This document shows, in pieces, positions 1-31,491 of a stretch of DNA of 31,491 nt. This DNA is from Promethearchaeota archaeon. Lineage in GTDB: Archaea > Asgardarchaeota > Lokiarchaeia > Sigyniarchaeales > SOKP01. Both the position numbers and the translations under genes were made by a program. Numbering within the stretch: position 1 is the first letter of the stretch; every line of letters begins with the position of its first letter. The stretch lies in contig SDNY01000035.1 in NCBI GenBank assembly GCA_004524535.1, positions 1-31,491 on the forward strand, read 5' to 3'. The notes beneath the pieces are model-generated. The model saw only the letters and a list, made by a program, of their open reading frames with translations. It was not told the DNA's origin and made no database searches.

Positions 1-179
1 TAGTCCATTTTACTAATTGATAGAAAATAGAATCGCACGAATCATTGAAGGAAACTTGCATTACACTTAAATAAGCGTGATTAATACACAAATAATGTCG
101 AAACAGAAAAATTAAATAATGTTTTAACTATTAAAATATGATCATACTCATTAATGATTCGATAAAAAGGTAATTTTTA

Positions 180-1721
180 ATGCGAAAAGATTTAGAATAT
201 AACGATGCCTTAATAGAACTATGGGTTGATGCTTGCAAAAAATTTGTAGATATTAAAGAAGAAAAATATTTACTCCTAAGTATGGAAAAGTTAAACAATC
301 ATTTGAGAATCCCTCAAAGTCCTGTACAAATATATCATTATTTTTATACATATAATTATTTATGGCAATTTAAAAGCAGATTTTTCACTTTAGAAGATGA
401 TGATTTTTGGAAAATGTTGTTTTATCGTGCACTTTATGAAGAAAAGGATTTTAACCTTACACAAAAAATAATTCCGTTTTTAGAAAATGATATTAAATCA
501 AAAATAACTGACTTAGATTTATTATATAATAAGGCTGAGTCAATTAAAACCAAAATATATTCCTTTGAAGAAGATTCGAATAATTCGTTATCAATTAGTC
601 CAGATTTTATTTTAAATCAAGCAATAATAAGGATAAATTCAGATGGTCTTATCTCTTATCGTATGATATCAGAGAATTATATTATAAATGAGGGAATTAT
701 CTCAAATGAGTTTTGGAACGATACTAAGATGATGGAAATATATAATGATCTTTTTTCAGGACCAGGAGATAAGAAATTTAAATTTAATTTAACGGAATTT
801 GGAAAGTTATTATATATATTTTTACCTAAATTAATAAGAGATGTTTTCAAGCAATTAAAAACAAAAGAGAGGAATTTTACCCCATATATTTATTTTATTT
901 TAAATGATATGACAATTCCATTTGGTTTAGTTTATGACGATAATTTTTTCATGTTAAAATTTTCGAGTGGCTATAAAATTGGTGAACCTCCTCTCGTTGG
1001 AGTCGCTTTTGGACAAGTTGCTCAAGAGGAATCCATAACTAAAACAACATTAAATAAATTTAATGTTTTAATAATTGAAGCTGCAAATGCGAAAAGTCCT
1101 TTAAAATGGAATGAAGAACATAAAAATAAAACACTCATTTTTCCCTTCCCTGATGCTTTTGAAGAATTAAATCATATTACACAATTTTTTAATACCTGTG
1201 AAAACGTAAATCAAATCAGCATCTTATCCGGGGTTAATTCTACTCGTGAAAAGATATTGTTAAATCTTTCACAAAGAGCTTCAAAAATAATTTATTTTGT
1301 AGGAAATATATTTACGAGTAGAATGAGTCCTAAAGATAGTTATTTTCTTACGAACGATAATAACTTAATAACTTTTCAAGAAATCAAATACGCTTTAGAA
1401 AATAATGAATCTAATTCAAAACCATTGTTATTTTTTGATGCCCAATTTTTTAACGTTGATGGGAAAAGATTGAAAAATACTTTAAAAATATTTGGAGAAA
1501 TCGTTAGCCAATTCAACTATAATAAGATTTCAGGAATAATTTATCAAGCTCATTCACTTTTCAATGAAGATACTCGAAAGATCAAGGAAACCTTTTATTT
1601 AAACTTATTTAAGAATGATAGTCAAGGAGTAGCACTTCTAAAAGCCCGACAACAATATAAAAGTAGTATCGCAATTAGTTCAAGTTATATTCTCTTTGGA
1701 AAACCATGGCATAAACTTTAG
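180..1721 (+). CDS. CHAT (caspase-like) domain protein, probably catalytically inactive
   Basis: C-terminal half follows CHAT motif order (IPFGLVYD, AFEELNHI, STREKIL, IIYFVGN, LLFFDAQ, GVALLKARQ, YILFGKP), but the usual H-F-x-G-H-G and L-x-A-C catalytic positions read YFVGN and FDAQ. Confidence 0.6.
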   Translation: MRKDLEYNDALIELWVDACKKFVDIKEEKYLLLSMEKLNNHLRIPQSPVQIYHYFYTYNYLWQFKSRFFTLEDDDFWKMLFYRALYEEKDFNLTQKIIPFLENDIKSKITDLDLLYNKAESIKTKIYSFEEDSNNSLSISPDFILNQAIIRINSDGLISYRMISENYIINEGIISNEFWNDTKMMEIYNDLFSGPGDKKFKFNLTEFGKLLYIFLPKLIRDVFKQLKTKERNFTPYIYFILNDMTIPFGLVYDDNFFMLKFSSGYKIGEPPLVGVAFGQVAQEESITKTTLNKFNVLIIEAANAKSPLKWNEEHKNKTLIFPFPDAFEELNHITQFFNTCENVNQISILSGVNSTREKILLNLSQRASKIIYFVGNIFTSRMSPKDSYFLTNDNNLITFQEIKYALENNESNSKPLLFFDAQFFNVDGKRLKNTLKIFGEIVSQFNYNKISGIIYQAHSLFNEDTRKIKETFYLNLFKNDSQGVALLKARQQYKSSIAISSSYILFGKPWHKL

Positions 1722-1826
1722 ATGGTTATTTCAATTTCTTTAATAATTGAAGAAAAAAAAATAAATAAATTAAAAAATAATAAACAGTAAAATAACAAAA
1801 AAACAATAAAAGAAGTTGATATTATT

Positions 1827-2372
1827 ATGTCAGAAGATTTATTGGAACGAATAAGTGAGTTGGGAACAGAAAATCGAAAATTAAAACAACAAATAGAAAG
1901 TCTTGAAAATCGAATATTAGCCTTATCCGGGACCACCATTATAGAGGCTTCAGGTGAAGGTGATGATAAAGGACTAATTAACAATAAAATAATAGAAATT
2001 ATTCAAACAACAAATGACCAATTAAATATAGTATCACCAATAGTAGATGAATTTTATTTATTAGAATTACAAAAGGCTGCTCAAAGAGGGATCCCAATTT
2101 TATTGATAACACGAGATCGCTATTTATTGGATAAACCCTTAAAAAAGATTTATGACAAATTAAAAAAAACACCAGGAATTAGCTTAATAAATAACCCAAA
2201 CGTAACGTATTTACTCGTTTTTAACACTGAATTAGCTATATATTCTGGTGGGAGTTTAAATCAAAAAGAACTTAGCCGTTCTATCTTAATAATCACTACA
2301 ATATTAGAAGATGTAAAAATTAGAAAAATTGCATCGATTTTTAACGCAATGCTTCCCTCATTTATGCGATAG
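1827..2372 (+). CDS. N-terminal coiled coil plus phospholipase D (PLD)-like nuclease fold, HKD motif degenerate
   Basis: IIEIIQTTNDQLNIVSP, LQKAAQRGIPILLITR and LLVFNTELAIYSGGSLN match PLDc-type segments; no H-x-K; heptad-like N-terminus. Confidence 0.55.
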   Translation: MSEDLLERISELGTENRKLKQQIESLENRILALSGTTIIEASGEGDDKGLINNKIIEIIQTTNDQLNIVSPIVDEFYLLELQKAAQRGIPILLITRDRYLLDKPLKKIYDKLKKTPGISLINNPNVTYLLVFNTELAIYSGGSLNQKELSRSILIITTILEDVKIRKIASIFNAMLPSFMR

Positions 2373-2523
2373 AGGAGATCTTCCCAAGATTTACTTATAA
2401 TTCAGTGTTAAAAAATAAAAAATTATAAATTATAATTTTTCTTGCTAATTTTTAATTGGATTTTTAATAAAGGTTGGTTGCGAGTAAAGAAAACAGATTT
2501 TTGATAAAAAATTTTGATAAAAA

Positions 2524-4719
2524 ATGGTTAAAAATAAAGGTTTAATAAACCGGGAAGAAATCACACGATTATTCGGTTTAAGATCGCACTTTTTTGCTGA
2601 GATAATGCGATATCTTGAGAAGGAAGCTATTTTAAAAAAAGAAAAATTTGATGAAAAATTAAGAATGTTAAGAGGTAATATTTTTAAAGACTCGTCAGAA
2701 TTAAATTCAAATCTCTTTCTTAGGTATACATACTTTGCCTTATTATTGAAAGCACTTCTTATAATTAAGTTAAGCAACATTCAAAATTTAGATTTTGAAG
2801 AATGCTATGAAGATAATATCTCAAATAATTTAGAAGCATTGCATATATTTGAATTTGATTATTTCTTTTGGACGGATTTTAAAAAAAAAGCATTTGAACA
2901 AATTTATAATGCATTAGAATTTACAAAATTTGCTCAACAAGATTTATTCATTGATATCTATCAACAGATCTTCTTTTCCGTCACAAGACACAAGATAGGT
3001 GAATTTTACACACCATCTAATCTTGTACGATTAATAGTTGATGACTATTATGAATTAGGATCGAAGATATTAGATCCCTCATGTGGTTCAGGCAATTTCC
3101 TTATTGATATTATTCTTAAAATTATTAACTCTAAAGAAAGAAATAATTCAATAATAGATGCACTTAACAATGTTTATGGTTTTGATATTAACCCTTTAGC
3201 TGTAATGACTTCAAAAATCAATATTTTATTAATATATTTAGAATCTTTTGATGTTAGAAATGATGAGATGCCCAATCTCAATATTTTTTTACTCGATTCT
3301 TTATTTCCTGATAAATATGAGAATCAGATGTTTATCAACCTTAAGAACTTATATAATTCTTTTGATTTAATAATCGGAAATCCACCATGGTTAACATATA
3401 AAGATTTAGAGAATAAAGATTATCAAACAGAAATTCGCAACCTTGCAAGTAAACTAAAAATTAAACCCCCAAGCCAATATATAACTCATATAGAATTAGC
3501 TACTATCTTTTTTTATCAAATACCATTAAAATTTTTAAAAATAGGAGGCAAAATCTTTTTTGTCATTACTAAAAGCGTTTTAAATGGTGACCATTGTTAT
3601 GAGTTTCGATCATTTTCTTTATTTAATAAAAACTTAGAAATTTGGGATTTTCCTGATAATTATTTTTTCAATATACATCATGTTTGTTTAAAAGCGGAAT
3701 ATATTGGTGAAAATGATATCCCCCTAGAAGAGAAATATCCAATTAAAGCAAAAATATTTGATAAAGATTTAGAACTCCAAGAAGAGACTTATTATTCTAC
3801 CATAAAGTTAGAACAAAAGGGAGCAAAAATAATTATTCCAGTTAATCAACTAGAAATCCTTAGTAAAGTTTCTTATAGTAAGTATAAGGATAAGTTTTTC
3901 CAAGGTGCAACACTAGTCCCAAGAACGCTTGTTTTTTTTAAAATTGAAAAAAAAAAAAATAATCTTTTATTGATTTCTACAGATCGCGATATACTTTCGC
4001 GAGCAAAAAAAAAATGGAATTATTATTTTCAAAATAAAGAAATTGAGGTAAAATTTCATTTTAAAACGTTTTTAAATAGAGATTTAATCCCTTTTTTTTT
4101 AAAAAAGACTAGAAATGTTTTTCTGCCGGTTAATGATAATCTCGAATTCGATTCGGAATATCTTAATCAAAACCTAAAAGCAATTAGTTTTTATAAAGAA
4201 ATAAACGAATTTTATTGTAAAAACAAAAAGAAAACAAGCGATATTGATTCAATATTTTTAAATTTAAATTATTGGAATAAATTAACTAAACAGAATCAAA
4301 ATAAAAACTACTTGGTTATCTATAATGCAAGTGGCTCGAATTTAAAAGCAGCTGTTATAAATAATCGGGAACAAAGAATTATTGTAAGTTCCGAGAATTA
4401 TTATTATTCTACTGATTCTAAAGATGAAGCCTATTATTTATCCGCAATTTTAAATTCACCTATTTTATCGAAAAATATTAAACTTATTAAAAGTTCAAGG
4501 CATATACATAAAAGACCTTTTTCATTCCCAATACCTATATATAACGAATCTAATAAACATAAAGAATTGGCTAGACAGGCAATTAAATGCGAAACAATTG
4601 CTCAAGATCTTTTTATGAAAAATCCTAACATAAATACAATCAAACTTAATATAATTATCAATCATAAATTGAAAAAAATTAACAAATTAGTCGAACAAAT
4701 CGTGTTTAAAAGAAATTAA
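2524..4719 (+). CDS. N6-adenine DNA methyltransferase (Eco57I/type IIG-like MTase with C-terminal target-recognition region)
   Basis: GEFYTP, LDPSCGSGNF (SAM binding), GFDINPLAV, IIGNPPW (catalytic), YYLSAILNS-type C-terminal region. Confidence 0.85.
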   Translation: MVKNKGLINREEITRLFGLRSHFFAEIMRYLEKEAILKKEKFDEKLRMLRGNIFKDSSELNSNLFLRYTYFALLLKALLIIKLSNIQNLDFEECYEDNISNNLEALHIFEFDYFFWTDFKKKAFEQIYNALEFTKFAQQDLFIDIYQQIFFSVTRHKIGEFYTPSNLVRLIVDDYYELGSKILDPSCGSGNFLIDIILKIINSKERNNSIIDALNNVYGFDINPLAVMTSKINILLIYLESFDVRNDEMPNLNIFLLDSLFPDKYENQMFINLKNLYNSFDLIIGNPPWLTYKDLENKDYQTEIRNLASKLKIKPPSQYITHIELATIFFYQIPLKFLKIGGKIFFVITKSVLNGDHCYEFRSFSLFNKNLEIWDFPDNYFFNIHHVCLKAEYIGENDIPLEEKYPIKAKIFDKDLELQEETYYSTIKLEQKGAKIIIPVNQLEILSKVSYSKYKDKFFQGATLVPRTLVFFKIEKKKNNLLLISTDRDILSRAKKKWNYYFQNKEIEVKFHFKTFLNRDLIPFFLKKTRNVFLPVNDNLEFDSEYLNQNLKAISFYKEINEFYCKNKKKTSDIDSIFLNLNYWNKLTKQNQNKNYLVIYNASGSNLKAAVINNREQRIIVSSENYYYSTDSKDEAYYLSAILNSPILSKNIKLIKSSRHIHKRPFSFPIPIYNESNKHKELARQAIKCETIAQDLFMKNPNINTIKLNIIINHKLKKINKLVEQIVFKRN

Positions 4720-4749
4720 TTAGATTTTTCAACAAATTTTTTTGTTTTT
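4591..4749 (+). repeat. Direct repeat copy 1 (3' end of MTase gene plus T-rich tail)
   Basis: 4591-4717 aligns without gaps to 5732-5858 (127 bp, 4 mismatches by eye); the 22-nt tail TTCAACAAATTTTTTTGTTTTT at 4728-4749 recurs at 5863-5884. Confidence 0.95.
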
Positions 4750-4799
4750 GCTTGAGCAAATTCATAAAAGTATTAACATAGTATATCATTTTCTTAAGC

Positions 4800-5360
4800 A
4801 TGGAAGTTAAGCACACGGATTATATTCTAAGGCGTATATTACTTAATGATAGTGATAAAACATTTATTACATCGGATGAAGAATTTAATACCCCCTCAAA
4901 AACATTGAAAGAATTTGTAAGACAAGATAAAGATTGTTATGAGGATGGTATGTTTATAACTTATATTTTTGGTAAAGAAGATAACATATTTGGAATCGCC
5001 CGCATGAAATCCATTTCTTTTAGTGATTTTAAAAAAGAAGTCATTGAAAATGAATTGTTTGACTTAGAAGAGATTAAAGAATATACCGACTTGCAGGTAA
5101 TTTATATGAGTAGAGCTGGCATTTCAAAAGAAGTTGATGGCTTGGGATGGGGAACAATGCTTAGATCCTTTTTAGATGGGCATGCGAGATCTGTCTTTGA
5201 ACATTTTTTATTATATGCTTATATAAACGAACATATGTATAAGTCAATGATAAAGAGCTTTGGAACTGACTTCTTTACGTTATATAAGGTTTCAAAAAAA
5301 CTTTACGACGAGAAATGGAAATGGTATTGGGTTATTTTACGAGAATTTAGTCCTCTTTGA
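4800..5360 (+). CDS. Hypothetical protein, possible GNAT-fold acetyltransferase
   Basis: 186-aa ORF; IYMSRAGISKEVDGLGWGTML resembles GNAT acetyl-CoA binding motif A. Confidence 0.45.
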   Translation: MEVKHTDYILRRILLNDSDKTFITSDEEFNTPSKTLKEFVRQDKDCYEDGMFITYIFGKEDNIFGIARMKSISFSDFKKEVIENELFDLEEIKEYTDLQVIYMSRAGISKEVDGLGWGTMLRSFLDGHARSVFEHFLLYAYINEHMYKSMIKSFGTDFFTLYKVSKKLYDEKWKWYWVILREFSPL

Positions 5361-5628
5361 TTTTATCTCCCACACTCATCCATGTATTATCTTTTATTCC
5401 CGCGAGGAAAGGTTCATAAGGCTCTTTTCCAATTATTGTTGGTTTTGGATGCTTCACTTGGTATTTTTGTCTTAAGTACTCAAGATCATCCGCCGTTAAA
5501 TTATCGATTTCTTCAGGAGATAATTCATTTAATTCCTTTTCCTTCACAATATTATTTAGATCAGCTGATTTTAGATCTTTTTCGTTCCTCTTTTTTTTCT
5601 CAGTTGAATGTACTTTCATATCTTTCAA
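5347..5628 (-). CDS. Small charged hypothetical protein
   Basis: 93-aa K/E/D-rich ORF with protein-like composition, convergent with 4800-5360 (14-bp overlap). Confidence 0.6.
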   Translation of the reverse strand: MKDMKVHSTEKKKRNEKDLKSADLNNIVKEKELNELSPEEIDNLTADDLEYLRQKYQVKHPKPTIIGKEPYEPFLAGIKDNTWMSVGDKIKED

Positions 5629-5731
5629 TCTTTTTAATTCTAATATAATAAAGATTCTCTAAATTTTTATATTTGTTTATTTACATTCAATATTTCAAAA
5701 TGAATGAAAGTAAACTAATTAATTTACAAGT

Positions 5732-5884
5732 GAAACAATTGCTCAAGATCTTTTTATGAAAAATCCTAACATAAATATAATAAAACTTAATATCATTATC
5801 AATCATAAATTGAAAAAAATTAACAAATTAGTCGAATAAATCGTGTTTAAAAGAAATTGAAATTCAACAAATTTTTTTGTTTTT
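5732..5884 (+). repeat. Direct repeat copy 2: relic 3' end of the MTase gene with a CAA>TAA change
   Basis: Translates ETIAQDLFMKNPNINIIKLNIIINHKLKKINKLVE* versus ETIAQDLFMKNPNINTIKLNIIINHKLKKINKLVEQIVFKRN in the intact gene. Confidence 0.95.
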
Positions 5885-5994
5885 ACAAATTTTTAAATTA
5901 CATGAGTTTCTATGATTTAATATTAGTTAATTATTATTACTGAAATAATTAGTAAATTGGTATTATAAAATGTTAAAAAAAGTTAAAAAGCATT

Positions 5995-6001
5995 GGAGGT
6001 G
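5995..6001 (+). promoter_or_regulatory. Shine-Dalgarno site of the GTPase gene
   Basis: GGAGGTG lies 8 nt before TTG 6010 and only 2 nt before TTG 6004, so 6010 may be the true start; TATA-like TATTATAAAA at 5961-5970. Confidence 0.7.
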
Positions 6002-6003
6002 GA

Positions 6004-6690
6004 TTGAGATTGCCCTCCCGTAGAGGAGATGGAACTCTTGTATTCAAGATTTGCTTCTATGGGCCAAGTTTGGGGGGTAAGACAACTGCACTTGAATGGG
6101 TTTATAATCGGGAAGGTTTAGCTTCTGGAGACATGCAACAGATACAAGACCCGACTGGAAGGACATTGTTCTTCGATCGAGTCGTTGCTCGCGTATCGAA
6201 TGTAGTATTCCAATAAATTGAAGATCTCCTTCAGTGAGGAGAAGTCTACACTGTTGCTGGTCAGCGAAGACATAAATTCCAGCGCCAAACCGTTCTTAAA
6301 GGGACAGATGCTTGTATTTTCACGTGGGACTCGCTCATCGATCAAACACAGCTAACTTATGTTGCTGTGGGTTAATGGGGCGAGAACATCTGGTCTCTTA
6401 AGGAACTACTTAAATTTTATGGCGATAAATTAGTCCCTGCAAGTGCCCAGGATCCAACCCCAGAAGTTCCATTAGTACTATTAGCCAATAAGCGTGATTT
6501 AGACGATATCGTGGAGATTTCCAAGATTAGAAATGTGCTCGATACCGCAAAGCTTAACCATTGTCTCATCTACGAGACAATTGCAATCACAGGTATAAAC
6601 GTCAAACGTGCCTTCGTTTATGCGGCTAGGCAAGCGGTCTTGAACCACTACAAAAAGCTTTCCGGAAAATCAATGGAAAGTGCCACCTAA
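6004..6690 (+). CDS. MglA-like (Ras/Arf superfamily) small GTPase in three exons: join(6004..6213,6244..6345,6376..6690), 208 aa
   Basis: All three segments are in one frame. G1 GPSLGGKTT, G2 RTLFFD, G3 VYTVAGQ, then VLKGTDACIFTWDS, G4 LANKRD, G5 ETIAITGINV. Removing two 30-nt inserts gives VVFQ|VYTVAGQ and DSLIDQ|WGENIWSL, colinear with MglA. Confidence 0.92.
6214..6243 (+). other. Putative BHB mRNA intron 1 of the GTPase (30 nt)
   Basis: TAAATTGAAGATCTCCTTCAGTGAGGAGAA, in-frame TAA and TGA. Central helix UUCC(6208-11)/GGAG(6238-41), bulges AA^U and AA^G, exon helix UGUAG/CUACA, intron stem AUUGAAG/CUUCAGU. Confidence 0.85.
6346..6375 (+). other. Putative BHB mRNA intron 2 of the GTPase (30 nt)
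   Basis: ACACAGCTAACTTATGTTGCTGTGGGTTAA, in-frame TAA. Central helix GAUC(6340-43)/GGUU(6370-73), bulges AA^A and AA^U, intron stem CACAGC/GCUGUG plus AAC/GUU, exon helix CUCGCUC/GGGCGAG. Confidence 0.88.
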
Positions 6691-6866
6691 AAAATCTTCT
6701 TAATTTTTTCTTCATTTCAGATAATCTCAGACAATTATAACTTTTTTAATATTTCCTTAAAATTTTTATTGCTTTTAATCGTTATTAGACCTTTTTGTAA
6801 AACCATAAATTTAAAAATAACTTTTTTTATCAAAATTTAACAGAAAAAAAATATTTTTATCAAATA

Positions 6867-7217
6867 ATGACAGAAAAAGAATCAAAGAATTTAATGTTAA
6901 AATGGAATGATGATACTCATGGCTTCGATCCTATTGAGTCTGAAAGTGATATGAACGAGGGGATTTTCATTGAACTCAATGAAAAGGATAAAACATGGAA
7001 ATATTTTTATATCCAAGGAGCATCTTTAATTGCAAGACGTACAGCATTACGAAGTGCGAATGGAATATCTAAAACTGGCTATGTTCATCCTAAATCAGAT
7101 ATTCGATATGGTGTTGAATGTAAACTTATTGAAGAAAAATCACCATATGAAGATATGCCCGATACTCTTCGAAAATCTCAGAGATCTTGGTATAGTGGAG
7201 AATATAAACAATACTAA
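6867..7217 (+). CDS. Hypothetical protein (weak resemblance to a single gelsolin-like domain)
   Basis: 116-aa ORF with ATG start; IFIELNEKDKTWKYFYIQGASLIARRTALRSANGI pattern. Confidence 0.6.
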   Translation: MTEKESKNLMLKWNDDTHGFDPIESESDMNEGIFIELNEKDKTWKYFYIQGASLIARRTALRSANGISKTGYVHPKSDIRYGVECKLIEEKSPYEDMPDTLRKSQRSWYSGEYKQY

Positions 7218-7312
7218 AGTAAAAAAATCTTTATGGAAGGATAGAATTAGTCCATTTAAAAAAGGAATTCCTTTTTTTTTAAAATTTAAAAAGTGGTTTT
7301 TTAGTGAAATTA

Positions 7313-7846
7313 TCACAAATAGACGATTTTTGGTTCCACTTTATCTTTAGAAATTCTTAAATATCCATAAGAATTTATATCTGTAAACTTTTTATCTGTA
7401 GGAGTCCCTGGGTTAAGGTATAACTTACCGTCTCTCCAGAATTCATTATAAGGTCTATGGACATGTCCAAAAATTATAATATCATAAGGTTCTAAATTAT
7501 GAGTTTTATTTAATCTCTTGATAATTATATTAGGGCCTCCCGTGCCATGCGTCATGAAAATTTTATGGCCAAATAATTCAAGTTCGATGGTTTCTGGTAA
7601 TAATTTTTTTAATGTGCGGTCAAAATCCATATTTCCTATAATCCCGATAACTTTATCTTTACCAAAGTTATCGATAAGACTTTGATATGCTTTAAATTTT
7701 TCATAATCACCTAAATGAAACAAATAATCTATTTGATTTTCTTTAAAATCATCTATAATAACTTGAGGGATTTGAGGACCTCTTGAAGGAATGTGAGTAT
7801 CAGATATAAGCCCAATTAAAAGTTCATCTTTATTTGTCTTTATCAT
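7313..7846 (-). CDS. YfcE/MJ0936/Vps29-family metallophosphoesterase
   Basis: ISDTHIP, FHLGD, GNMD, MTHG, FGHVH and LNPGT metal-binding motifs. Confidence 0.9.
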   Translation of the reverse strand: MIKTNKDELLIGLISDTHIPSRGPQIPQVIIDDFKENQIDYLFHLGDYEKFKAYQSLIDNFGKDKVIGIIGNMDFDRTLKKLLPETIELELFGHKIFMTHGTGGPNIIIKRLNKTHNLEPYDIIIFGHVHRPYNEFWRDGKLYLNPGTPTDKKFTDINSYGYLRISKDKVEPKIVYL

Positions 7847-7849
7847 ATT

Positions 7850-10288
7850 TTAATCCTCTTCAATCTCTTTAGCGCATTTTCCAATTGCACACACACAATC
7901 ATTCTCATAAAGGTTTATAGCCTTCACACCTTTAGATTTTCTATGAGTTATTCTGATTGAGTCCACAGGTAATCTAATCACCTGCCCCTGCTCGCTCCCA
8001 ATCAACAGATCCTCCTTAGCTGTTTTTATGGCAATTACATTATCATTCCCATCTTCATTGAGAGTTATATTTTTTACTCCTTTCGCTGCTCTATTTGTTT
8101 TTCGATATTCTTTAATATAAGTTCTTTGCCCCCTTCCTTTTTCTGTGAGTGTTAAAACGATTTCATCGTCAGAAACAAGAAGTCCTTCAATAACTTCATC
8201 ACTCTCCCTTAAGTTTACCCCTTTAACACCCATTGTTGCTCTACCAAGTTCTCTTAATTCGGATTCATCAAAACGAATAGCATAACCTTTTTTAGTCGCA
8301 ATAAAAATATCTTGAAGCTCATTTAATAGTTTTTTAACGCTAACTAATTTATCATCCTCTCTTATTATTTGAGCTCTAAGTCCACTACTCCTTACTTTAG
8401 AGAAGGATTTCAGTGGTGTTTTTTTCACAATACCATTTTTAGTCACCATTATGAGCATATCACCAGTGTTAAAATTATTAATAGGAATCATTTCTGAAAT
8501 GTTTTCACCTTCTTGTAGTTGTATTAGATTCACTATTGGTTTTCCTTTTGCCGTTCGCTTTTGTAAAGGAATTTCAAAAGCTTTTAACGAATAAACTCTC
8601 CCTTTTGAAGTGAAGAATAAAATTGTATCATGGGTAGAACATACAAATAAATCGTTTATAAAATCTTCTTCATTTACGGTTATCCCTTTTTTTCCACGAC
8701 CTCCTCTTTTTTGAGTACGATACTCTGCTAATGAGACTCTCTTTATATAATGATTCTTAGTAATGATAACAATAGTGGGCTCTTTTTTAATCAGATCTTT
8801 CTTTTCTATTTGTTCAATTATTTCCTGCTCAGTTATCTGCGTTCGGCGCTCATCACCATATTTTTTGCTCAATTCAGTTAATTCATCTTTTATTATATTT
8901 AAGCGTATTTGTTTACTTTCTAATATCTTCTGGAGTTCTTCTACTGTTTTAATTAAATCTTCTTGTTCCTCTTCAAATTTTTTTCGCTCTAAATTAGTTA
9001 ATTTAGAAAGAGTCATATTTAAAATTGCTTTAACTTGAATATCACTAAATTCAAACTCTTTTTTTAACTCAATTTTTGCCTGTTCAGTATCTTTAGCATT
9101 TCTAATAATATTTATGACTTTATCTATATTGCTTAATGCGATTAAAAGACCATCAACTATATGCAATCTATTCTGTGCTTTTTTTAGGTCAAAATCTGTC
9201 CTTTTATAAATAATATTGAGGCGATGGTTAATATATTCCTCTATTAATTCTTTTAAATTAAGAATTTTTGGTTGTTTACCTTCATTTATTAAAACTAAGT
9301 TTATAATATTAAAATTAGTTAGTAATCTAGTGTGTTTGAACAATACATTCTTAATAATAATTGGTTGGGCATTTTTTCTTAATTCTAATACAATTCGCAT
9401 TCCTTTTCTGTCTGATTCATCTCTTAAATCTCGGATATCTTTTAAAAGGCCATCTCTTATAAGTTTCGCAATCGATTCAATTAATGATTTCTTATTAACT
9501 AAATACGGAATTTCTGTAATAACTAAATTTTTGTTATTTTCTTTAATTTCTTCTTCAATTTTCCCCCTAACAGGAATGTTTCCTTGACCCGTTGCATATG
9601 CATTATAAATTCCTGCAGTATTAGTAATAATTCCTCCAGTTGGAAAATCAGGACCTTTAATAATCTCCGCCAACTCTTCTATAGAAATGTCCGGATTATC
9701 GATAGTAGAAATGATTCCTTGACATACTTCCATAAGATTATGAGGAGCCATAGAAGTAGCCATCCCCACTGCAATTCCTTTGGTTCCATTTAATAAAATA
9801 TTTGGTAATTTAGCAGGTAAGTTCCTTGGCTCAGTTCGACTATCATCGAAATTTGGTTGAAATTCAACTGTCTCTTTTTGAAGATCCTCAATCAATTCAT
9901 TCGCTATTTGAGAAAGGCGAGCTTCAGTATATCGATAAGCTGCGGGAGGATCTCCATCGATTGAACCAAAATTTCCCTGTGGATCGATCAAAGGATATCT
10001 CAATGAGAAATCTTGTGCCATTCGAACAAGAGAATTATATACCGCAACATCACCATGAGGATGGTAATTGCCTAATGTTTCACCTACAATTTTTGCACAT
10101 TTAACATGCGAGCTGTTATAATACCAGTTGTTATTTGCCATGGCATAAATTATACGCCGGTGAACGGGTTTTAATCCATCCCGAACATCAGGAATTGCCC
10201 TTTCGATAACTACTGCCATTGCATAATCAATATAACTAGTTTTCATCTCGTCCTTTAATAGGACTTCATTTATTTTTTCGACACTCAC
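7850..10288 (-). CDS. gyrA: DNA gyrase subunit A
   Basis: RAIPDVRDGLKPVHRRI, YHPHGD, AAYRYTEARL (catalytic Tyr), GyrA-box QKRGGRG, C-terminal beta-pinwheel repeats; GTG start. Confidence 0.97.
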   Translation of the reverse strand: MSVEKINEVLLKDEMKTSYIDYAMAVVIERAIPDVRDGLKPVHRRIIYAMANNNWYYNSSHVKCAKIVGETLGNYHPHGDVAVYNSLVRMAQDFSLRYPLIDPQGNFGSIDGDPPAAYRYTEARLSQIANELIEDLQKETVEFQPNFDDSRTEPRNLPAKLPNILLNGTKGIAVGMATSMAPHNLMEVCQGIISTIDNPDISIEELAEIIKGPDFPTGGIITNTAGIYNAYATGQGNIPVRGKIEEEIKENNKNLVITEIPYLVNKKSLIESIAKLIRDGLLKDIRDLRDESDRKGMRIVLELRKNAQPIIIKNVLFKHTRLLTNFNIINLVLINEGKQPKILNLKELIEEYINHRLNIIYKRTDFDLKKAQNRLHIVDGLLIALSNIDKVINIIRNAKDTEQAKIELKKEFEFSDIQVKAILNMTLSKLTNLERKKFEEEQEDLIKTVEELQKILESKQIRLNIIKDELTELSKKYGDERRTQITEQEIIEQIEKKDLIKKEPTIVIITKNHYIKRVSLAEYRTQKRGGRGKKGITVNEEDFINDLFVCSTHDTILFFTSKGRVYSLKAFEIPLQKRTAKGKPIVNLIQLQEGENISEMIPINNFNTGDMLIMVTKNGIVKKTPLKSFSKVRSSGLRAQIIREDDKLVSVKKLLNELQDIFIATKKGYAIRFDESELRELGRATMGVKGVNLRESDEVIEGLLVSDDEIVLTLTEKGRGQRTYIKEYRKTNRAAKGVKNITLNEDGNDNVIAIKTAKEDLLIGSEQGQVIRLPVDSIRITHRKSKGVKAINLYENDCVCAIGKCAKEIEED

Positions 10289-10380
10289 AATTATAACCTA
10301 TTTTTTTATAAATTTAATTTCCTTTAATATTCTTTATTTTTGACAAAATAATTTATATTAATAAAACGAAACTTCCATTA

Positions 10381-12387
10381 TCATAAACTTTTTGTTTCAC
10401 TATAGTGCTCAACGATAAACTTTTTTCTCGGTGTGACATCTTTGCCCATTAATTTTGAGAAAAGAATATCGTTATCTAAATAATTTTCGTATATAATCTT
10501 TTTAAGCGTACGGGTTTCCCGATTCATTGTTGTGTTGTAGAGTTCTTCAGGATTCATCTCTCCAAGACCCTTAAACCGTTTTATTTTAATTTTGTTAGTA
10601 TTTTCTATGTTATACTTTTTTATTAGGGTTTTTATTATTTCTTGTCTTTCAATTTCACTATGGCAGTAATGTATTGATTTTTTATATTTTGTTTGGTATA
10701 ATGGAGGATTTCCTATATATAAATGGCCTTTATCAATAAGAGGGCGCATGTATCTAAAAAAAAAAGTGAGCAATAAAGTCTGAATATGAAATCCGTCAAT
10801 GTCTGAATCACAGAGTATGATTACACGATGGTATCTCAAATTTTCAAGGCTGAATTCCTCATTGCTTACACCTTGAACGCCAACACCTAATGCTCTAATT
10901 ATCGCTTGAATCTCGTTATTTTGTAAGATTTTATCCAATCTTGCTTTTTCAACATTTAGAATTTTGCCCCTAAGTGGCAAAATAGCTTGATAAGTTCTAT
11001 CTCTTCCTTGTTTTGCGGAACCCCCCGCAGAATCCCCCTCAACAATAAAGACTTCGCATTCTTCGGGTTCATTGGAAGAACAATCAGCCAGTTTCCCCGG
11101 CATTCTCGCATTGTCCAATGCAGACTTTCTCCGTATTAATAATTTTGCATTTTGTGCTGCTTCTCGAGCATTTTTAGCACTTATTGTTTTCATGATAATT
11201 TTTTTCGCAGTTTGAGGATTTTCTTCAAGGTATTGTGCTAAATTTTCTGTAATTGCTTGACTAACAATTTGCCTTATCTCTGGATTTCCAAGTTTAATTT
11301 TTGTTTGGCTTTCAAACTGAGGATCTGGGAGTTTAACAGATACTATTGCCGATAATCCTTCCCTGGTATCGCTTCCACTTAAAACATGGTCTTTATATTT
11401 CTTTTCCATATTTTTTTCGATATAAGAGTTCATTGTCCTTGTAAGTGCTGATTTAAACCCGGTAAGATGCGTGCCACCTTCCAAGGTATTTATGGTATTA
11501 GCGTATGTAAGAATTGTAGTCTGATAACCTTGGTTATATTGCATTGCTATATCAACGTATACTTTTGAACCATTTGAATCATAAGAATCGCTAATAGAAA
11601 TAATATCATTATGGAGTGGTTGTTTATCCTTATTTAAATACCCAATAAATTCATTAATACCCCCCTCATAATAAAACTCTTCTTCATCTTCATCAATTTT
11701 ATCTTTTACTTCAAACTTTGCTTGAGGTGTGAGAAAAGCTAGTTCTCTTATGCGAGCGACAATTGTATGATAGTTAAATATTCTTTCTTCTGGATTAAAA
11801 TCAAAAATCTCCTTATCAGGATAAAAAGATATTTTTGTTCCAGTATCTTTACTATTTGATTTTGTAATTTTAGGATCGCTTTTCTTTATACCTCTAGAGA
11901 ATTCCTGTTCATAATGAGTATCATCTCGATCTATCTCAACTTTTAACCATTCAGTTAATGCATTAACAACTGAAAGACCTACACCATGTAAACCCCCAGA
12001 TATTTTATAACTTTTATTATCGAACTTACCACCTGAATGTAAATATTCCATAATAACTTCTACAGCTGGTTTACCATATTCTGGATGATTATCAATAGGA
12101 ATTCCTCTTCCATTATCAGAAATTTTAACGGAATTATCTGTATTAAATGTAACTCTTATATGATCAGCAAAACCCGCTAAAGCTTCATCGACTGAGTTGT
12201 CTAACACTTCAAAAACAAGATGATGAAGCCCCTTCTTACCAGTATCGCCGATATACATAGCGGGGCGTCTTCTTTAGCGACTATCATGAGATATGATTTA
12301 GTTTACGCCTTCTAGCCCCTTTAATACCTGTATATCGCCTGCGTCATAATCCTGTTCTTCTGAATCAAGGTTCTTTTTCACAGGCAT
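10381..12387 (-). CDS. gyrB: DNA gyrase subunit B in two exons: complement(join(10381..12273,12304..12387)), 658 aa
   Basis: EVLDNSVDE, DNGRGIP, GGLHGVG, EGDSAGGSA, PLRGKILNV, DSDIDG, RFKGLGEM. The ORF track starts at MYIG, but the conserved N-terminus MPVKKNLDSEEQDYDAGDIQVLKGLEGV lies upstream in frame, separated from RRRPAMYIG by a 30-nt insert. Confidence 0.95.
12274..12303 (-). other. Putative BHB mRNA intron of gyrB (30 nt)
   Basis: Sense strand AACTAAATCATATCTCATGATAGTCGCTAA, two in-frame TAA. Central helix GGCG/CGCU, bulges UA^A and AA^A, intron stem ACU-AA-AUCAU/AUGAU-AGU, distal exon helix GGGGC/GCCCC. Confidence 0.88.
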
Positions 12388-12715
12388 AAGAATATCATTC
12401 TTAAATATGTCGTAAAAGTAAAATTTTTCATTTATTTGAGTTAAATAAAATGAATTTTTACAAGTTACCTTATTTATATTTAAGTCTTACGATATATAAA
12501 AATCTATCTGTACTTTTTTATCAGTCAGAAAAGGGAGATCCTTAAGTTTATTAATGATTTCTGGGAGCTCTCAGAGATAATAACTCAAAAAAAAGAGATC
12601 CTCTTAAATTGCATAGTATCTAATTGGATCTTAGAGCTTTTATAATGCTATTTTTTCAAAAATAATCCAAAAAGAAGCTTTCTATATATATTTTATAATA
12701 AAATTTTATACCAAA

Positions 12716-13591
12716 TCAGCTATTACGTCTTATTTCTTCTGCAATTTTGGTAATTTCAAATAATTGGTTGTTGACATCATGAGTTCTTACAATATGTGCT
12801 CCATTGAATACAGCTATTGCTGTCGCTGAAAGCGTACCATTATATCTTTCTTCTGGTTTTGGAGGATTTTTAGGATCCAAGATCGCTCCTATGAATGATT
12901 TCCTTGAAATTGCCACTAATATCGGTTTTGCCAAAGCTCTTAGGTCTTTCAAGTTATTAATTATTTTTAAATCGTATGTATGAGTTTTTTCCTTAACCCA
13001 ATGACCGATTCCTGGATCTAAAATTATATTATTCTCGTTATATCCCTTTAATTTTAATTTTTGGATAGTTTTTTGAAATTCTTTAATAATCTCATCTATT
13101 GTTAATAAATCTCCAGGCATTCTTTTGGAAGCCATTAAAATGATTGGTAATTCGTTTTTAATGATGAATTCCTCCAATCCTGAATCCGTTTTTAGGCAGC
13201 TTACATCATTTATTATAATTTCTTTTTTATTAAATTTTAAAGCAACATCATATGCTTTCTGAGCAACTTCTCTATATTGCGTATCAATTGATACTATAAT
13301 ATTTTTAGGTATATTTTTACAAATAACCTCCATCGAAGGAACGATTCGATCAATCTCTTCTTGAATCGATATCTTTTCTGACCAAGGAGCTGTAGAACGC
13401 GCTCCCAAATCGAGCATCTTAGCACCGTTGTTTATCATCTCTAATGAAACTTTCTTTAACTCTTTTAGAGTGTTATAAACAGATCCTTTATAAAAAGACT
13501 CAGGACTCAGATTTAACACCCCCATTATTATTGTCGGAAAATTGTCTCCTAATTCTAAAAAATCAAATAATCTTGAATAAATCTTACTCAT
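12716..13591 (-). CDS. folP: Dihydropteroate synthase
   Basis: IMGVLNLSPESF, DLGARSTAP, SIDT, INDVS, LDPGIG, SRKSFIG, IVRTHDV. Confidence 0.92.
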   Translation of the reverse strand: MSKIYSRLFDFLELGDNFPTIIMGVLNLSPESFYKGSVYNTLKELKKVSLEMINNGAKMLDLGARSTAPWSEKISIQEEIDRIVPSMEVICKNIPKNIIVSIDTQYREVAQKAYDVALKFNKKEIIINDVSCLKTDSGLEEFIIKNELPIILMASKRMPGDLLTIDEIIKEFQKTIQKLKLKGYNENNIILDPGIGHWVKEKTHTYDLKIINNLKDLRALAKPILVAISRKSFIGAILDPKNPPKPEERYNGTLSATAIAVFNGAHIVRTHDVNNQLFEITKIAEEIRRNS

Positions 13592-13642
13592 ATTTTGTAA
13601 CTTGAAAAAAGTATTTCAAATAAGTTTAATTCTTTTTATACT

Positions 13643-14434
13643 ATGAATCTTTTTTCCATAAAGCTTCCATTAATTAAGAAAAATGATCCTTTACTAGAGA
13701 TCTTAATAAATAATATTAGGAACAAGGGCGAAACGCTAAAAGAAGGAGATATCGTTGTAATTTCTGAAAAAATTATCGCGACCTCTCAAGGGAGAGTGAT
13801 AAATTTATCTGAAGTAAAAAAAATCTCAGAAAAAGCGAAAAAAATGGCTAAAAAATACGATATGGACGAGAGATTTGTAGAATTGATTTTACAAGAAGCC
13901 TCAATGATTTTAGGGGGATTACCCAATGGACATGTAATATTAGCAAAAATAAATGATTTTTTAATTGCGAATGCTGGAATAGACCAATCAAATGCGGGTC
14001 CAGATAATGTTGTGCTACTTCCTAAAAAGATCAAGGATGAAGTTTGGGGTTACTGGAAAATATTAAGAAATGAATTTAAAATAGAAAATCTCGGCGTTAT
14101 TTTCGCTGATTCTCGAGTTCAACCACTGAGGAAAGGAACTATAGGGATCGCTGTAGCAACTGCTGGTTTTGAACCAATTGAAGATTTGCGTGGGCATCCA
14201 GATTTATTTGGTAGACCATTGCAAATCACTATAAGGGCTTTAGCGGATGACCTTACGAGTGCAGCACAATTTTTACTGAATGAAGCAGACCAGCAAACCC
14301 CAATTGTAATAATTCGAGGTGCTAATGTGGAATTTACTGATAATCCTCAATTGACAACAGAAATGAGTCCTGAAGATTGCCTTTATATGAATATTTTTAG
14401 CAGATATTTGTTGGAAAAGCAAAAAAAAGAATAA
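13643..14434 (+). CDS. cofE: Coenzyme F420-0:L-glutamate ligase family protein
   Basis: GDIVVISEKIIA, ANAGIDQSN, GVIFADS, PLRKGTIGIA, DLRGHPDLFGRPL, PIVIIRG. Confidence 0.88.
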   Translation: MNLFSIKLPLIKKNDPLLEILINNIRNKGETLKEGDIVVISEKIIATSQGRVINLSEVKKISEKAKKMAKKYDMDERFVELILQEASMILGGLPNGHVILAKINDFLIANAGIDQSNAGPDNVVLLPKKIKDEVWGYWKILRNEFKIENLGVIFADSRVQPLRKGTIGIAVATAGFEPIEDLRGHPDLFGRPLQITIRALADDLTSAAQFLLNEADQQTPIVIIRGANVEFTDNPQLTTEMSPEDCLYMNIFSRYLLEKQKKE

Positions 14435-14577
14435 GTGTTGCTTAGGTTTTATCTTATTTTTCATTATAGTAAATTTGAGATATTTAATCGTGAAATTTTT
14501 TAACAGTAGAGCTTTTTTTTTCTCAAGTAATTTAATATTATATCAACAAAAGAAAAAAACAAAAGAAGGAGATATTC

Positions 14578-15273
14578 ATGGGTTTATATCGAAAAATTCT
14601 GAAAGGTAAATCACGTATATATGACAATTTTCTTACTAATCCTAAAGTTGTTAAAATTAGTATGATGATGGCATTACTTGTATGGTTTTTTGCCTTAATT
14701 GGAGGATATATAGTAGCTCAGTTTGATCCCGATGGTTATAATATTATCGATAATTGGATAAGTGATATGGGGTCATTCAATCATACACCATTACCCTATT
14801 TCTTAGATTATGGAGCAATGGCTACAGCAATTTTATTGATACCTGCTAATTTTTATCTGGAGAAAACAATAGCCCCATCTCCAATTAATAAAGGTGATGG
14901 CGAATTTCCTCGAATGATGTATCGTTTAAGTGGATGTGGTGCTTATCACATGTTTATGGGGATATTTGGATTTTTTATGATCGGTTTATTCTCAGAGGAC
15001 AGGAGTACACCGCTTGGACTACACTGGGTCTTTTCAAACGTTGTTTTCTTCGGGCTTATAATGGGTACCTTTTTTTACGGCTTACTTATCCTATTTTACA
15101 AGACTGAGATTCCACAGTTATTAGGATTGTATATGGTTGTTGTCCCATTCATAACAGGGATAATTTTTCTTATTACTTATTTACCTTTCTGGGAATGGAT
15201 GATGCTATTCACAATAATGATTTGGATGGTACCAGTAAATTTTTTACTATTTAAAAATATAGGTAAAGAATAA
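14578..15273 (+). CDS. DUF998-like membrane protein
   Basis: GYNIIDNWISDMG motif, several hydrophobic segments, IGLFSED...LHW; SD-like AGGAGA upstream. Confidence 0.7.
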   Translation: MGLYRKILKGKSRIYDNFLTNPKVVKISMMMALLVWFFALIGGYIVAQFDPDGYNIIDNWISDMGSFNHTPLPYFLDYGAMATAILLIPANFYLEKTIAPSPINKGDGEFPRMMYRLSGCGAYHMFMGIFGFFMIGLFSEDRSTPLGLHWVFSNVVFFGLIMGTFFYGLLILFYKTEIPQLLGLYMVVVPFITGIIFLITYLPFWEWMMLFTIMIWMVPVNFLLFKNIGKE

Positions 15274-15518
15274 GAAAAACAATAATTTAATTCAATAAAA
15301 TTTAATTTTTTTCCTTTTTTTTCTGAAAATCCAAAATTAGCAACAGAGATGCCTCCCGAAGAGTGCTTATATATTTAGTAGATAACTTCTAAAAAGGAAT
15401 AAGAAGAATTTTTTTTCAGAAAATAATAAATGAATTTTTTAGAAATAGATGACTTATGAAGATAAGCTAATCTTGCGATCATCTTATAATATTTATTGAC
15501 TTATTAGGTTTAAATGAA

Positions 15519-16997
15519 ATGAATATCCACGAATACATGGCTTTCGAGCTAATTCAAAAGATTAAAAATAAAGAACTTCAAATTCAAGAAATTGTTCAAT
15601 TTTATTTGGAGAGAATTAAAAAAACTGATAATCTTATTCATTCATTTGTTCATATATCTGAAGAGAAAGCTTTAAGTGAAGCAAAACAAAAGGATAATGA
15701 CTTAAAAAATGGAAAATCTATCGGGAAACTGTATGGTTTGCCAATAGCGGTAAAGGATCTTATATGCATAAAAAATAGTCCAACGACCTGTTGTTCCAAG
15801 ATTTTAGAGGGCTATTACCCTCCCTATAATGCAACTGTTATAGAAAGATTAATTGAAAAAGAGGGAGCAATATGTATTGGTCGTACAAATATGGACGAGT
15901 TTGCCATGGGTTCCTCTACAGAAAACAGTTGTTATGGTCCTACATACAATCCATGGAATTTAGAGTATGTTCCTGGGGGATCAAGTGGGGGTTCCGGGTC
16001 TAGTGTAGCTTCAGGACAGGTAATTTTTTCATTAGGTAGCGATACAGGGGGAAGTATAAGATGTCCAGCATCATATTGCGGAGTTGTGGGATTAAAACCC
16101 ACTTATGGAAGGGTATCTAGATATGGACTGGTGTCTTATGCTAATTCACTAGATCAGATTGGCCCTTTATCAAGATGCGTCCGTGATTGTGCTTTGCTAC
16201 TTGAAATAATGGCTGGTTTCGATCCTTTAGATTCTACAACCGTAAATGTTGAAGTTGATAATTATACTAACGAGTTAGATAAATCAATTGAAGGAAAAAC
16301 TTTAGGAATTCCAAAAGAATTCTTTAGTGAAGGGTTAGAAACTGATGTAAAAAATAAAGTTTATGAAGGAATAAAAAAATTAGAACGTTTAGGTGTGAGA
16401 ACTGTTGAAGTTTCATTTCCATATTTAGAATATACTATCCCTACTTATTATTTAATTGCGATGAGCGAAGCAAGCTCAAATCTAGAGAGGTATGATGGTT
16501 TAAGATATGGAAAGATGAGTGATAATCTTGAGGGAAGTGTTTTTGATGTATTTAGCAGAACTCGTGGAGAAAAGTTTGGCCCAGAAGTTAGAAGGCGTAT
16601 AATACTAGGGACATACGCCTTGTCTGCTGGGTATTACGATATGTTTTACATTAAGGCGTTAAAAGTAAGAAGCCTAATTAAAAATGATTTTCAGAATGCT
16701 TTCAAGCAATGTGACGTGATTGTTAGTCCAACGATGCCAACTACTGCTTTTAAAATTGGTGATTTAGTAGATGATCCATTACAGATGTATTTAATGGATG
16801 TTTTGACATGTCCTGTGAACTTGGCGGGGCTTCCAGCTTTATCAATTCCATGTGGTTTTGACAGTAAAAATCTTCCAATTGGTTTTCAAATCATTGGAAA
16901 TTATTTTGAAGAAAAATTAATTCTTAATATTGGTCATTTGCTTGAAAAAGAATTAAATATTTATAGGAAATTAGCTCCTGTTAATAGAGGTAAATAA
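15519..16997 (+). CDS. gatA: Asp/Glu-tRNA amidotransferase subunit A
   Basis: Amidase signature GLPIAVKD, TNMDEFAMGSSTE, PGGSSGGS, GSDTGGSIRCPA; SNLERYDG; EVRRRIILGT. Confidence 0.96.
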   Translation: MNIHEYMAFELIQKIKNKELQIQEIVQFYLERIKKTDNLIHSFVHISEEKALSEAKQKDNDLKNGKSIGKLYGLPIAVKDLICIKNSPTTCCSKILEGYYPPYNATVIERLIEKEGAICIGRTNMDEFAMGSSTENSCYGPTYNPWNLEYVPGGSSGGSGSSVASGQVIFSLGSDTGGSIRCPASYCGVVGLKPTYGRVSRYGLVSYANSLDQIGPLSRCVRDCALLLEIMAGFDPLDSTTVNVEVDNYTNELDKSIEGKTLGIPKEFFSEGLETDVKNKVYEGIKKLERLGVRTVEVSFPYLEYTIPTYYLIAMSEASSNLERYDGLRYGKMSDNLEGSVFDVFSRTRGEKFGPEVRRRIILGTYALSAGYYDMFYIKALKVRSLIKNDFQNAFKQCDVIVSPTMPTTAFKIGDLVDDPLQMYLMDVLTCPVNLAGLPALSIPCGFDSKNLPIGFQIIGNYFEEKLILNIGHLLEKELNIYRKLAPVNRGK

Positions 16998-16998
16998 A

Positions 16999-18480
16999 AT
17001 GAGTTCCAAATATGAAGACGTTATAATTGGATTAGAAGTTCATATTCAGCTTACAAATTTAAAGACAAAATTATTTTGTAGTTGCAACAATGATTACAGA
17101 GGTAAGGAGCCTAATACGCATGTTTGTCCTATTTGTCTTGGATTACCTGGTTCCCTTCCTGTCGTAAATAAGAATGCTGTCGAATTTGCTACGAGATTAG
17201 CATTGGCATTAGGTTGCGATATTAATAAGTCATTCTGGTTCTTTAGAAAGAATTATTTTTATCCTGACATGGCCAAGAACTTTCAAATATCACAATACAA
17301 TAAAGCTGGTGGACGAGCCTTTGCAGATGGGGGAAAAATAACAATAAAACTGAATAGCAAGAAAAAAGAGTTACAACTTAACAGAATCCATCTTGAGGAG
17401 GATCCTGCGCGTTTAGTCCATAAAGGAAGTATTGCGACCTCTCCATATGCTTTAGTGGATTATAACCGTTCAGGAGTTACCCTTATTGAAATTGTATCAG
17501 ATCCTGTTATGAACTCTCCTGAAGAAGCGAGAGAATATTTAAAACAACTAAAATCAATAGTACAATATACAGAGATCTCAGATCTAGATTTGGATGGTTC
17601 ATGTCGAGTAGACGCAAATATTTCAATAAAAGGGCATGCTCGTAGTGAAGTAAAAAATATAAATAGTTTTAAAGAAGTGGAGAGAGCATTAAAATGGGAA
17701 ATTCAAAGACAAAAAAACTTATTAAAAAGAGGGAAGGAATTAATTCAAGAAACTCGGCATTGGGACGATAAAAGAAGAGTTACAATTGGTCTCAGAACTA
17801 AAGAATTCGAGAAAGATTATCGTTATTTTCCCGAGCAAGACTTAGTTCCAATTGAAATTACTAAAGATTTTATTGATCAAGTTAAGAAAAAACTTCCTGA
17901 AATGCCAAATGCTAGAGCAAAACGCTTCCAGAAGGATTATCAATTATCAGAATTTGATTCTGAAATTCTTGTTTTAGATAAAGACATCGCAGATTTCTAT
18001 GAGAATGGAGTAAAATCTGAAAAGTCTTTTGGTCCAGATGAGTATAAACAATATTGTAATTGGCTAATGGGCGATATTTCTCGTTGGTTAAATGATAATA
18101 ATAATGTAATAAAAGAGACTAAATTAACACCTAAACAATTAGTGGATTTAATTAAATTAATAAATGAAGGCAAAATAACAGGGAAAATTGCCAAAACATT
18201 TGTAAATGAAATGATGAAAGGAACTCCAATTTTAGAGATTGTAAAAAAATCAGGAAAATCAAGAATAGCTGATAAAGATAAGATTATTAAGGTTGTTAAA
18301 GAGGTTTTAGAAGAAAATCCTGATATTGTAAATGACTATCAGAAAAATCCTAAAGCTTTAGAAGCATTAATTGGAAAATGTATGAAAAAAACTGATGGAA
18401 GATTAGATCCTGAGATTACCAAACGCCTTATGCAAAAACACATCACAGAAATTAGCGCTAAAAATTCTTCAGAAGATTAA
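16999..18480 (+). CDS. gatB: Asp/Glu-tRNA amidotransferase subunit B
   Basis: IGLEVHIQL, TKLFC, CPICLGLPGSLP, RKNYFYPD, RIHLEED, DYNRSG, EVKNINS, DYRYFPE. Confidence 0.96.
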   Translation: MSSKYEDVIIGLEVHIQLTNLKTKLFCSCNNDYRGKEPNTHVCPICLGLPGSLPVVNKNAVEFATRLALALGCDINKSFWFFRKNYFYPDMAKNFQISQYNKAGGRAFADGGKITIKLNSKKKELQLNRIHLEEDPARLVHKGSIATSPYALVDYNRSGVTLIEIVSDPVMNSPEEAREYLKQLKSIVQYTEISDLDLDGSCRVDANISIKGHARSEVKNINSFKEVERALKWEIQRQKNLLKRGKELIQETRHWDDKRRVTIGLRTKEFEKDYRYFPEQDLVPIEITKDFIDQVKKKLPEMPNARAKRFQKDYQLSEFDSEILVLDKDIADFYENGVKSEKSFGPDEYKQYCNWLMGDISRWLNDNNNVIKETKLTPKQLVDLIKLINEGKITGKIAKTFVNEMMKGTPILEIVKKSGKSRIADKDKIIKVVKEVLEENPDIVNDYQKNPKALEALIGKCMKKTDGRLDPEITKRLMQKHITEISAKNSSED

Positions 18481-18505
18481 TATAATAGAAAAAATAATTA
18501 TGAAA

Positions 18506-18571
18506 AAAGAATAATCTTTATGTCAAGGAGGCATTATCCCTATAGCCATTATGTTAGAAAGATTATTCTTT
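18506..18571. repeat. Perfect 14-bp inverted repeat with 38-nt spacer between convergent genes
   Basis: AAAGAATAATCTTT (18506-18519) and AAAGATTATTCTTT (18558-18571). Confidence 0.8.
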
Positions 18572-18711
18572 CATTATACAATTCTAATTTAAAATATTTA
18601 AAGTAAGAAATAAAAAAGTGTGATTGAACAGACAATATGAATTTTAAATATGTAAATAAATTACTAATTAAAAAAAGAGGAAAAAGAGAAATTTTACTTA
18701 TTTTTTTATTT

Positions 18712-19065
18712 TCAGAGAACTTTTCCTATGGCGCTAGATGCCGCTTGCAACTTTAAATTGATGATTCCAAGCTTTGCATCAGTAGTCGTTATAACCGTTA
18801 TGATATTACCTTCAATTTCGGAAAACAGTATTTTGCCTTTTTCACTTTCGATAATAGCATCTTTAAAAGTGCCTTGTTCTAATTCTTTAGTTGCTCGTTG
18901 AGAGGCTTTGAGGATCAAGGTTACCATTGCTGCAACAGCTTCTGGATCTACCCAGCCGGGTAAAGCGCTACCTTTAATTAGACCAAATTTTTCGATTAAA
19001 GCAGCACCATGGACACCTTTGATAGCTTTAAGCGAATCCAAAATTTCAGTTATTTTTTCACTCAT
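18712..19065 (-). CDS. Roadblock/LC7 (MglB-like) protein
   Basis: ILDSLKAIKGVHGAALIEKFGLI, AVAAMV, ASQRATKELEQG, IIESEKGKIL, AKLGII; ATG at 19065 preferred over TTG at 19074. Confidence 0.88.
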   Translation of the reverse strand: MSEKITEILDSLKAIKGVHGAALIEKFGLIKGSALPGWVDPEAVAAMVTLILKASQRATKELEQGTFKDAIIESEKGKILFSEIEGNIITVITTTDAKLGIINLKLQAASSAIGKVL

Positions 19066-19268
19066 TGAAATCAATTTATATTATATTTTGAGGAATAATA
19101 ATTCTATAATTATTAAGTAAGATTTAATAATATTTAAGTCTAAAAAGTTTCTAAATTTAACGATATTCCTTAGATATGTTAGACATAATAATAAATAATT
19201 TAATTATATTATTTATAATAATCTAAAAATAATAATTTAAAATTTAATTTGGAAGTGATATCACAGAA

Positions 19269-20045
19269 ATGGAGAAAGAAGTAAAGCAAGCAAAAGAGGT
19301 ATTCAAATCGGCATGGGATGCATTAGATGACTTCTTTGATGAAAAACGGTCAGATGAAGTAAAAGAAAAAATTAAAGGAGCAAGAAAAGATGAAGTATCA
19401 TTAGCAAAGTTCCATAAGGGATTGGTTGGCAAGACTAATCAAATTAATTTTAGGATATTAATAGGTAACAACAAGGAACCTGGTGATTGGATTTATGAAG
19501 CAGTGTATATGGACGATAAGAAAGAACCATATTTATATATGTTTGATGTGAATAAAGGAAGACCCATTAAGAACATCCTGACCAACTTCAAAGATCCTGA
19601 CTGGAATGGTTATAAGAAAGTTAAAAAATTCAAATCCTTAACTAAATTCCTTGAATATGCTTATAAAGAGGGCGTTTATTACAAAGGTAAAAAGGAGAAA
19701 AAGGAAGATGCTTTAAATGTTTTAATTAAAGGATTAAAGAGAGCTTTAGAAGCCGTTGGAGAGGATGTCAAAGATAAGAAAGGAGAAGATAGTCTTACAG
19801 CTCAAAAGATCGCGAAAGTCGTAGCTATTGCTGCAATCACAGTGATAGTATCAGCTGCATTAACACCTGCAGCGGGAGTTGTATTAGGAGAATTAGCAGG
19901 AGGAGGAGGTATTTCGGGGAATGTTATTGGTCAAGCTGGTCAAGCTGCCGTTGATGGATTACAACGTTTAGCCGATCCCACTAATATTGCTAAAAAGGTC
20001 GGTAAGAAGATAGTCACAAAAGGAAGAAAATTAGGTGGAGATTAA
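19269..20045 (+). CDS. Hypothetical protein with C-terminal hydrophobic Ala/Gly-rich segment
   Basis: 258-aa ORF; Lys-rich N-terminal part, then VVAIAAITVIVSAALTPAAGVVLGELAGGGG. Confidence 0.75.
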   Translation: MEKEVKQAKEVFKSAWDALDDFFDEKRSDEVKEKIKGARKDEVSLAKFHKGLVGKTNQINFRILIGNNKEPGDWIYEAVYMDDKKEPYLYMFDVNKGRPIKNILTNFKDPDWNGYKKVKKFKSLTKFLEYAYKEGVYYKGKKEKKEDALNVLIKGLKRALEAVGEDVKDKKGEDSLTAQKIAKVVAIAAITVIVSAALTPAAGVVLGELAGGGGISGNVIGQAGQAAVDGLQRLADPTNIAKKVGKKIVTKGRKLGGD

Positions 20046-20096
20046 ATTTTAAAGAGAATCTATCCTAAAAATAAAGAAAATAAAAAGAAAAAAAAA

Positions 20097-21050
20097 TTAC
20101 ATTTGTATCATACTACCTATTGCATCCATTAATGTCTCTTTACGAGGTGCTCCCTTCATTAATTCTTTCTTCACGCGTTCTGCTAGCTCTTGAGGAGTGA
20201 AAATTTTTCCATTATTACTAATACTATTGTAAGTATGCCACCCTTGAAATACCCAAACGCGATCGGCAACAACTCTGAATACTTCTCCATTTACTTTAGT
20301 CCCTTCATCAGACGCAAGAAAGACAACCATTGGTGCAACATTTACTGGATTAAAGACATCAAAGCCACTTCCATCTAATTTACTCATTACATCAGCCATT
20401 TTAGGAGTTGCATCAGTAGTTAAGCGTGTTCTAGCTACAGGAACAATACAGTTAACTGTTGTATACTTGCCTCTTTTCATTTCCATTGAGGCTATAACTG
20501 TAAAAGCAGCGATACCCGCTTTTGCTGCTCCATAGTTAGTTTGTCCCATATTTCCTAGCAAACCAGCATCTGATGCCGTATTGATAATTCTACCGGGAAA
20601 TTTCAGTTTTGGATCTGCCTTGCAGATTTCTCTAAAGTACGCACAAGCATGACGTGTTACATTGAATGTACCCTTTAAATGAACAGCCTGTACATCATCC
20701 CATTCTTTCTCAGTCATATTGATAAGCATGCGGTCTCGGAGGATTCCAGCATTATTTACAACTATATCTAATTTACCAAATTCGGAAACCGCTTGGTCAA
20801 TCATCCCTTTAGCTTTATTGAAATCGGAAACGGAATCGTAATTTGCGACCGCTTTAATCCCTAATTTTTTAACTTCATCCACGATTATATCTGCAATTTT
20901 AGCCTCCCCTCCAGATCCGTCAAAACCGCCACCTAAATCGTTGAGAACTAAATTACACCCTTCTTTAGCCATTGCTAAGGCTTCTTCACGCCCTAATCCT
21001 CGACCCGCGCCGGTAATTAAGGCTACCTTATCTTTTAGCATATCTGCCAT
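20097..21050 (-). CDS. Short-chain dehydrogenase/reductase (MFE-2/HSD17B4-like hydroxyacyl-CoA dehydrogenase type)
   Basis: TGAGRGLG, LNDLGG, NNAGILRD, VHLKG, GQTNYGAAKAG; ATG at 21050 preferred. Confidence 0.9.
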   Translation of the reverse strand: MADMLKDKVALITGAGRGLGREEALAMAKEGCNLVLNDLGGGFDGSGGEAKIADIIVDEVKKLGIKAVANYDSVSDFNKAKGMIDQAVSEFGKLDIVVNNAGILRDRMLINMTEKEWDDVQAVHLKGTFNVTRHACAYFREICKADPKLKFPGRIINTASDAGLLGNMGQTNYGAAKAGIAAFTVIASMEMKRGKYTTVNCIVPVARTRLTTDATPKMADVMSKLDGSGFDVFNPVNVAPMVVFLASDEGTKVNGEVFRVVADRVWVFQGWHTYNSISNNGKIFTPQELAERVKKELMKGAPRKETLMDAIGSMIQM

Positions 21051-21152
21051 AATTATCACATACTTATTTTACAATTTTAAATATTTTGAATTAAGTTCTA
21101 AATATAATTTAAAATATCTAAAAATATTAAAAATTTTGTAACGGGAATGTGT

Positions 21153-21566
21153 TTAGTTATTATCTTTTTTTAAGGGGAAATGTTTATTTATATCTTTAAA
21201 ATATATTAAATGACTCTTGCAATGACAGTCAGAACTCCCAAAATTTTCAACATATTCATCTGAAATCTCTACGAGTTCCTGGGCAATTTTACATTCGAGT
21301 TTAATCTTACAGGGAATTAAATAGACTTTAATAATAGAAACGCTATCATTTTCAAGTAAATAATCGATATGCCAATGGTTTTTTTTCTGGTGTGGGGATC
21401 TTAAATGTCTTTTCACTCTATTTAATAAAGTTGTGGAACCAGAGGTTCCCATAGCTGAACCTATGTAAAAATAAAATCCTCTTTTAAAATTTAGATTACC
21501 AAGTCTTCCAATTCTAATAGTTGAATTAAATTTTAAAAATATAACTAAAATGTAGCTTCCTTTCAA
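21153..21566 (-). CDS. DUF123 / GIY-YIG (Uri superfamily) nuclease-like protein
   Basis: KGSYIL, GFYFYIGSA, RVKRH, HWHIDYL, FGSSDCHCKSHL. Confidence 0.88.
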   Translation of the reverse strand: MKGSYILVIFLKFNSTIRIGRLGNLNFKRGFYFYIGSAMGTSGSTTLLNRVKRHLRSPHQKKNHWHIDYLLENDSVSIIKVYLIPCKIKLECKIAQELVEISDEYVENFGSSDCHCKSHLIYFKDINKHFPLKKDNN

Positions 21567-21586
21567 GAATTTAATCTGTGATCTTT

Positions 21587-22117
21587 TTATTCAGGAACAT
21601 ATCCATTTTCAAGTAAAAGTTTTACGGTGAGCTTGGCTATATTACCTACTATTTTTGAACAGTTATCAACCATCTGTGTTTTAAATGAATCGTTCATTTC
21701 GTTCATTGACCATAAATCCCATGTAATGCCCATAAGTCCCCTTTGAACATCCGAACATCGACAAGATTTAGATTCTCCCCCATATTCCCTAAGATATTGA
21801 TTGAGCAATTTTTTTACGAGTCCATAGCTTTTCATGGGTTTATATATTTCTTCGAAATCTTTATGCTCTCTTCCAAATAGATAACTTATCACCATTGAAG
21901 CCCCCAATAAAGCAGCACATGAACCTTCTCCAGTTAATCCCAATCCATTAGCCAAACCACTCGCTGCTTTGAAGACATCCTCATTCCAAATACCTAATGC
22001 CTCAAATATTGCAGCTACAACTGTTTGAGCACACCCAGTGCATTCTTTCTCATATTTCACGCCAAGTTCATAGGCTTTTTCCATCATCTGATCTTTTGAT
22101 TTTGGTTTTGGTTCCAT
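21587..22117 (-). CDS. C_GCAxxG_C_C family putative redox protein
   Basis: GCAQTV, GLANGLG, GSCAALLGA, CRCSDV, NCSKIV. Confidence 0.8.
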   Translation of the reverse strand: MEPKPKSKDQMMEKAYELGVKYEKECTGCAQTVVAAIFEALGIWNEDVFKAASGLANGLGLTGEGSCAALLGASMVISYLFGREHKDFEEIYKPMKSYGLVKKLLNQYLREYGGESKSCRCSDVQRGLMGITWDLWSMNEMNDSFKTQMVDNCSKIVGNIAKLTVKLLLENGYVPE

Positions 22118-22358
22118 TATTCAATCTGATTTAAATTATTCTATTATGACAAAAAATATATTATTGCTTTTAAGACATTCTAGTAAGATATAATTTTGAG
22201 TTATGATTTAACTCTAATAATCTGAGTTTGGGGCTTGTTTTTCCATGCTCTCTCCAATTATAAAGTAATAAATAAAACTGATATAAAATTAAATCCATTT
22301 AAATATTTCACAAAAACTTTTAATATAAGATTAAAAAAATCAAATCAGGTATGATGAG

Positions 22359-23504
22359 ATGAACGAATTATTTTTTTCAGAGAAGCATTACAAGTTAAAA
22401 AATGATCTCAGAGAATTCTTATCAGAGAAAATAGTTCCGATTAAGGATGAGATTGATAAAAAAAGAGAAGTTCCCTCTTGGGTCATTAAAGAAATAGGTA
22501 AAAGGGGTTTTATTGGCCCGTTAATTCCTAAAAAATATAATGGAACGGAATTAGGCACGGTAGCTCATTGCCTTATCACTGAAGAATTATCAAGAGTAAA
22601 TGTAGCCATTTCTGTTCCTCGAACACCGTGCATTTTAATGAGTTATTTAGTTACCCATTATGGGACTGAAGAGCAGAAGGAAAATTTTCTAAAGAAAATG
22701 GCAACGGGCGAAAAAATTTGTAGTATTTGTGTTACTGAAGAAGAAGCTGGTTCTAATGTAGCGGGAATAAAAACTAAAGCCGAAAAAAACGGGGATTCTT
22801 ATCTATTAAATGGTTCTAAAAGATTCATAACAAATGCAGGAGTAGCTGATTATTACTTTATTTGGGCAATAACTAGCCCGAATGTAAACCCAAGAAGTGG
22901 AATGAGTGTCTTCATGGTAGAAAAGGATACTCCAGGGTTTAGTACAGAAAATCCTTATGGATTGATGGGGATTCACGGCGTGCAGAATGGAATTCTTAAT
23001 ATGGAAGATGTGGAAGTGCCTAAAGAAAATTTAATTGGCGAAGAGAATAAAGGTTTTCAGAGTTTAATGGCAACGTTCAACGTAGAGAGAATAACACTAG
23101 GGTCAGAATCTAATGGAATTTCACTTTCTGCTTTAGAAGATTCTAAAAAATATGCCAAATCTCGAATACAATTTGATAAACCCATCTCACGTTTTCAATT
23201 AATACAAATAAAAATTGCTGAGATGGCAACCAAGTTAAGAGCTGCTCGCTTAATGTCTTATAGCACCTCAAAGTTACATGAATTAGGTAAAGATGTAACA
23301 AAAGAGGCATCAATGTCTAAAGCATTCGCAAGCAAAATGGCAGTAGAAATTGCCTCTGAAGCTGTTCAAATTCATGGAGGAGATGGATATACGGATATGT
23401 ATTCCGTTGAAAGATATATGAGAGATGCAAAATTCTTTCAAATTGGTGGCGGTACCAGTGAGATCCAAAATCTAGTTATTGCTAGAGAGGAGCTAAAAGA
23501 TTAA
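22359..23504 (+). CDS. Acyl-CoA dehydrogenase
   Basis: CVTEEEAGSNV, LNGSKRFITNA, RIQFDKPI, AVQIHGGDGY, RDAKFFQIGGGTSEIQ. Confidence 0.93.
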   Translation: MNELFFSEKHYKLKNDLREFLSEKIVPIKDEIDKKREVPSWVIKEIGKRGFIGPLIPKKYNGTELGTVAHCLITEELSRVNVAISVPRTPCILMSYLVTHYGTEEQKENFLKKMATGEKICSICVTEEEAGSNVAGIKTKAEKNGDSYLLNGSKRFITNAGVADYYFIWAITSPNVNPRSGMSVFMVEKDTPGFSTENPYGLMGIHGVQNGILNMEDVEVPKENLIGEENKGFQSLMATFNVERITLGSESNGISLSALEDSKKYAKSRIQFDKPISRFQLIQIKIAEMATKLRAARLMSYSTSKLHELGKDVTKEASMSKAFASKMAVEIASEAVQIHGGDGYTDMYSVERYMRDAKFFQIGGGTSEIQNLVIAREELKD

Positions 23505-23525
23505 TTAAAAATAAGAAAAAAAAGC

Positions 23526-24389
23526 TTAATAGTCATAAAATCCTTTCTTTGTTTTTCGCCCTAATAGATTTTTTTCCACCATTTCCTTTAAGAGAGGGCT
23601 TGGTTTATATTTTTCTCCGTATTCGCTTTCTAGGTATTCACCAATATGTAAATATATATCTGTGCCAACTAAATCGGAGAGTTCTAAGGGCCCCATTGGA
23701 AAGTTAAACGCTAATTTTACGGCTGTATCAATATCTTCAGTGCTAGCGATACCCGCCATCTTCATGTTAGCGGCTTCATTGCATAATACATAGATAAGCT
23801 TCGTGGTCACGAATCCGGGCGCATCATTTACCGTCACCACCGTCTTTCCCAGACTTTCAGAAAATTTTTTCGATGTTTCCAAAACTTCATCAGAAGTATT
23901 CTTCCCTTTTATTAATTCTATAAGCTTCATTACGGTTGCAGGGTTAAAGAAATGAATACCAACAATCCTTTCCTGGTTGTTACACTTGGAACCAATATCA
24001 GTTATACTTAATGAGGAAGTGTTAGATGCAAATATCGTTGAAGGGCTGCAAATTGACTCTATATCAGCAAATAATTGCTGTTTAATTGCCATATCCTCGA
24101 AGATAGCTTCAATAACTATATCCACGTCCTTTACTGCCTCATCTCTATTCGCATTCAAAGTAATTCTGTTTAAAATTGTTTCCGCTTCTTCTGCGGTCAT
24201 CTTGCCCTTTGCCACATAGAATCTTTCAAAAGTGAATTTCATCGAATCTTTTGCCTTTTGAAGAATCTCATCTTTAATATCTACTAGATTCACATTATAT
24301 CCATGGGTGGCACAAATTTGTGCAATTCCAGAGCCCATTGCACCCGCTCCTATAACACATACGTTTTTTATATCCATCTTTGGAATCAC
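23526..24389 (-). CDS. 3-hydroxyacyl-CoA (3-hydroxybutyryl-CoA) dehydrogenase
   Basis: VIGAGAMGSGIA, IEAIFED, ASNTSSL, GIHFFNP, PMGPLELSDLVG, LGRKT. Confidence 0.93.
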   Translation of the reverse strand: MIPKMDIKNVCVIGAGAMGSGIAQICATHGYNVNLVDIKDEILQKAKDSMKFTFERFYVAKGKMTAEEAETILNRITLNANRDEAVKDVDIVIEAIFEDMAIKQQLFADIESICSPSTIFASNTSSLSITDIGSKCNNQERIVGIHFFNPATVMKLIELIKGKNTSDEVLETSKKFSESLGKTVVTVNDAPGFVTTKLIYVLCNEAANMKMAGIASTEDIDTAVKLAFNFPMGPLELSDLVGTDIYLHIGEYLESEYGEKYKPSPLLKEMVEKNLLGRKTKKGFYDY

Positions 24390-25180
24390 TACTTCCTAAA
24401 TTGATTAAAATCAGCTTTTCGCTTCTCGACAAATGCGTTTTTACCTTCTACCGCTTCATCCGTTCCATAATATAACGACAATCCACTCACGCCTAATTGG
24501 GTGATTCCAGTAACTCCATCTGTCTCAGCTAAGAATGCATATTTAAGAAACTTTAATGCTTGTGGACTTTTTTCTAGTAGCTCTTGGCACCATTTATCTA
24601 CTTCTTCATCTAATTTCTCATAAGGTGCTATAGCATTCACAAGACCCCATTCTAATGCTTGTTGTGCTGTGTATCTGCGGCACAGAAACCAGATTTCCTT
24701 AGCACGCTTAACCCCAACTGCACGCATTAAATCCCCTGTTCCATACCCAGGATCAAAAGATCCTACACGAGGTCCTGCTTGTCCTAATTGGGCATGCTCT
24801 GCTGCGATACTAAAATCGCAATTTACATGCCATACATGACCTCCTCCAATTGCATAACCATTCACACGAGCAATTACAGGCTTTGGTAAAGTACGAATTA
24901 AAAAAGTTACACGTTGCCAACCTACTTCTAATGGCAACATATGCCCTCCCTTGTAACCACCTTTCTCACGGGTGGTTTGATCGCCACCAGTACAAAATGC
25001 CTTTTCTCCAGCACCAGTGAACACAACGACGCCGATCTCATTATCCATACATCGATTGAAAGCATCTATAAGTTCATGAACTGTCTGCTGTGTGCACGCA
25101 TTATAGCGCTGAGGGCGATTGATCGTTATCCGAGCTATTTTATCTTTTTTTTCATAAATTATATCTTCATAATCACTCAT
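24389..25180 (-). CDS. MenB/BadI-subfamily crotonase (naphthoate synthase or 2-ketocyclohexanecarboxyl-CoA hydrolase)
   Basis: INRPQRYNA, AFCTGGDQ, KPVIARVNGYAIGGGH, GPRVGSFDPGYG, EIWFLCRRY, LYYGTDEAVEG. Confidence 0.85.
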   Translation of the reverse strand: MSDYEDIIYEKKDKIARITINRPQRYNACTQQTVHELIDAFNRCMDNEIGVVVFTGAGEKAFCTGGDQTTREKGGYKGGHMLPLEVGWQRVTFLIRTLPKPVIARVNGYAIGGGHVWHVNCDFSIAAEHAQLGQAGPRVGSFDPGYGTGDLMRAVGVKRAKEIWFLCRRYTAQQALEWGLVNAIAPYEKLDEEVDKWCQELLEKSPQALKFLKYAFLAETDGVTGITQLGVSGLSLYYGTDEAVEGKNAFVEKRKADFNQFRK

Positions 25181-25290
25181 TTTTTTTCCAACTCCATAAA
25201 ATTAGAAATTTTTATGATTAATCATTTAAAATGATTTTAATATATTTATATAACTTTAAAATATATCATTTTAAAATCCCATTTATTGAA

Positions 25291-25827
25291 TTAAAAAACC
25301 ATTTTTTGCTTGATTTCATTAATCATTTTAGAACCATCCTCATTAACTTCTAATAAAATCTCTCGTAGGATATCATTTATTTCAATTCCTTTTAATTCGC
25401 ACGCAACAAATAATAAGGAAATTATTTCTTTAGACAGATTCCTAATCTTTTTTATATCATTTATAGGGATCCGAATCCCTAGTGACTTTAAATCTTGCTG
25501 AGTTTCCTTATCTTGTTGACGGATGGTTATCATTATATCATTTTGACGTCCCTTCCATTCTTCTGTTATAGCTCTGATAGATAAGACATAATTCTTTGTA
25601 GGACTTCCAATTCCATTAACATCTTTAGCAAAATTTAAAGGCTCTGAATTTCGAAGAGTCTTGAGTCCAAAGGTTCTATTCATTTTATTTGATTTATCTA
25701 ATTTAAATTTCATTTTAGATATCTCGTCTCTTAACTGTTCCATTTTTAAGGATAGTTTTTCAAATTTTTCGAGAACTATTTCCTTTATTTCACCTTCAGT
25801 TTCAAGAGGCTTCATTTTAAACTCCAA
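25291..25827 (-). CDS. Hypothetical protein with N-terminal coiled coil
   Basis: 178-aa ORF filling the gap between genes; heptad-like KFEKLSLKMEQLRDEISKMK. Confidence 0.7.
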   Translation of the reverse strand: MEFKMKPLETEGEIKEIVLEKFEKLSLKMEQLRDEISKMKFKLDKSNKMNRTFGLKTLRNSEPLNFAKDVNGIGSPTKNYVLSIRAITEEWKGRQNDIMITIRQQDKETQQDLKSLGIRIPINDIKKIRNLSKEIISLLFVACELKGIEINDILREILLEVNEDGSKMINEIKQKMVF

Positions 25828-25964
25828 AAGAAATCAAGTATGATACTTCTTGAATTAATGTTTAATAAATCTAATTATTAAATTGTTAATCTATTACTAT
25901 TTTTTGATTTGTAAAAAAATTAAAAAAAATAGTATTTATTAGATTTTTACTTTAAATCGGGAAT

Positions 25965-27212
25965 TTAATCATTGTTTGTATACTCGTTATCCACAGCACT
26001 ACTATCCTCATTTTCTTCATCCATAATTTCTTCTTCAATTTCGGATTTTTCGACCGCCCCTTCATAATTAGCAAGAACAACTTCATCTGGTTTGCTCTCA
26101 TTTTCTTCTCCCTTTCCAGATTTTTTTGCCGCTATTATCTCTTTCCTTTTTGCTTTCAGGTCTTCCTTTTCCTTACTGTATTGATGAATTCCATAGAAGC
26201 CATAAACAATGATTAGGAAGAAAAATATAGCTAAAATAGAGCAAACCGCAATAAGGTTGAAGAGAGGTCCTATTTCAGATGGATTTCCGAATCCGAACGC
26301 TTGAACTAAGCCAAACGTGCCCCAAGGAAAGTTTGAGCCAAATTCGAATGCAGCCTTAGAAAAAATAAGCCAGAGTAAAATTGTGTCGATGCTGAATATT
26401 TTTGTTCTTTTTGCTAAAATTTCTCCTTGTTTTCCTAATATTGCCCCGATTGAATATAAAAGAATAAAAAGATCTAAAAAAAGCAGAGCTATCACTTGAT
26501 AGAGAGGATTTTCTCCACCAGTACCTTCATATAGTCTAAGAAAGACTTTCAGTACTAAATAGAATGTATAAAACGTGATAAAAACAAAAAAAGTTCCGAG
26601 CCAACCATTCAGCCGTTTTTTAAGAAAAGATTCTATGTAGCAATATATTGTTAAAACAAGGAGGACTATGATGACAGCAATATACGCAATAACAATTAAA
26701 CCAGTTACATCAGCAAATGAAGCCACTTCTAATGTTGCAAATAGAAGCACAATAAGTAGAATTAGAGAAAATGCTAATCCTCCATGAAATTCTAAGCGCC
26801 TCCAAAACCATGCACCTTTTTTATAGTAAAGCTTCTCATCGCGATCCTTGCCTGCCTGATAACATCCGACGACTATGAAATAGCTCGTGAGAAATACATA
26901 TGAAAGGACTGCTACTATTAAGATTACAACTATTGCAAATAAGAGTATAATCATTAATATAATATCAATAGCTAATAAAAGGATTAACTTTTTCATTGAG
27001 AAATCTCTTATCTTTTTTCTAAATAAAGATATAAACCATAAGAACAACGTAAATGCCAATAAAGGATAATATATCATTATACCTACTATCGCCATTCCAA
27101 GGAATGTGAAGATTATCATACAAGCGTACGCCATTAGAAGCCAGACTACAAGAAAAAGAAAAACTTTATTCTTTTCTTCTCCTAACTTTTTAAGATTTTT
27201 AATAAATCCCAT
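25965..27212 (-). CDS. Polytopic membrane protein, paralog 1 (acidic C-terminal tail)
   Basis: Many hydrophobic segments; RLNGWLGTFF and DTILLWLIFSKAAFE shared with paralogs 2 and 3. Confidence 0.85.
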   Translation of the reverse strand: MGFIKNLKKLGEEKNKVFLFLVVWLLMAYACMIIFTFLGMAIVGIMIYYPLLAFTLFLWFISLFRKKIRDFSMKKLILLLAIDIILMIILLFAIVVILIVAVLSYVFLTSYFIVVGCYQAGKDRDEKLYYKKGAWFWRRLEFHGGLAFSLILLIVLLFATLEVASFADVTGLIVIAYIAVIIVLLVLTIYCYIESFLKKRLNGWLGTFFVFITFYTFYLVLKVFLRLYEGTGGENPLYQVIALLFLDLFILLYSIGAILGKQGEILAKRTKIFSIDTILLWLIFSKAAFEFGSNFPWGTFGLVQAFGFGNPSEIGPLFNLIAVCSILAIFFFLIIVYGFYGIHQYSKEKEDLKAKRKEIIAAKKSGKGEENESKPDEVVLANYEGAVEKSEIEEEIMDEENEDSSAVDNEYTNND

Positions 27213-27387
27213 AAATTATATAGTCAAATTAACTGTTTATAAATATTTCTCTTAAAAGATAGGATGCTCTCAACTCTTTGCTGAGTTTCAAAATTTAAAG
27301 CCAAATTATTGCCAAAATTTTTAAGTATTCACATAGACTATAATGAATATGTATAATAGGTGTATAGTAAGAAAAAAGTGAAATTTA

Positions 27388-28938
27388 ATGAAAAGAAAAG
27401 ATCTAACAGATATGAGTGCTCTCCTGGAGCATAACATAGCGAAACTTTCAAAAATCATTGAGATGCGGGATTTAGCTAGATCAATAATGAAAGACTTACC
27501 AGAACCAATTAATCTTGAAATACCTGATAATAATACTATATTTAATTGGGTGGAAGAAATATGTGAAACACCCCATCGTCGTCCGGGTACACCAGAAGGT
27601 CATCGCGCTGAGGATTACTTAGTAAAGAAATTAAAAGAGCTAGGTCTTGAAAATGTTACTAAAGATCCAATCGATATTACAGTATGGGAAGCTAATAATT
27701 GGAAACTTATTATCGAAGAAAACGGACAAACTAAGGAATTTCCTTGCTTTTATATTCCAAGAACAGGATTTACAGGTCCGGAGGGGATAACTGGAGAGTT
27801 GGTATATGTTGGTCAAGGGTTACCTGAAGATCTTGAAAATATTGATCTGAAAGGTAAGATTGCTGTAGTGGATATAATTTTCGCTGAATTTCCTACTGGT
27901 TTGACTATGAAATTAGATCCTAAATATGGTGGAGGGGGGTATTATTTCTCCGATCCTGATGATACTATGAAAAGAAAAGTAAAGCACAGATTAATTTTCG
28001 TTCGTAAAAATTTTCCGCGTGAGGTTCCTGGAGTTCATCCGGGTCCAAATTCTGCTTATCGTAATGTTCATGAGCGAGGAGCTTTAGCTATGATTGGAAT
28101 ACTTAGAAATCATCCAGGTAACACCAATACTTACTACGGTCCTTATGATAGAGTTATCAAACCAATGCCTGCATTATGGGTTGCTAAAAACGATGGAAGA
28201 ACATTTCGTGAAATAGCACAACGGAATTGTAAAGCAACTATTATTGTAGAAGGATATCAAAAGCCTGGGGTAACTCATAATGTTTGGGGTCTCCTTCCAG
28301 GAAAATCTGATGAAATTATATTAGTATCTTCTCATCACGACGCTCCTTTTAAAGGTGCTACAGAAGACGGTACAGGTATCGCAATGGTTTTAGCACAAAT
28401 TAAAGCCTGGTCGAAATTATCTAAAGAACAGCGGCCAAGAACTCTACTTTTTGTTTGCGACGCAGGTCATTTTTGGGAAGCTTGCGGTCCTGAATATTTG
28501 GTGAAGCATCATCCTGAATTAATTAAACGTGCTTTAGCTGACGTTAACTTAGAACATGTAGCAGCAAAAGATGTTGTTGATAAAAGAGGAGAATTTGTTT
28601 TTTCAGGAAATATGGCGTTTTCCCTTGTTTATACCACAAATAATGAATATCTTATCTCGACAGTAATTAGAGCTCTTGAAAAAAATAAACCTAAATGGGT
28701 CTCAGCGGTTCCTTTTGATGTAACAGGTTCAGTTGCAGCAGGAGATGGTGGAAGATATTATCAATATGGAGGATTAAATGTTGTAAATCTCATAGCAATG
28801 CCCTATTATCTTTTAACGGCAGAAGATACTTTAGATAAAGTTGATAAAGATGAACTTAAAACATACGCTTCATTCGCAGGAGATATAATAGGTACCTTAA
28901 TGTCAATTGATAAAGAGAACCTTAAAAAAATGAATTAG
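27388..28938 (+). CDS. M28-family peptidase with PA domain
   Basis: HRRPGTPEGHRAEDY, GITGELVYVGQG...DLKGKIAVV (PA domain), NVWGLLPG, SSHHD, GATEDGTG, NLEH. Confidence 0.8.
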   Translation: MKRKDLTDMSALLEHNIAKLSKIIEMRDLARSIMKDLPEPINLEIPDNNTIFNWVEEICETPHRRPGTPEGHRAEDYLVKKLKELGLENVTKDPIDITVWEANNWKLIIEENGQTKEFPCFYIPRTGFTGPEGITGELVYVGQGLPEDLENIDLKGKIAVVDIIFAEFPTGLTMKLDPKYGGGGYYFSDPDDTMKRKVKHRLIFVRKNFPREVPGVHPGPNSAYRNVHERGALAMIGILRNHPGNTNTYYGPYDRVIKPMPALWVAKNDGRTFREIAQRNCKATIIVEGYQKPGVTHNVWGLLPGKSDEIILVSSHHDAPFKGATEDGTGIAMVLAQIKAWSKLSKEQRPRTLLFVCDAGHFWEACGPEYLVKHHPELIKRALADVNLEHVAAKDVVDKRGEFVFSGNMAFSLVYTTNNEYLISTVIRALEKNKPKWVSAVPFDVTGSVAAGDGGRYYQYGGLNVVNLIAMPYYLLTAEDTLDKVDKDELKTYASFAGDIIGTLMSIDKENLKKMN

Positions 28939-28949
28939 GAATTTTTGAT

Positions 28950-29018
28950 AAAACCGTTGCTGATATTATAGGAACCCTTATGCAATTGGATGAAATACAA
29001 CTTTCATTAAATGAATAA
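28950..29018 (+). pseudogene. Relic C-terminal fragment of a homologous M28 peptidase
   Basis: Reads KTVADIIGTLMQLDEIQLSLNE*, matching SFAGDIIGTLMSIDKENLKKMN* of the upstream gene; differences within DIIGTLM are synonymous. Confidence 0.7.
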
Positions 29019-29055
29019 ATAAAAAAAAAGAATTAAAAATTTACTGAGATATTAT

Positions 29056-30093
29056 TTAATCTTCAGATTCCTTAGTATCCTTTTTTCTTTTACCATATGC
29101 TTTAATTCCATACAAACCAGCTAAAAAGAATAATACAACGAATAGTAATAGTCCAGCTATAGCATTGAAAGCAGCAATATTAATGTTTTCTATACCTCCC
29201 TTGGCGAATTCGTAAGCTGCTTTGGAAAAAAACAACCACATTAACACACCATCAGGTTTAATGAATTTAAGTTTTTCACTTAGAACTTCAGTTTTGGTTC
29301 CTATTATACTTGTAGTAGTATAAATTATTAATAAAACATCAAAAACATAGAGTGCTATTCGTGGTCCTATATCATAAGCAGTCCCACCATCAGATCTTAA
29401 GATGAAGAAGGCACTAATCATCAAATATAAGTAATATATGCATACAAAGAAAAAGAAAAGTCCTAGCCAAGCATTTAACTTGCCTCTTAATAGTGTTATA
29501 ATTCCTATGACTAATAGAAAGATCATAATAACCATCATAACAATAGCCATTCCTCTAAATGAAAATTGAACCTCTCCAGCTATTTTTCCCCAATATGTTC
29601 CAAGAATAACAATTATTAGCATTATTATGAGAGAAATAATAGCTCCTCCTAGAAACACACCCGCTCTCAAAATGGGTCTCCCTATCCCTCCAACTTTAAT
29701 GATTTTTTCATCTAAATCTATACTATAGTTATAACATGTATACATGTAGAATGTCGCAGTTATGAGCACATAGGAAATTATAGCTAGTGTGAATAAAAAT
29801 AAAAATAATACAGCAGCAATGTAAATAAAAATAATGACAATCACAGCAGCAATTACACAATAAATAATTGCTCTTTTAAAAGTCAGTTCTTTCAGATTCG
29901 CTCGAAAAATCAATGACATTATAAAGAGTATAGCGCACATCACTAATAATGGTACAAAGACAACGAATCCTATCCAAATTGGCATAAGGTCTTTAAATTG
30001 AAATATTGTGAATCCGATTAAGAGCCAAAGAAATAGTATAAGAAATAGTCTATATTGCTTTTCCAAAAAAAGCTTTTTAAGTTCTTTAAACAA
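29056..30093 (-). CDS. Polytopic membrane protein, paralog 2
   Basis: KLNAWLGLFF, DGVLMWLFFSKAAYE, ISYVLITATFYMY. Confidence 0.85.
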   Translation of the reverse strand: MFKELKKLFLEKQYRLFLILFLWLLIGFTIFQFKDLMPIWIGFVVFVPLLVMCAILFIMSLIFRANLKELTFKRAIIYCVIAAVIVIIFIYIAAVLFLFLFTLAIISYVLITATFYMYTCYNYSIDLDEKIIKVGGIGRPILRAGVFLGGAIISLIIMLIIVILGTYWGKIAGEVQFSFRGMAIVMMVIMIFLLVIGIITLLRGKLNAWLGLFFFFVCIYYLYLMISAFFILRSDGGTAYDIGPRIALYVFDVLLIIYTTTSIIGTKTEVLSEKLKFIKPDGVLMWLFFSKAAYEFAKGGIENINIAAFNAIAGLLLFVVLFFLAGLYGIKAYGKRKKDTKESED

Positions 30094-30242
30094 TTATCTA
30101 CACCAAATATTTTTTTAGTAAAAAATTAATAATACTATAATTATTTAAAATTTTTGGAGCTAAGATTAAGTACCAATAATAATGTATTAACAGAAATTTA
30201 AAAAAAAAGAGTTAAAGTTATTGAAATTTTATTCGATAATTC

Positions 30243-31280
30243 TTATACAGCCGATTCTCTTTCTTCCTTAATTTTACCGTAGTTTACTATTCCAATAATA
30301 CCAGCAATTATTAGTAATGGAATAAAAAGGAGGAATCCTAATACGCTATTCAATAGATCAGCAGCAATTCTAGGATCTGCGGCAGCAGCAAGTTCGTATG
30401 CTGCTTTGGAAAAGATCAGCCACATGATTATCGCATCTACTTTCATAATTTTTAGTGTTTCACTAATTTTTTCTGATTTTTCTCCTATAATTGTTGATAT
30501 TGTGTATATTATCAATCCTAAATCAAATAGATATAGTCCAATTTGCAGCCATAAATCAGAAGTTGTATTCCCGCTAGAGCCTAATGCATAATAAGCACTA
30601 AACATAAGGTAAATTGCTAATAATGTTACAAGTAGAAAGAATACACCGAGCCAAGCATTCAATCGCTTAATAATTAGAGTTAAAATGCCTATTACTGCTA
30701 AAACTACCATTATAACCATGATTATAATCCCAACCAAACCGAGGCCATCTACTACTTTAGGAGATCTTCTAGCCCAATTTATTCCAACTATAGCAACAAT
30801 ACGTATTATAAATATCGAAAGAAGAGTTCCTCCAATGAACATAATCCACCTTAAAATATGGTTCTTTGGTTCCTCCAAGCTATAAGCTTTTTCGTCTGCT
30901 TTAAATGCATATTTGTAGCAAGCATACATGTAAAATATTGCTGTGATTAAAATATAGGAAATGATTCCAAATCGATAAAGGAAACGTACAATGAATCTCC
31001 AAATGCCGGTAAATAAAAAAACAATAGTAACCGCTATACCTACTGCCAATAATAGCAATTTCCAGTTTAATTCTCTTAAATCTTTTCGGGTAACCAGAGA
31101 TATAACGAAAAATCCAACACAAAAACCTAAAAGTGGTCGGAAAATAGCCAGTGCTATTTCATAAGAAAAAAACTCTATAAATGAAAATAGCGTAAATCCA
31201 ATTATCAACCAGATAGTTAAGATTAAAATCAGCAGATTTTCTTTTTTCAAAAACAACGCTTTCAAATCTTCAATTACCAT
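30243..31280 (-). CDS. Polytopic membrane protein, paralog 3
   Basis: RLNAWLGVFF, DAIIMWLIFSKAAYE, ISYILITAIFYMY. Confidence 0.85.
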   Translation of the reverse strand: MVIEDLKALFLKKENLLILILTIWLIIGFTLFSFIEFFSYEIALAIFRPLLGFCVGFFVISLVTRKDLRELNWKLLLLAVGIAVTIVFLFTGIWRFIVRFLYRFGIISYILITAIFYMYACYKYAFKADEKAYSLEEPKNHILRWIMFIGGTLLSIFIIRIVAIVGINWARRSPKVVDGLGLVGIIIMVIMVVLAVIGILTLIIKRLNAWLGVFFLLVTLLAIYLMFSAYYALGSSGNTTSDLWLQIGLYLFDLGLIIYTISTIIGEKSEKISETLKIMKVDAIIMWLIFSKAAYELAAAADPRIAADLLNSVLGFLLFIPLLIIAGIIGIVNYGKIKEERESAV

Positions 31281-31491
31281 ATTAAAAAACCTTTTATAGT
31301 ATTGATAAAATTAATTAATTCTAAGATTATTTAAACCTTATTTTTTTCCTATTCTTAAATAAATAATTATAAGCAATTGATCCTTATTTCAATTTTATAA
31401 GTATAAATTCTAAATTATTAGAGATTATATAAATAATGCCCATTTTAAATAGATCAAAAATTCGACCAGATGTGCTCAAACTCTACGATGA

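Follow-up and report, generated by a model that had tools for sequence, protein, structure and literature searches.

A probable BHB mini-intron ahead of the G3 motif of an MglA-like GTPase gene in a Lokiarchaeia-type Asgard archaeon

Introduction

The gene for a conserved MglA-like small GTPase in a Lokiarchaeia-type Asgard archaeon (assembly GCA_004524535.1, contig SDNY01000035.1) is broken by short inserts that carry in-frame stop codons, which raises the question of how such a gene could still give rise to its protein. The window referred to below is the whole stretch of DNA that was analysed, 31,491 nucleotides in length. Very few EndA-spliced introns have been reported from protein-coding genes of archaea, and the best explanation for the first insert, intron 1, is that it is probably a bulge-helix-bulge (BHB) mini-intron in the mRNA of an Asgard archaeon, for which splicing by EndA and RtcB is predicted from the sequence. 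The coordinates of the gene, of its exons and introns and of the RNA elements of intron 1 are collected in Table 1.

Table 1. Features of the split GTPase gene and of its first intron (positions in the window)
Feature	Position	Strand	Details
MglA-like small GTPase gene, conserved	6010-6690	+	two 30-nt inserts, three in-frame stops
Exon 1	6010..6213	+	start TTG opposite the orthologs' ATG (MPSRRGDG...), P-loop GPSLGGKT, end ...VVFQ; from translation and DNA alignment with 15 orthologs
Intron 1	6214..6243	+	30 nt; TAA 6214-6216, TGA 6235-6237; 30-column gap in orthologs, canonical cut with H 4/4 paired
Exon 2	6244..6345	+	VYTVAGQRRHKF...DSLIDQ, G3 motif TVAGQ inside
Intron 2	6346..6375	+	30 nt, TAA 6373; H GAUC/GGUU, bulges AAA and AAU, 6-bp intron stem
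Exon 3	6376..6690	+	WGENIW...NKRD...SAT; stop TAA 6688-6690
Outer helix h, 5' strand (exon)	6201..6207	+	UGUAG 6201-6205, U6206 bulged, A6207
Central helix H, exon strand UUCC	6208..6211	+	pairs with GGAG 6238-6241, 4/4, one G-U
5' bulge AA^U, inferred 5' cleavage site	6212..6214	+	from geometry
Intron hairpin h'	6217..6235	+	7 bp (6217-6223 with 6229-6235), loop AUCUC; pair probabilities 0.94-0.97
Competing hairpin	6225..6242	+	UCUCCU 6225-6230 with AGGAGA 6237-6242; -7.4 kcal/mol alone
Central helix H, intron strand GGAG	6238..6241	+	pairs with UUCC 6208-6211
3' bulge AA^G, inferred 3' cleavage site	6242..6244	+	from geometry

The host gene and its inserts

The MglA family is marked by a P-loop GxxxxGK[ST], by a G3 motif in which Thr replaces Asp (TxxGQ) and by the motif NKxD, and all of these are found in the translation of the gene, as GPSLGGKT, TVAGQ and NKRD. 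The best solved relatives are MglA proteins (3T12, E 2.6e-20), with FHLYTVPGQ aligned to FQVYTVAGQ, and the Pfam matches are to Arf (1.7e-8) and Ras (2.2e-6). Orthologs of the GTPase were found in 31 of 40 related genomes.

Read through without splicing, the frame across intron 1 is VVFQ-stop-IEDLLQ-stop-GEVYTVAGQ. The earlier note, made from the letters alone, had placed here a 30-nt insert beginning with TAA, between VVFQ and VYTVAGQ and just before the G3/switch II motif, and had predicted that orthologs would show an exact 10-codon gap. The insert is indeed present, three codons ahead of the T of TVAGQ (the TVPGQ of MglA), and in a DNA-level alignment the 30-column gap falls exactly on it in 15 of 15 orthologs, which gives VVFQ/VYTVAGQ. 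The unspliced product, foreseen at about 70 aa, has 68 aa when counted from the TTG at 6010 or 70 aa from the TTG at 6004. Among the 40 related genomes, only the present one (G000) and G007, of the same genus, harbor an insert at this site. Intron 1 is not a repeated element at the level of sequence, because the genome has it only once, the next best match spanning no more than 16 nt (E 0.013), and Rfam gave 0 matches within the window.

Stop-codon reassignment was rejected on account of the two different stops within one insert, the frame-shifting sister inserts and the long ORFs of the window under table 11, and an intein was rejected on account of an insert of just 10 codons that has stops.

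Structure of intron 1

The elements that the earlier note had described, namely the UUCC/GGAG helix, the AA^U and AA^G bulges, the exon stem and an offset 7-bp intron stem, are all present. In the exon stem, 6201-6205 pair with 6246-6250 (pair probabilities 0.90-0.97) and A6207 pairs with U6245 (0.018), so that the 3' strand of h extends over 6245-6250. Two mismatches, A6215/A6237 and A6216/G6236, lie between the hairpin h' and the bulge and helix H. The strict hBHBh' form (outer helix, bulge, central helix, bulge, inner helix) is found in intron 2 and departed from in intron 1, which has a 1-nt bulge in h and two mismatches before h'; because h is interrupted and h' is offset, intron 1 fits the relaxed BHB class only.

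The canonical BHB cut falls after the second base of the bulge. Such a cut on both sides removes 6214-6243 and gives VVFQVYTV, which matches all 15 of the 15 aligned orthologs, and the cuts 6211/6212, 6212/6213 and 6213/6214, each with its matching 3' cut, lead to one and the same product, TTCCAA/GTC.

For 6195-6258 a fold energy of -13.6 kcal/mol (z = -1.27) was obtained, which was equalled or surpassed by 16 of 200 shuffles. As this value lies within the range of the shuffles, stability alone is no argument for an intron, and the case that intron 1 is more than a chance structure is made by geometry and comparison. The BHB-compatible fold (-14.2 kcal/mol) lies 1.1 kcal/mol above the minimum (-15.3 kcal/mol), and the central helix in its BHB register has an ensemble probability of only ~0.1, because a slipped register competes with it.

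Comparison with related genomes

Across the GTPase orthologs, 17 inserts of 28-45 nt occur at 10 sites in the 205-codon gene. At the canonical offsets, 15 of the 17 show all four central-helix pairs at the cut that restores the peptide, as compared with 0-4 of 17 at the 42 off-diagonal offsets of a shifted-geometry control. Along the diagonal the numbers are 8 at (+1,+1), 6 at (+2,+2) and 0-4 at four others (of 17 inserts), these offsets being non-independent because several cuts are allowed per insert. Exon sites GATC, GGCC or GACC with AA, paired with intron ends GGTT with AA, recur among the inserts.

This geometry bears on the most unlikely proposal that the insert is removed or skipped without EndA and RtcB, be it by another endonuclease or by ribosomal bypassing like that of phage T4 gene 60. 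The features of the gene 60 bypass are a stop codon after the last codon and then a hairpin, and in intron 1, too, the last exon codon leads straight into a stop codon and then into a hairpin. The proposal is nevertheless opposed by the CAA before the gap, which differs from the GAA before the resumption point, by sister inserts of 28, 29, 31 and 32 nt, which shift the frame, and by the fit of the BHB geometry to the cut points in 15 of 17 inserts.

The preferred reading, a BHB intron, can be followed further at the intron 1 site of G007, where the insert differs in about two-thirds of its sequence, with the architecture kept and 84% of cells paired. Six pairs are changed on both sides between G000 and G007, in comparison with 0-1 in six slid controls, and the covariation value of G007 was attained by 6 of 500 shuffles; this comparison comprises only two distinct sequences, with G007 as the single source of the covariation, because the one further allele of intron 1 among metagenome contigs (L111) has an identical intron. 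In h', 5 of 7 pairs are changed on both sides, and C6210-G6239 is replaced by U-A, the exon codon having changed from TTC to TTT and the intron base from G to A. The central helix of the G007 insert has 3 of 4 pairs, and forcing the insert into the BHB fold costs 5.4 kcal/mol relative to the minimum.

Intron 2 (6346-6375) likewise corresponds to an exact gap in 15 DNA-aligned orthologs. Pairing extends over 98% of its cells, and both sides have changed in 4 pairs, one of which is an exon-exon pair that passes from G-C to C-G through the synonymous changes TCG>TCC and GGC>GGG. The gene tree of the genus, which bears on one gain versus several, has supports of 32-63, with saturation at synonymous sites.

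The competing hairpin

It had also been suggested that intron 1 can adopt a second fold, in which UCUCCU pairs with AGGAGA and sequesters the central helix, and that this could be a conformational switch controlling splicing. The 6-bp Watson-Crick complementarity is real and overlaps the GGAG of the central helix, but an alternative fold based on it is not supported. The hairpin-forced fold has -12.6 kcal/mol, which is 2.7 above the minimum and compares with -14.2 kcal/mol for the BHB fold, and its pair probabilities are 0.014-0.019 (an occupancy of ~2%). The same-site insert of G007 breaks 5 of the hairpin's 6 pairs and has 0 changed on both sides, and slid controls equal or beat the hairpin. 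A regulated switch, in which the BHB fold and the hairpin would decide between the full-length GTPase and a 68-aa fragment, is therefore very unlikely, the two folds being of unequal stability and the hairpin not being conserved in G007, and none of the data points to a ligand, protein or condition that would operate it. What can be said in its favour beyond the complementarity is that intron 1 has 0/30 differences between G000 and L111, versus 19/618 in the exons and 6/30 in intron 2, which faintly suggests constraint. On balance, the competing hairpin is most likely incidental.

RNA evidence and splicing enzymes

RNA-library contigs at least 99% identical to the GTPase gene were found in three metatranscriptome runs of one study (X4, X6 and X7). 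Those of X4 and X7 cover 5998-6163, and no contig of X4, X6 or X7 lies on 6164-6243 or contains a spliced joint, these being low-depth runs in which a junction contig with ~30 nt per side might escape detection. A 102-nt RNA contig (X6 record 10) corresponds to 6244-6345, exactly exon 2, and the agreement of its ends with those of the exon is a weak hint of splicing. Intron 2 is unspliced in one RNA contig (6316-6393), RNA libraries being liable to include DNA.

The genome has two PF01974 matches for EndA (108 and 71 bits), each within an open frame ~200 aa long, and one match for RtcB (561 bits). The presence of two EndA paralogs, in the regions of C100:31106-31336 and C84:30615-30863, would be consistent with a two-subunit enzyme. 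ARAGORN finds only 12 tRNA genes in the genome, 8 of them with introns; intron-rich tRNA genes have been reported in Asgard archaea (PMC11291895; bioRxiv 10.64898/2026.10.13.758758).

The mechanism proposed here starts from a local fold of the pre-mRNA, in which exon 6201-6207 would pair with exon 6245-6250 and the exon UUCC would bind the intron GGAG, leaving the 3-nt bulges AAU and AAG on opposite strands, while the 7-bp intron hairpin would close the motif in a relaxed form. EndA, the tRNA splicing endonuclease, would make one cut per bulge, and RtcB would then ligate the exons to ...UUCCAA/GUCUAC..., restoring the VVFQ/VYTVAGQ peptide. If splicing failed, translation would end at the first intron codon, giving a fragment that holds the P-loop.

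A functional gene or a dead one

Three in-frame stops in a GTPase gene, together with the missing spliced RNA in the contigs of X4, X6 and X7, would also be expected of a dead gene (an insertion scar, a pseudogene) or of an assembly artefact, but this alternative is largely refuted and scarcely credible. L111 comes from a near-identical strain that also bears the inserts; it has 19/618 exon differences from G000 and 206/206 identical amino acids, and since its exon differences are silent only, the GTPase is not a pseudogene. The frame of G007 is open for 205 codons after removal of its 4 inserts, and compensatory changes are seen in the structures of both introns 1 and 2. The GTPase is, moreover, the sole ortholog in a 99%-complete genome, in which the next match is 39% identical, and a similar insert is found in gyrB, which adjoins an intact gyrA. 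An artefact is further opposed by the recurrence of the inserts in a metagenome contig of independent origin and in contigs from RNA libraries (the latter covering intron 2). By these sequence comparisons, the spliced GTPase frame is under purifying selection.

Other genes and genome-wide prevalence

Candidate mini-introns of this kind occur in the MglA-like GTPase, where relatives show 10 sites, in a Rab-like GTPase and in gyrB. The gyrB gene of the window has a similar 30-nt insert, with stops and 4/4 central-helix pairs, and 4 more members of the genus have it likewise. The Rab-like GTPase, encoded elsewhere in the genome, has a similar insert that is without counterpart in its orthologs, with 3/4 central-helix pairs at a hand-placed cut.

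A genome-wide census of BHB motifs of canonical geometry with ORF fusion gave 617 matches, versus 583-609 in six shifted-geometry controls, and so no excess; this first census admitted no exon shorter than 40 codons and only a strict h', and because of these filters it missed the window's own introns. A relaxed census gave 6394 matches versus 6665-6778 in eight controls, again with no excess. Internal stops sampled by domain family, a procedure blind to frame-shifting inserts, were found in 2/60 matches of Ras, 1/21 of ABC_tran, 0/48 of Radical_SAM and 0/14 of AAA.

A broader reading, according to which Lokiarchaeia-type Asgards have a turnover-prone population of ~30-nt BHB mini-introns in protein-coding genes, is put forward as a tentative and rather doubtful one. 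In that case, both the gain of mini-introns and their precise loss would take place at the RNA/cDNA level, gain would favour exon sites able to furnish half of the motif, and, in a cell that lacks a nucleus, the removal of mini-introns would face competition from translation.

Known systems and biological significance

A first point of comparison is the cbf5 BHB intron of Crenarchaeota, for which Watanabe et al. 2002 is reportedly the reference. It is located in the pre-mRNA of a pseudouridine synthase, and its splicing has been shown in RNA (Yokobori et al. 2009, PMC2738675). The GTPase introns resemble it in being short, lineage-patchy inserts in an archaeal protein-coding gene that are thought to be removed by EndA at a BHB. 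They differ from it in their host, an MglA-like GTPase of Lokiarchaeia-type Asgards, and in their number, the gene having two introns in the present genome and four in G007, with 10 sites across relatives; moreover, they are known from sequence, with splicing inferred, whereas that of cbf5 was seen in RNA.

A second BHB intron, in the 5' UTR of the HVO_1309 mRNA of Haloferax volcanii, has been confirmed by Schwarz et al. 2020 (PMC7714728) both in vivo and in vitro, and the same paper gives cbf5 as the sole earlier mRNA BHB intron reported. In HVO_1309 an mRNA serves as substrate of an archaeal EndA, as is predicted for the GTPase, although the GTPase intron breaks the coding frame within the GTPase domain, unlike the one in the untranslated leader of HVO_1309.

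Asgard archaea are also described as having non-canonical tRNA introns (Valentin-Alvarado et al. 2024, PMC11291895; bioRxiv 10.64898/2026.10.13.758758). As far as these sources describe them, they share with the GTPase introns the superphylum, a short length, the BHB logic, an EndA with two paralogs and numerous independent gains, but they sit in tRNA genes, and protein-coding hosts go unmentioned in the main accounts of PMC11291895 and the 2026 preprint. Literature searches, with one directed at Atabeyarchaeia, brought up no report of BHB introns in Asgard protein-coding genes; supplementary tables of PMC11291895 and of the 2026 preprint might list some.

In eukaryotes, the IRE1/RtcB-dependent splicing of HAC1/XBP1 mRNA (PMC13149111), as outlined there, similarly involves a short mRNA intron, a protein endonuclease acting at small stem-loops, joining by a tRNA ligase and a changed protein product. 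The endonuclease is IRE1 instead of EndA, and the process is regulated by stress, a property not attributed to the GTPase introns.

In the archaeal group closest to eukaryotes, then, a conserved regulatory GTPase is split twice and gyrB once, and gene callers will label such intron-split genes as fragments or pseudogenes. If splicing is confirmed, these genes would provide a handle on how a cell that has no nucleus keeps ribosomes off unspliced mRNA, on the gain and clean loss of such introns and on the substrate range of the Asgard EndA. If the more tentative reading of a mini-intron population were true as well, intron-bearing mRNAs and a conflict between splicing and translation would have existed in the archaea related to eukaryotes, and splicing could act as a gate on how polarity GTPases and gyrase are expressed.

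The interrupted GTPase gene and its orthologs

The genome that contains the window (G000; 3.66 Mb in 198 contigs, 99% complete, the window being its contig C104) holds a small GTPase gene with stop codons interrupting its frame (Table); this gene is the genome's sole ortholog. An intron-less ortholog of this GTPase matches the Pfam families Arf (1.7e-8, residues 13–181) and Ras, and its closest solved structures are MglA proteins (3T12, E 2.6e-20). Since FQVYTVAGQ of the GTPase aligns with FHLYTVPGQ of MglA (3T12), intron 1 is placed three codons ahead of the T of TxxGQ, which confirms the position just before G3/switch II proposed in the earlier note. A Roadblock/LC7 (MglB-like) gene on the minus strand (18712–19074), 12 kb away, could encode a partner of this MglA-like GTPase.

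A six-frame search recovered the ortholog in 31 of 40 related genomes (best E 1e-69 or lower); 20 loci were translated and 16 aligned at the DNA level. The exact 10-codon gap that had been predicted appears in all 15 DNA-aligned orthologs as a 30-column gap at 6214–6243, and the same 15 show a second exact gap at 6346–6375 (intron 2). Nine more orthologs, seen as table rows only, are free of internal stops and have lengths compatible with no insert. The interpretation of the insert as an intron is supported, and we regard it as quite probable that it is an intron of the bulge-helix-bulge (BHB) type.

Features of the window and of the related loci
Feature	Position	Strand	Details
Small GTPase gene	6010–6690	+	frame interrupted by TAA 6214, TGA 6235, TAA 6373
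Intron 1, central helix	UUCC 6208–6211 with GGAG 6238–6241	+	from sequence
Intron 1, bulges	AAU 6212–6214 and AAG 6242–6244	+	from sequence
Intron 1, exon stem	6201–6205 with 6246–6250	+	plus A6207–U6245, U6206 bulged; from sequence
Intron 1, intron stem	6217–6223 with 6229–6235	+	7 bp, offset by A/A and A/G mismatches; from sequence
Intron 1, competing complement	6225–6230 with 6237–6242	+	from sequence
gyrB	10381–12387	minus	N-terminus missing as called
gyrB insert	12274–12303	minus	30 nt with TAA twice, flanked by ...GLEGV and RRRPAMYIG
Rab-like GTPase	G000:C134:3527–4078 (L030 528–1079)		30-nt insert with TGA and TAA
RNA contigs, run X4	5998–6163 and 6494–6644
RNA contigs, run X7	5998–6148 and 6462–6612
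RNA contig, run X6	6244–6345		102 nt, exon 2 from first to last base
RNA contig, run X6	6316–6393		79 nt, intron 2 present unspliced

A family of inserts with BHB geometry

GTPase orthologs of other genomes carry short inserts of their own, with stops or frame shifts. Four are present in G007, a member of the same genus, two of them located at the two sites of the window, and further insert-bearing orthologs belong to G009, G018, G021 and G023 (three inserts); the insert-bearing records from genome contigs are L094, L102, L106 and L107. Interruptions were flagged in 6 of the best 80 genome-contig loci, and a further locus is without its 5' part. Including L111, a metagenome contig from a near-identical strain, the total is 17 inserts of 28–45 nt at 10 sites of a gene of 205 codons, which are partly non-independent, same-site sets being homologous or possibly so. 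G023 also contains the first 39 codons a second time, as a truncated copy (L029, from G023:C10, 389–505), about 2.5 kb upstream of the copy at 2967–3675 with inserts of 28, 45 and 30 nt. The ortholog of G019:C95 (L021/L110) begins at ...MGGKTT, its first 20 codons being unrecognisable within 400 nt upstream, and this start could result from damage to the gene, from a rearrangement or from the presence of a long intron.

In the canonical BHB geometry of tRNA introns, the helix strands end two bases before each cut. For each insert, all cut pairs restoring the conserved 8-residue peptide were enumerated (1–5 each), and pairing was scored between two four-base strands, one ending two bases ahead of the 5' cut and the other ending two bases ahead of the 3' cut. 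This geometry gives 4/4 central pairs in 15 of the 17 inserts and 3/4 in the other two, both from G007. With the strands offset by -3 to +3 as controls, 0–4 of the 17 inserts paired at the 42 off-diagonal offsets; on the diagonal the counts were 8 at (+1,+1), 6 at (+2,+2) and 0–4 at the other four, these offsets not being independent because several cuts are allowed per insert. For G007_a and G023_c, the cut giving the conserved Leu coincides with a perfect central helix. Several of the 17 introns end in GGTT followed by AA or TA, matched at the exon sites by GATC, GGCC or GACC and then AA, a recurrent pattern that may reflect an insertion-site preference or an enzyme requirement; the bulges are rich in A.

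The site-1 insert of G007 has few bases in common with intron 1 and an equal architecture, with a 7-bp stem (intron positions 4–10/16–22), a loop of 5 nt, and positions 25–28 as the strand of the central helix. In the intron 1 alignment (three rows, two distinct), 84% of cells are paired and six pairs are changed on both sides, namely five of the seven intron-stem pairs and one pair of the central helix, altered from C-G to U-A with the synonymous exon change TTC>TTT; six slid controls gave 0–1 such changes, and the observed value was attained by 6 of 500 shuffles. For intron 2 (three distinct rows), 98% of cells are paired and four pairs are changed on both sides, one of them an exon-exon pair (G-C to C-G) altered through two synonymous substitutions, which is hard to explain without a selected RNA structure.

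The gene is very unlikely to be a dead one. L111 has the same intron 1 as the window and differs at 6 of 30 positions in intron 2 and at 19 exon positions, with 206/206 amino acids identical. Removal of its four inserts leaves G007 with an uninterrupted frame of 205 codons, in which 194–196 of the 205 residues match those of intron-less genus members.

Folding of intron 1

Inspection of the sequence located every element of intron 1 described in the earlier note, including the hairpin proposed to hide the central helix and perhaps to control splicing as a conformational switch. The folding energy of intron 1 is not notable against shuffles (z = -1.27). For 6190–6262, the minimum free energy is -15.3 kcal/mol, and the best fold reaches -14.2 kcal/mol with the BHB forced; exon-stem and intron-stem pairs have probabilities of ~0.9–0.97, and the central helix is in BHB register at ~0.1, because a slipped register competes. 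Forcing the competing hairpin gives -12.6 kcal/mol against that minimum, its pair probability is ~0.02, and five of its six pairs are broken in G007. The conformational switch is not supported: a regulatory role for the hairpin, complementary as its two strands are, is very unlikely, and the hairpin is most likely incidental. The BHB-forced fold lies at most 1.7 kcal/mol above the minimum in 11 of the 17 inserts.

RNA contigs

Three metatranscriptome runs of low depth, all of one study, yielded contigs with at least 99% identity to the gene (Table). None of them covers 6164–6243, and no joint occurs among the contigs listed from this low-depth study. A graph assembler ends a contig at both borders where molecules diverge or where the RNA ends. 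The X6 contig that is exactly exon 2 gives a weak hint of splicing; contigs cannot prove ends, and DNA is a possible source. Splicing of the introns in the cell is thus an inference and not an observation. The contigs of X4 and X7 both start at 5998, 12 nt upstream of the TTG start, and a TATA-like TTATAAAA lies at 5963–5970, about 28–35 nt upstream of 5998; these may be promoter and transcript start, contig ends being weak evidence.

Similar inserts in other genes

The frame upstream of the called gyrB encodes ...DIQVLKGLEGV, followed by the insert and RRRPAMYIG; read through, the GyrB profile matches from position 5 with 895 bits, whereas the match starts at position 30 and scores 869 bits when the upstream frame is left out. 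Same-site inserts occur in five of eight genus members (the window genome, G001, G003, G004 and G006), and are absent from G002, G005 and G007 and from the other 31 genomes giving a match. The window insert fits canonical BHB geometry with a GGCG/CGCT central helix, and all five have 4/4 central pairs, with C/U variation facing G. A Rab-like GTPase carries its insert between SIWD and IGGQ, within the G3 motif, with only 3/4 central-helix pairs at a hand-placed cut; its orthologs in five genus members are uninterrupted and 30–36 nt shorter. A TAA also lies within the copies of G014 and G010.

Such inserts are nevertheless rare; internal stops were found in 2/60 Ras, 1/21 ABC_tran, 0/48 Radical_SAM and 0/14 AAA domain matches. 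Two genome-wide scans for a BHB motif plus ORF gave no excess over controls and were uninformative. An ABC-transporter domain match at G000:C44:8900–9193, covering profile positions 1–84 only and with a TAA inside, could reflect either a further insert or a gene that is broken.

Probable splicing machinery and relation to known introns

The genome has two EndA-domain genes, each about 200 aa, and one RtcB; two EndA paralogs are recorded for 44 of 60 genomes in bioRxiv 10.64898/2026.10.13.758758. ARAGORN found only 12 tRNA genes in the whole genome, 8 of them with introns and one call, probably false, extending over 3 kb; the majority of the tRNA genes presumably escape detection because of their interruptions. 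This low, intron-rich count fits the strongly interrupted genes for tRNAs in some Asgard archaea described in PMC11291895 and in the same preprint.

Removal of the GTPase introns would follow the known BHB-intron mechanism. Full-text literature searches, with most subscription journals outside their coverage, turned up no description of BHB introns in protein-coding genes of Asgard archaea, Atabeyarchaeia included. The nearest known counterpart is the intron in the cbf5 pre-mRNA of Crenarchaeota (PMC2738675). EndA acts on a second mRNA in Haloferax, where HVO_1309 has an intron in its 5' UTR; the paper on it names cbf5 as the sole other mRNA BHB intron described (PMC7714728). The inserts reported here differ from these in lineage, that of a Lokiarchaeia-type Asgard archaeon, and in their hosts, which are gyrB and two GTPases, one polarity-type and one Rab-like, and also in occurring several per gene, at ten sites whose occupation varies among close relatives.

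Follow-up and report, generated by a model that had tools for sequence, protein, structure and literature searches.

The stretch of DNA considered here, a window of 31,491 nt, carries on its forward strand a single reading frame at positions 6004-6690 that is interrupted by three internal stop codons (TAA 6214-6216, TGA 6235-6237 and TAA 6370-6372), which raises the question of whether the gene is broken, the sequence faulty, or the message spliced. Read without splicing, the frame stops after 70 codons. The motifs of a small GTPase nevertheless follow one another along the whole frame: the P-loop GPSLGGKT precedes the first stop, TVAGQ (G3) lies between the stop clusters, and NKRD (G4) and ETIAITG come after the last of them, ahead of the terminal TAA at 6688-6690. 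Translated with X at each stop, the frame matched the Pfam Ras family at 26.9 bits (cut-off 21.6), and an uninterrupted orthologue gave the MglA structures 5ymx, 6h17 and 3t12 as its best PDB matches at E values of about 1e-20; the next match was Rab7 (1e-7). The product is therefore predicted to be an MglA-like small GTPase of the Ras superfamily. The start listed for the frame is TTG 6004, but TTG 6010 is the likelier true start; in alignment it occupies the position of the ATG of the orthologues, and GGAGGTGG, a Shine-Dalgarno-like site at 5995-6002 that may serve this gene, lies 7 nt upstream of it.

The contig (C104) belongs to a 3.66-Mb assembly (G000) of 198 contigs, 99% complete and with a G+C content of 30.4%. 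No second copy of the GTPase orthologue was found in this genome, the next best match having an E value of 4.5e-14 as against 3.3e-151 for the gene itself. Searches of the whole window with Rfam and ARAGORN returned no matches.

An earlier, sequence-only reading had proposed two introns of the bulge-helix-bulge (BHB) type in a gene of three exons. The gene would then consist of exon 1 (6004-6213), intron 1 (6214-6243, with the in-frame TAA 6214-6216 and TGA 6235-6237), exon 2 (6244-6345, 102 nt or 34 codons), intron 2 (6346-6375, with the in-frame TAA 6370-6372) and exon 3 (6376-6690). Both inserts are 30 nt long and each lies directly 3' of a CAA codon, as can be seen in the sequence. Removal of the second insert had been expected to restore the protein, and it yields ...WDSLIDQ/WGENIW..., exactly like the intron-less orthologues. 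Junction peptides of the spliced GTPase would span SLIDQWGENIWSLK and VVFQVYTVAGQR.

The near-canonical hBHBh' structure claimed for intron 2 was recovered with all of its helices and bulges in place. The exon helix joins CUCGCUC (6330-6336) to GGGCGAG (6378-6384) through 7 bp, one of them G-U, and is extended by a pair between C6339 and G6377, so that its strands occupy 6330-6339, with A6337 and U6338 bulged, and 6377-6384. The central helix comprises 4 bp, two of them G-U, between GAUC (6340-6343), which is exon sequence, and GGUU (6370-6373) on the intron side. It is bounded by a 5' bulge AAA (6344-6346) and a 3' bulge AAU (6374-6376). The intron helix adjoins the 5' bulge and pairs CACAGC (6347-6352) with GCUGUG (6364-6369) over 6 bp, and an inner AAC/GUU helix (6354-6356 with 6361-6363) closes the loop UUAU (6357-6360). 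The archaeal splicing endonuclease EndA cuts after the second base of each bulge. The predicted cuts, AA^A at 6345/6346 and AA^U at 6375/6376, rest on this rule together with the alignment described below, in which the boundaries are ambiguous over an AA repeat; the bulge geometry itself is read from the sequence.

When folded, the segment 6325-6390 was more stable than each of 200 shuffled versions (z = -4.79). The minimum-energy fold retains the 5' bulge, the central helix and the intron helix, and additionally pairs A6337 with U6376 and U6338 with A6375, which partly closes the 3' bulge. In the energy model the strict BHB conformer, at -19.3 kcal/mol, is 4.8 kcal/mol less stable than this fold at -24.1 kcal/mol. 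A single base pair (two if a U-G pair is admitted) separates the 3' bulge from the 2-nt exon bulge, and for this reason the description of intron 2 as near-canonical is apt. Intron 1 has a relaxed form of the motif. Its central helix, UUCC (6208-6211) with GGAG (6238-6241), is paired at all four positions and is situated where the alignment demands a cut, between bulges AAU (6212-6214) and AAG (6242-6244); an inner helix of 7 bp (6217-6223 with 6229-6235) is separated from the bulge by a 2x2 loop. Folded alone, the region of intron 1 is not unusually stable (z = -0.63).

Relatives of the GTPase protein are present in 40 of 40 related genomes. In an alignment of the 20 best orthologous loci, the window included, both 30-nt inserts were absent from all 19 other orthologues, with flanks that match base for base, and the protein alignment agreed with the nucleotide alignment. 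The only ambiguity in placing the inserts comes from an AA repeat, in keeping with AA^N cuts in both bulges and hence with the cut sites proposed earlier. The comparison of intron presence across relatives that had been suggested thus gave a clear outcome: the inserted segment is not coding sequence in the homologues, and other inserts are found at the same sites. Genome G007, of the same genus, contains four inserts in this gene, of 31, 30, 31 and 30 nt, among them inserts at both window sites. The two of 31 nt would shift the frame, and the exons downstream of them are nonetheless open and conserved. At least three inserts are present in the gene of G023, and one each in those of G009, G018 and G021. 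The site of intron 1 is occupied by a homologous insert in the metagenome contig L130, by one shifted by 1 nt in L129 and L132, and by a different insert in G007.

A wider census added species-representative genomes, of which the best 80 of 177 relatives were taken, a choice biased toward uninterrupted copies. Of the resulting 111 gene copies, in which some genomes are counted twice, 89 were without an insert; the remainder yielded 26 distinct inserts, 20-60 nt long, which fall at about 11 sites in the gene. Canonical geometry, defined as a fully paired 4-bp helix with 3-nt bulges on both sides at a cut that agrees with the alignment, was observed in 17 of the 26, compared with 5.0% in a control set of 20,000 pseudo-introns sampled from uninterrupted copies. 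The other nine depart from the strict definition; at least one of them (G009) can be fitted by hand if a bulge of 4 nt is allowed. Metagenomes were searched with a pattern of 27-36 unspecified bases between codons for WDSL(I/V)DQ and W.E(N/D).W, and nine contigs were recovered with seven distinct inserts at the site of intron 2, referred to as site 306. Together with those of the window, G007 and L102, ten distinct inserts of 30-33 nt are known at this site; an in-frame stop occurs in every one of the ten, and one insert shifts the frame as well. At the same cut, the central helix between 3-nt bulges is paired at four of four positions in seven of these inserts and at three of four in the other three.

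Seven 30-nt inserts at site 306 can be aligned without gaps and were examined for covariation; the search pattern had fixed the flanking codons and not the insert. The structure described above was paired in 94.4% of cells, as against 43.7-54.8% when the 3' partners were slid by 1-3 columns, a figure that is inflated by derivation of the structure from the window sequence and that comes from sequences which are related and not independent. Pairs that had changed on both sides numbered seven, compared with one to three in the slid versions, and the covariation score of 0.378 exceeded the maximum of 0.127 obtained by sliding and was reached by none of 500 shuffles. Both helices flanking the central one are present, and two-sided changes were seen at one pair of the first helix and five of the third. 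The exon-exon pair 6333/6381 (columns 13 and 61) is GC in four sequences, UA in two and CG in one, and the central-helix pair 6342/6371 is CG in four, UA in two and UG in one. The exon partners in these pairs are third codon positions (of Ser, Gly and Asp) at which the changes are synonymous; synonymous sites therefore co-vary in a manner that preserves the motif.

After removal of the inserts, the exons of all intron-bearing copies are free of stops and frameshifts. Between the window and L130, which have both introns in common, dN/dS is 0.052 at a dS of 0.12, and between the window and L129, in which both sites are occupied, dN/dS is 0.025 at a dS of 2.1. For the remaining intron-bearing pairs synonymous sites are saturated and dN is 0.04-0.10. 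The exons of the GTPase gene are under strong purifying selection. Taken together, the comparison with more than 100 orthologues, the covariation and the tests of selection bear out the three-exon layout with a 102-nt middle exon.

Similar inserts were sought throughout the source genome. A first scan combined the BHB motif with fusion of open reading frames, with a minimum of 50 codons on either side, and returned 5290 combinations at 2837 loci. A mirror-repeat decoy returned more (11986), so that the count is uninformative, and the 50-codon thresholds caused the introns of the window itself to be missed. A second scan for motif and frame fusion yielded 2063 combinations, among which AA bulges were no commoner than TT bulges (293 against 317), which indicates that most of these are adjacent genes. 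Usable cases were obtained by ranking the second scan by helix strength and applying a Pfam test. Seven of the 20 top-ranked picks were tested, and in four a Pfam domain was confirmed to span the insert; each of these inserts is 30 nt long and bears a stop. They are found, each inside one continuous Pfam match, in the genes for RNA polymerase subunit A' (RpoA'; C17 309-338, between GHFGH and IEL), ribosomal protein L11 (C188 175-204), CdhD (C8 3057-3086) and POR gamma (C189 15035-15064). Picks on C100, C16 and C101 are candidates for further insert-bearing genes. Those on C44, C77, C115 and C57 were rejected as neighbouring genes or gene ends.

The insert in RpoA' is absent from 16 of 22 aligned loci of relatives. 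In G006 and G010 this position is taken by other 30-nt inserts, and their central helices are completely paired, as found by script for G006 and by hand for G010. Inserts called by the aligner in four more distant relatives were read as alignment artefacts. In L11, too, the insert is found in some relatives and missing from others; five congeners share it, and among them the central helix co-varies (GGCU/AGCC, GGUU/AGUC, AGCU/AGUU and GGCU/GGCU). A comparison made independently of the motif with 393 kb of the congener G001 detected a stop-bearing insert of the source genome in the GTPase gene only, one of 96 clean orthologue pairs, and in the reverse direction a stop-bearing insert of G001 in one of 109 pairs; such a comparison is blind to introns common to both genomes and gives no rate. 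The GTPase gene is thus one instance of a wider habit of the lineage, set apart by its number of sites.

The genome also encodes the enzymes that such introns would call for. Two EndA paralogues of 201 codons each were identified, on C100 and C84, with scores of 107.9 and 70.7 bits (cut-off 27), one with best PDB chains 3p1z_B and 3ajv_B at E values of about 1e-36 and the other with best matches 5x89 and 1a79 at about 1e-24. A single RtcB gene scored 561 bits. Most Asgard genomes possess a two-subunit splicing endonuclease of broad specificity, according to the accessible part of a recent account (10.64898/2026.10.13.758758), and two distinct paralogues, as judged from their similarity to known structures, would be consistent with an enzyme of this type. 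Although the genome is 99% complete, ARAGORN detected no more than 12 tRNA genes in it; eight have introns, which measure 8-70 nt apart from one call of 2927 nt. In the available sections of the same account and of a study of other Asgard classes (PMC11291895), Asgard tRNA genes are described as heavily interrupted, and a yield of 12 is to be expected if this applies to most of the tRNA genes in G000.

These observations suggest, with a probability of roughly 85%, that the inserts at 6346-6375 and 6214-6243 are genuine BHB introns in the mRNA of an MglA-like GTPase from a member of the Promethearchaeia, Asgard archaea of the Loki type. The pre-mRNA would fold locally, with exon GAUC paired to intron GGUU between two 3-nt bulges. 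A two-subunit EndA would then cut each bulge once, after the CAA ending at 6345 and after A6375, and RtcB would presumably ligate the exons, so that the 30 nt bearing the stop are released and ...LIDQ/WGEN... is restored.

Public sequencing runs provide a partial view of the RNA. Of 24 runs listed, 23 contain part of the stretch, and four were examined as Logan contigs, two of DNA (X1 and X2) and two RNA metatranscriptomes (X3 and X6). No contig of the metatranscriptomes joined across either intron, the parts without cover being uninformative. X3 covers parts of exons 1 and 3 only. X6 has no cover of exon 1 and contains a contig at 6316-6393 (depth 4.9), identical to the window and unspliced through intron 2, which could represent pre-mRNA or DNA carry-over. 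It also contains a contig of exactly 6244-6345 (102 nt, depth 7.2), that is, the predicted exon 2 to the base. Contigs cannot reveal RNA ends, levels or rare forms, and the exact exon-2 contig is consequently no more than a weak hint.

The same contig, its greater depth than that of the overlapping unspliced one, and the lack of exon 1 cover or a joined contig in X6 would fit a reading in which EndA cuts the message and the pieces are not, or only partly, rejoined. The motifs would then be regulated cleavage sites or would give rise to other products, for example exon 2 in free or circular form or a message that skips it, and would not mark constitutive introns. Skipping of exon 2 had been suggested by the sequence-only reading on the grounds that the frame is preserved. 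The arithmetic holds, since 102 nt are 34 codons, but the suggestion found no support beyond it, and the skipped protein would be deprived of TVAGQ, its switch-II motif. Contigs are in any case a poor guide to RNA ends and levels, purifying selection on all three exons requires that a full-length product be made at least sometimes, and RtcB is present for rejoining. Cleavage with failed or partial ligation is accordingly considered unlikely.

A second alternative would leave the RNA uncut and have the ribosome hop over each 30-nt gap in a programmed manner. Translational bypassing is exemplified by phage T4 gene 60 and the byps of yeast mitochondria. The stop of intron 1 immediately after the last sense codon, CAA, and the hairpin in each gap would suit such a mechanism, and gaps of 29-33 nt could be tolerated in any frame. 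Matched take-off and landing codons are nevertheless missing: at site 306, CAA faces TAA, TAG, TTT, TAC, TAT or AAA before TGG. Moreover, the covarying exon-exon and exon-intron pairs place two 3-nt bulges 4 bp apart, which is the substrate of the endonuclease, and we know of no role for this geometry in translational hopping. The organism is itself rich in tRNA introns and possesses both EndA and RtcB. Hopping is on these grounds quite improbable as an explanation, and excision of BHB introns is preferred.

It is still less probable that the gene is a decaying pseudogene in which junk happens to fold, as three in-frame stops and the uninterrupted copies of close relatives might imply. The exons are intact in every intron-bearing copy, with dN/dS of 0.025-0.05 out to a dS of about 2; site 306 is occupied in ten distinct sequences with compensatory changes; and the essential RpoA' and L11 have the same kind of insert, in a genome in which no second orthologue of the GTPase was found. 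An origin of the inserts in assembly or sequencing error, conceivable for a genome assembled from a metagenome in 198 contigs, has a negligible chance of being correct, because independent contigs carry them: a contig from another study (X2, 6206-6357) passes through intron 1, the near-identical L130 has both introns, and the TAA of intron 2, which the earlier reading had allowed might be an error, recurs in L130 and without any difference in the X6 contig at 6316-6393. A contig of a relative in X1 is without intron 1, and at the site of intron 2 it has an insert unlike that of the window, with a hairpin.

The history of the sites was followed on a tree of 95 distinct copies of this short gene, built by a quick method. 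L001, L022-L024 and L107-L126 (not the GTPase gene), L017, the 5' part of which could not be aligned, copies exceeding 150 gap columns (L127 among them) and copies with an identical projected coding sequence were left out. The insert at site 306 required five changes on the tree, at least four of which are forced by well-supported branches, and that at site 204/205, the position of intron 1, required two. The window, L130, L129/L132 and G007 fall within one supported group of eight that includes intron-less copies, while the other inserts at site 306 are scattered on the tree and unlike in sequence. Site 306 may be that of an old intron often lost, or a favoured site hit repeatedly; in a short gene with saturated synonymous sites, gain and loss are not distinguishable. 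The introns were rejected as a repeated mobile element of the source genome, in which a blastn-short search for other copies of either intron gave nothing beyond chance matches no longer than 17 nt.

Precedents for introns of this kind in messenger RNA are few. A BHB intron in the pre-mRNA of cbf5, which encodes a pseudouridine synthase, was reportedly described in Crenarchaeota by Watanabe in 2002. Beyond tRNA and rRNA, the consulted portion of one source lists only crenarchaeal cbf5 mRNA and a single 5' UTR of Haloferax (PMC7714728). Searches of the full-text literature, subscription journals and supplements lying outside this scope, turned up no account of BHB introns in the protein genes of Asgard archaea, and the accessible text of the Asgard tRNA-intron papers, supplements aside, reports no introns in protein genes (10.64898/2026.10.13.758758; PMC11291895). 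As far as the available text describes it, the cbf5 intron (PMC2738675) resembles those of the GTPase gene: it is short and non-coding, has the BHB fold, interrupts a protein gene of archaea and occurs in some related species and not in others. Its removal is the work of the machinery that splices tRNA. The cbf5 case differs in comprising one intron in one gene of Crenarchaeota, whereas the GTPase gene has two introns (four in G007) and about 11 sites within one Asgard order, in a genome with at least four more insert-bearing genes. Splicing of cbf5 has been demonstrated experimentally, whereas that of the GTPase gene is predicted.

The intron of Haloferax volcanii HVO_1309, as presented in the part of the source that was available, likewise shows that an mRNA can be a substrate of the archaeal splicing endonuclease, but it lies in an untranslated leader of a euryarchaeon and interrupts no reading frame (PMC7714728). 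The introns of Asgard tRNA genes, in the sections at hand, share with those of the GTPase gene two 3-nt bulges and a 4-bp helix half built from exon, similar sizes, the same presumed enzymes, and repeated gain or loss at non-standard positions (10.64898/2026.10.13.758758; PMC11291895). Here, by contrast, the host RNA is an mRNA, without a tRNA body to aid recognition; the exon half of the motif must consequently consist of codons, and synonymous positions co-vary with the intron. In the eukaryotic HAC1/XBP1 mRNAs, Ire1 cuts out a small intron at stem-loops and tRNA ligase or RtcB seals the exons, with the result that the protein is changed. That system is alike in the excision of a small mRNA intron by a protein endonuclease and its sealing by a tRNA ligase, and unlike in its endonuclease, its recognition motif and its regulation by stress. 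The GTPase introns are best filed as a known motif with presumed enzymes, the novelty being the lineage, the presence of several introns per gene, the many sites and the several genes.

It is likely, at a confidence somewhat below that placed in the introns of the window, that in Promethearchaeia introns of the tRNA (BHB) type have spread into protein genes, including the essential RpoA' and L11 and a GTPase gene that forms a hot spot, with as many as four introns in a single copy, at sites that are re-used or kept and with codons that co-evolve with the intron. If spliced as predicted, these would be genuine protein genes of several exons in the prokaryotes most closely related to eukaryotes; the pathway that processes them would be enzyme-based and might be regulated, and the GTPase gene would be a rare three-exon protein gene of an archaeon. 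Gene callers split or truncate such genes, and Asgard proteomes and marker-gene sets may suffer as a result. The finding also makes it possible to ask how a splice motif that is partly made of codons is recognised by a protein enzyme, whether preferred sites acquire such introns again and again or the introns are ancient and have frequently disappeared, and whether the splicing of archaeal mRNA is regulated.

A contig in the metatranscriptome run X6, viewed in assembled form, coincided exactly with window positions 6244-6345, the predicted 102-nt exon 2 of the MglA-like GTPase gene (window 6004-6690, forward strand), at a depth of 7.2. The 5' end of this contig lay 2 nt short of the position expected from a simple spliced/unspliced branch of the assembly graph. 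One possibility is that the contig represents free or circular exon 2. In the DNA run X1, from the probable sample of origin, record 1 (window 6187-6347) was attributable to a relative in which putative intron 1 (6214-6243) was absent and the site of putative intron 2 (6346-6375) was occupied by another hairpin-bearing insert, similar to that of the metagenome contig L135.

Inserts were also found in GTPase orthologues of related genomes. The copy in the congener G007 (L026, G007:C130:4673-6357) contained four, of 31, 30, 31 and 30 nt, located after reference nucleotides 29-31, 204, 225 and 306, respectively; every exon was open, and the gene would have five exons. The orthologue in G023 (L025, G023:C10:20385-24677) possessed at least three inserts of approximately 28, 45 and 30 nt. 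A partial second copy of the first 40 codons of the GTPase was observed at this locus approximately 2.5 kb upstream (locus positions 501-620). In G019 (L017, G019:C95:2244-5798) the orthologue could be aligned only from residue 23 onwards, the 5' part of the gene being replaced by AT-rich, unalignable sequence; this sequence may be a long insert, or the gene may be truncated.

Elsewhere in the genome of the archaeon, 30-nt inserts were found in other genes. The RNA polymerase A' gene contains a 30-nt insert with a TAG codon (C17:309-338, reverse strand; locus L136/L143), flanked by GHFGH on one side and IELARPV on the other and spanned by a single Pfam RNA_pol_Rpb1_1 match. All four pairs of the central helix can form, and the inner helix comprises 9 bp. 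The insert was absent from 16 of the 22 aligned loci of relatives, and different 30-nt inserts occupied the same site in G006 (L147) and G010 (L148). In the ribosomal protein L11 gene, a 30-nt insert with a TAA codon (C188:175-204, forward strand; locus L137/L166) interrupts PPIGPA.GPTG immediately after PPIGPA, and is spanned by a Ribosomal_L11_N match. This 30-nt insert is common to G008 and G004, while G005 and G002 possess a 28-nt version preceded upstream by a second insert of 36 nt. The central helices of the versions in the archaeon and these four relatives co-vary.

Stop-bearing, BHB-like inserts of 30 nt were likewise found within single Pfam matches in the genes for CdhD, the delta subunit of CO dehydrogenase/acetyl-CoA synthase (C8:3057-3086, reverse strand; L140), and POR gamma (C189:15035-15064, reverse strand; L141). 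Three further inserts are unconfirmed candidate introns, since no Pfam match spans them. One lies in a CODH/Prismane gene (C100:12004-12033, reverse strand), another in a DeoC-type aldolase gene (C16:3517-3548, forward strand), where it is 32 nt long, shifts the frame and directly precedes GRNIFQ, and the third in a gene, unnamed, that is located upstream of RtcB (C101:21656-21685, forward strand). In the congener G001, the orthologue (G001:C9, approximately 720349-720753, within L123) of a 133-codon gene on C159 of the archaeon contains a 30-nt insert with TAG at its start and an 8-bp hairpin inside; this insert lacks a canonical BHB at the aligned cut.

Other genes of the window include, on the forward strand, an Eco57I/MmeI-type N6-adenine methylase of 731 codons (2524-4719; Pfam N6_Mtase, Eco57I and MmeI_Mtase) and, upstream of it, a 513-codon protein with a weak, below cut-off match to CHAT (180-1721). 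ORFs of 137 codons (21153-21566) and 176 codons (21587-22117) lie together on the reverse strand, separated by only 20 nt, and might conceivably be parts of a single interrupted gene.

ARAGORN identified just 12 tRNA genes in the whole genome, which is 99% complete; eight of these contain introns, and an intron of 2927 nt was called for one. Most of the tRNA genes of this archaeon probably escape recognition because of their interruptions.

Follow-up and report, generated by a model that had tools for sequence, protein, structure and literature searches.

The only gyrB gene of a Promethearchaeota genome is interrupted in its coding sequence by 30 nucleotides (12303-12274, minus strand), which very probably constitute a bulge-helix-bulge (BHB) type intron of the relaxed HBh'/bulge-helix-loop (BHL) class. 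All coordinates refer to the window, that is the whole stretch of 31,491 nucleotides analysed. Cleavage and ligation of the gyrB pre-mRNA would be carried out by the splicing endonuclease EndA and the ligase RtcB. The core of this reading, a relaxed BHB intron splitting gyrB, had been put forward in an earlier note on this DNA, and it is now supported by the conservation of the site, covariation, selection on exon 1, the presence of a single gyrB, the encoded enzymes and the location of the exon junction between residues 20 and 21 of a solved GyrB chain.

The gyrB locus

The gyrB reading frame opens with the ATG at 12387-12385 and reads MPVKKNLDSEEQDYDAGDIQVLKGLEGV, with GTA (12306-12304) as the final codon before the insert. 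Translated in frame, the insert gives N*IISHDSR*, in which the asterisks are TAA stop codons. Directly behind it, from 12273 onwards, the sequence AGA AGA CGC CCC GCT ATG encodes RRRPAMYIGDT... and the frame stays open until the stop codon at 10381-10383. An insert of this length with two TAA codons between LEGV and RRRPAMYIG had been described in the earlier note; re-reading of the minus strand bore this out, and the insert in gyrB is confirmed as a real feature.

The part encoded by exon 2 contains the Pfam domains HATPase_c, DNA_gyraseB, Toprim and DNA_gyraseB_C and matches GyrB structures in the PDB at E 8.8e-185. Domains, N-terminal arm and the neighbouring gyrA all agree with gyrase subunit B, the arm with a weak alignment to 6enh_A (E 1.4). 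In the mechanical list of open reading frames the gene appears as a 625-aa ORF that starts at the ATG at 12258 and is devoid of the N-terminal arm. A search for a second gyrB copy was run and showed that the genome (30% GC, 99% complete, assembled in 198 contigs) contains a single one.

Table 1. Features of the gyrB locus and of the proposed BHB-type structure in the window.
Feature	Position	Strand	Remarks
gyrA	7850..10288	-	812 aa, intact, immediately downstream of gyrB; Pfam DNA_topoisoIV 3.1e-159, DNA_gyraseA_C
gyrB exon 2	10381..12273	-	630 codons and stop; begins RRRPAMYIG
Putative BHB/HBh'-type intron, 30-nt intervening sequence	12274..12303	-	two in-frame TAA
gyrB exon 1	12304..12387	-	28 codons, ATG 12387 to GTA 12304; N-terminal arm ...YDAGDIQVLKGLEGV
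Exon-exon helix, exon 2 strand GCCCC	12262..12266	-	codons Arg-Pro; pairs with 12315-12319
3' splice-site triplet A-A/A	12273..12275	-	predicted cut after 12274; inside internal loop, no closed bulge
Central helix H, 3' strand CGCT	12276..12279	-	near insert 3' end; pairs with GGCG
Intron hairpin h'	12280..12302	-	stems ACT/AGT and ATCAT/ATGAT, 5-nt loop
5' three-base bulge T-A/A	12303..12305	-	predicted cut after 12304; exactly these 3 unpaired between H and intron hairpin in minimum free energy (MFE) fold
Central helix H, 5' strand GGCG	12306..12309	-	4 bp; last bases of exon 1; pairs with 12276-12279
Exon-exon helix, exon 1 strand GGGGC	12315..12319	-	codons Lys-Gly-Leu; pairs with 12262-12266

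A relaxed motif at the insert borders

The elements of the proposed structure are listed in Table 1 (slashes mark the predicted cuts). Cuts placed behind the second base in the TAA and AAA triplets would release exactly the 30 nucleotides. The helix GGCG/CGCU, the bulges UA/A and AA/A and the displacement of the exon helix by an internal loop, on which the earlier note had based its relaxed BHB, could all be reproduced, and with the exon-exon helix GGGGC/GCCCC included, the span given there (12262-12319) covers the whole structure. At the 3' site we found an internal loop (about 3 x 7 nt), with 3 nt (GAA) facing about 7 nt of the 3' strand, and the exon-exon helix starts 4 nt beyond this site, so that the closed 3-nt 3' bulge of the strict hBHBh' definition is lacking. 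Since the 3' cut site lies in an internal loop, the motif belongs to the relaxed HBh'/BHL class and falls outside the strict one, and the proposed intron would thus depend on an enzyme with broad specificity.

A search with a degenerate motif pattern allowing inserts of 14-44 nt gave a single match in the window and none in 100 shuffles. Because of this result and because the same architecture is present in 20 further distinct alleles, the motif at the gyrB insert exceeds chance. Rfam (at gathering thresholds) and Aragorn gave no match in the window. A covariance model of the core scored the gyrB site at E 2.7e-7, the sole significant match in the genome among the 150 of about 3598 first-look candidates that were scored. 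Within the same set, the model found no sister introns in tRNA or other genes of this genome, the next matches having E values of 0.45, 5.4 and 9.5. The first of these (on contig C114) was rejected: a frameshift next to a stretch of G6 separates two ORFs that belong to a single Fe-S protein gene, and no intron is involved.

Conservation and covariation in 21 alleles

Among 40 related genomes, 5 of 30 gyrB loci carry a 30-nt insert at the boundary between GV and R. A scan with a degenerate pattern blind to structure matched 16 metagenome and 9 genome contigs, 23 of which have Promethearchaeota-type inserts; the other two are unrelated bacterial oddities and were discarded. The 9 genome contigs come from species-representative genomes, and none of their records names a cultured strain. 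Both searches combined yielded 21 distinct insert-bearing gyrB alleles from genomes of related Asgard archaea (Promethearchaeota) and from metagenome contigs. The insert is located at the same codon boundary throughout and comprises 30 nt in eleven alleles, 31 nt in four and 33 nt in six. All 21 inserts contain an in-frame stop, those of 31 nt shifting the frame in addition, and deletion of the insert gives back GVR(R/K)RPA in every allele irrespective of the insert length.

The proposed structure, originally derived from one of these sequences, is paired in 92.8% of 376 cells in these alleles. Shuffles gave 83.0%, with none out of 500 as high as the real alignment, a statistic that overstates independence since the alleles are related. 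In controls with slid partners only 30.6-46.0% of cells were paired. Changes on both sides were found in 9 of 18 pairs, and every helix shows compensatory changes, the exon-exon helix among them. In the central helix (columns 13-16/47-50), 95.2% of cells are paired; two of its pairs alternate between G-C and G-U, and 4 of the 21 alleles have a G.A as fourth pair. The compensatory changes in h' fall in columns 20-21/45-46 and 27-31/37-42. The exon-exon helix covaries at third codon positions (columns 3-64, 6-61 and 9-58), some of the covarying pairs thereby linking synonymous sites in the two exons. On average, 6.43 of its 7 pairs form in the 21 insert-bearing alleles, versus 4.38 of 7 in 21 uninterrupted ones.

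Of the 21 MFE folds of single sequences, 15 include the 4-bp helix and 20 the exon-exon helix. The 5' bulge comprises exactly 3 nt in the window allele and six others; elsewhere h' opens by a few bases. RNAalifold recovered the same helices independently.

Exon 1 and the start of GyrB

The N-terminal arm of GyrB with its Tyr and Ile is needed for ATP-dependent dimerisation. A Y5S mutation in this arm is mentioned in PMC4159350, which has Brino et al. 2000 among its references. The last 17 residues encoded by exon 1 align to residues 4-20 of 6enh_A, in a weak match (E 1.4), and the first residue of exon 2 falls opposite residues 19-21 in alignments with solved GyrB chains, the exons abutting at residues 20 and 21 of 6enh_A. 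In all 21 insert-bearing alleles exon 1 is an intact ORF with an ATG start and keeps the motif YDA.DIQVLKGL(E/D)GV. The comparison of exon 1 with relatives that had been proposed as a check revealed no decay, with a pN/pS of 0.05-0.07 at a pS of 0.60-0.77, which indicates strong purifying selection on this exon.

These data also bear on another reading, according to which the insert broke gyrB and an armless GyrB starts at the internal ATG at 12258 (MYIG...), exon 1 being a relic or an upstream small ORF. The 625-aa ORF beginning there retains all four Pfam domains, and the two contigs of the RNA run (X24; 11458-11699 and 12032-12228) end 45 nt short of the insert and thus before the junction. 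A start at this ATG is nevertheless very unlikely, given that ATG and motif of exon 1 have been kept at such low pN/pS ratios with synonymous sites near saturation. Furthermore, R(R/K)RPA upstream of the internal ATG is conserved as protein despite synonymous changes in the Arg codons, and there is no reason why synonymous positions of the two exons should covary if exon 1 were a relic. Removal of the 31-nt inserts likewise still restores the frame exactly.

Splicing enzymes and proposed mechanism

The genome encodes two EndA paralogues of 201 aa each, on contigs C100 and C84, with PF01974 scores of 107.9 and 70.7 bits, both above the cut-off. The C100 protein is closest to 3p1z_B and retains a K-P-R that lines up with K44/R46 in the crenarchaeal specific loop (CSL), the loop residues being described in PMC3241643; the C84 protein has no aligned catalytic His. 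We infer that the former is alpha-like, with broad-specificity loop residues, and the latter beta-like. According to PMC5829648, Asgard archaea have an (alpha-beta)2 EndA with an L1 loop. RtcB is present as well (561 bits), and the host thus encodes a ligase together with an endonuclease predicted to be capable of cutting relaxed motifs. In the whole genome Aragorn detected only 12 tRNA genes, 8 of them containing introns, and the genome appears to be rich in tRNA introns.

In the relaxed BHB intron model, the GGCG at the end of exon 1 would pair in the pre-mRNA with the CGCU at the 3' end of the intron, the remaining intron would fold as a hairpin and an exon 1/exon 2 helix of 5-7 bp would close the structure. 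A heteromeric EndA, composed of the alpha and beta paralogues with the broad-specificity loop in alpha, would then cut UA/A in the 5' bulge and the symmetric AA/A on the opposite strand. Ligation of the exons by RtcB would yield ...LEGV-RRRPAMYIG..., a normal full-length GyrB including the N-terminal arm.

The lack of a canonical bulge at the 3' site might point to another nuclease and ligase pair or to some unknown self-processing of the RNA, instead of EndA and RtcB. We regard this as improbable to a similarly high degree as the internal start: the 4-bp helix, the 3-nt bulge and the cuts two bases into the triplets correspond exactly to the ruler of EndA and predict an in-frame junction in all alleles, and genes for an EndA alpha with the CSL, for a beta-like paralogue and for RtcB are present. 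Self-splicing introns as small as 30-33 nt are not known.

Skipping of the insert during translation was considered as well. Gene 60 of phage T4 encodes a topoisomerase subunit, and ribosomes bypass a gap in it whose take-off and landing codons match; a stop codon comes right behind the take-off codon. The gyrB case resembles it as the gene of a topoisomerase subunit with a short untranslated gap containing a hairpin and stops, which fall within the first four insert codons. Programmed bypassing over the insert is even less probable than the preceding alternatives, however, since the triplet before exon 2 matches the take-off codon (GTA/GTT) in none of the 21 alleles and a stop directly follows the take-off codon in none of them. 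In addition, bypassing needs neither the covarying exon-exon helix nor a 4-bp helix with BHB geometry, features that favour RNA processing.

The matching sequencing runs listed comprised 23 DNA runs and one RNA run; contigs of four of them were examined, and for none was a joint at 12273/12304 listed, the contigs of the RNA run ending before this point. In the DNA data, contigs of three runs read straight through the insert: X2 (record 13) and X3 (record 24) belong to other studies, and X1 (record 7) is the likely source run. That the insert arose in assembly or sequencing, or that gyrB is a decaying pseudogene, has a negligible probability. Although the assembly is in 198 contigs, 21 distinct alleles come from independent assemblies, the insert is crossed by DNA contigs from two other studies, all alleles with sufficiently long contigs have a complete exon 2 and this is the only gyrB of a 99%-complete genome.

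Distribution and possible role

The distribution of the intron among relatives is patchy, apparently with repeated loss. This was judged with a quick IQ-TREE tree, calculated without L040 and L042 (fewer than 500 exon-2 residues), exact duplicates and the motif-less loci L016 and L022. A single gain in one family of Promethearchaeia, followed by several losses, is probable; eight other genomes of the family bear the intron. A break in the gyrB of genome G019 (one TGA and one TAA) was rejected as a further case, since a frameshift and the lack of about 14 codons account for it and there is no insert. The patchy distribution and apparent repeated loss suggest that the intron is dispensable, and the repeated loss argues against an essential regulatory role. 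Most simply, the intron is a tolerated passenger, with selection keeping splicing efficient. It is unlikely, but somewhat less so than the alternatives discussed above, that splicing of gyrB by the tRNA machinery serves as a regulated checkpoint, in which functional gyrase and hence supercoiling would be gated by the activity of EndA/RtcB or by folding of the exon-exon helix before ribosomes arrive.

Comparison with known systems

The closest precedent is the BHB intron in the pre-mRNA of the crenarchaeal pseudouridine synthase cbf5 (Watanabe 2002; Yoshinari 2006; Yokobori 2009, PMC2738675). It is likewise a small intron in a coding sequence, often with a relaxed motif, found in lineages with hetero-oligomeric endonucleases and gained and lost in a patchy manner. 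The gyrB intron differs in its host gene and in its occurrence in Asgard/Promethearchaeota, and splicing has been shown experimentally for cbf5, whereas for gyrB it is inferred. The cbf5 gene of the genome investigated here contains no interruption. In Haloferax volcanii, the HVO_1309 mRNA contains a BHB intron in its 5' UTR, shown in vivo and in vitro (PMC7714728). In both cases an mRNA is the substrate of the tRNA splicing endonuclease, in that of gyrB a predicted one; unlike the gyrB intron, that of HVO_1309 sits in an untranslated leader, and the protein is therefore independent of exact joining.

Non-canonical tRNA introns (HBh', BHL) of TACK and Asgard archaea are cut by (alpha-beta)2 EndA enzymes bearing a CSL or L1 loop (PMC3241643; PMC5829648; bioRxiv 10.64898/2026.10.13.758758). 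The gyrB insert agrees with them in motif class, size range and the type of enzyme encoded in the genome, but it resides in an mRNA, and its outer helix consists of codons.

A parallel also exists in eukaryotes. Splicing of HAC1/XBP1, in which IRE1 cuts and tRNA ligase or RtcB joins, has a proven regulatory role. There, too, a short coding intron with sites defined by stem-loops is removed without a spliceosome, the exons are joined by a tRNA ligase, as proposed for gyrB, and the protein depends on it. The nuclease in that system is IRE1 and not a tRNA endonuclease, and regulation is proven there, while for gyrB it would be hypothetical. A title on RtcB and HAC1 is among the references of PMC5829648.

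Significance

In the main texts of the open literature searched, we found no report of a BHB intron in gyrB or another gyrase gene, or in any Asgard mRNA; papers naming both gyrase and bulge-helix-bulge deal with other matters, as judged by title and abstract. According to PMC7714728 (2020), the crenarchaeal cbf5 mRNA then had the only other archaeal BHB intron reported besides the 5' UTR intron presented there, and the same three cbf5 papers appear in the reference list of PMC12397907 (2025; entries 4-6). gyrB, an essential topoisomerase gene, would be only the second known archaeal protein-coding sequence that requires BHB splicing.

For annotation this matters, as gene callers would truncate such genes, here to a 625-aa GyrB without the N-terminal arm. 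With about 63 nt in 21 variants, the site also offers a compact natural substrate for studying how CSL-type endonucleases read relaxed motifs outside tRNAs. If the intron is spliced as proposed, the archaea most closely related to eukaryotes have protein-coding genes that can rely on the tRNA splicing endonuclease and RtcB, and synonymous codons of both exons would be shaped by selection for an mRNA splicing structure. Should the unlikely regulated checkpoint prove true, it would be a prokaryotic counterpart of the unconventional splicing of the HAC1/XBP1 type and may hint at a wider use of the tRNA pathway for mRNA splicing in the archaeal relatives of eukaryotes.

Interruption of the gyrB gene

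The earlier note had proposed that gyrB is interrupted by a 30-nt insert and that gyrA and the remainder of gyrB are intact; reading frame, domain content and structure alignment confirmed this at the same borders (see table). The exon 2 product contains all GyrB domains (HATPase_c, DNA_gyraseB, Toprim and DNA_gyraseB_C), and gyrA, located directly downstream, encodes an intact protein of 812 amino acids. In the comparison with solved structures, the first residue of exon 2 aligned to residues 19-21 of GyrB chains. In GyrB chain 6enh_A, the last 17 residues of exon 1 match residues 4-20 (a short match that is weak alone, E 1.4) and exon 2 begins at residue 21; in a normal GyrB, the end of exon 1 thus meets the start of exon 2 with neither gap nor overlap. 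The genome to which the window belongs (3.66 Mb, 198 contigs, 30.4% G+C, rated 99% complete) holds a single gyrB.

Coordinates of the gyrB features and of further loci (window positions unless a contig or locus is named)
Feature	Position	Strand	Description
gyrB exon 1	12387-12304	minus	ATG at 12387, last codon 12306-12304; translation MPVKKNLDSEEQDYDAGDIQVLKGLEGV
Insert	12303-12274	minus	30 nt; reads N*IISHDSR*; two in-frame TAA
gyrB exon 2	12273-10381	minus	same frame, stop at 10381; 630 codons; begins RRRPAMYIGDTGKKGLHH
Proposed 5' cut	after 12304	minus	UA^A
Proposed 3' cut	after 12274	minus	AA^A
Hairpin top	12283-12295		alignment columns 28-40; TCAT, then five loop bases of which the last two are TC, then ATGA
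731-aa ORF	2524-4719	plus	methyltransferase domains N6_Mtase, Eco57I and MmeI-type; probably a restriction-modification enzyme of type IIG/IIL
cbf5, same genome	C20:233-1183		uninterrupted
Locus L052	~694-760	minus	GC-rich bacterial metagenome gyrB; exact 26-nt tandem duplication of RKRPGMYIG codons
Locus L062	~2246-2305		Wenzhouxiangellaceae MAG gyrB; 15 nt inserted in frame at the same site
Contig C114, same genome	~27865-27900 (L068 1490-1535)		frameshift adjoining a run of six G; splits an Fe-S protein gene into 97-aa and 258-aa ORFs
gyrB of genome G019	C95:8700-10900 (L079)		frameshift mid-gene; ~14 codons fewer than the window's gyrB; read-through meets a TGA and a TAA

Insert-bearing alleles and selection on exon 1

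Thirty gyrB loci were obtained from 40 related genomes. Five of them carry a 30-nt insert at the identical codon boundary, all from a single genus (the window's own genome, G001, G003, G004 and G006); 23 are uninterrupted and two lack the motif. Two public collections were scanned with a degenerate pattern that is blind to the insert sequence and to third codon positions (codons for VLKGL(E/D)(G/A)(V/I) and R(K/R)RP(A/G/S)MY with 14-44 free bases between); it matches the window once and none of 100 shuffled windows. The scan yielded 16 metagenome and 9 genome contigs, two of which are unrelated bacterial oddities (L052 and L062), and the other 23 together with the five genus loci gave 21 distinct alleles. 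Genome records bearing the insert are assigned to Promethearchaeota or Promethearchaeia and are thus Asgard archaea.

Insert length is 30 nt in 11 alleles, 31 nt in four and 33 nt in six. In every allele the exon 1 frame runs into a stop within four codons of entering the insert, and deletion of the insert gives back GVR(R/K)RPA in all 21. Exon 1 is likewise open from an ATG in all alleles, over 21-37 codons with Y(D/G)A.DIQVLKGL(E/D)GV at its end, and exon 2 has its full length of 629-660 codons in each allele whose contig is long enough. Exon 1 is not decaying among these alleles: pairwise pN/pS is 0.066 for its last 15 codons and 0.050 for the eight codons that take no part in the RNA helix, with pS of 0.60-0.77, and 0.165 for the first 50 exon 2 codons of the same alleles. 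Judged by these values exon 1 is a coding exon, since a relic or spacer would not show them.

RNA structure at the exon borders

Two elements that the earlier note had read from the window recur among the alleles. The 4-bp central helix between GGCG at the end of exon 1 and CGCU close to the insert's 3' border is part of the minimum free energy fold in 15 of 21, and the exon-exon helix, set back by an internal loop, in 20 of 21 folded singly. Exactly three bases are unpaired between the central helix and the intron hairpin in seven alleles including the window's, and in these the hairpin stacks directly onto the other strand of the central helix. On a MAFFT alignment of the alleles, standard pairs occupy 92.8% of 376 cells (18 pairs counted); column shuffles gave 83.0%, with 0 of 500 reaching 92.8%, figures that are not probabilities since the 21 alleles share kinship, and sliding the 3' partners by 1-3 columns gave 30.6-46.0%. 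A single allele gave the initial model of the structure; the other 20 were retrieved independently of it. Changes on both sides were found in 9 of the 18 pairs (41 cells), and RNAalifold found the same three helices without a supplied structure.

The exon-exon helix supplies the most telling evidence. Its column pairs 3-64, 6-61 and 9-58, in which third positions of exon 1 Lys, Gly and Leu codons pair with third positions of exon 2 Lys-or-Arg, Arg and Pro codons, alternate among G-C, C-G, U-A and A-U; pair 6-61, for example, is UA in eight alleles, CG in seven, GC in four, UG in one and unpaired in one. At the same seven positions of this helix, a mean of 6.43 is paired in the 21 insert-bearing alleles versus 4.38 in 21 uninterrupted ones, a control set that includes close relatives without insert. 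The top of the intron hairpin is near-invariant and the lower stem varies freely; the ATG in this top is out of frame relative to exon 2.

Among rival explanations, an unknown RNA-processing route might remove the insert, but nothing calls for one. Translational bypassing across the insert lacks its hallmarks: a landing triplet equal to the take-off codon and a stop immediately after the take-off codon are each found in 0 of 21 alleles. A start at the internal ATG (12258), which would give a shortened GyrB, conflicts with the selection seen on exon 1, with the conservation of the R(R/K)RPA codons upstream of this ATG and with the covariation of the exons with each other. Read-through or an alternative genetic code fails, since the 31-nt inserts additionally shift the frame. 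An artefact or pseudogene is excluded by the 21 alleles, the single gene copy and independent DNA contigs: the earlier note would have been refuted by absence of the insert from reads, and on the contrary it is spanned unskipped by contigs of the probable source run and of two runs that belong to other studies.

Proposed splicing and the enzymes involved

Splicing is the most likely mechanism; its cleavage, its ligation and its enzymes are inferred from sequence. The pre-mRNA would fold into the outer exon 1/exon 2 helix, the internal loop, the central helix, the 3-nt bulge and the hairpin of the intron. EndA would bind the central helix and cut both strands at symmetric positions, on the 5' side two bases into the bulge; RtcB would join the exons and probably circularise the intron, and the joined mRNA would encode full-length GyrB. 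The 5' site has the strict bulge-helix-bulge (BHB) motif. The 3' site departs from it, lying in an internal loop with ~7 nt opposite 3, which places the motif in the relaxed HBh'/BHL class. Such relaxed motifs are frequent in cbf5 introns (PMC2738675), and loop-bearing EndA enzymes cut this class.

The genome encodes RtcB (561 bits) and, on separate contigs, two proteins of 201 aa each that belong to the tRNA-intron endonuclease family and score above the cut-off (107.9 and 70.7 bits). The first is closest to chain B of 3P1Z, the (alpha-beta)2 enzyme of Aeropyrum pernix (PMC3241643), in an almost gap-free alignment that puts its K-P-R on K44-P45-R46; these residues belong to the Crenarchaea-specific loop and are required for cutting relaxed (bulge-helix-loop) substrates (PMC3241643). 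The second has 29% identity to the first across 121 residues and no His opposite the catalytic one in the alignment, as would be expected of a structural beta subunit. An (alpha-beta)2 EndA with the same loop has been described for Asgard archaea (PMC5829648), and two paralogues have been reported in 44 of 60 Asgard genomes (bioRxiv 10.64898/2026.10.13.758758). Aragorn detected only 12 tRNA genes in the entire genome and predicted introns in eight, one of them implausible at 2927 nt. This fits the heavy interruption of Asgard tRNA genes reported in the same preprint (bioRxiv 10.64898/2026.10.13.758758); presumably, most tRNA genes are hidden from Aragorn by multiple or non-canonical introns.

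In the wetland metatranscriptome run X24, two contigs match gyrB exon 2 at 11458-11699 (13 differences in 242 nt) and 12032-12228 (2 in 197 nt). An RNA library thus contains gyrB sequence of a close relative, possibly through DNA carry-over.

Distribution and history

One archaeal gene is known to have a BHB intron in its coding sequence, cbf5 in Crenarchaeota. The gyrB insert would belong to the same mechanism class, with a gene and a phylum that are both new to it, and its splicing is predicted from sequence comparison; the comparative evidence for this putative intron is unusually clear. PMC7714728 gives the crenarchaeal cbf5 mRNA as the only reported case besides its own 5'-UTR intron, and the reference list of PMC12397907 (2025) still has the same three cbf5 papers. 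No BHB intron in gyrB or gyrase, or in Asgard mRNAs, was found in the literature searched, which covers few subscription journals, and the Asgard tRNA-intron preprint (bioRxiv 10.64898/2026.10.13.758758) mentions neither 'mRNA' nor 'gyr'.

A family-wide search with the core covariance model (run with stricter filters and scoring 50 candidates in each genome) gave one match per positive genome, always gyrB, in 9 of 134 genomes: five of nine in the window's genus (own genome included), four of 42 in a second genus and none of 83 in eleven others. In the own genome, where 150 of about 3598 first-stage candidates were scored in a separate search, the model has no significant match besides gyrB, so the insert is not a multi-copy mobile element there. 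A weak match on C114 (E 0.45) is not an intron but a frameshift, which could be a sequencing error or real. The gyrB of G019, from another genus of the family, is broken by a frameshift rather than an insert; this is a deletion or an assembly problem.

In a quick maximum-likelihood tree of 39 exon 2 proteins, all 19 insert-bearing rows fall within one 26-row clade (SH-aLRT 93), in which seven uninterrupted rows are interspersed and the label 'none' requires at least four changes. Since insert site and hairpin are common to the alleles, the simplest reading is one gain followed by several precise losses, a pattern also described for the cbf5 intron (PMC2738675). Where the insert has been lost, exon-exon pairing is weaker (3-6 of 7), which fits a release from constraint. 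Such repeated loss speaks for a dispensable intron; a regulatory role, the last inference of the earlier note, is thus possible but unsupported.
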